A stretch of DNA of 63,203 bases, the filler included, from Globobulimina sp. (lineage: Eukaryota), in NCBI GenBank assembly GCA_003354225.1. It is 13 parts of 13 records of this genome, joined end to end, with 100 filler letters (N's around TTAATTAATTAA, not from the genome) between each part and the next. Parts side by side here need not be neighbours in the genome. Positions count along the whole stretch, not along the records: positions 53,579 to 58,341 come from PIVH01000940.1; 12 more parts are not named here. One strand, given 5' to 3'. The notes beneath the pieces are model-generated. The model searched no databases. It was not told the DNA's origin and was given only the letters and a program-made list of their open reading frames with translations. Within the stretch, counting starts at the first letter, position 1. Every line of letters begins with the position of its first letter. Shown here piece by piece: positions 1 to 63,203 of the stretch. The translations under genes were made by a program, and so were the position numbers.

Positions 1-969
1 CTACTGTGATATTACGGACTGATTGTTTCACGTTTTCCAATTTGTATAATATGGTGATGGCTTAGTGTGTGTTTGCCAGTGTTGTATGTTTGGTGGGATT
101 TACATTATAAACGAATTTGTGCATTTTAAATGACAATCGATCATCCATTTATATCTTGAATGTATATATATATACGTGAACTAAATAAAATTGGTAGTAA
201 TGTGTACGTATTATTATAATTATATTTATTATTTTCGTTGGTATCGTTGAATATTTCTACACTCTGTGCACGTTCCGATGAGCTGAAAACATTATCGACT
301 GAATAATGTTTATCAATCATAGCAACAGATGCTAACCATAAAGAGTCCGCATTATTATTGACGGATATATTCGTATTTGAGTTATTTTGATTACTTACAT
401 ATATTTGGGAAAAATATACGAAAGACTCAGTCATATCGATACTTGTGGCGTTTACGATTATGTGGCTGTGTATTTTATTAATGATAAGTGTATTAAAAAT
501 GTTACAGTGGTTCATCTCTTATTGTCAACATTCTAAATATATACAAAATTGTTCTAAATGGCTATTATTGTTAACTAGTACTGTACATTTGTATGGGTTA
601 TGTTTATTTTTGGTATGCTTATTGTGCATATTCTAAATATTGGTATGTTTATTTTTGTATATACTTTAGAATATAAATTACGTTGAATTGCTTGAATTTT
701 CAGTTTGTTTGTGGATTATTTCGTTGGTGGGTGCAATGTAGAAATGGAGAGCGAGACACAACAAAGATGGCAAAAGAAGCGACATCATTCGAAGCAGAGG
801 CGCGCTGACTAGTAACACGTTTTTCTTTTGAAAAAAAACAAACGTACGTATACACATCAAACCTACTCAACACAGGCAACAAAGCAACATATATGCATAT
901 ATATATATATATATAATTAATATAAACACGATTATATTTCTCCATACATACGATATATTGATTACTATT

Positions 970-2141
970 TTATTTGCGTGTTTGCTCAACAAATCTAGAC
1001 TTTTGACCGACACATTCTTTACATTTTTTGTGTCCAGATTTCCGTCTTCGTATTTTTGTCATTGAATCCGTTGGACAGTACCATTTGCCACAAACCGAGC
1101 AAAATACCCCCTGATCCTCACAGCTTTCATCACATATCACACACACTGGATTCTCTACATTTGGTCCATATTTACTTAAATCAATATTCCTTTGCGACAT
1201 TAGTTTGGCATTTTCTTTTTTCTTATTCCTAATTCCTTTCAATGTGTCCAATAACCAAAAGAATCCGCGAAACACTTCATTTTTATTAGTCGCATTGCAG
1301 GCAAATGTTTTGTATATCCTCTTTTTACTAATTATCCTCTCGAATTCTATCCTTTTTATCATCTCCTGTGCATTCAAAGCATTTTCTACGTCCTGTTTAT
1401 TGAAATAAATTAAAAACGGAATATCCATACTCTTCAAATCATAGTTTATTTTCGATATCAGTTCCTGTGCAGACTCGCATTTTGCTTCATTCATAGTCAG
1501 AGGCTGTAATATCTGCGACCCGCAGTTCCCTGACAATGTGGTATGATCTTCATACAATACGCCAACAGCGACACTTTTACTCTTTCCTAATACTCTACGT
1601 TTCAATTTATAGGAATCCTTGAAAAATGTATGATTATTTTCCTTTGCTTCGTCCTCCTGATATGTGTATAGTGATATTGGTGATGGGTCGTCCAGAAAAG
1701 CGTCGGTGCTCTGCGATAAATCAAATGACTTCGATCGATATATACGATATTTATTATCTGTATATGTATAATTCGAATTATTCTGTGCAACATCATCGGA
1801 TATTTGATTGCTTGCCACTTTGGTTTCATTGTGTTTCTGTTCACTATATTCTGCTTTTGTTAATTGTTCGCGTTGGGATAGTAATATTTCATTAAACCGC
1901 GTGAGGACACATTGCCGCCAACTTCATGGAATATTAATTTGTTGGGTGGGTGTAATAAGGGAACAACGTTTACACCGTAGGTCGGGAACGAATATTCCAT
2001 TGCTTCCTGGTCGACAATCATACCGACAATGCACGACTTGCCACTCGATTCCAACCCAATAACAAGTATGCGATAATCAACCGAATCCGTTCTGAATTGC
2101 ATTGATTTTTTCTTTTTCAGAGCTGCTTGTAATTTCTTCAT
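970..2141 (-). CDS. ARF/ARL-like small GTPase with a large internal insertion and a C-terminal Cys-rich (FYVE-like) zinc finger; reading frame broken near 1860
   Basis: ORF 1860..2141 has GLESSGKS (G1), PTYGVNV, HEVGG (G3-like) and YYYPNAN. ORF 970..1818 has NKQD (G4), CNAT (G5), then CVIC..CSVCGKWYC..CKEC. Confidence 0.7.
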
Positions 2142-2435
2142 GATTCAAAGATTTAGAACTAGAGGTTTTTTTTTGTTGTTATCTCGAAGACTAAGAACAT
2201 GTCAAGTTGAATGTTATATTATTTTATATATATTTCATGCAAATGCATGTCAATATTTTGCTAAGAATCGAACGCCAAAAAAGCCGGGAGGTCTAAGAAA
2301 AAGGGTAAGGTCGATGATCAAATAGATTATGAACAGTCGACATGGAGCACATCTCCACCCAAAACAGTTTGATTTCTGCATATTGTATACAAACTATTTT
2401 ATATTGGTAATATATACAAAATCTATGCAATATAG

Positions 2436-4268
2436 ATGGGGAATTCTAAAAAGCGCTCCTTTGAGTATCCGTCGCCCAAAGGATCAGAGAATCATCGCTT
2501 ACGCAATAACAGCAACAAGAAAATGAGTGCGAGCGTGCCCAACATAGCCGATGTTTCGACACAGCACAAATCGCAAGAAATGATGTACGAGCAATTAAAC
2601 AATAGATCGAAACGGCAAATTGCACGCAAGAAAAAGCTAAAAATCAAAACCAAAACCAAAACACACATCAAATCCAAATCAGCCCTTCCAAACAAAAAAA
2701 AAGAAAAAAAGAAGTTGGCGCTGCGAGCACGGACCTCTGATCCCGAAAAAGTACAAAAAACAGCTGCAGACAGCCCCGACGCTAAAAATGTAAATAAGAA
2801 GAATTTAGTGATTAAAATAAACGATGAACATAAAAAAAAGGAGGCGTTTGATGTGAATGCGCAACGACAGACATTGGGCGATATATTAATTCATGTCTCA
2901 GCGTGGAATGCGTTGATTGTCAAAAAGGACGCAAACGGCCAGAAAGTGCAAGAAAAGCCGGGTTGGAAGAAAATTTATGCGGTGCTGGACCATCAAACAC
3001 TGCGTTTTTGGGATGGAAAGGAAGAGAATTCGCAGTCGGATGGCTGTGATGGCAAAGAAATGGAGCAAAGCAGCACTTTTTGCATCTATTTGTCAGAGAT
3101 CTTGACGTTAAATAAAAGTATCCGGGCCATTGACGGCGAGAAATACATCATCGAAATGAAGATTTGCGGCATAAAATGTTTGTTGTCCTTCGCCAACATC
3201 GAGCAACGCGAATATTGGCACAGTTTGCTGAGTGACTATCATTTGAATTATTTTGTGTGGCGTTCGAATGCGACGCCGTTGGACGAACAGAAGAGGCGGT
3301 CTCAGAATGTGCTGAATGGCGTTTATAAGTTATTGAAATGGCAGAAATCGCACAAACGCTCTGGCAAAAGAATGGACGTCGCCGTCGACACTTTGAATAT
3401 ATTGTATATCGAGGAGATATTGCAGAAAATCTCCGCTTTAAATATGACCAAAATCGTGGATTTGGTGCCCGTTTCTTGCCAGTTTATGTCCGGCCGCTTA
3501 GTCCGCGTCATAATGAGCATCAAATTCTTTTTTATGTCGGTTTTGAAGTCGTTGTCGGGCGCCGACATTGCATTGCCTTCTCGCCAGATTTTGATGAATT
3601 ATTTGGATGAAATTGGAGCGGTGCAATGGAGCGACGCCAATTTAAAGGTGGAAGTACTGGATTTTTACTGCGATGAATGCTATCGGATATTATTTAATTT
3701 GTCCTTTGCGTTTACGAGCAATGCGAGGGATGAGATAATGAAATTGAATGAGTACATCCACCGCGAGCATAGCAATAAGGATTTGAATGTCAAAGAATTG
3801 GAACAGAAGTTTTGTGGAATGAAATTTGAGTACGAATCGCTGCAACGATCGTGGAAGATGCATAGGGACCGCTTGCAAGAATATGTGATGGCGTATCGCG
3901 ACGCCGTGGCCAAATTAAAGCATTCCTACCATCAAAGGGACGGTTTGTGCGCAAAGATCGAGACATTGCAGAAAGAGAAGAAACAGCTAAATGAGTCCAT
4001 CGAAGCGCAAAATGAGACATACAAAGAGACGGTGCGCGACGCACAAAAGTTGACGCTGAAATTTAGTACGTTGTCGCAGCAAATGCAGGAGATGCAATTG
4101 CCAGAATATGCGCCAATGCCAATGCCAATGCCGTATCCGCAGTACTCGCAAATGCAATATATGGCGCCCTATCAATTACCATTACAGCCGCAGGAACCGC
4201 CGCAGCTGCCGCCACCGCAAGAAAATGATATCGATCACGACGCAAATCAGCAATATCACTGGATCTGA
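2436..4268 (+). CDS. PH-domain and coiled-coil protein with a Pro/Gln-rich tail
   Basis: 610-aa ORF; WKKIYAVLDHQTLRFW and EQREYWHSLL resemble the first strands and final helix of a PH domain; heptad-rich C-terminus. Confidence 0.65.
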   Translation: MGNSKKRSFEYPSPKGSENHRLRNNSNKKMSASVPNIADVSTQHKSQEMMYEQLNNRSKRQIARKKKLKIKTKTKTHIKSKSALPNKKKEKKKLALRARTSDPEKVQKTAADSPDAKNVNKKNLVIKINDEHKKKEAFDVNAQRQTLGDILIHVSAWNALIVKKDANGQKVQEKPGWKKIYAVLDHQTLRFWDGKEENSQSDGCDGKEMEQSSTFCIYLSEILTLNKSIRAIDGEKYIIEMKICGIKCLLSFANIEQREYWHSLLSDYHLNYFVWRSNATPLDEQKRRSQNVLNGVYKLLKWQKSHKRSGKRMDVAVDTLNILYIEEILQKISALNMTKIVDLVPVSCQFMSGRLVRVIMSIKFFFMSVLKSLSGADIALPSRQILMNYLDEIGAVQWSDANLKVEVLDFYCDECYRILFNLSFAFTSNARDEIMKLNEYIHREHSNKDLNVKELEQKFCGMKFEYESLQRSWKMHRDRLQEYVMAYRDAVAKLKHSYHQRDGLCAKIETLQKEKKQLNESIEAQNETYKETVRDAQKLTLKFSTLSQQMQEMQLPEYAPMPMPMPYPQYSQMQYMAPYQLPLQPQEPPQLPPPQENDIDHDANQQYHWI

Positions 4269-4779
4269 TCTCATCTCATTTGACTTATCTTTTTTTAATT
4301 AATTGCACTTTTTTATATCTTTGCTTATAATTTTTGTTGTGATGTCCCGAACAAAATGTTTCATTTATTTTAAGCTGTTTTTAATGCAGATTTAATAAAA
4401 AGAAATAATTACAAAAATACAAAATATAAATATAGTTAGGAGTGTCTGTATAATTTTGTTGATAATAATTTACATTAATAAATATTTCGAGTAATTTTAA
4501 GTCCATATTCATCTTTTACTATTTTCCAATTATTTTTAGAAAATAAATCTTCATATTTTGCAAATGCAGAGCTTGAATACATAATTGTTGGATTCCATAA
4601 TTCTATTTTATTCAATTTTGAATATTTGAGTTTATTCACCAATTTTAATGTTGAAACTAAGGATTGTAAATATGACTCATTTATACATCCAATATACCTA
4701 CATCTTACCTTTGTAACTTGTTTAAATATTTTATTTAATTTCTCATATTGTATTAAATTATCCTCTCTTTTATCTTTAA

Positions 4780-4879
4780 NNNNNNNNNNNNNNNNNNNNN
4801 NNNNNNNNNNNNNNNNNNNNNNNTTAATTAATTAANNNNNNNNNNNNNNNNNNNNNNNNNNNNNNNNNNNNNNNNNNNN
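4780..4879. other. Artificial contig linker (44 N + TTAATTAATTAA + 44 N). Same linker at 9658-9757, 14535-14634, 19411-19510, 24282-24381, 29151-29250, 34020-34119, 38886-38985, 43751-43850, 48615-48714, 53479-53578 and 58342-58441
   Basis: Identical 100-nt structure 12 times, with stop codons in all six frames; intervening contigs decrease in length from 4779 to 4762 nt. Confidence 0.99.
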
Positions 4880-4953
4880 TTAAGTAAAGTTTTTAAAGTA
4901 AGGAGTACCTAATAAGTTAGATACAATAAATCAAGAGGATTTAGGATAAAAGG

Positions 4954-6378
4954 TCAGTTCCTTACAACATGCTTGACGACATGTTTATTCCATGGATTTT
5001 CCAACAATTTATTGAATATCATAGCAAATATACATGCACAAACTACACCAAATACTATAATTGCATAATCAAACCACACCAAACAATCAATTACCTCTTG
5101 CTTATCAATAAAGAGCGGCGTGATCATTGTCCCAATAAATCTGTAGATAATCATATGCCAAATATATAATGAAAATGTATATTGTCCCCAATAACATAAA
5201 TAATTATGTGCGAAGAGTTTAGTTAACCAAAAATTTGGATAATGACAACAGTATAAACCCAGATTAAACCATCCAATACATTTACAACTTAAATGATATC
5301 CAGGGAAGAAATTAATTATTGGCACTTTAAAAAACAACAACAACACTGAGGCTGCAAGTAAATTATGAATTATTTTATGTTTTGTAAACAATATATCATA
5401 ATATCGATGATAATCAATATCCGCCACAATAATACCAACTAATATTGGCAGATAATAATCATTATTGAATAAAACACAAAACATCAAATATATCAATATT
5501 CGATACTTAATATCTGTTAAATTGATGGTAATACATAATATAATAAATACTGCGCCTGTGGACCAGAAAAAAATATCACAAACCCATAAAGCTCCATTTA
5601 TTTCAGACCAAAACAATGCACTGAACAGTGATAAATGTTAAATGTTTCATATTGACATTAATTAATTGACATTAACATACCTGAAATGACAATTATTGCT
5701 CCAAAATTCATCATAATATTGTCTTGCTTTCCATACTTCGGAGCCTCTCAACTTTATAAAATTAAAATGAAACAATATGAAAGTACTCAGCTGAACCAAA
5801 AATAAAGAATAACACATTTTTAATGATCTGCGAATAATTAAACGAATAAATTTGTACAACCAAAAGGGATAATTTGCGCTGCATAAAACTACATTTTTAT
5901 TCTTGTTATCTTCAAACTGAAAATCATAAGTATAACATTTAAACGCCAGTAACGAGATTACATATCCTGAAATTAAACAAAATAATGTGATATCCAACAC
6001 AGAAGCAAACATTCCAAATGTTGTTAATGTGCCATGTGTTGGGTGTCCTTTATCACTCAATAAATGCCTGTTGTCATTTGTTATAGTCTCCATCTCATCC
6101 ATTCGGTCCTTATAGTCGCCAGTAAACACTTTAATAAGTTCTGCTGAATCTGGATGATGCAAAGTATGTTGGTTTTCGTCGATTGACCAAATAATATTTG
6201 ATACACGATTTATCCGTGGATTTATTAAATCAACATGATGGAATATCACAATTAAGGCCATAACAGCGCGGACTCCTTCAATGAACCTAATCCGATTAAC
6301 TGTGCCAGGTTCAAATGATACTCGTGAACGAAATGTTTCCTTTGGTACAGCATCATTTTTCTCCTTTGCTCTGTACAT
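4954..6378 (-). CDS. Acyltransferase family 3 (OafA-like) multipass membrane protein, 2 exons
   Basis: Motifs FIEGVRAVMALIVIFHH, FCLISGYVI, GQYTFSLYIWH and LENPW. A GT-AG intron at 5621-5680 joins ORFs 5662..6411 and 4954..5616 in frame (CHF-S-ALFW). Confidence 0.8.
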
Positions 6379-6557
6379 TTTTTTAAAAAGGTTTTCACGA
6401 AAACAGCACAATCAGCAAGGTTTGGCAAACCTAAAAAGGCGTAGAAAGCGAGTGAATCGACATTAGGCTTCGAATTCTAATTTATTAAATAACTTAATAT
6501 TTTGCGGAAATATCTTGTTGATATTGGTGATTATGATTATGATTATGATTATGTTGG

Positions 6558-7130
6558 TTAACTAGGACGAGTAATACCGGGTGCTTTAACATCATAATGT
6601 TTGGGCCCTAAAAAGTGAACAGTTACTCCTCTTCTTTTATTCAATGTCATCAATTCATCAAAATTATATTCTTTCATTGCAGCAATTGGTGCCGGCCGCA
6701 AATACTTTCCTTTTGGTCCAAAACACGTCCAACATTCATATTGAGCTAAAAACGTCCTTTTCGGGGTTTGTTCATCAAAATATTTGCAATCACAACCACA
6801 ATTATAAAATTTATGTGGTTTTCCTTGGGTACAAAACATTCGACGCGTCCAACGCCATTTACCCAAAAATGACACTGCAGATCTCCTTCTTACTCCAAAT
6901 TTGCACTCTCCATCAAAATATTCATCTCCATAAATATTGCCACATATTTTCTTACATCCTCCCAGTGTCGACATATATTCCTTACATGCGGTCTCGTTAC
7001 ACGGTTGCACTGGAAAAGTGACTAACATCTCTGATGTTGTTGGGTCTTCATGAACAAGCAATGCATTCCGTGGATCATCCTCTTGTTCGCTGTATATTGT
7101 ATTGTAACAATGAGATTTTAAATAAATCAT
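6558..7130 (-). CDS. Hypothetical Cys-rich protein, probably the last exon of a longer gene
   Basis: 190-aa ORF with clustered Cys; no family recognised. Confidence 0.4.
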   Translation of the reverse strand: MIYLKSHCYNTIYSEQEDDPRNALLVHEDPTTSEMLVTFPVQPCNETACKEYMSTLGGCKKICGNIYGDEYFDGECKFGVRRRSAVSFLGKWRWTRRMFCTQGKPHKFYNCGCDCKYFDEQTPKRTFLAQYECWTCFGPKGKYLRPAPIAAMKEYNFDELMTLNKRRGVTVHFLGPKHYDVKAPGITRPS

Positions 7131-7352
7131 CTACCTCACAATAATGCAATGTATTTCCTTACACTGTTGAGTGAGCCATTAAATTGGTGGATTTACAGAT
7201 AAAAAAGCTCGGAGCAGAAGTGATATTTAGCAGCATCGTAATATGTCACTGCCACTAAATAAAACAAAGTAAAAAGTCATGTTTATTTGCATTACAAAAA
7301 TAAAATCAAAATTAGTCAATAGTTAGTATGTACGTGTTTATTTTATGTTATT

Positions 7353-9207
7353 TTATAGAGTCGCTTGTAATGATCTCAACGCATTGCTAATATTTGCTTT
7401 TGTATCTACATCCACCTCATTCTTACTCCCTTTACTCCCTTTTTTTCCACCTTTAGTAGAACCCGATGACTTTAAAATATCCTTCATTTCCTGTATGCCA
7501 TTTTCAACCTTATTTTTCACCCTGTCATCTTTTAATTTTTTATTAATTTTTTCCAATTTCTTAAGCAATGAATACGGATCATCCGTCCCTTTCAATTTCA
7601 TTATTTTCTCAACCAATTCACCGCCAATACCCGGACTCCCACCTTTCCGTTCTAACGACGGTGATATTCGCGATAACACCATAATGACAGTAAAGAAGGC
7701 CAATATACCGCCCATTATCAACACCGGTTTATAATAAATCCGAGTTGCATCGTAAATATATGTAATTTGAAAGTTTTGGTTATGTAAATTGATCACATTT
7801 TCTTTCTTAAATGTAATCAATGGGCGACCACCACCAATAAAAGTATCCAAATACGTAAATCTTTTGGATTCTAATTCCAATTTGATATCATACGGACATA
7901 TGATTTTAAAATCATGTGCGCCTTCGGGCAATGCAATGATTGTGGTCAACAAATCTGTCACGGGCTCCTTGAAAGGTATATTAAAGGATATATTCAAGGT
8001 ATGCACGCTGCCTTTGCTGTCAATGGATATCAACTCAGAGGAAGGCACATCATAACCAATAATAAAGTCGGTCTTCCAGCCACCGTATAGCGGATATCGT
8101 GGTCGTATTTCCAACACTGATTTCTTATTCTTTTTACCAACACGAAAATTGGACGTGGAGACATTACCAATTCGATCCACGTAATACACGTTACTGGCGC
8201 CACTGGGTAAAGTTGCACGATATGACTGGACACTGGCTGGGTCGGACGAGGCCGCCATGGATCCCATAATATGTCCATACTGTATTTGGGTTGGAAAAAT
8301 CAGGAAATTTCAGTGGCCAAAGCATACTTAACTCGGTCATACATTTGCACTTCATACGGTCCCTTCAATTTGGCGCCGTCATGGTGTAATAAATAAGATT
8401 CCTCAATTCTGACATTGCCCCAATGGCTGATCTCAATGTCTCGGACTACTTCAGTCATTGTCAAGTATGGAACATGAAATTGAAAATGAAAACGAACTTT
8501 CTCCACGTTGCTAAACGCCGAAATGTCTTTGTATGGGCCGTAGCTTATTTTTTTGCCATCCACCTCTGCCGCGGGTCTGTGCAGTGAACAGGTTATAAAT
8601 TATAGCGCTATGTATGACGTGTTTGGGTGTTTAACTTTGTGTAAGATTTGAATTTATCAGAAGCGAATGTGTATTTTGTGCCTAATTTTTCGGTTTTATA
8701 GGGGGAAAAGAAATATTTATTGGCTTGGTAAACTACGAATTGTTTGGATGTCTTTTTAATTTGTTTCGGTAATGGTTGTAATTGATGAATGTAAGCGATT
8801 GTAAATTTTAATTGGTGAGAGGTTTGACCGTTGTCAGAGGGCAAAATGGCGGGTAACTCCACCAAATAAAAGATTGATTCTTCCAAAATATCCGGCGATA
8901 TGGAAATAGAGCTAAAATCAATGTTTCTTTCACGCTCAATTTGTAATCTTTTCTTATTTGCATCGTATATTTCGATCAACGCTAAATTATCATTTAATGA
9001 TTTTGGTAACGACACTAAATATTTATCTGCCTTTTCTTTGCCGAGGTTTTTGACTTCCACCGTTATTAAGATTTTGGTTACGGCATTGGTTAAATATGTC
9101 GCGGATTGAACGCGTGTATTCACCAAACCATCGTAAAATTTAAAGCCAAAGCAACATTGTAGCAATACAATAATGGGGAAAATTGATAGTAGAAATGAAT
9201 GCGCCAT
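7353..9207 (-). CDS. RPN1: Ribophorin I (oligosaccharyltransferase subunit 1), 3 exons
   Basis: Signal peptide; YGPY, EISHWGNVRIEE, RPRYPLYGGWKTDFIIGYDVP and TYLDT..GRP motifs; C-terminal TM helix. GT-AG introns near 8580-8635 and 8281-8332 restore the frame. Confidence 0.93.
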
Positions 9208-9253
9208 GTACTGCCAATGAACTATTTTCAACTACAAAACTTTTATTTTCACC

Positions 9254-9586
9254 ATGTTTAGCAAATTTCTATTTTCACCATTTGGTCATTCTGTTGTGGG
9301 GAAATCATTCAAAAGATCACCATCAAGCTTTCAAAGTTTGCAACACCGTGGTTTAACGTATCGCGTTATACCAACAACAGTATCTCAACGTGCCATACTC
9401 CTTGGAAGTGGAATTATTATTGCCTCAGTCAGTACATATTTATACCATCAACACTATGAACAAAATTACATTGGAGACTGGGACCATTGGCAGGTGAATG
9501 CAGAATCATTGCAAGAATTGGAATCATTGGGTGATGCTTACACAATGGATGATGTATCAAAACAAGTTTGCATCGTAAGGGTGTAG
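9254..9586 (+). CDS. 5' part of a probable mitochondrion-targeted protein, possibly leading into a cytochrome b5-like domain; truncated by the contig end
   Basis: Ser/Arg/Phe-rich presequence-like N-terminus, a TM segment, then YTMDDVSK resembling the start of a cyt-b5 domain. Confidence 0.35.
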   Translation: MFSKFLFSPFGHSVVGKSFKRSPSSFQSLQHRGLTYRVIPTTVSQRAILLGSGIIIASVSTYLYHQHYEQNYIGDWDHWQVNAESLQELESLGDAYTMDDVSKQVCIVRV

Positions 9587-9851
9587 TTTGACAGCTTATT
9601 TCAGTGTTCTAGGTGATTAGAAAATAAAATCTTAAAAGGCGACGGAAATGGACAAAANNNNNNNNNNNNNNNNNNNNNNNNNNNNNNNNNNNNNNNNNNN
9701 NTTAATTAATTAANNNNNNNNNNNNNNNNNNNNNNNNNNNNNNNNNNNNNNNNNNNNATATCTTTTTATTAATGTCTTAGGATATGGGTTTTTATCTATT
9801 GCAGTTGCAACAAACACTACTAATTGATTACCTTCTATTCAAATTAATTAT

Positions 9852-10600
9852 TCAGAAAAGACAAAAGCAAAGTACACACTTCTCCTTTCCATTTGGATCA
9901 TTGATAGTATATTCTGTTTCGGTGTTAGTGTCCAAGGATTCCGCATACAATAAAGGTGTGACACCCGCTGGAGCTTCGGATGATATTCGATACAAGTTCT
10001 CGTTTTCCCAATGATATGAGATTACTTCATGGCATTCTTTGCCTGCTGAGCTGCACGCAAAGGACCCGCCTGATTGGAATAGAGTGATACTTGCATCAGT
10101 TGTATCCATTGAATATATGTTCCTGTCAATAAAATTAATGGCATATAAATTGCCATCACAATCAAATGTCATCCCCGTAATGTCTGCCGTGTTACCAAAT
10201 GTGTCTATTGGTGTAATGGTTGCAGTGGCGGGATCTAAGGTGCCTAAGTAGTGGTTTTTGGTGGGATCGCTTTTTAATCGAAATATTGTGTAAACAACTC
10301 CTGTGGTTGGATGGATTGCCGACGATAAAAATTGTGCTTCGAGACCGCCAGCGAGTGGTGGCACAATAGTGTATGTTGTAGGCGTGGTTGGCGATGTGTT
10401 TCCATATGGATCTACGTTATCTGATTCTTTTTGCGTTTCACGTAATGATTGGATTAAAGCACCATTGCATACAGCATCGTCTTTATGTTAAAAACGTGTT
10501 TTTTGTATTTTTGTATATGTGGTGATTGTTAACATACTGTATGTTTGTGTGACGGCAATGTTTGCAAATGACAAAAGTATAATAATTGAATACTTAAGCA
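9852..10600 (-). CDS. Secreted beta-propeller-like protein (partial, spliced; 5' boundary approximate)
   Basis: ORF 9852..10364 with blade-like segments (LGTLDPATATITPI, ITGMTFDCDGNLYAI); upstream signal-peptide-like exon MLKYSIIILLSFANIAV near 10600. Confidence 0.45.
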
Positions 10601-10660
10601 TTGTTTTGTAGTGCTTCAGTAAATTAGTAAGATTTAATAGGAAAAATCACCAAAAGTTAT

Positions 10661-11486
10661 TCATAATCTTGCTGTTCTACCACCACTGACAACAATATTC
10701 TCTCCAGTAACATATGATGCATCATCGCTTGCCAAGAATGCAACAACAGAAGCAATTTCGTGTGGTTCTCCCAATCTGTTCATTTCTGAAACAGCAGACA
10801 TATCAACCTCACCATTGTCAACTGCATCGCATAGTGTTTTGCTCAAACGTGTTCTTATTAAGCCAGGTGATACACAGTTCACTCGTATTCCTTTCATTGC
10901 TAACGATTTTGACATCACTTTTACTAATCCCACCATTGCTAATTTCAATGTATTATAAATTCCAATCGAATTCCCCAATGAATAGGCACCAACACTCGCA
11001 TTCATGATTATCGATGATCTATTATTTACCATGTATGGCAATGCATATTTACATAAAAGATAGGGTCCTCGTAAATTGACCTCATAGATTTTATCCCAAT
11101 GTGATGATTCTGCTGACATTATATCGCCATAATGTATGCATGTGCCTGCATTGCAAACCAATATGTTTATTTTATTTAATTTGCATTTATGCACTGTAAA
11201 ATCTACTAATTTTTTCATATCCGATTCGGAACCGGAATGTGATGTGCAACCAAACACTTTGGAGACGCCATTTCGTTTCAATTCATTGATTGCATCATTC
11301 ACATTTTCTTGTTTTCGCGAGGATATGACAACCACTGCTCCATCTGACCCTAACCGTTGCGCTATTGCCTAGGAATTAAATTAATTAATTTTACAAAGCA
11401 ATATGAACAATATAATAGCACTCAGCTAGACCAATTCCACGAGTACCACCCGTAATCAATGCAACTTGTCCATCAAAACGACCCAT
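10661..11486 (-). CDS. Peroxisomal short-chain dehydrogenase/reductase (DHRS4-like), 2 exons
   Basis: Exon 1 MGRFDGQVALITGGTRGIGL (TGxxxGIG); CNAG, YNTLK (YxxxK), IRVNCVSPG and ASYVTGE; C-terminal ARL is a PTS1 signal. Intron at 11369-11426. Confidence 0.9.
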
Positions 11487-11663
11487 CTATCTTTAGCTAG
11501 TCTCACACTTGACTTTCTTTTAAAAACTCGTCTTCATTTGCGTCACGGCCATGGGCAAACGTCAATGAACAATCGAATCAAACGACATATATATACCGTA
11601 TATACCTCACGCACAATCAGTTAGATGCAACCACAAATCCACACTATACCAAATGTGCGCCAA

Positions 11664-13990
11664 ATGCCATACAAACATGTCATATTCAAATCTGTCCAAA
11701 CATTATTACTAATATCATGCCTCCAAAGTTACTTTTGTCTAAACATAACTGTAAAAATATGTACAAATTGCACCAGGTGTCGCCAGTCAACTCACTAGAA
11801 TTCCAACACCCACTCCCATCAACCAACCAACAGCAATGCCAACACCAGTTCCGTTTGCATTATGTTGCGATTGCATAGACTCCACGCCCACCATTGCCGG
11901 CTGCCCCATTGACCCAGACTGTGAAGATGAAATTTGCATTGATCTACCCTCATGTTGCACCATTGAATGGCAGTCACTATGCGCCAACACAGCAGAAACC
12001 ATATGTTTCCCACCAAACAATGCAACCATCTCGCCCACAAATTCACCGCTCCCTTCATTACCATTATGTTGTGCATGTACCAACGCAACAAATATTAATG
12101 GAAAACGTTGCCCAATGGATGTCGCATGCGAACTGCTTATATGTGGACAAGACAGCTATTGCTGTAACACTATGTGGGATGACATATGTGCCTCCGCTGC
12201 AACAAAAGTATGTAACAATGCTACCTTATCACCCACTATAAGCACCACATCAGCACCGACTACAAATCCGACACATCAACCTACATTACACCCAACTATA
12301 CCTCCCACATACCATCCAACCATCATTCCATCACAACATCCGACAAAATATCCCATGATTCCCCCAACAATGTCTCCTTCAGTGCTGCCATTATGCTGTG
12401 CTTGCACTGAAATTAAACCTGGCAATGTTGGTTGTGCAGCAGATACGGAATGTGAAGTTATAGTATGTGATATAGAGAGTGCGTGCTGTGTCACTCAATG
12501 GAATGTATCATGTGTTACTATTGCAGAGTCTGTTTGTAATGATAGTATGTATACATTACCACCTACTATTCGTGAGACATCATCATCGCCATCACCAACA
12601 CCTGAACCTACCCCAAAACCTACCTCTTCGCCTTCACCTTCGCCCAATGACATAACAACGTTGGATCCCACAGAAATACCATCATCACAACCCACCGACA
12701 TACCGACACCTTTGCCGACCACAAATCCGACATTGAGTCCGTTTACAACTACAAACACACCAACCTCAAACATACCAACTACAGACATACCAACTACAAA
12801 TACACCAACTACATACATACCAACTACAATTATACCAACTATCAAAATACATACTTTATTACCGACTATAAATCCGATTGTTGGAATCTCCACAGATTTC
12901 CCGACATTGCGGCCTGTTTCAGGTAATATATGAATATTTTTTGATTTGTTTGATAACTAACTGTTTTTTGTGCAGAACGACCTACTTTTCCGCCATCAGA
13001 TTACCGTACACCTACTATTGCGTGTGATGAGTGTTATAAATATGGAGTGGAATTAGTTAATATTGAACAAGATGATGATATGATGGATATTGATGAATGT
13101 AATGATAAAAATAGGAAGCACAGTGATAAGAAAGGGAAGAAAAAGAAAAAGAACAAGAATAGCAGAGGTAAACGGAAATTGTTGAATACATATTTGTATG
13201 GCAAAAAATATGCAGATAACTATAATAAATGTGCGCGGAAAAATAATGGTAATGGAATGGGGAGGAATAAGCACAAAGGCTATGATTGTGAGAGTGAGGT
13301 TTGTTTAACGTATGCGGTGATTGCCTATGACGAAAGATGTGGTGCATTGAATGCGATATTTTTGCCATTATGTGATGAGGATTGGCGTAGATATAATTGG
13401 ATGGATATGAGTGCCGAGTATTTGGATCGTAATCATCGTATTATTACTAAAGTGTACCCGCGTGGTTTGACTGTATACAGTGCAGTGATGTATGATGCGT
13501 TGGGGATTATGGTTGAATTCGATGCGTTACTGTTTGTGGATGCGTTTACTATATGTTTAAAGGGGTTGAGTGTGGATGATAATTATTATAGAAACGATTT
13601 TGATGAAATCACAGTCGCAAATTGGGTGGTGTTTAACGTTGAGGGCGAGGGTGAAAGATGTATAAATAATGATGGCTTGCCATGTTTTAGTTTGGTATTT
13701 TATTTTATATTTGAATTCGTTTGGCGCATTGCAAGAATTGTTTGTGTGTATACAGATTTTATGTTTGATGGGAACTGCTAAGATGGTAAGTTTTATTATA
13801 ATTAATGCAAGGTTGTAGTTTGATTATTGACTGATTGTGTGATATATGATATAATTTGCGTTGAAATATAGTACTAGTCATTGTAGTGTGTCTTTTTAGC
13901 ATTTTTTCCATGTCTTATTTTTATTGAGTTTTTTCTTAATATTGCATTGCTATTAATTGTAATTATTGGATTGTTTGTTAGTTTATGACC
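11664..13990 (+). CDS. Secreted or type-I membrane protein with three Cys-rich repeats and Pro/Thr-rich mucin-like stalks; multi-exon, 3' end approximate
   Basis: Signal-peptide-like exon from ATG 11664. ORF 11836..12933 has 3 x CCxC..C..D..CE..[IV]C....CC...W...C...A...C and PT repeats. The gene appears to continue through ORF 13047..13781 and a hydrophobic exon near 13872-13980. Confidence 0.6.
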
Positions 13991-14108
13991 ATTTATTTAT
14001 GTTTTACTAGGTTTTTTTCATATAATCGACACAATAATTATGCATGTAAACGTAGCTTGGTTTTCTTGAGGTTTTGCCACGCCACTTTAAAAAAAAAGTC
14101 GTTACTTT

Positions 14109-14534
14109 ATGTCTGACACCTTTCAATATTTTGTAAAGAATTCATTCACCATCAAAGATTATGGAAAAACAATCGTAAAAAAGGATAATTCAGATAAAAC
14201 TGTGTATGGTGGGCAAGTCGTGAAAGGAAGCGGCATTTTTATATGGCAAATAAAAATAAATAAATTAACAGATTGGGATTGTGTAATCGGAATCGATGAA
14301 GCAAATCATAAACATACAAACACAGACTTTGCTAATAAATCTGATTCAACCATTCATTATGGATATGATGCAGATGGTAATAAATTTGATTCAAATGGTA
14401 ATGATAGTAAATATTCAGTTGTTTACGACGAAGGAGATTTAATAACAATGGAATTAAATTTAAATAAAAATTGGCTCTCATTTGGAAAAAATTCATCAAA
14501 ATTAAAAAAAGCATTTGAAATTAAAAAATCTAAA
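14109..14534 (+). CDS. SPRY/B30.2-like domain protein, truncated by the contig end
   Basis: WQIKI, CVIGI, YGY..DG and GDLITMELNL...LSFGKN pattern typical of SPRY domains. Confidence 0.7.
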
Positions 14535-14793
14535 NNNNNNNNNNNNNNNNNNNNNNNNNNNNNNNNNNNNNNNNNNNNTTAATTAATTAANNNNNNNNNN
14601 NNNNNNNNNNNNNNNNNNNNNNNNNNNNNNNNNNTATTAGTTTCATTGGTAAATTGCACCAACGTCCTAACGCGTAAAGCGAAAGCACACCATTTCTGTT
14701 TTTATCCCTCCATATTGGAACTACTGGTGCAGTATGATCAGATGGATTCAATTTGAACGTTGACATTTCAACCAAAAGAAAGTCAGAAAAACA

Positions 14794-14843
14794 ATTTTCG
14801 GATTTAAGCCAAATAAAGCATCATTTTCGGATTTAAGCCAAAT
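14794..14843 (+). repeat. 21-bp direct repeat ATTTTCGGATTTAAGCCAAAT, two copies
   Basis: Exact copies at 14794-14814 and 14823-14843. Confidence 0.85.
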
Positions 14844-15242
14844 GCTCTCATAATTATCATATTTCAAAATCAAAATAGGTACAGCAGCTGCATTATTCAT
14901 TATTAATAATTATGTTTATATCTGTTCTGAAAAGAAATATTATTAAACGTTCACACATTTCTGACACGAAACAACAAACAATTTAAAAACAAGCATGTGT
15001 GGCGAAGGCATGGGTCGTGTGTTTACCATCAAACCCTCTTCCACCAATAGGTATATATCAAACACTCGTCGTGTGTAAGCCATTATTTTTGATATCTGCG
15101 ATTATTCAAATGACTGTTAATTTATTGAAAAAAAATATATTTCGCAGTAATTATACAAAATTGCACATCAGAACAAAAAGTGTGAGAATCAGAGAATTCA
15201 ATTGTGTCAAAATATGATTAAATATGATTAAAAAGTTCCAAT

Positions 15243-17867
<2,625 letters not shown>

Positions 17868-18067
17868 CTTATTTGTCTTTATGCGACTTAAGTGATATTG
17901 TGCATGATATTTTTATGTTTTTTTTATTTTAAGCACATGTACGCCAATTTCCATTTTCACAATGCAACCAAAACAAAAACTTGTCAACAAAAAAAATATT
18001 AATTATTATATTGTATTATTTATAATTTATAATGTCTGGTTAAATTATTTCAATCCTCCATTAAAAT

Positions 18068-19410
18068 TTACTCTTCACATTCTACAATTGGCTGATCACG
18101 ACTATGCTTTGTGAGTGGCACCAATTCAATGTCCGTTTCCGATGCAGTCTTAGTTTTTGTTTCATTTGTTTGATTTTGCGATGCAGATTTATCGTCAGAT
18201 TTATTGCTCAGCAATGCAAGTTTTGCTTTAGAATCATCAGACGTTGTATGCAATTGTGTGCTTTCATTATCAGTGGTTCTATTTCTACCCGAACCAGAGG
18301 AATAAATTGAGCCACCATTACATGTATGGAACCAAACGATAATAAGAATATCCTGCTTTAACTCATCCACTTTGTCGCACAATTCATGAACAAAATAATC
18401 TTTGTTTACTTTCTTGCCATCTGAACATGAAATATTTTGCTCATCGGCATGGCTGATAATATGAAGCATAATACATTTGACACCCAGAAAGGTTTGGGCC
18501 TGGACATTATCCAATGCGTCAAATATATTTCTTTTTGTTGTATACAGTCTCTGTTCATTCAATATCTTCACAGTATAATTATACCGATCACCCCATAGTG
18601 CTTTTAAATTATTAACATTTGGTCTGACAGATAAAGAGCTCAAATCATCAAAAACTCCAATGGGAATGATTAAAATCCATGCTTTATCCACAAAAAATGC
18701 ATCCAAATATTTCTGACGTTTTCTCCAATACCATATAATTAGAATAATTACAATACAGAAAGTAATAAATAAAAAAGGTAATATAATTCCCAATACAGTA
18801 ACTAATGGAAAGTGTGGGTCTACTGTTAATTTATCAAAATATTGTATGGTGGTCGAGGTTGGAATGGACTGCAAGTTAATGTCTTGAGAATTAAATAAAA
18901 TATGCAAGTCTGTGTCATCTAAGCCATTTGTTTCAAATCCTAGCACAAATTCGTTGTTATGGCAAGACTCACAAATATCGTCACCAACATCACATATCGC
19001 ACATACATCCATTGCAATTATTAACTGCTTTGCGATGCCAACTTCTGAAACCATAATATTGAGCTTATTCGTTCTGGAGAAACAATTTGGTGATATATTG
19101 AAGGAAAAGTGGATAAATGGTCGATGAGATGTTGCTGTCTGGTTTAAATCAGTAAATGTTATCACACATCTTTGTAAATTGAGAGTGACGAAATGTGCTC
19201 AGAATTGGATGAAATGGCTACATTTAATCTGTAGATATCATTGTCATTCGCAGATAAATAATTTGTTAATTCGAAATGAAATGTGCAATCATAACAATTA
19301 TAAATGTGTTTATCGCATTTGCAATTATTAGTATTTACATTTAACACAATTTGTTCATGAATATCATCTGTTGTATCGGTGCAATTTGCCACTAATTGAT
19401 AATTCCAATC
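18068..19410 (-). CDS. Single-pass membrane protein with a cytoplasmic caspase-like (clan CD) domain; 5'-truncated
   Basis: TM helix VLGIILPFLFITFCIVIILIIWYW followed by RKRQK; then WILIIPIG, HIISHA (His site) and VWFHTCNG (Cys site). Confidence 0.6.
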
Positions 19411-19510
19411 NNNNNNNNNNNNNNNNNNNNNNNNNNNNNNNNNNNNNNNNNNNNTTAATTAATTAANNNNNNNNNNNNNNNNNNNNNNNNNNNNNNNNNN
19501 NNNNNNNNNN

Positions 19511-20708
19511 AGCAACCATAACCGCCGCGCCAATAAACAGTCCTCGCACTCCGCGAGCCAGCCACTTGCGTGATTTTAGGCGTGCCACAAAGCGGATAAC
19601 TCGGCACCGCGGCACCCGCCATTTTATAAGCATGATCCCGCAAATACACCACATTTTGCTGCTGATTATTATTTGGTTGATTGCCGGGATAATACAATGA
19701 CAAACCATCGCCGTGATACTCAAATCCGTAGGAATCATTATGCGGAAACAATGACCAATACGCGTCCATGTTGGTGGTGCCCGATTCTATCTCACTCAGA
19801 AAAGCAGACAAACTCGTTCCGCCACCTTGATTCCAGCCATATTCCCCCGCTAAAAATACTTTATTTGCATCAGAAACTTGCCTCGCCGCCTTCTGCAAAG
19901 CTCCCACATTCATTGGATAGTAATGCTGCGAATGCATATCAAAGCAATCAAAGGTTAGTTCCTGAGCATTGACGCCATTCCTTCCATTCAATATCAACTG
20001 TTTGCCGCTGAGGGACCGGATGTATTGACAGATCATTTGTGACCAGGAAGGAGGCATCGCAGCGCCGGATTGGCCTAATTCGTTGCCAGTTTCCCAGGCC
20101 ATTATGGTCGGCTCATCTTTCAAGGCGATTTGCGTATAATTATTGACGTGGTTTAACAAATTGGAAATATAATTTTTGAAATCAGCAATAATCTGTTGGT
20201 TGGAATAAAAGTCCGCCTGATTGCCACTGCCTCGCCAACGCGTAAAGGTAAGCTCTCCGCCGTGATAATAGTCCCAGTTATCCGTCAACGGGATCACCAA
20301 TCGGACATTATGCTGTTTGGCGACATATATTACATAGTCAATATGGGCAATTCCAGTCGAGGTGAAATGTCCCAATGAGTCCTCATAGGATAACCCTTTT
20401 TGGCCTACGGAGACACCCAAAGTATGAGTACGTAACATAGTCGATCCCATCGTGTATACTGCCGTGGAAATTGCGTCATTGACACGGAACTGTGATGGAT
20501 AAGCAACGCCTGGCGAACCGTTTTCGTCTAAACCTGCCCAATATATATTGCCTCCCGCCATTCTAATTTCGTTGTTCTCAATGTATAATTTATTGCCTTT
20601 GCGCGTAACAAATGAATTTGGGTATTTTTTTAACAACGAAATTGTATCGCTTTGAGCGTCGCTAAATGAGAAACAAACAACAATTGCAAGCACCCAAAAG
20701 GAAGCCAT
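19511..20708 (-). CDS. Secreted glycoside hydrolase family 5 (beta-mannanase-like); 3'-truncated
   Basis: Signal peptide; LTDNWDYYHGG, EPTIMAWETGNEL (acid/base Glu), HYYP and AGEYGW (nucleophile Glu). Confidence 0.88.
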
Positions 20709-20774
20709 TTTCTTTTTGTTGAGTTTTTGGGAGAGTTTTCACAAAATTCTGTTGGGAGCGGAACATTTAAGATA

Positions 20775-22232
20775 ATGCAAACCAAATATGATTATTTCAT
20801 GGTAGCAATCACTGCGGTGATATATAGTTTTGGTTATTTTTATCGTGGCACAATATCTGCAATAACTGATGTATTGGAACACACATTCAATACAAATTCG
20901 TCTGGAGTGGGATTAATGTCCTCTGTATTTTTTGGAGGATATTGTTTGTCGCAAATTCCAATTGGCATTATTTTGCAAATATACAAACCAGAATTTATTC
21001 TGTTAATATCGACATTTGGATTGACTCTCACATCCACAATATTTGCAGTATCAAATAATATCTATTTAGCAGCAACAATTCATTTTATATCTGGCATATT
21101 GACAGCACCGTGTTTTTTATGTATGTTCTCTGTGGTCGCTCAAAGATTTGAATTGAATGCAGTTTCATTTTGGAGTGGAACCATGCTGTGTTTTGCAAAT
21201 ATATTTTTAATCGGAACTACAACATTACAGGCTTTTATTTATCAAAAATACAAAATGTGGAGAGAAATATATTACGTATTATCTTGTTTCTGTTTTGTGT
21301 TTGGAATCGTATTATTTATTCTGATGGTCTTTGAACAAAAGCAAAAATATAAAGAGCTACAACAAAATGACGAAATTGACATTGATGCTGCTGATGACAC
21401 GGCGGAATTTATGATGGTCGAATCGCACACTCCGTTGCCGGCACAATGCGCAGAAAAAAAGAATTCGAAAACAAACAGGAAATTAATATATATTCATAAA
21501 AATAAAGAAATATCAAATGAATTCGAAACCATTTTGCGATTAAAGATTGCATTAACAATACATTGGAACTATGTGTTGGGATTACTTGCTTTTTGCGTTA
21601 CAACGTTTATATTTTCATTGAATGGGCTCTGGATGGTCTCATATTTGATGATAAAGTTTGATTTCACGCGATCTCTATCTACATTCATCACTGGTTTCTT
21701 TTATTTATCATACGCTGTTGGTTCCATTACATTTGGTAAACTCTGTACTTATTATCATAGGAAAAAACTATTTATAAATATTTCATATTTGTTGGAGGCG
21801 GCAGCATTGATATTTATGTATTTACCCTATTTCCCAGACAATGATCATTGGAGTACTGTATGCATTGTGTTATTATGCAATATTATCAGTGGTATTGGTG
21901 CGGGAATTCAACCGATATTATTTGCATTGACCAGAGAATACAACAATTTCTATGATTGTGCAGATATTGCGAGTGGCATTGTAAATACTATGGGAACATT
22001 AACTGGCTTTGTAACTCAGTGGTTAATGGGTGTTTTGATTGATATAAATTGGAAGAATCGGAATGGGCAACACCATAATAATAATGATCGGGAATATACA
22101 GCGTCAGACTATGAATTTGCATTTTTAATTCTTCCAATTTGTGTTGTGGTTGGTTTCATAGTTTCATTGTTTATCAAAGAAACACATGGTCGAACTTTAG
22201 AATATAACGCAGACAAAATCGAAGAAGAATGA
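20775..22232 (+). CDS. Major facilitator superfamily transporter
   Basis: About 12 TM helices in two halves with a central loop; QIPIGIILQ and ASGIVNTMG. First ATG at 20775. Confidence 0.85.
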   Translation: MQTKYDYFMVAITAVIYSFGYFYRGTISAITDVLEHTFNTNSSGVGLMSSVFFGGYCLSQIPIGIILQIYKPEFILLISTFGLTLTSTIFAVSNNIYLAATIHFISGILTAPCFLCMFSVVAQRFELNAVSFWSGTMLCFANIFLIGTTTLQAFIYQKYKMWREIYYVLSCFCFVFGIVLFILMVFEQKQKYKELQQNDEIDIDAADDTAEFMMVESHTPLPAQCAEKKNSKTNRKLIYIHKNKEISNEFETILRLKIALTIHWNYVLGLLAFCVTTFIFSLNGLWMVSYLMIKFDFTRSLSTFITGFFYLSYAVGSITFGKLCTYYHRKKLFINISYLLEAAALIFMYLPYFPDNDHWSTVCIVLLCNIISGIGAGIQPILFALTREYNNFYDCADIASGIVNTMGTLTGFVTQWLMGVLIDINWKNRNGQHHNNNDREYTASDYEFAFLILPICVVVGFIVSLFIKETHGRTLEYNADKIEEE

Positions 22233-22535
22233 TTGATTATAAATATTCAAATCAAACAGACACAAATCAACAGATTTTTTACACTTCTTTTGTGAATTGA
22301 CTAAGTTTTTTCCGTGTGAGCCTGGAACCGGACTTACGTCCCGATGGAACTTTGTACTACTACTGCAGTTCTTAATTCCTATGGTGGTGAGGAAACGCAT
22401 TTATCGAAAGCTTCATACTACAAAAAAAAAGATGTTAAATTGTTTATATTAAAAGTTAGTCCATTATATAAACTACAGAGCCAAATTTAAATATCCACCA
22501 AACCTTAGCTGCTATGAAAACCCACATATTAAACA

Positions 22536-24143
22536 TCACATTATTTTAATATTAGGAATAACATCATGTAACACAACTTTTGCTTCAAACTTTAAGAAAC
22601 CAGCATTATATCCACTCAATACCATCACAATAAAACCATCATCATCGTCTAATACTATATCCTGATAGATTTTAAATGTATTTCTTTCTTTTTTGGAAAT
22701 TCTTATTATTTCATATGCATCCCTAATCTGATACGTCTCAGAAATTTTATCTTTATATTTTTGTAGAATGTGATTGTTACTCAAAACATCTTGCAACGAA
22801 TCCTCTTTATTGCACCAAATAAAAACAGGAAATCCAATAAACTGATCATGAATTCTAGTACATCCGTTAGAACATAGCATATCATTCAAATTCTCCTCAC
22901 ATATAAATCTAATCATTAATTTATGTTTTCCTGCTGCCATTATGTTATGTTCTTGATTGGGTATCATAAATATATTTAGCTTTCTCACATTTTTATATTC
23001 GTTGTTTTTATTTCTTATACATTCTGGTGATTCATTTGCAACTGCGAATTTTGTATCAATTTGTTGTATGATGCTCTCACAAAGTTCTTCACTTTGCTTT
23101 GTAGCCAAAATATAACATTTAATTTGTTGTTTTAAATGTGATAACTCGTTCGAAATCCAACTGAGGGTTACTTTTTCAGATCTGTCGGAACGGCGGTAAC
23201 GACAACGGAATGCTTTTAATTGGGATACTTCATATTCAAATTTCCTTTTTTTATAATTATATGGTTCAATTTGAAATATCAAAGAAATAATTTTATTTTT
23301 AGATTTTGGATTAATATTTTCCATAATTGAACAAATTGATTTGGTGTTATAATTAGAAATTCTTTCACCATACATTGAATAAAATGAAATATTTTGATTG
23401 GAGAGCATATTTAACAATTTATTTTTGATATATTTTTCAAGCCTCATTGTATTGATTGAATTATTAATAACTACACATTTTATTAAGCTTATTTCTTGAT
23501 TATAAACATCAAAATAATGCAATGCTAACACAAAATGTTTACCATAAAGAAATACATCATTTACAGTCATTTGTCTGCTGGCTCCATGCATAGAATCTAA
23601 AATGGTTAAATCTCTTTTGTCAAATATAACTAATGATGATTTAGGATAAATTGGATCAAATTGTGTGCACTTCTGATATTCTCCAATTTTATCAATAATG
23701 ATTGGAATTTGATATTTTTCTGCAACATTATTTGCTGTTTCTTGCTGCTCAAATATTAATGAATAAGTGGTCGCAGTATGATATCGATTGAATTCCATTT
23801 TATCTTTCCATCTCAATGCTTCTTCACGCTTCAAACCAAGTAAATTCTGCGCTAAACAAATACCAACAGAATATTTATTCATTTCCTTTAAACACAATAT
23901 GCCGATTCGTCTGGAAACGGATTTAAAAATAATTATTTCTTTTCGCAATAAAAATGAACAAATATTTACAACGGATTCATCGGAGATTTTGCCAAAATAT
24001 CGGCACATTGTTGAATTTCCAGGTGAATGAGGTGATGCATTTGTTAATAAAACCTTTTTGTCCGCAAGTCTGAATTGCTGTAATGTTGCATGTATTATTT
24101 GATACATTGCATTAAGTCGAGGTTTTGATGAATATGTTGTCAA
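22536..24143 (-). CDS. Hypothetical protein with a possible F-box-like segment near the N-terminus
   Basis: 535-aa ORF; ISDESVVNICSFLLRKEIIIFKSVSRRI resembles an F-box. Confidence 0.5.
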   Translation of the reverse strand: MTTYSSKPRLNAMYQIIHATLQQFRLADKKVLLTNASPHSPGNSTMCRYFGKISDESVVNICSFLLRKEIIIFKSVSRRIGILCLKEMNKYSVGICLAQNLLGLKREEALRWKDKMEFNRYHTATTYSLIFEQQETANNVAEKYQIPIIIDKIGEYQKCTQFDPIYPKSSLVIFDKRDLTILDSMHGASRQMTVNDVFLYGKHFVLALHYFDVYNQEISLIKCVVINNSINTMRLEKYIKNKLLNMLSNQNISFYSMYGERISNYNTKSICSIMENINPKSKNKIISLIFQIEPYNYKKRKFEYEVSQLKAFRCRYRRSDRSEKVTLSWISNELSHLKQQIKCYILATKQSEELCESIIQQIDTKFAVANESPECIRNKNNEYKNVRKLNIFMIPNQEHNIMAAGKHKLMIRFICEENLNDMLCSNGCTRIHDQFIGFPVFIWCNKEDSLQDVLSNNHILQKYKDKISETYQIRDAYEIIRISKKERNTFKIYQDIVLDDDDGFIVMVLSGYNAGFLKFEAKVVLHDVIPNIKIM

Positions 24144-24181
24144 ATATTATAAGATATTGGTCGAGAATGAGTCTGATATCG

Positions 24182-24281
24182 CTGATATCGGGGTAAGTAT
24201 GTGATATTTTCACTGATATCGGGTGAGCCGAAGGCGAATCCCGATATCAGTGAAAATATTACATACGAACCCCGATAGCAG
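24182..24281. repeat. Long palindromic (foldback) element with a central GCC-GAA-GGC mini-hairpin, at the contig end
   Basis: 24197-24223 pairs with 24240-24266 (26/27 matches); 24182-24194 pairs with 24269-24281 (12/13). Confidence 0.9.
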
Positions 24282-24381
24282 NNNNNNNNNNNNNNNNNNN
24301 NNNNNNNNNNNNNNNNNNNNNNNNNTTAATTAATTAANNNNNNNNNNNNNNNNNNNNNNNNNNNNNNNNNNNNNNNNNNNN

Positions 24382-27300
24382 ATTCTGGTGCGATCATAAT
24401 ATCCATTTATAATACAGATGGTGCGGCGACTACTGTCGGACTGCAGATTAAAATAAGAAACGTAAATATATCCACAGCTCAGGTATACAAGTATGAAAAT
24501 GAAATAAATTCGCTGTTTTATTTCAATCCGAATGATTTAGTAATTATGCAAGATGTACGTGCGAATTATCAATATGATTTAACTGAAAATTGTCATCCAA
24601 CGGAACGTGACTCGCAACAAATACAGTATGGATATATTGTTATGTCTTGTTATAATCCGATATCATTGATTTGGTCAACGGGAACGGTGACTATTGAAAA
24701 TATGGTACTTTCCAATGGTGTCTATAATCAAACCATTTCAAATTATAACGAGTATATATTAAATAAATTAAATTTTTCAGCTGGAAATATTACAGTCAAT
24801 TATCAGTATGAAGTTGCCGCCGATTATGGATTAATTTGTAATACGGGATTTTTATATATTTATAATCTCAGTGTTGATACAGTAACGTTTCATGATAAAA
24901 TTATATACCTTCATTACGGGAAAACGATATTCATTGATGGTGTCAACACTAAATATTATGAAAATTATTGTAACGAAGGCATTGATTGTAAGGTATTTGA
25001 TGCAAATACTTTAATTTCGTCCACATGGATCCATATTGCAGGTGCGTTTAGTTTCTGTAAAATACAAAAATCTTCATTTTCAGAAATATCATTATATCCT
25101 TATTAACGTATTTAGATGGTTTGGTTTGTAGATGGTTTGGTTTTTAGATTTTCTAGAATCAAATTAAAAACACTCGATCTGAAAACAAATACGAAATCTA
25201 AAAAACATCCCATTTAGAATATTAATTTTGTTTTTTCTAATTTGTATACATTTATTTGTACGTATACAGGTGCTATGAACGACGGTATTATCAAAACAAC
25301 AGTGAACATAACAAATTCATATATCGCTCACACATCATTTTATGGAATTTATTCCCTTGTCAGTGGATATTTTCTCGAAATTTATATTTCAAATTCAATA
25401 TTTACTGACACATTAATGGCAGTATGGCTCCGTTTTGGATCTTCGTTACACATTTTTTCGACAGATTTTGTACGAATTGGTAGATTGTACGGTGACAAAA
25501 ATATTTTTTATTACAATCCAGCTGATTCGCATGAATATTTTAGAACTATCGCCATGTTTCATTTTGACAGCTTTCTTATTGAAAATTGTAATTTTACACA
25601 TTATAATCCTGCCGGTTTTATTTATGCATTTCATAATCACGGTCCAACCATGATAAAAAATAATGTTTTTGAGTTAAATATAGCTGGCATCTCCGCTGAT
25701 TCTTGTCCCTTTATTAAATATCCGTTAAAAGAATTGATTCTTACCTATGATACTCCCATTCAATTTGTTGATAACTATTTTGGTGAAAACAATATGGATC
25801 CAACAATACCATGGATTCGTGTCGATGACTGTCCATCGCACAATGTAACCTGTTTAAGCGGCAACACATTCCATGGATATGGCATAAGAACAGAAGAGTG
25901 CAATATGACAAGCTGTTATAGACCACAGGTTTTAACTCAATGTCTAAGTGTAGAGGGATGCTGTCATTATGATGAGTATGGTATTATTAATTACCAATAT
26001 AATCAAAGAGGTAAATTTATATTAAATAATGCAAATATTTCGCCGTTTTCAATTGTTGGAGGAGACACACGTTTTGTTATTGACAATGTAGAATTTGAAA
26101 TATATGATGACAGACCATCAATTTCACAAATTAGTGATGGTAATATATTAATCATGGATTCAAACATAAGCACCCAAAATAGCACTGCTATAACGAATCA
26201 TTTCTCATATTTAACAGATAAATGTACTCTTTTTTGCAATGAATTGTATTCAGCAACAACAATGACACAAACATCAATAAAATGTGATTCTTATTTATTG
26301 TCACAACAACTGATACAACCAATGCTATCATATACGTCCAATCAGAACATAACAAAATATATTCATCATTTATCCGCATCGCATTTAGTATTAACCGCAG
26401 CCGACAAATATTTTGCGGGGAGTTTTTTGGAAATTTATTTTGAAATAGCCGATGCATTTGGAACTGTTATAAATAACACAGAATATGGGCAGGCAATAAC
26501 TATTGATTTAAGCAACGACGAGTTATCATTTTATGATGAATTAATAATAAATAATAGTATTTGTCCGCGCTGTGACTCGGGAATCTATATATCATCGATC
26601 ACATTAGCTGACACTGGCAAAATATTCGAAATTAAAGCAGCTGTACGCAATGATTTATTATTTGTAAATGACATGTTTATAGAAATAGGTCCCTGTCCCT
26701 CCGGTTATGGTGAAAACGAGCATGGGACGCAATGTGTGCGTTGCAGTAAAGGTCACTTTGCGTTGCTATCCGGAAATGGCAAATGTTATTCATGCGATGA
26801 AGAAAACAATATCGGCTTAAAGTGTCCAGGAGGCGATGAACTGAGCATTATTAAAAATTATTGGATCGCAATTAAAAATATCACGCGTGTTTCTGACGAT
26901 GCTGAGCTGTCATTATTTGGCAATAAACAAATTATCTCCGCCTACTGTCCATACAATACATGCTGCGCAGCACAAGGCGGCTGCGACTATGATATGGGAA
27001 ATAATAACAAGTTATGTGCCATGAACCGCGACGAGAATGTCCCTCTTTGTGGAGCGTGTGAATGGGGCTATTCTGCCTCAATGAGTTCATTGCAATGTAC
27101 AAAATGCGACAATATTAATTATGTCTGGTTGTTGTGTCCGATGTTGTTGGCATTCTTTATTTCGTTTTATTTAATTGTTTCAAAATCTGAACTGTCTCAA
27201 TATAGTGGAAACAGAAAAAGAAAGGAACGGAGATCGACGTATTTAACGACTTTGTGTCATATTACTAAATTGATTACGATTATGTTTAAAGTGATATTAT

Positions 27301-39033: not shown

Positions 39034-39573
39034 TTATATGGATTCAACAAATGTTTCAACATCCATAACATCGTATTTTTTACATAAATCTTTAAAATAT
39101 TTTGGTAAACTCATTTGCTGATAGTTTTGATATAATTCAGCTCCTTTTTCAATATTTTTAATGCTAAAACAAAGCAAATATTCGTCATCTTCATCATATT
39201 TAGCCACAAAATTAACATCTTTCGTTGAATGATTGGTACAATGACTTTTAACATTTATATGACATTTGCCTTTACGAAAAGATGCAACAAAATTGCTTAA
39301 ACCAGTTATTATCTCTTTTTTCGTGACATCTGGGAATGATGAGGAATAAATATCAATTAATATTTCTAATTCACTCAAATTATTGATCAAAATCACATTG
39401 CCATCATCAAATATTTCATCTTTATTCTTGATAACATTTATTAATTTACGTTTTAATATTAATTTATTTTTGGGTATATATTCATTTGTAAATCGCCCAT
39501 TTCCTGCATCTGCAATCATTGATTTCTTAATGGTGCAATTAACCAAATAAATATCATCGTTGCTGCCTATCAA
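39034..39573 (-). CDS. SET-domain protein (probably has a short upstream exon)
   Basis: AGNGRF, TNHS..VN and IEKGAELYQNY. Confidence 0.8.
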   Translation of the reverse strand: MIGSNDDIYLVNCTIKKSMIADAGNGRFTNEYIPKNKLILKRKLINVIKNKDEIFDDGNVILINNLSELEILIDIYSSSFPDVTKKEIITGLSNFVASFRKGKCHINVKSHCTNHSTKDVNFVAKYDEDDEYLLCFSIKNIEKGAELYQNYQQMSLPKYFKDLCKKYDVMDVETFVESI

Positions 39574-40128
39574 TCATTGACGTATATTGTTATAATAATA
39601 TAATGTATTATTAATTACATTTTACGAACCTGAACCAATAGATTTCTTGAATGGTAATTCCATTTTTGAATTTGATACAGATGATAACAATTTTGGGTAA
39701 TTCCATTTTTGAATTTGGTAATTCAATTTGTGTGACACAAATTTTGGTACTCGCAACCTTCTAATCATGTTAATATGTTCTAGATTTTATATAAGATGTG
39801 AGAATAATTGTCTTGAAGATACGTTTCTGCAAAGTTGAATTGAAAAAGCTTTTACTAACGCAGTTTTTTTCTGTGACATAAAAAGTGCGTTGAAACGCAA
39901 ACTGGCGTTATCTTCGTTTGCGCCAACGTAGATTTCATGGCAGTGCTGACATCTGTGACACGATTGACGATTAGCGAGGTCCAAAGAAATACTCTAGTGT
40001 TTAAATTTAAAAAAATCAGGTTGTGCAAGGATTTGTACTAACTGACTAAATCTGTTATTTAATTGAAATAATTAAAACTCATTATCAATATTAATGATTA
40101 TAAATACAAAGTGAAGTCTAGCGTAAAT

Positions 40129-41252
40129 TCAATCCTCTTCAACATCTTTCCAACTCCCAGCAATTCCTGCAATTCCATCATCATCATATGCTGATATACG
40201 ACTTTCATCGCCGGCATCCTCACTCACTTTTTTATACGTATCATTATCATAGGCATCACTATCAACTCTACCTTTTGCAGTTTCTCTCTGTTCTTCTGAT
40301 TCCTCAATCATTCCAGCATCGACATCCGATTCTTTTCTGTTTTTGCTTAAAAATTTCGTTCTTATATCCCCTGCCTTCTTAAAATCAATGGAAACCTCGT
40401 TATCACACATACGAAACAAAAACAATCCCCAATATATCCACAACATTGCACAGGATATACAACACACATAATAGCCACCGGAGCCTGTTCGAACCATCTT
40501 TCTCCTGCATATTCATATACATATTATTAAATTATATATTATTTTACATCAAATCGAGCATACTTTGTAAGAACATCACCAATATCACCATTCACACATT
40601 GCACAGAATACACAATCAATCCAAATGTAACAAAAGCAGGAGCGAAGAATGCAACTAATGAACGGATAAATTTATTTTTAAATGCATTCTGATCCTGACA
40701 ACATTTATTGACCACTTTAGGAAATGTATTAATTATCATCGTGACTGCAGTTATAAGCAATGCTGAAATCACAAAAAAAAATGTACCACCACCAGCGGAG
40801 CCACATTGTTCTGAATATTTATCCCATTCCGCCACATCCTGCATAAAATTAGAGACTTGGTCAAATGTTAAAGCGGTACACATGATGATGTCATTTAATA
40901 CGGCGCCACCAATGTAGGCGGGCAAGGTGCCTTTCACAAAGGTCTGGCATAATTGCGATGCGGTTAATGTCATATAGACATCCACGGTGAATGTTAATTC
41001 ATGCACTGATGGCACAGTGCCATTATTGGCTGTTTTATTGCAGGTGGGTTGATCTAAAATATAGACCGGATTTTGAGGCGAGGATTGTGTTATTTTACAC
41101 CATGGTAACTCTCGACCGATTAATGATAAAACTAACCCAAAAAAACACAATGCCAAAATGCAGCGACGAATATCGTTGACTCGTTTGTTCATTGATGAGT
41201 AGACCACTCCGTAGCGAGGTTTTTGGGAATACATTTTTTTGCTATACTGCAA
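40129..41252 (-). CDS. Four-TM (claudin-like topology) membrane protein, 2 exons
   Basis: ORFs 40539..41252 and 40129..40497; four hydrophobic segments and a Cys-containing first loop. Confidence 0.5.
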
Positions 41253-41260
41253 TACGGATC

Positions 41261-43750
41261 ATGTCGTATATATATACTTCACCCAGTCCAGAATACTCTG
41301 TAAATGCGAGTCATTCCACTGCATCGACATTCTCGTCACAAATCTCATGGAGTCATATCACACAACACAAATGTCAATATATTAAAATGGTACTGGGCTT
41401 ACTATGGCTAACATTTATATCCGTATTAATAATTTTTATTTCAATTGTATTTGATTCACATAGAGAGCCATGGAATGCTTCTTTTGCGTATATGAAATAT
41501 TTAACATACTCGCAAATATATTATATTGTGCTAATAATATTTGAATGGACCATATTATCAATTTGTATATTATTTTTATGTCAATATTTCATTTTACCCG
41601 CATTATTACCAACAATCTATCACCGTCCATTCAAAGCATATATACCTGGCACTAAACACATATACAAACAAAATCAGATTGCTCGTAGTCATCACGCCTT
41701 ACTATTATCGCCAAAACAAGACAACAGCACCAGTGCATCCCTCAAAATACAACAAAAAAATGCGAAAAAGGCCGCCCTTAATCGAGAGAAAAGTATACCA
41801 CGAACAGATAACCGATGCTCAATTATTTGTCAGTATGTATTCACTGCCAAGTGGACTGTATATAATTTGATGTTAATCCCAGCCGTACTGTTTCATTTGG
41901 TGCACGTGACTGTAATAATTACCTCGTATTGGTGTCAGCAGACACACGAAGGCATCGTAGACTCCATAATACAAATTATCTATCATATAACCCGCGCATT
42001 TAGTGACATATTGCCTGGTTTGTGCTTGATTATGTATTTGAAGGCAAAGGAGGTGTACGATCCGGTTGAGTCATACATAAAAAAATATGAAAGACAAATA
42101 TTACATAAAGAAGTCCATTTTATGCGTAAGAACTCAAATGGTTCCATTGCGACCACAGAAGCAAATGCAAATATATTTAAGTATTTGGATAATACGCAAA
42201 CACTCGCTGCGGTTCATTCCATTTTAAGTTACTGTCCGGTTAAAATATGGTTATTATTCGCAATCTCGTTCTCTTTGTATCATTATTTATTTTGGCCCGC
42301 TGCGAACGGATTGTTATTTCAGGAGTTTGTGGATGATTATAAATGTATATATAATCCTGGTGACACACAAAATACATACAATGATATGTATTTTGTGTTA
42401 GAAATGTGTATTTTACGTCCATTTAATGGAATGATATTGACCTATACGATATTCTTAGCATTGCCGATTGGAAGACATCATTCCTCGCAATTGCTTGGAT
42501 TTAAATCTATTTTATCGCCAACCATATTTGCTATAATTGTCTTCCTTGAGATGATCGAATTGCGTTTCTTTACCGATGACACTTTGCACTTTCTTATTTC
42601 TGCAGTAATGACATTAATCTATTTAATAACTTGTATTTGGTGCTTAATATTATTGTGCAGCTTAATGGCATTGCAAAGCTCTGCGGACAGACAACGGCAC
42701 AGATTCCATGCATACAGAGAGCCGCAGTCATTTATTGTTTTGTTTGAAGGCGTATTTATAATAATATTATATGTGTTATGTTTTGGATTTATTCTCAGGT
42801 ACTCCGGGCTTATATAATTAAACGTTTTTCTCCTTTGCAGTATTAAATATTGCGAACATATACCAAATACAAACGTTTTTTAATTGATTTGTATATGTTG
42901 ATAATATATTTAATATTGATAATTGTTTTAGAAATGAAGAAAATGAAAATGAAACTGGATATTTGTCCAATTATATTCGAGAAGCAGCCATTTTAATATT
43001 CAATATTGTGCAAATATTTATGTTATTTCCACTGCGAATCATTGGAATCGAGCCAGGTATTACAAAAAATTATTTCTTAAATTCATCAAAATCGAAATAT
43101 AAAACAACCTTTCAATGGATAGCATTGCTTAATTTTGTAACATTTATCTATTCATTTATATTTATTGCGAATAATTATGCCTCAATGGTATGGGGCGGAT
43201 TTAAGTGGGATGAATCGAATAATTATCAAAATGCTGCAAATGCAATGTATGTATTGTCATATACTTTTACTTTTTGTATGCCGTATTATTCCATTTGGGC
43301 AATATCGCAATATGATAAATGGGTTAATTTGCAGCTTGATAATTTATCATATCCTGAATCGGAATTTTCTGTGAATAATATTGAAAAGGGAGATGCTCAA
43401 ATATTATCACAATGTGATGATGAAATCAAAGAACAACAAAGACATAGAATACAATCCGAGACGACTGAAATGTCAATATCGGCAAAACAATGTGCTGCGA
43501 ATAGTGATATTAGTAAAAGGATCCGGAGCACTCCAAAAACAATAAAAAGAAGTAAACTTACACAGAGACAGAGACAGAGACAAAGAAGAAATAGAACTAA
43601 ATCTGAAGGCTGTAAATCATTGGATATTGGTACTCATAATAATGGACAGCATGCAATCACGCCAAGTATTCCTGAAAATTATAATCAAACTATGGATTTA
43701 TTTGATCCTTCAAATATACCTGAAATCCCTCAATTCTTTGAAGATGAATT
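41261..43750 (+). CDS. Hypothetical multipass membrane protein, 2 exons; 3'-truncated
   Basis: ORFs 41192..42817 and 42963..43802 separated by an AT-rich, intron-like GT..AG gap; many TM helices. Confidence 0.55.
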
Positions 43751-43850
43751 NNNNNNNNNNNNNNNNNNNNNNNNNNNNNNNNNNNNNNNNNNNNTTAATT
43801 AATTAANNNNNNNNNNNNNNNNNNNNNNNNNNNNNNNNNNNNNNNNNNNN

Positions 43851-45213
43851 GTTGGCACTGGGGTTGATTTTGTGCGGCAGCGGCAACAAGCAGTGGTATG
43901 AAGAGATGATAGCGTATTCGCACGAGACGCAGCATGAGAAGATCCAACGCGGCCTGGTGTTGGGCATTGCCATTATTTTTTACAACTTGCAAGAACAAGC
44001 GCAGTATGCCATTGATCGGCTAATCAGCGACAAGTCGGAGACGATACGGTACGGCGGATGCTATTGCATCGGCTTAGCGTACGCGGCCACGGGCAACACC
44101 ACCGCCATCTCGTCGTTGTTGCATTTGGCAGTGTCCGATGTGAGCAATGATGTGCGGCGCGCGGCGGTGACCAATATCGGCTTTGTGCTATGCAACAAAC
44201 CGTCGCAAGTGCCCAAAGTGGTGCAGTTGTTGGCCAACTCGTATAACGAGCATGTGCGGTATGGCGCGGCCGCCGCGTTGGGCATTGCTTGTGCGGGGAG
44301 CGGCAATCGCGAAGCTTTGCGGATTTTGAAGATATTGTGTCGGGATAAGGTGGATTATGTGCGGCAGGCGGCGCTGATCAGCATTGGGATGTTGTTGCAG
44401 CAGCATAATAACACGGAGTGCAGCGAGATGGACGAGATCCGCAATGTGTATTTGCAGGGCACCTCCATTGATAAGAGGGAGCCGACCATGTGCCAAATGG
44501 GCGCGATCTTAGGCTGCGGTTTGATTGACTCTGCGGGGCGCAATGCGACCATCTCTTTGTTTAATAAGCACTCATCGACGAAGAAGCAGTATTCTATCAT
44601 CGGGATGGCGATATTCTGGCAGTATTGGTATTGGTATCCGTTGATTCCGTTTATTACATTGTGTTTACAGCCGACGATGATTATGTGTTTGAACAAAGAC
44701 CTTAAAATGGTGAAAATTAATTGTATCAGCAAGGAAAAGAACAAATCGTTATTTAAATATGTGGAGAAGATAAAGGAGCTCAATCTTAAGAAGAAGAAGA
44801 AGCAAATTCGTGTGTCGTTGTCTATTGCGGCGAAGACGAAGCAAAGACAGGATAAGAAAAAGAAGGATATAAATTCGGAGGACGGCGATGTTGAAATGAA
44901 ACAAGAAACAGAGACGGCGGGCTCTACAGATAAGGAAAGCAAAGAATTGCGCGATTTGGAGGAGAAGAAAGATGCGAGTTCGGATGGCTTATTGTCAAAC
45001 CCTTCGCGAGTCACTCCCAATCAAATAAAATATGTGCAATGGATTGATATGCGATATAAACCATTAACGAAACGGTTATCGGGATTTGTGATGGTCGAAG
45101 ATACGAAACCGGAGCAAGAGATCCAATTTGTGGAACAAACTGCAATTCCGGATGGTGGTCTATATGGCGATGAGCCCAAAGTGCCCAAACCGTTCTTATA
45201 TTTAGGACAATGA
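43851..45213 (+). CDS. PSMD1: 26S proteasome regulatory subunit Rpn2/PSMD1; 5'-truncated
   Basis: ETQHEKIQRG, LLHLAVSDVSNDVRRAAV, SYNEHVRYGAA, QYWYWYPL and NPSRV. Confidence 0.95.
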
Positions 45214-45471
45214 ATATGACTCGACTCCATCTGATGATATATGACCGTCGTCCCTTTTTAATTTCATATCTACTTTCATTTCTGTCATATTTTTAAAACT
45301 TAAACCTAAAACACACACAATCTTTTTTCACAAATTCAGACTAGTGCTTAATTCGAACAACATATTTTTTTTTAGGCTTACACTTCTAAACACTAGGTCA
45401 ACTTCGAATACTACTCCGAGTAACACCTCTCTAATACGTCTAAAGACCATCATATCACGGACGTCGACAGA

Positions 45472-48400
45472 ATGTTTATTAACAGCACATCAACAGTTTG
45501 CATTACTGCCACAATTATGTTTTCCGTATTATTTATATTATGCATTATTTTATCATATGATATGTCGAAATCGTTTCAAACAATTTCAAAAAAACAAACT
45601 AAAATCTCTGTGATATCATATTTAATATCATTTGGAGTCGCATCTTTATCCTTTATCATTAACAACATAGTAAAATATCTGACATTGTCAACATCCACTT
45701 CTCAGACATCCCAATTAAAAGCCATTCAAATTTTATCCTTATTCACTCGATTTGTTTCATACTGCACCCTTTACATTTCTATTGCACATTTTTTAAAAAT
45801 TAAACTTGAGCAATCATATCAAAACACCTTTCTATCCATCAATAGATTATTCATCAATATCTGTTTTATTGTTTATGTGATATCTGCGATTATCTCCATC
45901 GGTTTATTTGTTGTCGTCAATTGTTTCGGTGAATATTATTCCAATTTATCCAATGATGCATTCCAGACCGCATTAGCTTGGGCAACACTGCAATTTTCTG
46001 TAATTTTAAACATTTATCTTATTTTAATATTGGTTTTATTTAATGTCAAATTGCACAAATTCCTGGCACTAACATTAGAAAACGATGTCCGTTTATCATT
46101 GGCAATTAATAGCAAAGCAACAAACAAAATCATTCAACAAACCACTTTAATGAGCGGCATTATAGCGGCCAGCTTAATATTTCAAATCATGTACTTTATT
46201 CGGTGGATTATTAACTCAAATAACCGTGATATTACAATGTGTTATGATTTATTATATGCCTTTTTTTTACTATCCTCATTGATTTGCATTTATTTAACAT
46301 TTCAAGTTAATTCACATCGTTATGCTCTTTGGTGTAAATACTGTCATATTTGCTGCATTTATGTGTGCTCAAAAACATTTAATGCCGAAAATGAAATCGT
46401 ATATGTTTCCTTACCTCGTACATCAATATCAAAATTACCAATGGTCTCAAGGTTACATTCAAACAAAAGTGAGATGCCATTGAATCAAAATCAAATGCCA
46501 GTATCCTGCAACGACAATGCCTCCCACTGTTCCTTTGTGGATAAGTTATGTGATATATTACAGAAACATGGAGACGACATATTTGACGTACAATTCATAG
46601 CCAATTGCAATTCGTATAAGTTATGTGATATTTTAAATACGTTTCACCACTTATTAGAATTTCATGATTCACCACACGACTTTGACATAATTTATGCACA
46701 ATTAACCAGTGATGCTGCGATAAAATCGATTAAATGTGATTATAAAAATTGTAAATTACACTCGAGACATTACGCAAGACGCAGACCAACAAATAAACCA
46801 CATTTAGATCAGCGGAGTGCACAGAAATGCATTTTAGATAAAATACATTCATTTTATTATCATTCTTATGACACTCATTTGAGAAATACTGTGGAAGAAA
46901 GAAAATTAAATGAAAATGAAAGAGTACCATATATGCTCCAGATGTTGCGCTCTGACGTTGATTTGGAAGAGGATCTTAATGATAATTTTAGCAACAAATT
47001 TAATTCAAGCTTTTGCATAAAAGAACATGACGACAACAATGCTCTTTACAGTTTCGGGCAAAGATTTGAATATTATGACTATAACAATAGGTGGCATGTT
47101 GCTGCTCGTTATGCTACGTTGAAAGAAGAACTTATTGGCAATGCAACGTGCAATATTCCAGTTGCAATTTACAACTCAGAATATGAAAAATGTGTGGAAT
47201 ATGTTGAAACAAATCGTTTCAAAATGGTACAACATAGAAATGAGAACAAAGGCTTGCTCATTCATCATATTTTGTCACTGCTAATATATTGCAATTGCGA
47301 CACATATCAGAATATATGGAGTGCTACGTACAGATATTTAGCAAATCATGAAACTGACAAAGAATTAAAGCAACGGCATTCTTATTTTTATAATTTGTCG
47401 CTTTATTTGCGAGAATTGATTGAAGATTTTGGACAAAGATTAATTGAAATTGACGCAAATCAAACTTTTTATCATGGCGTGAATAAATTGATGTATTTCA
47501 CTCGGACCATGACCCAATTCAATGCACCTTTGAGTACTTCGACTGAAATTAATGTTGCTTTGCATTTTAGCAATGGCGTTGGCATCGTGTTGCAATTAAA
47601 ATATGCATCCTCGACATACCCATTAAATGCAAAGTTTTTCGATTGCTCATATTTCTCAGGTTTGACTTGTGTTTGAATGTAAGTACTGTTTGACATCTAT
47701 GTATAGACAGATTATGTCAACGAGAAAGAATGTTTGTTTATCGGAGGCATCCCGCAAATGATTATTATTAATATTATCAACGCAAACAATGGTCAACTGT
47801 ATGGCAAAGAAATCAATGCATTAAATATAATTAATTGTATATTCAATGGAACCTTTAGCAAAAATAGTAATAATTATATCTGTACAGACAAGTCATTAGC
47901 TTTATGTTGTTATTTGTTGTGTTATCAATTGCAAGCAAAGGGTGCTGGTGATTGTGATGTGGAAGAAGCGAGTGATAATATCAAGGATGGAATGTCCACA
48001 TTTTATTGGATCAACTCCGAAGTGTCGAGCCGATATGATTTTGAATTGAATGCAATTCCACCATATATTGCACATTTAGTGAATGAATTTTGTGTAAATC
48101 TGAAGAGTATCATGGTTTTTTGGGATCAGATAAGTATGATTCAAGATATGCAGCAATTACTTTGCAATTACAACAACAAGCAAATATTTTTTGATCTTGA
48201 TATATTATTACAATTATTTCCCAGTTTGCAGCAAATTGAATATTGTAATGATACAATAAAAGATTTGCAATTTATTGACGAGATTATATCTCGTGTGGTT
48301 AAGCAGAGTACCAATAATAATCTCAAATATGTAGTAATTCATCACAAAAGTTCGGCGTTAGCTCAATTGGAACATATTTCAATGGCGGACTGGAATTTAT

Positions 48401-48534
48401 ATCGAGATTCAAAAGGAATAATTTTGTATCAGGGCTGCAGTGAAATTAATCGAAATGTGTTAAATTTACGCTATAAACAAATTATTCAGGCCTCGACATC
48501 CACGCAAATGAACAATAATTTAGAAGCTGAATGA
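45472..48534 (+). CDS. 7TM-like N-terminus fused to an ADP-ribosyltransferase-like domain, 2 exons
   Basis: About 7 TM helices, then FYHGV, APLSTST and FFDCSYFS|DYVNEKECLF across a GT-AG intron at 47660-47710. Confidence 0.65.
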
Positions 48535-48714
48535 ATTTTAACAATCCTCGACATTTCGTAGTTTTAATTTGTTTTTGCCGTTATAACTATTTCGGAAACA
48601 ATTCCCCATAAAACNNNNNNNNNNNNNNNNNNNNNNNNNNNNNNNNNNNNNNNNNNNNTTAATTAATTAANNNNNNNNNNNNNNNNNNNNNNNNNNNNNN
48701 NNNNNNNNNNNNNN

Positions 48715-49120
48715 CGGTATTTGCATTCCAAAGCCATCTACTTCCAATACATACAGATTGCCCTTTGAACTGACCAATAAATGTTTGTACAACAATTTTA
48801 TACCGCGGAATATCTAATTCTTTGATTTTTTCTTTTATTTCCGATGATATTTTTTGTGATAATTTTTGAATGTTTTCAATATCATCATATTTTAAATCAT
48901 CGTTTAAATTTTCTTTCAATACAATATCAATCTGTTTTTTTGCTAAATGCGCTTTAAACTTTTTCTGTGGTTCGATGCGATACGTATTTTCCCATATTTC
49001 TATTATTGGTGCTACAGCTTTCTCACTTTCTTCCTCTTCTGCTAATTGTTTATTTTTCCGGTTTGATGTTTTGTTATATGTCGATTTTCTCGATGCAATG
49101 GATTTTCTAGATGTTGCCAT
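48715..49120 (-). CDS. Tctex1-family dynein light chain; 3'-truncated
   Basis: ENTYRIEP.KKF and PRYKIVVQTFIGQFKGQSV..SRWLWN. Confidence 0.88.
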
Positions 49121-49178
49121 AGAAAATGACAAGAAAAACAGACAAAGATATTTTGTGTCAAAAAAACAAGCCACTTTC

Positions 49179-50524
49179 ATGTCAAGCAACGAATCGTCTG
49201 TCGAGTGTTTGACCTTTGGTTTCGTTCGTGAAACCATTCAAGACATTGATGGTTGGGATATAATTCCATTTGATGTGATTGGATTGTGTCATTTATATTA
49301 TACGGTATGTATATAGTCGTTTATATTCAATTAAAAAAATCAAAACAAAAACCAAAATTGTATGTATTTAAGGTTCAAGTAAATATATTTTTATTTTGTG
49401 GCTATCAATATGGAAAAGATATAAGTTTAAATGGAATGCTTTGTGTTAATATGAATGAGAAAAAACGAATTAAATTTAATATTTATAATGTTGAAAGTGA
49501 TGAAAATGATGAAAATGATGATGATAAACAACAGCACGAAAACGAAGAAGCAGAAGACAGATTAAATTGGGAAGAAAATGAGACAAATCCAAAGGATGCG
49601 ACATTAACTAACGATTGGCATACAATTAAAAGTGGATATTGTTACACAAATAATCTTGATTTGCCATCATTTATAATAAATAAATACAGCAAATTAAAAG
49701 ACCAATTATCAGGTTCTAAGTTATGTGGTATCTTTAAATGCGGTGGAAGACAAACCTCGACATTTAATCGAATAACAAATGTTTCCAGCATAATATTTAA
49801 AGCAAAGGATATAAATTGGAGAAGGAAAGAAAATGATGCAATAATAAATGCATATCATTTAAAATTACCATCAACACCAATTGCAGCAACCGTTGAGTGT
49901 CTATGTAGTGCATATTATGGATTGTATAATATCTACGATGGTTCAAAGTGTGTTTGGAGATTACCATTTGATAAATGGCAGTGGATAAAAATGAATAATA
50001 TGAATTATACGCATTATAAAGGCTCATTATGTGTTGTAAATGGTATTGATAGATATAACGAAAAATTATTTATTTGTGGTGGATATAGGTTTGATGGAAA
50101 TAAGTGTGAAATGTTAGATGTTTATAACAAGAAATGGCATATTTTGCCAAATCTTTTATATAAAGTGACACAAAGTGGAATAAAATATGATTTTTGCAAA
50201 AATAGAATATATATTGGTGGTGGTTCAAGGGCTTATTCCAGACAAAGAAATTCATCAAATTTAAGTTCATATTATGATGTTATTAAAAATAAATGGTATA
50301 AATTAGCAAAAACAAATTATGAACATAGCCATCATCCACTTATATTTATTAATGATAGACAACCAAATATTTTATATATTTGTGGCAATGATCAACATGA
50401 TATTGGATTTTCGGAATATTTGGACTTAAGAAGAAAAAAAGAATGGGAAATAGTTAATAACGATGGCCAATTGCATGAATATTTTAATAAAAAAGATGTA
50501 TTAATTAAAAGGCTTTGTGCTTAA
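49179..50524 (+). CDS. Kelch-repeat protein with an N-terminal GF..IP..V..LC..YY motif; spliced
   Basis: Exon 1 from ATG 49179 (donor at about 49305); kelch blades LFICGG..CEMLD..W and IYIGGG..YYD..KW. Confidence 0.75.
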
Positions 50525-50650
50525 GTTAGTTGGTTCTGCGTTAACTTTTTGTTGCAAATTTTGTAAATGTTTAGTGAGCAAAAAAAAAACTAAAGTAAAC
50601 AAATTATAGGAAAGCCAAAACAACCGAGATAAAATATAAAAATCAATAAA

Positions 50651-51913
50651 TTAATATCTATTTCTATTGCTTGTGTTGTAAACTATTCTGTTTTTTTCAT
50701 TTTCTTCTTTTTTTATTTTATTGGCAATAGAATCCAACGACGTAAATAAATCACCCATACCTAATGCATCATTTTTTGTTTTTTTATTTTGATTTGCAAT
50801 TTTATTTAGGGAATATGCATAATTATTATCTTCATTCTTTTTCTTGTTTTTCTTTTCATTGTTATCATTATTATATTTATTTTCATATTTTTTCTTTTCT
50901 TTTTCTTTGCGTTTTAAATCTTTTTCTTTTGCTTTTTCAAATTCTAATTTCTCTCTTTCTTGACGCTGTTTTTCTTGTTGTTGTCTTAATTGTATTCTCT
51001 CCATTTTATCGTTTTCAATCTGTTGCTCCAAATCATCAAAATCAAAGTCAAAATCGCCGTCATCATCATTCATTTTATTCACTTCATTTGGTTTAAATAA
51101 TTTTTTATTACTCTTCTTATCCATTTTTTTTTTATCACCATTACCATCTCCAAAATCATCTAAATCATCAAAATCTGCATCATCCAAAAATGGATTTTTC
51201 TTATTTTTCTTTTTTTTCTTATTTTTTGAGATTATGTGCGATTGATACATTGTATGTGATGTTGCCGCATTGTCGTGAAATTTAGCAATTTCCTCTTTTT
51301 TTTTAGCAGATATTAATGATACGCCTTTACTCGATGTCGATGATGAGGATGAATCTGAATCAGTATCACTCGATGAATCTGTATCGTTGTAATATTTTTT
51401 GCTCCTTTTTGTTTTATGATGGTGGCGATGATGTTTTTTTTTATTTTTTTTTTTATCTTTAATATATTTTATGATTTGTTCATTTATATCATTATCTAAC
51501 TGAAATTGTTTTACTTTTTGATCTAAGAATGTTTTATAAATTCTAGCTGGTTTACTGCAATATTTATTTTCGATTGATTTAGTTCGCGAGTTTAAACTGT
51601 TTACATTGATGCCGTGTTTTGCAAAATGTTCCGTTGCATTTGCATTGCCGCCGGCAAACATACGTTTTAATTGTGATACGGTCCATCCATCCATAGTCGT
51701 ACTACGAACAAACGAGATATGGACACCTAAGCGTCGATGCACGCCACTGCAATTTGTACATAATAATACTCCAAACGTCACGGAGGCCCATTGCGGATTC
51801 TTCTCAGGGCAATCAAAGCATTTCTTATTTTCTAATTTGCCACGTGCTTTTGCTAATAAATGTGTGGCTATCGTGTTTGGTATATTTGTCGTATCATCAA
51901 CACGTTTGGGCAT
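50651..51913 (-). CDS. ADP-ribosylation factor GTPase-activating protein (ArfGAP)
   Basis: CFDC...[33 protein letters not shown]. Confidence 0.93.
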
Positions 51914-52205
51914 ATTACTAATAATATATTCCCTTTAAATATTGCGATATTGCGAAGCTATGATTCTTGTACTTTGTTCCTCAGTTCAATTATTTAACAT
52001 TTTCGAAAATTAGATCAAGAGCGTTCCGAAAGAGCGTTTGTCAGTGCAGTAAAATATGAATGACAACTAATTATCGTACAAGGTCACTGAGAAAAAAAAC
52101 CAAGACCAAACAATTCAATCAAAAAGAAAAATAAAAACAGAAACAGAAAAACATAAATAAAAACATTTAATATCTATATAATGTTTTTTTTTAATTAATA
52201 TATAG

Positions 52206-53478
52206 CTAAATATTAACAGTTTGACCATTGTCGTAAATGGGAAATTGAACAGTCCGTTGATTTTGGTTAAATTGACAATTTGATCGTGGAAATTGAATAT
52301 TATTTGGATTAATTGAATGAACCATATTATTTTGATTTGGATGATATAAAGTGAATGGTACATTTTTTTGATTTGTTCCATTATCCCAATATTGATAATT
52401 TAAATTATTATCTGTCATATAAACTTGTTGTTGCTCTCGCTGTTCATGTTGCAAATGCTGTAAATTTAAGATATCATCGGGATTTGGAAAAGTTGGTGGA
52501 TTTGCAATATTTGGTGGTATATTTGGAACAGTGACATTAATGGGATGATAATGCGGATTATGATGCTGTTGTTGATGTTGATTATTATAATTTCGATGAT
52601 TAACTGAATTCGAAGCAAATGTTGATTCTGAATTGTTATCTTTTGTATTATCTTGTTTTGTATCAACATCATGATCATCATTATTCTGATTCTGATTATT
52701 TTGATTATTTGTGATTGGAGATAATACATTCTCCGCTTCTTCTGATAAAAATGATTCATTTGAGTCTGACTTTGATTTTGATTTTGAATTTTGTTTGCTG
52801 TGACTGTGTGTTTGTAATTTATTTATCATTTTTTCAGTTGAATTGCTATTATGTTTCAAATGTGAAGCAACAATTTGTGACATATGCTGTTGTTGACTCT
52901 GACTCTGACTGTGACTCTGATTATGAATCGCAGGGAAACCAGAAATTACAGAGTCGGCAGTCATAAAATTATATCGATTTAATGAAGAATTACCGGAAAT
53001 ACTCATCTTATCTGAAATCGCATTCCCAGAACACTCAGACGACTGAAATGACATTGAATGTTGACTGTTATGCCGAGCTCTGGTTATTACATTGTTATTA
53101 TTTATATTATTATTATTATTTTGATTGTCGTTGTTTGATATATTTGCAGCAATATTTGTATTTGTGCCAATCAAGAGCGCAATTTGCGATTGTAACTGTT
53201 TTAATTGATTTGCTTTTTTATTATATTCCAATTTATAGTCAATGATACCGTTGGTTTGTGGGATCGGTATTGTATTTACAGATTGTTTGTATTTTTGTTT
53301 CCAATGATTCAATTCTTGCATAGTATTATTTAATTCCATTTGTGTTTCGCCTAAGGATATCTTAAAGGAATGCAGTTCATTTGTTAATTTACTCAGTTGT
53401 ATGGCATATGATGTGCATTGCGAGCAATATCCCGATGGTTTCTTGCTGGATATAATGGGCATATTCATTGGTATTACA
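52206..53478 (-). CDS. Low-complexity N/Q/S-rich coiled-coil protein; 5'-truncated
   Basis: 420-aa ORF running up to the contig end. Confidence 0.55.
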
Positions 53479-53578
53479 NNNNNNNNNNNNNNNNNNNNNN
53501 NNNNNNNNNNNNNNNNNNNNNNTTAATTAATTAANNNNNNNNNNNNNNNNNNNNNNNNNNNNNNNNNNNNNNNNNNNN

Positions 53579-54130
53579 CATCCATACAGACAAATTATGG
53601 CAATGGATATACCGAACAAAAACAGTGAGACAATACATTATGTCATGTTTAAACAGAAAAACAGAAACAGGGATTGGGTAGGGTTTATGAGAACAGATAC
53701 TAAAGGGGTAGAAAGAGGGATGGAACTGGTGCAGACCATGGAAGATATGGTTGATGAAGTAATGAAATATGGTATGGCATTGACATACAATTATCAAGTG
53801 TCCTTGTCCCCGGGGATAGATCCAAAAATTTGTGAATTTGACATGATTCTAACCTCAATATTAGAGAGTATGCCTCTGCCAAACCAACTCGTAGATGGTG
53901 CTAGTAAAGCCCGATTAGAAGAATTAGTGGACTCGGCATGTACCTACCCGCTTCATCTCGTTCCATACCAATATATGGATATATCAAAAGGTTGGTATGT
54001 CTGTATACATGGTCTTATTACTGCGATTCTCAGAGATTGGAAACAAACTCATAATATTGAATTATTAAACTCATTGCATAAAAGGGTGATAATGTATTGT
54101 AATGGAATGGGCGAATGTATCGGACAATAA
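53579..54130 (+). CDS. Hypothetical protein of the virus-like cassette (frame open to the contig start)
   Basis: 177-aa ORF; the stop codon overlaps AATAAA. Confidence 0.6.
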   Translation, partial: HPYRQIMAMDIPNKNSETIHYVMFKQKNRNRDWVGFMRTDTKGVERGMELVQTMEDMVDEVMKYGMALTYNYQVSLSPGIDPKICEFDMILTSILESMPLPNQLVDGASKARLEELVDSACTYPLHLVPYQYMDISKGWYVCIHGLITAILRDWKQTHNIELLNSLHKRVIMYCNGMGECIGQ

Positions 54131-54161
54131 AAATGAGTTTTATTTGTATGCAAAATAAATT

Positions 54162-54868
54162 TCAAGTTAGCATACCAATAATATCATCAGTAAGCACGTC
54201 AATAGGTTTAGATGCATCAAATACATATATTTGACCTCGTATCTTATTAGGTAGAAAAGAACCATTACAAGCCCATTCATTGTAAACTTTATTTATATCA
54301 GAAAGATAATTTTCAGATAAGCCAGATTCTTCGTTGCGCATGCGTAATTTGGAACGTTGAAACATTAACTGGGGTTCTGCTTTCAAGTAAACAATTGTGT
54401 CATAATCATTTAATTTGGAGTTAGCACTTTCGAGAGCCAAAAAGTTATTGTAAAGAATAGCATACTGACGCAAACTGAGCTGATTGTTTTCGAGAAACAA
54501 TTTCGAAAATACTTCTAAGCTAGAAACCGCTGTACGTTCGGTGAAAAAGAATTTGACACCTTCTTTTTCAGCTTGACTATATGCGTTGAAAAATGCTTGT
54601 GCGTAAGTGCTTAGAACCAAAAGTTGGAAATTGAAAATTTCCTTCTTTGGATTATTGTAAAACTCGTCCAGTGGTGACCATTCTTCCCCTCGAAAGGAGA
54701 ATTTTTGCCACAATTCAATTGGTTCAAGAAACACTTTAGAGTTTGGCATCTTCTGCTCAATACTATTGAGCAACGTGCTCTTACCTACCGCAATATTTCC
54801 TAGAAAAATAGAATCAATTTCATTTGTTTAATTAAACGAGACTTACCTTCAATACCAACCAGTTTCAT
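54162..54868 (-). CDS. Deoxynucleoside kinase (dCK/dGK/TK2 family); exons 54847-54868 and 54162-54799
   Basis: Spliced product MKLVGIEGNIAVGKSTLL; EPIELW, FNFQ, ERT, YLKA.P and R.RNEE lid motifs. Intron 54800-54846 reads GTAAGT...TTTTTCTAG. Confidence 0.92.
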
Positions 54869-54962
54869 TGCCTCTTCTGAAATGATTGAACGTGGAGATG
54901 CAGTGAGATGAACGTGTAGGGATGAGTGCTTCCTCTCCTACTTCCCTGGTGGTCAGTGTGTT
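54869..54962. promoter_or_regulatory. Putative bidirectional promoter between the two kinase genes
   Basis: 94-bp gap; TCAGT at 54953 (+) and TCATTT at 54880-54885 (-), each just before an ATG. Confidence 0.5.
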
Positions 54963-55628
54963 ATGGCTAAATTGTACACAATAGCGGGGGCTCCAGGTGT
55001 GGGTAAATCCCATGTTTTAAGTAAAATATCTCAACACTATAGCCCCGATTTAGTTTATGTTCAGATAAAACCAACGACACATTGGACTACATTAACAGAT
55101 GTCTGTACTGGTAAATCATTGAATATGTTAACAAACTTGTACAATGAAAAGTATTTTACTTTTAAATATCAAACTTTCATTCAGACAGAATTAGTAAAAC
55201 GGGTCAAAGACCTGATTGGGAAAAATACTAAAATTATTATAACTGAACGATCAATACTTGAGGCATTTTATGTTTTTGGAATTTTGTTTGAGAAAATTGG
55301 AAAAATCGACAGTATCGAACTGACGATACTTTATGAACAGTTTACCGCGTTGAAAAAACTATGTCCTGAAGCCTTCAACTACGCAGGAATGTTTTATTTG
55401 TCAGCTGATTTGAACACCATAGAAAACAGGGTACAAAAACGTAATCGCGAACAAGAAAAAAATATGGATTCAGCTTATCTCGCACAATTAATAAATAAAT
55501 ATGACGAATTTGCTCTAGACAGATATTCATTATTCCAAAATGTAGTGCATATAGATGCCGACCAAAGCTCAAATTCTGTTTTTACACAACTTTGTGTCTC
55601 TATAGATAATATAATGTCCGAATTATAA
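54963..55628 (+). CDS. Second, divergent deoxynucleoside-kinase-family protein
   Basis: IAGAPGVGKS P-loop, FKYQ, ERS, YLSAD and RVQKRNREQE..MDSAYL. Confidence 0.88.
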   Translation: MAKLYTIAGAPGVGKSHVLSKISQHYSPDLVYVQIKPTTHWTTLTDVCTGKSLNMLTNLYNEKYFTFKYQTFIQTELVKRVKDLIGKNTKIIITERSILEAFYVFGILFEKIGKIDSIELTILYEQFTALKKLCPEAFNYAGMFYLSADLNTIENRVQKRNREQEKNMDSAYLAQLINKYDEFALDRYSLFQNVVHIDADQSSNSVFTQLCVSIDNIMSEL

Positions 55629-56108
55629 AATATTCTGATAAATCAAAAATATCATTATAAGAGCAATCGCTCCGAAATGAATCCATTTAAAATTAAGTTT
55701 TGATTTTTTCATAAATGTTTGAAAACCGCCCCATCCGCCGTTATTGGAAAACCAGACTCCTGTTTCGTTGAAAATACTTTTTGAAAATTGTTCTTCTAAT
55801 TCTGAGAGATATTTTGGATTACCTTTGTTTAAATTTGCCATCTTGGCACAAAAAGCAAAATTTGAAACTAGACGACCATAGTTGATCGTTTTGTCCTTGA
55901 AAACGGCATTTATTGCTGCCGGAATCAAATGCAAAGGCAATTTTTTAGCATATGTTTCCAATATTGGGTCCTCTATTTCCATTATAGCGCCAGTTAGTGT
56001 TGGTAGAATATAGTGTTGATTATGAATTGGTTGTCCTGTTGCCCAGAGAATAGTTTGCCTAACAGCACATCTAATTTGAAACAAAGTCTCCCCCATATTG
56101 AAAACCAT
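55623..56108 (-). CDS. Bcl-2 family protein
   Basis: BH1-like VFKDKTINYGRLVSNFAF, BH2-like WFSNNGGWGGF and a C-terminal TM anchor WIHFGAIALIMIFLIY. Confidence 0.88.
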   Translation of the reverse strand: MVFNMGETLFQIRCAVRQTILWATGQPIHNQHYILPTLTGAIMEIEDPILETYAKKLPLHLIPAAINAVFKDKTINYGRLVSNFAFCAKMANLNKGNPKYLSELEEQFSKSIFNETGVWFSNNGGWGGFQTFMKKSKLNFKWIHFGAIALIMIFLIYQNIL

Positions 56109-56219
56109 GAACTGATAATGAGTCAGGAAAAGAGAAGGTAGAGTAGTGAAGATTTCGTCGTTCTTCTCATCTTTTACTACCTATTTACCTATTTGTCTTA
56201 GTCAGTTATTTCGATCGTT
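56109..56219. promoter_or_regulatory. Putative bidirectional promoter between the Bcl-2 gene and ORF 56220
   Basis: TCAGTT on the - strand (56110-56115) and on the + strand (56202-56207); purine-rich left half and pyrimidine-rich right half. Confidence 0.5.
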
Positions 56220-56762
56220 ATGGATGAGTCTTGTCTCAGTCTGAAATCTGCTTTTTTTAACCCCAGCAACATGTCTAATTATAACGACGATCAGTCGTGC
56301 TTTGAGAAAGATAATATCATGAAAACTGCTTTTATTGTGTTTTATATGGACGAATTGCGCCATACTCTCAAATGTTACATCTACGAATTCTGTAAAGCAT
56401 GCAATCAGGATATAGGTGGAAAAACAGCTGCAATCGATTATCCTCATACGTGCACCAAATATAGGACAATGCGCCAGGCCTACGACGAATATGGCAGCTT
56501 GTCCGTCAATGAAATCAACCAAGACAACAAAGCCAGGTGGAGAATTTGTAGAAAATGGTGGGATTTTATTTTTGATTTGCCCGATTGCAGCACAATAACT
56601 CATGAGGATGCAGTGAAATTCAGTCAAAAATGGGAGAATGATTACTTTACTGCTCTACAATGTGGTTGGGAATATGAATTTAATGAGGTCATGGGACAAT
56701 TCTATTGGTTTGTACCTAACCATCACATTGACGATGTCTTGAAACAGTTGTCGAAAATGTAA
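56220..56762 (+). CDS. Hypothetical protein with a CxxC...HxC putative metal-binding motif
   Basis: FCKACNQDIGGKTAAIDYPHTC; AATAAA downstream at about 56842. Confidence 0.65.
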   Translation: MDESCLSLKSAFFNPSNMSNYNDDQSCFEKDNIMKTAFIVFYMDELRHTLKCYIYEFCKACNQDIGGKTAAIDYPHTCTKYRTMRQAYDEYGSLSVNEINQDNKARWRICRKWWDFIFDLPDCSTITHEDAVKFSQKWENDYFTALQCGWEYEFNEVMGQFYWFVPNHHIDDVLKQLSKM

Positions 56763-56900
56763 TTTCGTTGTCATCTTTCCAATTATGTATTAAACTTAAA
56801 CGTACATACATGAAGAAGCATCAGACGCTCTTCTATCATATAATAAAAGTAATATTATGCTTCATTTGCACTTAAACCAAACTTATAAGACGGTTCAACC

Positions 56901-57215
56901 ATGAAAAAAATTAACGGTTACTCGCTTGCTGCTAAATTGTGCGAGTATTCCACACTGGTCGGAAGTGGATTGTCTTTTCCTATGTTGTGCAGAATATTCG
57001 GACCAATGTATTGGGAACACCTCCGCCCATTGGAAAAGCTATATTACAAAAGATTGGCAAACCAATACAAGCAATCAGTTTTGGGAATCGCAGAGAGAGC
57101 CGGACAGATACCAACTCGTTTTGAATTCTTGAATGCTATATTTGGAGACAGAATCCAGGAACAAAATCAAGTGTTGGATGAGCTCGAAAGTGTGATAATT
57201 GAACTAAATATGTAA
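56901..57215 (+). CDS. HMG-box-like protein
   Basis: KINGYSL...LCRIFGPMYWEHLRPLEKLYYKRLANQYK matches the HMG-box pattern W..L...EK..Y...A...K; AATAAA at 57274. Confidence 0.7.
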   Translation: MKKINGYSLAAKLCEYSTLVGSGLSFPMLCRIFGPMYWEHLRPLEKLYYKRLANQYKQSVLGIAERAGQIPTRFEFLNAIFGDRIQEQNQVLDELESVIIELNM

Positions 57216-57279
57216 AAAAGTTTTTCGATGATTGTAATACATACTTATTTTTACTGAATGAGGTAATATAATTAATAAA

Positions 57280-57501
57280 TCAATGCCCAGTCGAGCCAAA
57301 ACCAAAATTATTTCGATCCGTCTCATCAACAGAATCACACTCTAATACTTGAGCCATAAAAATCTGTTCCAAAATTATCTGAGCAATTCTGTCGTTTTTT
57401 ATAACATAATAATCTTCATTACTAAAATTGAACAGTAATATGGCCACATTGCCTCTGTAATCACCATCAATAACTCCTGCCCCGACATCTATGAAATGAT
57501 T
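57280..57501 (-). pseudogene. dut: 3' half of a trimeric dUTPase (motifs 3-5), cut off at a junction; not in the ORF track
   Basis: My translation: [73 protein letters not shown]. No start codon; motifs 1-2 are absent upstream. Confidence 0.95.
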
Positions 57502-57508
57502 ACAATAA

Positions 57509-58042
57509 TCATGAATTTGGCTGAATCAAGCCGTAGTGTCCATCTCTGCGTCGGTACAACACATTAATGCGGTCATCTCTGGCATTGGTAAATACCAGAA
57601 AATTATCTTCGATCAGATCCATTTGCAATACGGCTTCCTCAATATCCATTGGTTTATATTCGATATTGCGGATTTTGATCTGCCTTTCAGCATCTTCGTC
57701 CGGCAGAGTGTCAGCTTCTTCCAACATGGATAGACTGCGGTTTTTTGATGCCGACCGGCGTTCTCTTATTTTCTGTTTACTTTTTTTAATCTGTTTTTCG
57801 AGTTTATCAAGCGCCATGTCGATGGCCGAATACATGTCGTTGGTCTCTTCGCTGCCGATAATGGTAAGTTTATCACCGGCAATATTGATCTCTGCGATGT
57901 GTCGAAATTTTTCGACCGCCAGCACGACATTGGCTTCGGCCGGATTGTCGAGATATTTATCGAAACGATCTAATTTGTCACTCACGTAGGATTTTAGATG
58001 TTCAGAAGGATCAATATTCTTAAATGTGACGGATGTCTGCAT
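57509..58042 (-). CDS. hpf: Bacterial ribosome hibernation promoting factor (long HPF / sigma-54 modulation protein)
   Basis: [38 protein letters not shown] and [31 protein letters not shown]; follows rpoN; Shine-Dalgarno TAAGGAGGT overlaps the rpoN stop. Confidence 0.95.
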
Positions 58043-58056
58043 CCTTTAAGACCTCC

Positions 58057-58341
58057 TTATAGTTGTTTGCGTTTATTGGATGGCAGTATTTTCAGCATCT
58101 CGCGATATTTAGCAACCGTTCTGCGCGCGATGTGAATCTCTTCTTCTTTCAAAATCCGGGCGATCTTATCATCGCTGTAAGGTTTTTGAGAATCCTCAGC
58201 CACAATGATTTGCCTGATCTTTTCCTGGACACTGGCAGAAGCAATGGCCCCGCCATGCTTGCGCCGAATCGAACTGTTAAAAAAATATTTTAATTCATAA
58301 ATACCCTGGGGGGTGAACGCATATTTGTTGGTCGTCACCCG
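58057..58341 (-). CDS. rpoN: Bacterial RNA polymerase sigma-54 factor, C-terminal fragment
   Basis: RpoN box ARRTVAKYRE; TPQGIYELKYFF and KPYSDDKI. Confidence 0.96.
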   Translation of the reverse strand, partial: RVTTNKYAFTPQGIYELKYFFNSSIRRKHGGAIASASVQEKIRQIIVAEDSQKPYSDDKIARILKEEEIHIARRTVAKYREMLKILPSNKRKQL

Positions 58342-58615
58342 NNNNNNNNNNNNNNNNNNNNNNNNNNNNNNNNNNNNNNNNNNNNTTAATTAATTAANNN
58401 NNNNNNNNNNNNNNNNNNNNNNNNNNNNNNNNNNNNNNNNNATCTCTACTCGATGTAAACAACAATTACAACATATTATTATGAACTAGTCATCATCAAC
58501 GGGAACGGAAAAAACGATTTTTCAAACCATGACATGGAACAAATGAACAGTATAAAACAAAGACAAACAAAAAAGCAGTAACTAATATACTGTATGTACA
58601 AATTACAAAAGTCTT

Positions 58616-60192
58616 TTATCTTTTGGTTTGCTTTCCCTTTCCAGCGGCAGTTATATGATGGAGCATTCCCTGCATTCCGCCGCCTTGAATGTTAATACGA
58701 GCAAATTGAGCCGTATACGCAAATCGATCATAGGATTTCTGTAATTCGCGATAAACTTCGTTGCCACATTCATCAAATACTTTTTGTAAATTTTCTAATA
58801 ATTGAATGAGTTTCTGTTGATCCTCGGCATCATCACTTGCTTGGCTCTCATTGAGCGGGTCTTGCTCCTCTAAAAATTCCGTCACATTCTCGCGAACATT
58901 GTCGGTGATGGCGGTCACATACAAGGACGAAGAGCCATCGATGTAGGTCTTGGATATGGCCCAGGCGTAATGGGTAAAGGTCCTTCGATAAATAAGGCGC
59001 GCCAATTGAGAGCCCACCTGACATTTAAATCCGTTACCCACTGTTTTCAATTTCTTCTCCCGCACAAATGCTTTTTTATACGCCATAATATCTGATAAAA
59101 AAAAGATATTTTCAACAGAAACTTCATTTACTAAATGTCGAATAAATTGAGTGGTTGCTTTGCGATCGCGGAGTGCTAAGGATAATGGCGGGGAGCCGGC
59201 GGGCAACTCGATGGGCGGCAAACCATTGACAGAGTCTAAGCCGACAGAATAGGTCTTCCTCATCACCCAATACGTCGATACAAAGCACATACATAAGACG
59301 CAGACAACGGACAATTCCACCAAAAAAAAACTCAACCATTCAAAACCCATTGCTGGCCCAAATATTATTAATATACCGCCGATTATAAACATTAAGGCAA
59401 ATATTCGAAACTCAAGTAATATTTCCTCTGTATTGTATTATTTATAATATAAATGTGGAATATTTGCGAATTTGCGTGTATAAATGTGGCGAATTGGAGA
59501 CGTGTACACTTTACTTAACGTCGAATAAAGAAGTTGTCATCCAATAAGGTAATATGTCGCGTGATGCCAATGGACACAATAACTGATAGGGCATAGATGA
59601 AAACCATTCCATACATAAATGTTTTTGCAGAAATGAGTGACCAGACTAACATAAAGAAATTAATTATTATTATCATAGCGAATGCAAAGCGAGTTAAATA
59701 TTTGGGTGATCCATAATTTCTTTTATTGTCTAAAAACCACTGTAAATGTTCTTTTTGATGCTCTTTTAAATCTGGGTTTGAGACTAAATTTGCTAATGCT
59801 ACACCGGAATGAAAATCAAAATGAACTAACCATGCTCTTATATATTATTAGTAATATTATATAATATGATATAATATTATTATTAAGGTACCATACCTCA
59901 AAAGAAATAATCCTAAAAATGTGGTGGCAAATAAATTATTTAAAAACCATCGAACAGCAAATGAAAATTCAAATAAATCTAAAATACCGCCACATAGTTG
60001 AATATTTCGTTCAACCAAAACAAATAAAATGCTCCAAATTAACGCATAATGCAATTGTTCAAAATGTCTCGCCGACCATTGAATTATATTTCTTTTTGGA
60101 TATACACTCCATAAAGCATGCACAATTAAATTTGCTATTATTACATTGAAAGCAAATCCTATCCATCCGAAAACTGTTTCTACTGAGGACAT
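58616..60192 (-). CDS. 7TM-RGS protein (multipass N-terminus plus regulator of G-protein signalling domain), about 3 exons
   Basis: TM-rich exons (59857..60192, about 59520-59630, and 59250-59430), then the RGS pattern FIRHLVNEVSVENIFFL...ISKTYI...SYDRFAYTAQF. Confidence 0.75.
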
Positions 60193-60365
60193 GCGTGTGC
60201 TTCACAGTTAACTTAATTTGTAAAGATTTTGACACTCCGACTCGCAAAAAGTCAGGCAAAATGACGAAGAGTATTAATTTGTTTTACAAAGTGCAAAAAA
60301 ACCGAACAGATCAACCAAGAAACAGTAATTAAAATGAATCATTAAATTAGTAAATGAGATATACT

Positions 60366-62421
60366 CTACATTATTTTCGGAGCGTAGGCACCGCCATATT
60401 CCACAATGGCAAAAGGAAACTTGCACCGGATTAACGACTGCAATTCTTCCGATTCAGAATGGTATTCATGTAATTCTGCCTCGGCCCAGACAGATAATTT
60501 GGTTATTTGTGGTCTATCTTTCTTTGTTGCTTTTAAACCATTATACAGATACATTGTAAATTGCTGCGGTGGCTTATCATTCTCATTCTCATTCTCATTC
60601 TCGTTGTCGTCATTTGGCTCTTTATCCTTTGCGTTTTTCTCCCTCTCAATAATAGGTGCATCACCTTTGTTATTTCCACATATATTACACATATTTGCAT
60701 CCATTTTATTCCAAAATGTACATTTTAAACAATTCCAGCCATAATTTTCTTGATTTTCTAACATTTTCCATATTCGTTCAAAATCACTCCACAAAATGAC
60801 TTGTCCGGTGTCAAAATATGGTTTTATTTGATATGCACTAAAATTTGATTTCAAATTTGTTAATAATTGCTGCAAATCATTTGTTTTTATAATACCGTGT
60901 TCTTCGACATCAAATATATTAAACTCGTGTCTTAATTGCTGCATTTTTTTATCATATTTGCTTATTTTGCTCACATTAATATTTAATGCAAATAATGTGG
61001 TATAATGTGAGGAGGAGCCAACAACCCATATTGGGTACGATGGACATTTATAATTATTTCCCACTTTGGCCAATCGCATAGCTTCTAAAGTGGTTAAAAA
61101 ACCAATCTCTTGATTTGCTTCGATGCCCCGCAAAATAAATGTATCTGCCCCCAACAATGACGCATCGCCTAAGGCTTTATTGCCGTCGTGGATATTTGTC
61201 ACGCATTTACCGGTTATCATCAAATTCACCAACTCTTGCGAACAATGACCGAATTCTGACAATATCAGAGGCTGCGTCTTATCGTCGACTTCGTCCAAAC
61301 ACACCGCCAACGATCGACTTAATAACACCGACAACACAAAGGAGATCACACCAATACGGGAGCGCAACAATGGCAATGTCGACACTATCAAAGCTCGTAA
61401 TTCGGCCTTGCCGTTTCTCACTATTTTTCTATAATATTTGTCACTCCATCGGTCAGCCGATACTATCCATGTTATATACGTCTCATCGATGGCGGCTTTA
61501 CAAACTATGTGAATCAATGCGCGGATTAATGCTTCTTCGCGTTGTTCATTGTTGGGTAATACGGGTATCTCCGACCCGTCATCCAATAGTATACCCATTG
61601 TGCTATCAAATAGCATCTCTTTCAGCATATATGCCTTAATTTAATTCATGTAATATTAATATTAATATTGCGAATAACCGTAAATATTTTATAGAACTGT
61701 ACCTGAACAGGTGCCATTACACCACATGGCCCGCCGTGAATTTGTAGCAACCCGAACCTTATGTTATTGTTATTGTTATTGTTGTTGTTGTTGTCGTCGT
61801 TGTCTTTTATGAATCCGAGTCCCTGCGAATACCATCGATCCATATCATTTGGTTTTGCTTTTGTTCCAAATAATATTAATAATAATTCATTTATTTCATT
61901 CTCTGCAATTAATTCGCCGTCTATTTTATTTTCATCTTCTTCCAAAACAAAGGCTGCGAATTCAAATTTATCATTTTCATCTACTTTTTCTTCTTTCTCT
62001 TCTTTGATTTCATTGTTTGCCATATTTATATCAATATCATTGCTGAATGCATACAATGTATAATTAATGCATACAATGTATACAATAAATAGAAGGACGT
62101 TATGGAACTTAACAGATCGTTGTTTTCAGTGTTTTCAGTGTTTGGATTGTGTTTGGGAGATGGTAATATTTCTAGGTCGCCATCGGGGTTTGAGTCTAAC
62201 ACTAAAAAATGACAATTTGTTGACAAATGAAGTTGACTCAATGTTTTATCGGTTTGTTGGGTATCAACATTGCCCATTTCTGCCATTAATTGTTGTCGTG
62301 ATGGTGGAATTCCAGATTTGCGTTGAATTGCTACCAGCAATGCAGACAATTTTGTGTGTCCCTCCATTTTGTCCAACTCAATATTCTCTCCATTGATAAT
62401 ACAGGTAAATTGGTAGGCCAT
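60366..62421 (-). CDS. MINDY3/4-family deubiquitinase with an N-terminal ubiquitin-like domain, an EF-hand-like region and a RanBP2-type zinc finger, 3 exons
   Basis: GLLQIHGGPCGVMAPVQ (catalytic Cys), GHCSQELVNLMITG, PIWVVGSSSHYTTLF (catalytic His), WNCLKCTFWN...CNICG and Ubl-like SGIPPSRQQL. GT-AG introns restore the frame. Confidence 0.85.
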
Positions 62422-62482
62422 GCTCAAGTGACAATTGCTTATTGCTCAGTCAGTCAGTCCATGTTAATTTAGTAACTCAACC

Positions 62483-63203
62483 ATGGCAGATAATTCACGC
62501 TGGACAGGTCGGGAGTCCTATTATCGCGTAGATACAACATCAATGTCTCATAACGGCCATATACAATCCCCATCCACATCTTCAATGTCGCACACAAATG
62601 ACCCATTTATGTATTCCTCCCAACAAATGCAACAAATGCCATTAAATCCACCACAAACGATTATAGGCTCGATGTCAATGTCACATATAAACGCACGTCC
62701 TCATTACTTAAGTAACAAAAACACGGCCAACCACACACCTAACAACAAACCAAAACTATCCCCCAAACACCAACACCAACACCAACACCAAGGCCAAGCC
62801 ACACAATCAACGCACGGATATTATGGGCAATATCGTTATGATAATATTAATGAAGAAACTGATAAATATCCAACTTCTCCATATTTTGACAAAAATCAAC
62901 AAAACCCAACATCACCAACATCACCGCAATCCTATCAATCACAGTCACAGTCACGTCACTCATATGCATCATACCAAGCACATCAAACACAGCAAACACA
63001 GCAACCACATCCCCCTCCATCCCACCAAGCACACCACTCATTTCATCAATCATTTACAAATAAACACTATCGTCAACAAAATAATCATCAGACTTTGGAC
63101 CACAGAAACAGAAACCGGGAAAAACACAAAACAAATCGGCGAAAACACTCACGGCATTCAAGACATTCGTCATCTGAGGAGGAGGAGGATAACACTTCGA
63201 GCA
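62483..63203 (+). CDS. Low-complexity Q/H/S-rich protein N-terminus running off the window (not in the ORF track)
   Basis: Frame from ATG 62483 (MADNSRWTGRESYY...) stays open to the window end in my reading. Confidence 0.55.
   Translation, partial: MADNSRWTGRESYYRVDTTSMSHNGHIQSPSTSSMSHTNDPFMYSSQQMQQMPLNPPQTIIGSMSMSHINARPHYLSNKNTANHTPNNKPKLSPKHQHQHQHQGQATQSTHGYYGQYRYDNINEETDKYPTSPYFDKNQQNPTSPTSPQSYQSQSQSRHSYASYQAHQTQQTQQPHPPPSHQAHHSFHQSFTNKHYRQQNNHQTLDHRNRNREKHKTNRRKHSRHSRHSSSEEEEDNTSS

What the first reader, a model, noticed from the sequence alone, without database searches (positions are those of the whole stretch)
53579..57501. Virus-like cassette (2 x dNK, Bcl-2, HMG box, dUTPase) with a spliceosomal intron: candidate undescribed nuclear DNA virus or endogenous viral element of an animal
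Seen: seven tightly packed genes in 3.9 kb in alternating orientation, with abutting stop codons (TTATAA at 55623-55628), AATAAA after several stops, TCAKT before starts and one GT-AG intron. Established: deoxynucleoside kinase, dUTPase and Bcl-2 homologues are auxiliary genes of large animal DNA viruses (herpesviruses, iridoviruses, asfarviruses, poxviruses), and the Bcl-2 family is essentially limited to animals and their viruses. Inference: this is neither the protist host nor a normal animal chromosome. Splicing and Pol II-type signals point to nuclear transcription (herpes-like, mirusvirus-like or a large Polinton/adintovirus-like element) in a co-sampled invertebrate. No capsid, polymerase or packaging gene is in view, so the family cannot be named.
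Basis: partly seen in the sequence, partly recalled or inferred. Interest (0 to 1): 0.88.

Follow-up and report, generated by a model that had tools for sequence, protein, structure and literature searches.

The report
Adintovirus-like accessory gene cassette fragment
A 3.9-kb piece of DNA with nucleotide-salvage and anti-cell-death genes most likely comes from a virus-like mobile element (Maverick/adintovirus type) of an unidentified small animal sampled with the protist, and it was mis-joined to bacterial DNA during assembly.

Summary
The window is 13 size-sorted contigs joined by N spacers. The finding lies on contig 53579-58341.

**What holds up.** Six whole ORFs and a dUTPase 3' half lie in 3.9 kb. 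They include two deeply diverged deoxynucleoside kinases, one needing a 47-nt GT-AG intron, and a Bcl-2 homologue. Stops abut at TTATAA. AATAAA/ATTAAA follows 4 of 7 stops. TCAKT lies within 40 nt upstream of 5 of 5 testable starts (p about 7e-5; other contigs 4 of 25).

**What does not.** The HMG box is unsupported by Pfam, PDB or AlphaFold2.

**Chimera.** From about 57495-57505 rightward the contig is Desulfobacterales hpf-rpoN DNA. A public-run contig diverges at 57505.

**New link.** The unannotated ORF g5 (56220-56762) has 46-63% identical homologues on three metagenome contigs. On all three it sits beside a double-jelly-roll capsid gene. The longest also carries protein-primed PolB (itself with a 52-nt intron), an A32-like ATPase and an rve-chromodomain integrase.

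**Verdict.** Best reading (0.55): accessory region of a Maverick/adintovirus-like element of an unidentified animal. No hallmark gene is on the fragment, and g5's neighbours differ from those loci. New member of a known kind; moderate interest.

The parts
53579..57505 (.). Virus-like fragment, 35.3% GC. The left end is the contig end; the right end is the chimeric junction.
   Evidence: Contigs of run X1 tile 53579-57505, with loose ends of 255 nt (left) and 88 nt (right).
53597..54130 (+). g1, a 177-aa ORF of unknown family. The frame is open to the contig end, so the start is uncertain.
   Evidence: no Pfam hit; no PDB hit; no Atlas hit. Variants: 5 synonymous, 4 non-synonymous.
54162..54799 (-). 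dNK-a exon 2: the rest of the P-loop, an ERT motif and an Arg-rich lid.
   Evidence: Pfam dNK 1.1e-21. PDB dCK/dGK/Dm-dNK 5e-12 to 3e-11.
54800..54846 (-). 47-nt spliceosomal-type intron, GTAAGT...CTAG, phase 1, with in-frame stops.
   Evidence: A variant contig has a 1-nt deletion at 54823 and a substitution at 54837, both inside the intron.
54847..54868 (-). dNK-a exon 1: the ATG and the first 7 codons plus one base.
   Evidence: Without splicing, the first ATG of the frame lies after the P-loop.
54963..55628 (+). dNK-b, 221 aa, transcribed divergently from dNK-a across a 94-nt spacer.
   Evidence: Pfam dNK 5.3e-26. PDB dGK 3.7e-9. 25% identical to dNK-a. One 73% identical relative on an ENA contig.
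55623..56108 (-). Bcl-2 family protein, 161 aa, with BH1-like NYGR, BH2-like GGWGGF and a hydrophobic C-terminal tail.
   Evidence: Pfam 7.3e-10, above the cut-off. PDB A1/Bfl-1, Bcl2L10, FPV039 and Mcl-1. Clade alignment. Variants: 10 synonymous, 4 non-synonymous.
56220..56762 (+). g5, a 180-aa Cys/His- and Trp-rich protein of unknown function. It is the link to Maverick/adintovirus-like contigs.
56901..57215 (+). The family is not established.
   Evidence: Two variants, both synonymous.
57280..57505 (-). dUTPase 3' half (conserved motifs 3-5, by my reading) with its stop codon. It is cut off by the assembly junction.
57495..57505 (.). Chimeric junction. About 11 nt are shared by the two sources.
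   Evidence: The BLASTN match to Desulfobacterales MAG L006 runs 58341-57495 at 89%. The X1 contig runs on unlike the window beyond 57505 (table 7).
57509..58341 (-). Bacterial DNA, not part of the element: hpf (57509-58042) and the 3' end of rpoN (58057-58341). 42.9% GC.
   Evidence: Pfam S30AE 5e-23 and 1e-21. HPF is 96% identical to a deltaproteobacterial MAG.. The rpoN label is my reading of the frame.

Best explanation
Positions 53579-57505 are a fragment of the accessory (non-structural) gene region of a Maverick/Polinton-class, adintovirus-like double-stranded DNA element. Whether it was a free virus or an integrated copy cannot be told. It came from an unidentified small animal present in the same sample as the protist.

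**Shown**
- The gene content.
- The intron form.
- The start-proximal TCAGT/TCATT motifs.
- The poly(A) signals.
- The excess of synonymous differences between co-occurring variants.
- The assembly chimera with Desulfobacterales DNA.
- g5 homologues sit inside three elements that carry a double-jelly-roll capsid gene. The longest also carries protein-primed PolB, a packaging ATPase and an rve-chromodomain integrase.

**Inferred**
- The genes are transcribed in the host nucleus by RNA polymerase II. Each gene has its own initiator-type promoter and a very short 5' leader, and dNK-a is spliced.
- The two kinases and the dUTPase raise and clean the dNTP pool for element replication in non-dividing cells.
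- The tail-anchored Bcl-2 homologue holds off mitochondrial apoptosis.
- The host is an animal.
For: **Link through g5**
- g5 is 62.5% identical to the g5 of L001, 46% to that of L002 and 47% to that of L003.
- In 3 of 3 true loci, g5 converges on the capsid gene.
- L001 carries PolB (PF03175, 4.1e-23), rve (4.1e-11) plus a weak Chromo match (0.0038), a weak A32 ATPase match (0.0067) and a weak DJR match (0.0038).
- The L001 and L002 capsid proteins are 76% identical, yet their g5 proteins are only 49% identical. By g5 divergence, the window's element is nearer to L001 than L002 is.

**Shared biology**
- The L001 PolB has a 52-nt GT-AG phase-1 intron splitting the YFDT|DS motif. This parallels the 47-nt phase-1 intron of dNK-a.
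- TCAGT also precedes g5 in L001 and L002.
- Tetranucleotide correlation is 0.94 with L002 and 0.89 with L001, against 0.87-0.93 with the protist contigs.

**Gene function**
- Of the 40 listed variants, 24 are synonymous, 14 non-synonymous and 2 non-coding. Both indels are non-coding.

**Literature**
- Adintoviruses are reported to carry Bcl2 and IAP homologues (PMC8502044, section 3.2).
- An rve integrase with a C-terminal chromodomain is called distinctive of them (PMC11071296, passage).
Against: - No hallmark gene (PolB, capsid, ATPase, integrase, protease, terminal repeat) lies in the 3.9 kb.
- The link rests on one gene of unknown function, which could have moved horizontally.
- g5's neighbours here (Bcl-2 and the HMG-like ORF) differ from its neighbours in all three related loci (ATPase and capsid in L001 and L002; capsid in L003).
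- No other gene of the fragment matches L001-L003 (tblastn, E up to 1).
- All 8 IMG/VR scans were negative.
- Relatives of the Bcl-2 and dNK-b proteins are known only from short metagenome contigs whose neighbours I could not see.
- L001 itself was tested only in part. Its PolB N-terminus is missing, and its capsid, ATPase and chromodomain Pfam matches are below the cut-offs.
- The animal host rests on the recalled taxonomic range of Bcl-2 and on two named hits, Priapulus and Latimeria Mcl-1, at E about 2e-4 to 3e-4.
Confidence: 0.55

Rival explanations
1. The stretch is a fragment of a different, larger nuclear dsDNA virus of an invertebrate, of an unnamed family or a nudivirus-, herpes- or irido-like group. 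That virus would merely share the g5 gene with adintovirus-like elements through horizontal transfer.
For: - An auxiliary set of two dNKs, dUTPase and Bcl-2 is typical of large DNA viruses (recalled knowledge).
- g5 is not beside a capsid gene here, unlike in 3 of 3 related loci.
- No hallmark gene is in view.
- Widespread gene exchange among animal DNA viruses is documented (PMC11071296, abstract and passages).
Against: - g5 identity to L001 (62.5%) is higher than between two elements whose capsids are 76% identical. That argues for close kinship, not an old transfer.
- The short phase-1 intron style and the TCAGT before g5 are shared with those elements.
- No positive hit to any large-virus hallmark was found.
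Confidence: 0.2
2. The stretch is ordinary cellular DNA of a very compact eukaryotic genome, either the protist of the assembly or another small eukaryote. On this reading it is not a mobile element or virus.
For: - The dNK, dUTPase and Bcl-2 proteins all resemble cellular, animal-type proteins.
- The protist contigs also have short GT-AG introns of about 68-70 nt (my reading).
- Tetranucleotide correlation with the protist contigs is not low, at 0.87-0.93.
Against: - Seven genes in 3.9 kb with 31-138-nt spacers and abutting stops is denser than in the 12 other contigs.
- Start-proximal TCAKT is found at 5 of 5 starts here and 4 of 25 in the protist ORFs.
- g5 lies inside capsid-bearing elements elsewhere.
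- The Bcl-2 clade has only 15 relatives at E up to 1e-3 among 1.84 billion representatives. None of the 6 of its own-clade members that I looked up is from a named genome.
- Several 90-99% identical variants co-occur in one run.
Confidence: 0.1
3. The 3.9 kb is itself a mosaic made by the assembler from unrelated fragments, as its right end certainly is. On this reading the 'cassette' does not exist as one molecule.
For: - The contig is chimeric at 57495-57505.
- The X1 contigs that tile it are short (229-644 nt for the 8 shown) and overlap by only about 15-30 nt (table 8).
Against: - Uniform composition and the same promoter motif at all genes.
- Listed records bridge dNK-a to dNK-b (54381-55025) and Bcl-2 to g5 (55642-56263).
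- Stop codons abut exactly.
- No loose end was reported inside the stretch except one divergent relative at 55623-55668.
Confidence: 0.05

Closest known systems
Adintoviruses (Starrett et al. 2021, PMC8502044; Buck et al. 2024 preprint, PMC11071296)
   Same: - The g5-bearing relatives L001-L003 show the defining module: pfam03175 PolB, an FtsK/A32-type ATPase, a double-jelly-roll capsid and an rve integrase with a chromodomain.
- Adintoviruses are reported to carry Bcl2 and IAP homologues.
- The association with animals fits a Bcl-2 gene.
   Different: - The window's fragment shows none of the defining genes.
- g5 is not next to the capsid gene here.
- My two searches found no adintovirus paper that mentions deoxynucleoside kinases (0 papers). 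They found thymidine-kinase-like genes only for bidnavirus segments.
- The supplementary genome maps of PMC8502044 could not be seen and may already show such genes or g5 (an 'Adintoc' protein?).
Mavericks/Polintons carrying cargo genes (Arkhipova and Yushenova 2019, PMC6431247, passages; Widen et al. preprint 10.1101/2022.07.12.499685, listing and start of abstract only)
   Same: Integrating PolB- and integrase-bearing virus-like elements of 15-40 kb that collect extra ORFs. They are found in animals and protists.
   Different: The cargo described there is not a nucleotide-metabolism plus Bcl-2 set, as far as the passages I saw go. Integration of the present element was not observed.
Pro-survival Bcl-2 proteins: cellular A1/Bfl-1, Bcl2L10 and Mcl-1; fowlpox virus FPV039
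   Same: - Best PDB matches are 2.7e-4 to 2.4e-3 over the BH1-BH2 region.
- It has NWGR-type and GGW-type motifs and a C-terminal hydrophobic tail.
   Different: - Very divergent: only 15 relatives at E up to 1e-3 in 1.84 billion representatives.
- The BH1 Trp is Tyr here.
- No BH3 or BH4 motif was identified.
- Binding partners are untested.
Multisubstrate deoxynucleoside kinases of the dCK/dGK/Drosophila dNK family (PF01712)
   Same: - Both proteins pass Pfam and match dCK, dGK and Dm-dNK structures.
- P-loop, ER(S/T) and Arg-rich lid motifs are present (my reading).
   Different: - The two copies are only 25% identical.
- Each is about as far from the cellular enzymes as from the other.
- Substrate range is unknown.
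Auxiliary gene sets of large animal DNA viruses such as herpes-, irido-, asfar-, pox- and nudiviruses (recalled, not tested here)
   Same: The combination of dNK/TK, dUTPase and a Bcl-2 homologue.
   Different: No hallmark gene of any of these groups was seen. The only context evidence points to Maverick/adintovirus-like elements.

Membership tests
Bcl-2 family (PF00452) | Profile match above the curated cut-off | tested here: met
   39.7 bits against 31.4, E 7.3e-10.
Bcl-2 family (PF00452) | BH1 (NWGR-type) and BH2 (GGW-type) motifs, and a C-terminal membrane anchor | tested here: met
   NYGRLVS and NNGGWGGF align to BH1 and BH2 of A1 and Bcl2L10 and are conserved in the 13-sequence clade alignment. 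The hydrophobic tail was read by eye; no predictor was run.
Bcl-2 family (PF00452) | Helical bundle fold with a BH3-binding groove, and binding of BH3 ligands | not tested
Deoxynucleoside kinase (PF01712) | Profile match above the cut-off, with P-loop, ER(S/T) and Arg-rich lid motifs | tested here: met
   dNK-a 77.9 bits and dNK-b 92.1 bits against a cut-off of 27. PDB matches. Motifs were read. The dNK-a P-loop is complete only after splicing.
Trimeric dUTPase | Five conserved motifs | tested here: inconclusive
   Only the 3' half is in the window. It matches human dUTPase residues 72-143 at 3.7e-24. The 5' half is replaced by bacterial DNA.
HMG box (PF00505) | Profile match, or an L-shaped three-helix fold | tested here: not met
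   No Pfam hit at E up to 10. No PDB hit at E up to 10. The AF2 model is helical but has pLDDT 49.5. Only a loose pattern resemblance by eye.
Adintovirus / Maverick-Polinton | Protein-primed PolB, rve integrase (with chromodomain), double-jelly-roll capsid plus penton, FtsK/A32 ATPase, adenain protease and terminal inverted repeats on the same molecule | not testable with these tools
   The fragment ends at 53579 and at the chimeric junction. No whole assembly is held. The single read-laying run is used. None of these genes lies in 53579-57505.
Adintovirus / Maverick-Polinton | Shares a lineage-specific gene with elements that do carry the hallmark genes | tested here: met
   g5 is 46-63% identical to ORFs that lie next to the capsid gene in L001, L002 and L003 (3 of 3 true loci).
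Adintovirus (as applied to relative L001) | pfam03175 PolB with an N-terminal OTU domain; hexon recognisable by BLASTP to reference hexons; rve integrase with a C-terminal chromodomain | tested here: inconclusive
   PolB 4.1e-23, but its N-terminus is off the contig. rve 4.1e-11. Chromo 0.0038 and DJR 0.0038 are below the cut-offs. No reference hexon was at hand.

The most novel reading that the evidence does not exclude
The fragment represents an undescribed, larger lineage of nuclear dsDNA viruses of sediment-dwelling small animals. It would be derived from, or recombinant with, Maverick/adintovirus-like elements. It would have moved the conserved g5 gene out of the capsid module. Around g5 it would have built a herpes- or pox-style auxiliary module of two anciently diverged dNKs, a dUTPase and a tail-anchored Bcl-2, with individually promoted and partly spliced genes.
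Probability: 0.2. Interest if true: 0.6.

Novelty: new member of a known kind. Interest (0 to 1): 0.4.

Why it matters
- **Range of accessory genes.** If the link holds, Maverick/adintovirus-like elements of invertebrates can carry a full 'large-virus' auxiliary set: dNTP salvage, dUTP clean-up and apoptosis block. That narrows the gap between mid-size integrating elements and large DNA viruses.
- **A new marker.** The g5 family (6 sequences, 46-71% identity) is a conserved gene of this clade with no known fold or function. It can be used to fish out further members.
- **Data quality.** This contig is a contaminant and a chimera (animal-virus-like DNA plus Desulfobacterales DNA) inside a protist assembly. 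It should not be counted as protist sequence or as evidence of gene transfer.

Tried and rejected
**Searches that found nothing**
- All 8 IMG/VR scans were negative: Bcl-2, dNK-b, g5, g1, the g5 alignment, the Bcl-2 alignment, the L001/L002 capsid alignment and the ATPase alignment.
- The first metagenome scan, with the Bcl-2 alignment, matched 598 pattern stretches and confirmed none.
- The genome-contig scan with g5 matched 232 stretches and confirmed none.
- No whole genome is held for the window. Earlier findings of the scan returned nothing in 3 look-ups.
- Rfam (gathering thresholds) and a repeat search on the contig showed nothing of note.

**False positives**
- L004 and L005 (E 6e-6 and 1e-5) lie on bacterial-looking contigs. 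I dropped them.

**Structure and remote-homology attempts**
- AF2 of g5 with 6 sequences gave pLDDT 46.9. AF2 of the HMG-like ORF alone gave 49.5. Both are too poor, so I ran no fold search.
- The Atlas gave g5 a first hit of 0.90 to an unnamed eukaryotic cluster, commonest taxon Rotifera, with phylum known for 7 members of 69. IBR-like zinc-finger clusters scored below 0.9. This is a lead only.
- The Atlas gave g1 nothing.
- PDB profile and sequence searches for g5 and g1 gave nothing, or E 0.86.

**Sequencing runs**
- No RNA holder is listed.
- Runs X2 and X3 of the same sample hold next to none of the words (X2 laid 1 piece, X3 laid 0). The bacterial part has almost no cover in X1. By the tool's own rules none of this is evidence of absence, and I do not use it.

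**Ideas dropped**
- That g5 is the adenain protease: no Pfam match at E up to 10, and the conserved Cys/His pattern does not fit by eye.
- A Trichomonas-type host, suggested by the start-proximal TCA initiator: the intron lacks the long conserved 3' motif that I recall for that lineage, and Bcl-2 argues against it.

Full report
**Setting**

The window is not one molecule. It is 13 contigs of 4762-4779 bp, sorted by size and joined by N44-TTAATTAATTAA-N44 spacers. The finding lies on the twelfth contig, 53579-58341. No whole assembly is held for it.

The other twelve contigs carry long, low-complexity eukaryotic ORFs. These include RPN2, a MINDY-3/4 deubiquitinase, an MFS transporter and a 2OG oxygenase. 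The 'protist' background is therefore real.

**What is in 53579-57505**

Six complete ORFs and one truncated ORF lie in alternating orientation.

| Gene | Coordinates | Strand | Size | Main evidence |
|---|---|---|---|---|
| g1 | 53597-54130 | + | 177 aa | no family |
| dNK-a | 54162-54868, spliced | - | | Pfam dNK 1.1e-21; PDB dCK/dGK/Dm-dNK about 1e-11 |
| dNK-b | 54963-55628 | + | 221 aa | Pfam dNK 5.3e-26; PDB dGK 3.7e-9 |
| Bcl-2 homologue | 55623-56108 | - | 161 aa | Pfam 7.3e-10, 39.7 bits against cut-off 31.4 |
| g5 | 56220-56762 | + | 180 aa | no family, but see the link below |
| HMG-like ORF | 56901-57215 | + | 104 aa | no family |
| dUTPase 3' half | 57280-57505 | - | | human-type dUTPases, 3.7e-24 |

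- The two kinases are only 25% identical to each other. They are old paralogues, not a recent duplication.
- The best solved relatives of the Bcl-2 homologue are the pro-survival proteins A1/Bfl-1, Bcl2L10, fowlpox FPV039 and Mcl-1.
- The BH1- and BH2-type motifs and a hydrophobic tail are conserved in its clade.

**Signals**

- **Intron.** The dNK-a intron is 54846-54800. It is 47 nt, GTAAGT...CTAG, phase 1. It joins a 22-nt first exon with the ATG to the P-loop. Without splicing, the first ATG lies after the P-loop.
- **Stops.** TTATAA at 55623-55628 is the two stop codons of dNK-b and Bcl-2, tail to tail.
- **Poly(A) signals.** AATAAA or ATTAAA follows 4 of 7 stops within 80 nt (my reading).
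- **Initiator-like motif.** TCAGT or TCATT lies within 40 nt upstream of all 5 starts that have that much sequence. TCAGT lies within 25 nt of 3 of those 5. From the motif's density in the stretch, chance is about 7e-5 and 4e-4 respectively.
- **Control.** For 25 ORFs of 200 aa or more on the other contigs, the figures are 4 of 25 and 0 of 25. First-ATG starts there may be wrong, which weakens this control somewhat.

**The HMG box**

This claim fails. There is no Pfam hit even at E up to 10 and no PDB hit at E up to 10. The single-sequence AF2 model is helical but has pLDDT 49.5. By eye there is a loose G-x-M-W / E-K-x-x-Y resemblance and no more.

**The contig is a chimera**

- The right 0.83 kb encodes bacterial HPF (Pfam 5e-23 and 1e-21) and what I read as the C-terminus of RpoN.
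- HPF is 96% identical to that of an uncultured deltaproteobacterial MAG. The next hits are Desulfobacterales.
- At DNA level the match to that MAG (L006) runs from 58341 to 57495 at 89%.
- One public run, X1, holds 82% of the sampled words of 53579-57500.
- Its contigs tile 53579-57505. At 57505 one of them runs on for 88 letters unlike the window (table 7).
- Read on the minus strand, I take the 30 letters shown there to encode the conserved dUTPase motif that precedes the part present in the window. This is my own reading, not a tool result.
- The true dUTPase gene therefore continues. The bacterial DNA was attached by the assembler across about 11 shared bases.
- Another contig runs 255 letters beyond the left end.

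**Variants**

Run X1 holds several versions of the stretch. Of 29 laid pieces, 16 are 99% alike or more, 6 are 95-99% and 7 are 90-95%.

- Of the 40 differences listed (9 more were not shown), 24 are synonymous, 14 non-synonymous and 2 non-coding.
- The two indels fall in the intron (54823) and in a spacer (after 56769).
- This is the pattern of working genes under purifying selection. It also agrees with the intron call.
- It does not tell a virus population from several integrated copies.

**The link to a known kind**

Word-based searches found only a few close relatives, all unnamed and on short metagenome contigs.

| Query | Relatives found |
|---|---|
| Bcl-2 | 78% and 65% identical |
| dNK-b | 73% identical |
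| g5 | 69%, 63%, 54%, 48% and 47% identical |

None of the 8 proteins I looked up carries a name.

A metagenome scan with the g5 alignment returned five loci. Two are bacterial false positives. The three true loci are as follows.

- **L001** (7118 bp; g5 62.5% identical). In order it carries a protein-primed PolB (PF03175, 4.1e-23), a 214-aa A32-like ATPase (weak, 0.0067) and g5. On the other strand it carries a 448-aa capsid protein (DJR-like, weak, 0.0038), three small ORFs and an rve integrase (4.1e-11) with a weak chromodomain match.
- **L002** (4719 bp) has the same order: ATPase, g5, capsid and onward to integrase.
- **L003** (1053 bp) has g5 converging on the capsid C-terminus.

This is the Maverick/Polinton architecture. 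Its animal-associated members have been named adintoviruses. PMC8502044 sections 3.1 and 3.2 define the group, note unnamed conserved 'Adintoc' proteins, and report Bcl2 and IAP homologues. A passage of PMC11071296 calls the rve integrase with a C-terminal chromodomain distinctive.

Three further points tie the window's stretch to these loci.

1. The L001 PolB is interrupted by a 52-nt GT-AG phase-1 intron inside the YFDT|DS motif. That is the same style as the dNK-a intron.
2. TCAGT precedes g5 in L001 and L002.
3. Tetranucleotide use correlates 0.94 with L002 and 0.89 with L001, against 0.87-0.93 with the protist contigs. The protist contigs correlate with each other at 0.86-0.98, mostly 0.92 or more.

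By g5 divergence the window's element is nearer to L001 (62.5%) than L002 is (49%). Yet the L001 and L002 capsid proteins are 76% identical.

**What speaks against it**

- The fragment has no hallmark gene.
- g5 is the only link, and its function is unknown. AF2 gave pLDDT 46.9 and the PDB profile search found nothing.
- Here g5 sits between Bcl-2 and the HMG-like ORF, not between ATPase and capsid.
- No other gene of the fragment matches L001-L003.
- All eight IMG/VR scans were negative.

**The Bcl-2 clade**

The clade is tiny. There are 15 proteins at E up to 1e-3, and 8 at E up to 1e-10, among 1.84 billion representatives. Of the 10 that I looked up, only Priapulus and Latimeria Mcl-1 homologues carry names, at E about 2e-4 to 3e-4.

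**How it most likely works**

All of the following is inferred except where stated.

- The genes are separate Pol II units, each with an initiator-type start a few to about 40 bases before the ATG. Most have their own poly(A) signal. Convergent pairs are packed so tightly that their 3' ends must overlap.
- dNK-a needs the host spliceosome. The form of the intron is shown; its removal is not.
- The two kinases and the dUTPase would feed and clean the dNTP pool for the element's own polymerase.
- The tail-anchored Bcl-2 homologue would block the mitochondrial death pathway of an animal host cell.

**Verdict**

The exceptions are the HMG box and the unnoticed bacterial tail.
- The virus-like reading is right in kind. 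The family can now be narrowed with moderate confidence (0.55) to Maverick/adintovirus-like elements.
- Rivals:
  - another large nuclear DNA virus that shares g5 (0.2);
  - a compact cellular locus (0.1);
  - an assembler mosaic (0.05).
- Novelty: a new member of a known kind. A dNK-dNK-dUTPase set in such elements is possibly unreported. My searches were 'adintovirus' with 'deoxynucleoside kinase' (0 papers), with 'thymidine kinase' (one work, about bidnavirus segments) and with 'Bcl-2' as spelled (0 papers). The supplements that hold the genome maps were closed.
- Interest: 0.4.

Noticed in passing
window 1-63203: The window is 13 contigs of 4762-4779 bp, sorted by length and joined by N44-TTAATTAATTAA-N44 spacers. 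Neighbouring 'genes' across spacers are not linked.
   Followed up: yes
window 57495-58341: Desulfobacterales hpf and the rpoN 3' end are fused to the virus-like stretch by mis-assembly. HPF is 96% identical to a deltaproteobacterial MAG. This points to a sediment-type community in the sample.
   Followed up: yes
L001 1139-1190: A 52-nt GT-AG phase-1 intron splits the catalytic YFDT|DS motif of the protein-primed PolB of an adintovirus-like metagenome contig.
   Followed up: partly
window 55623-55668: One contig of run X1 matches only these 46 nt, which encode the Bcl-2 tail anchor. It has 125 and 99 unlike letters on either side. It is probably a more divergent relative with other neighbours in the same run (table 7).
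   Followed up: no
L004 2369-2518: A 104-aa ORF on a bacterial-looking contig shares an 'ICRKWWDF'-like stretch with g5 (38% over 40 residues; ORF). I took it for a chance match picked out by the pattern scan. It looks to me like a rhamnose-mutarotase-type protein (recalled, not tested).
   Followed up: partly
window 61630-62115 (minus strand): The protist's ubiquitin-like/MINDY gene seems to be split by two AT-rich GT-AG introns of about 68-70 nt (my reading). The background organism therefore also has short introns, and an intron alone does not set the cassette apart.
   Followed up: partly
window 56202-56603 (minus strand): A 133-aa ORF lies antisense inside g5, with no Pfam hit. The variants there are synonymous in the g5 frame, so it is probably not a gene.
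   Followed up: partly
window 56220-56762 and alignment A2: The g5 family has invariant C58, C61, H76, C78 and C110 and a Trp-rich block (R-W-x-I-C-x-K-W-W-x-F-I-F). This suggests a small metal-binding domain. The Atlas's nearest named clusters are IBR-type zinc fingers, at scores below 0.9.
   Followed up: partly
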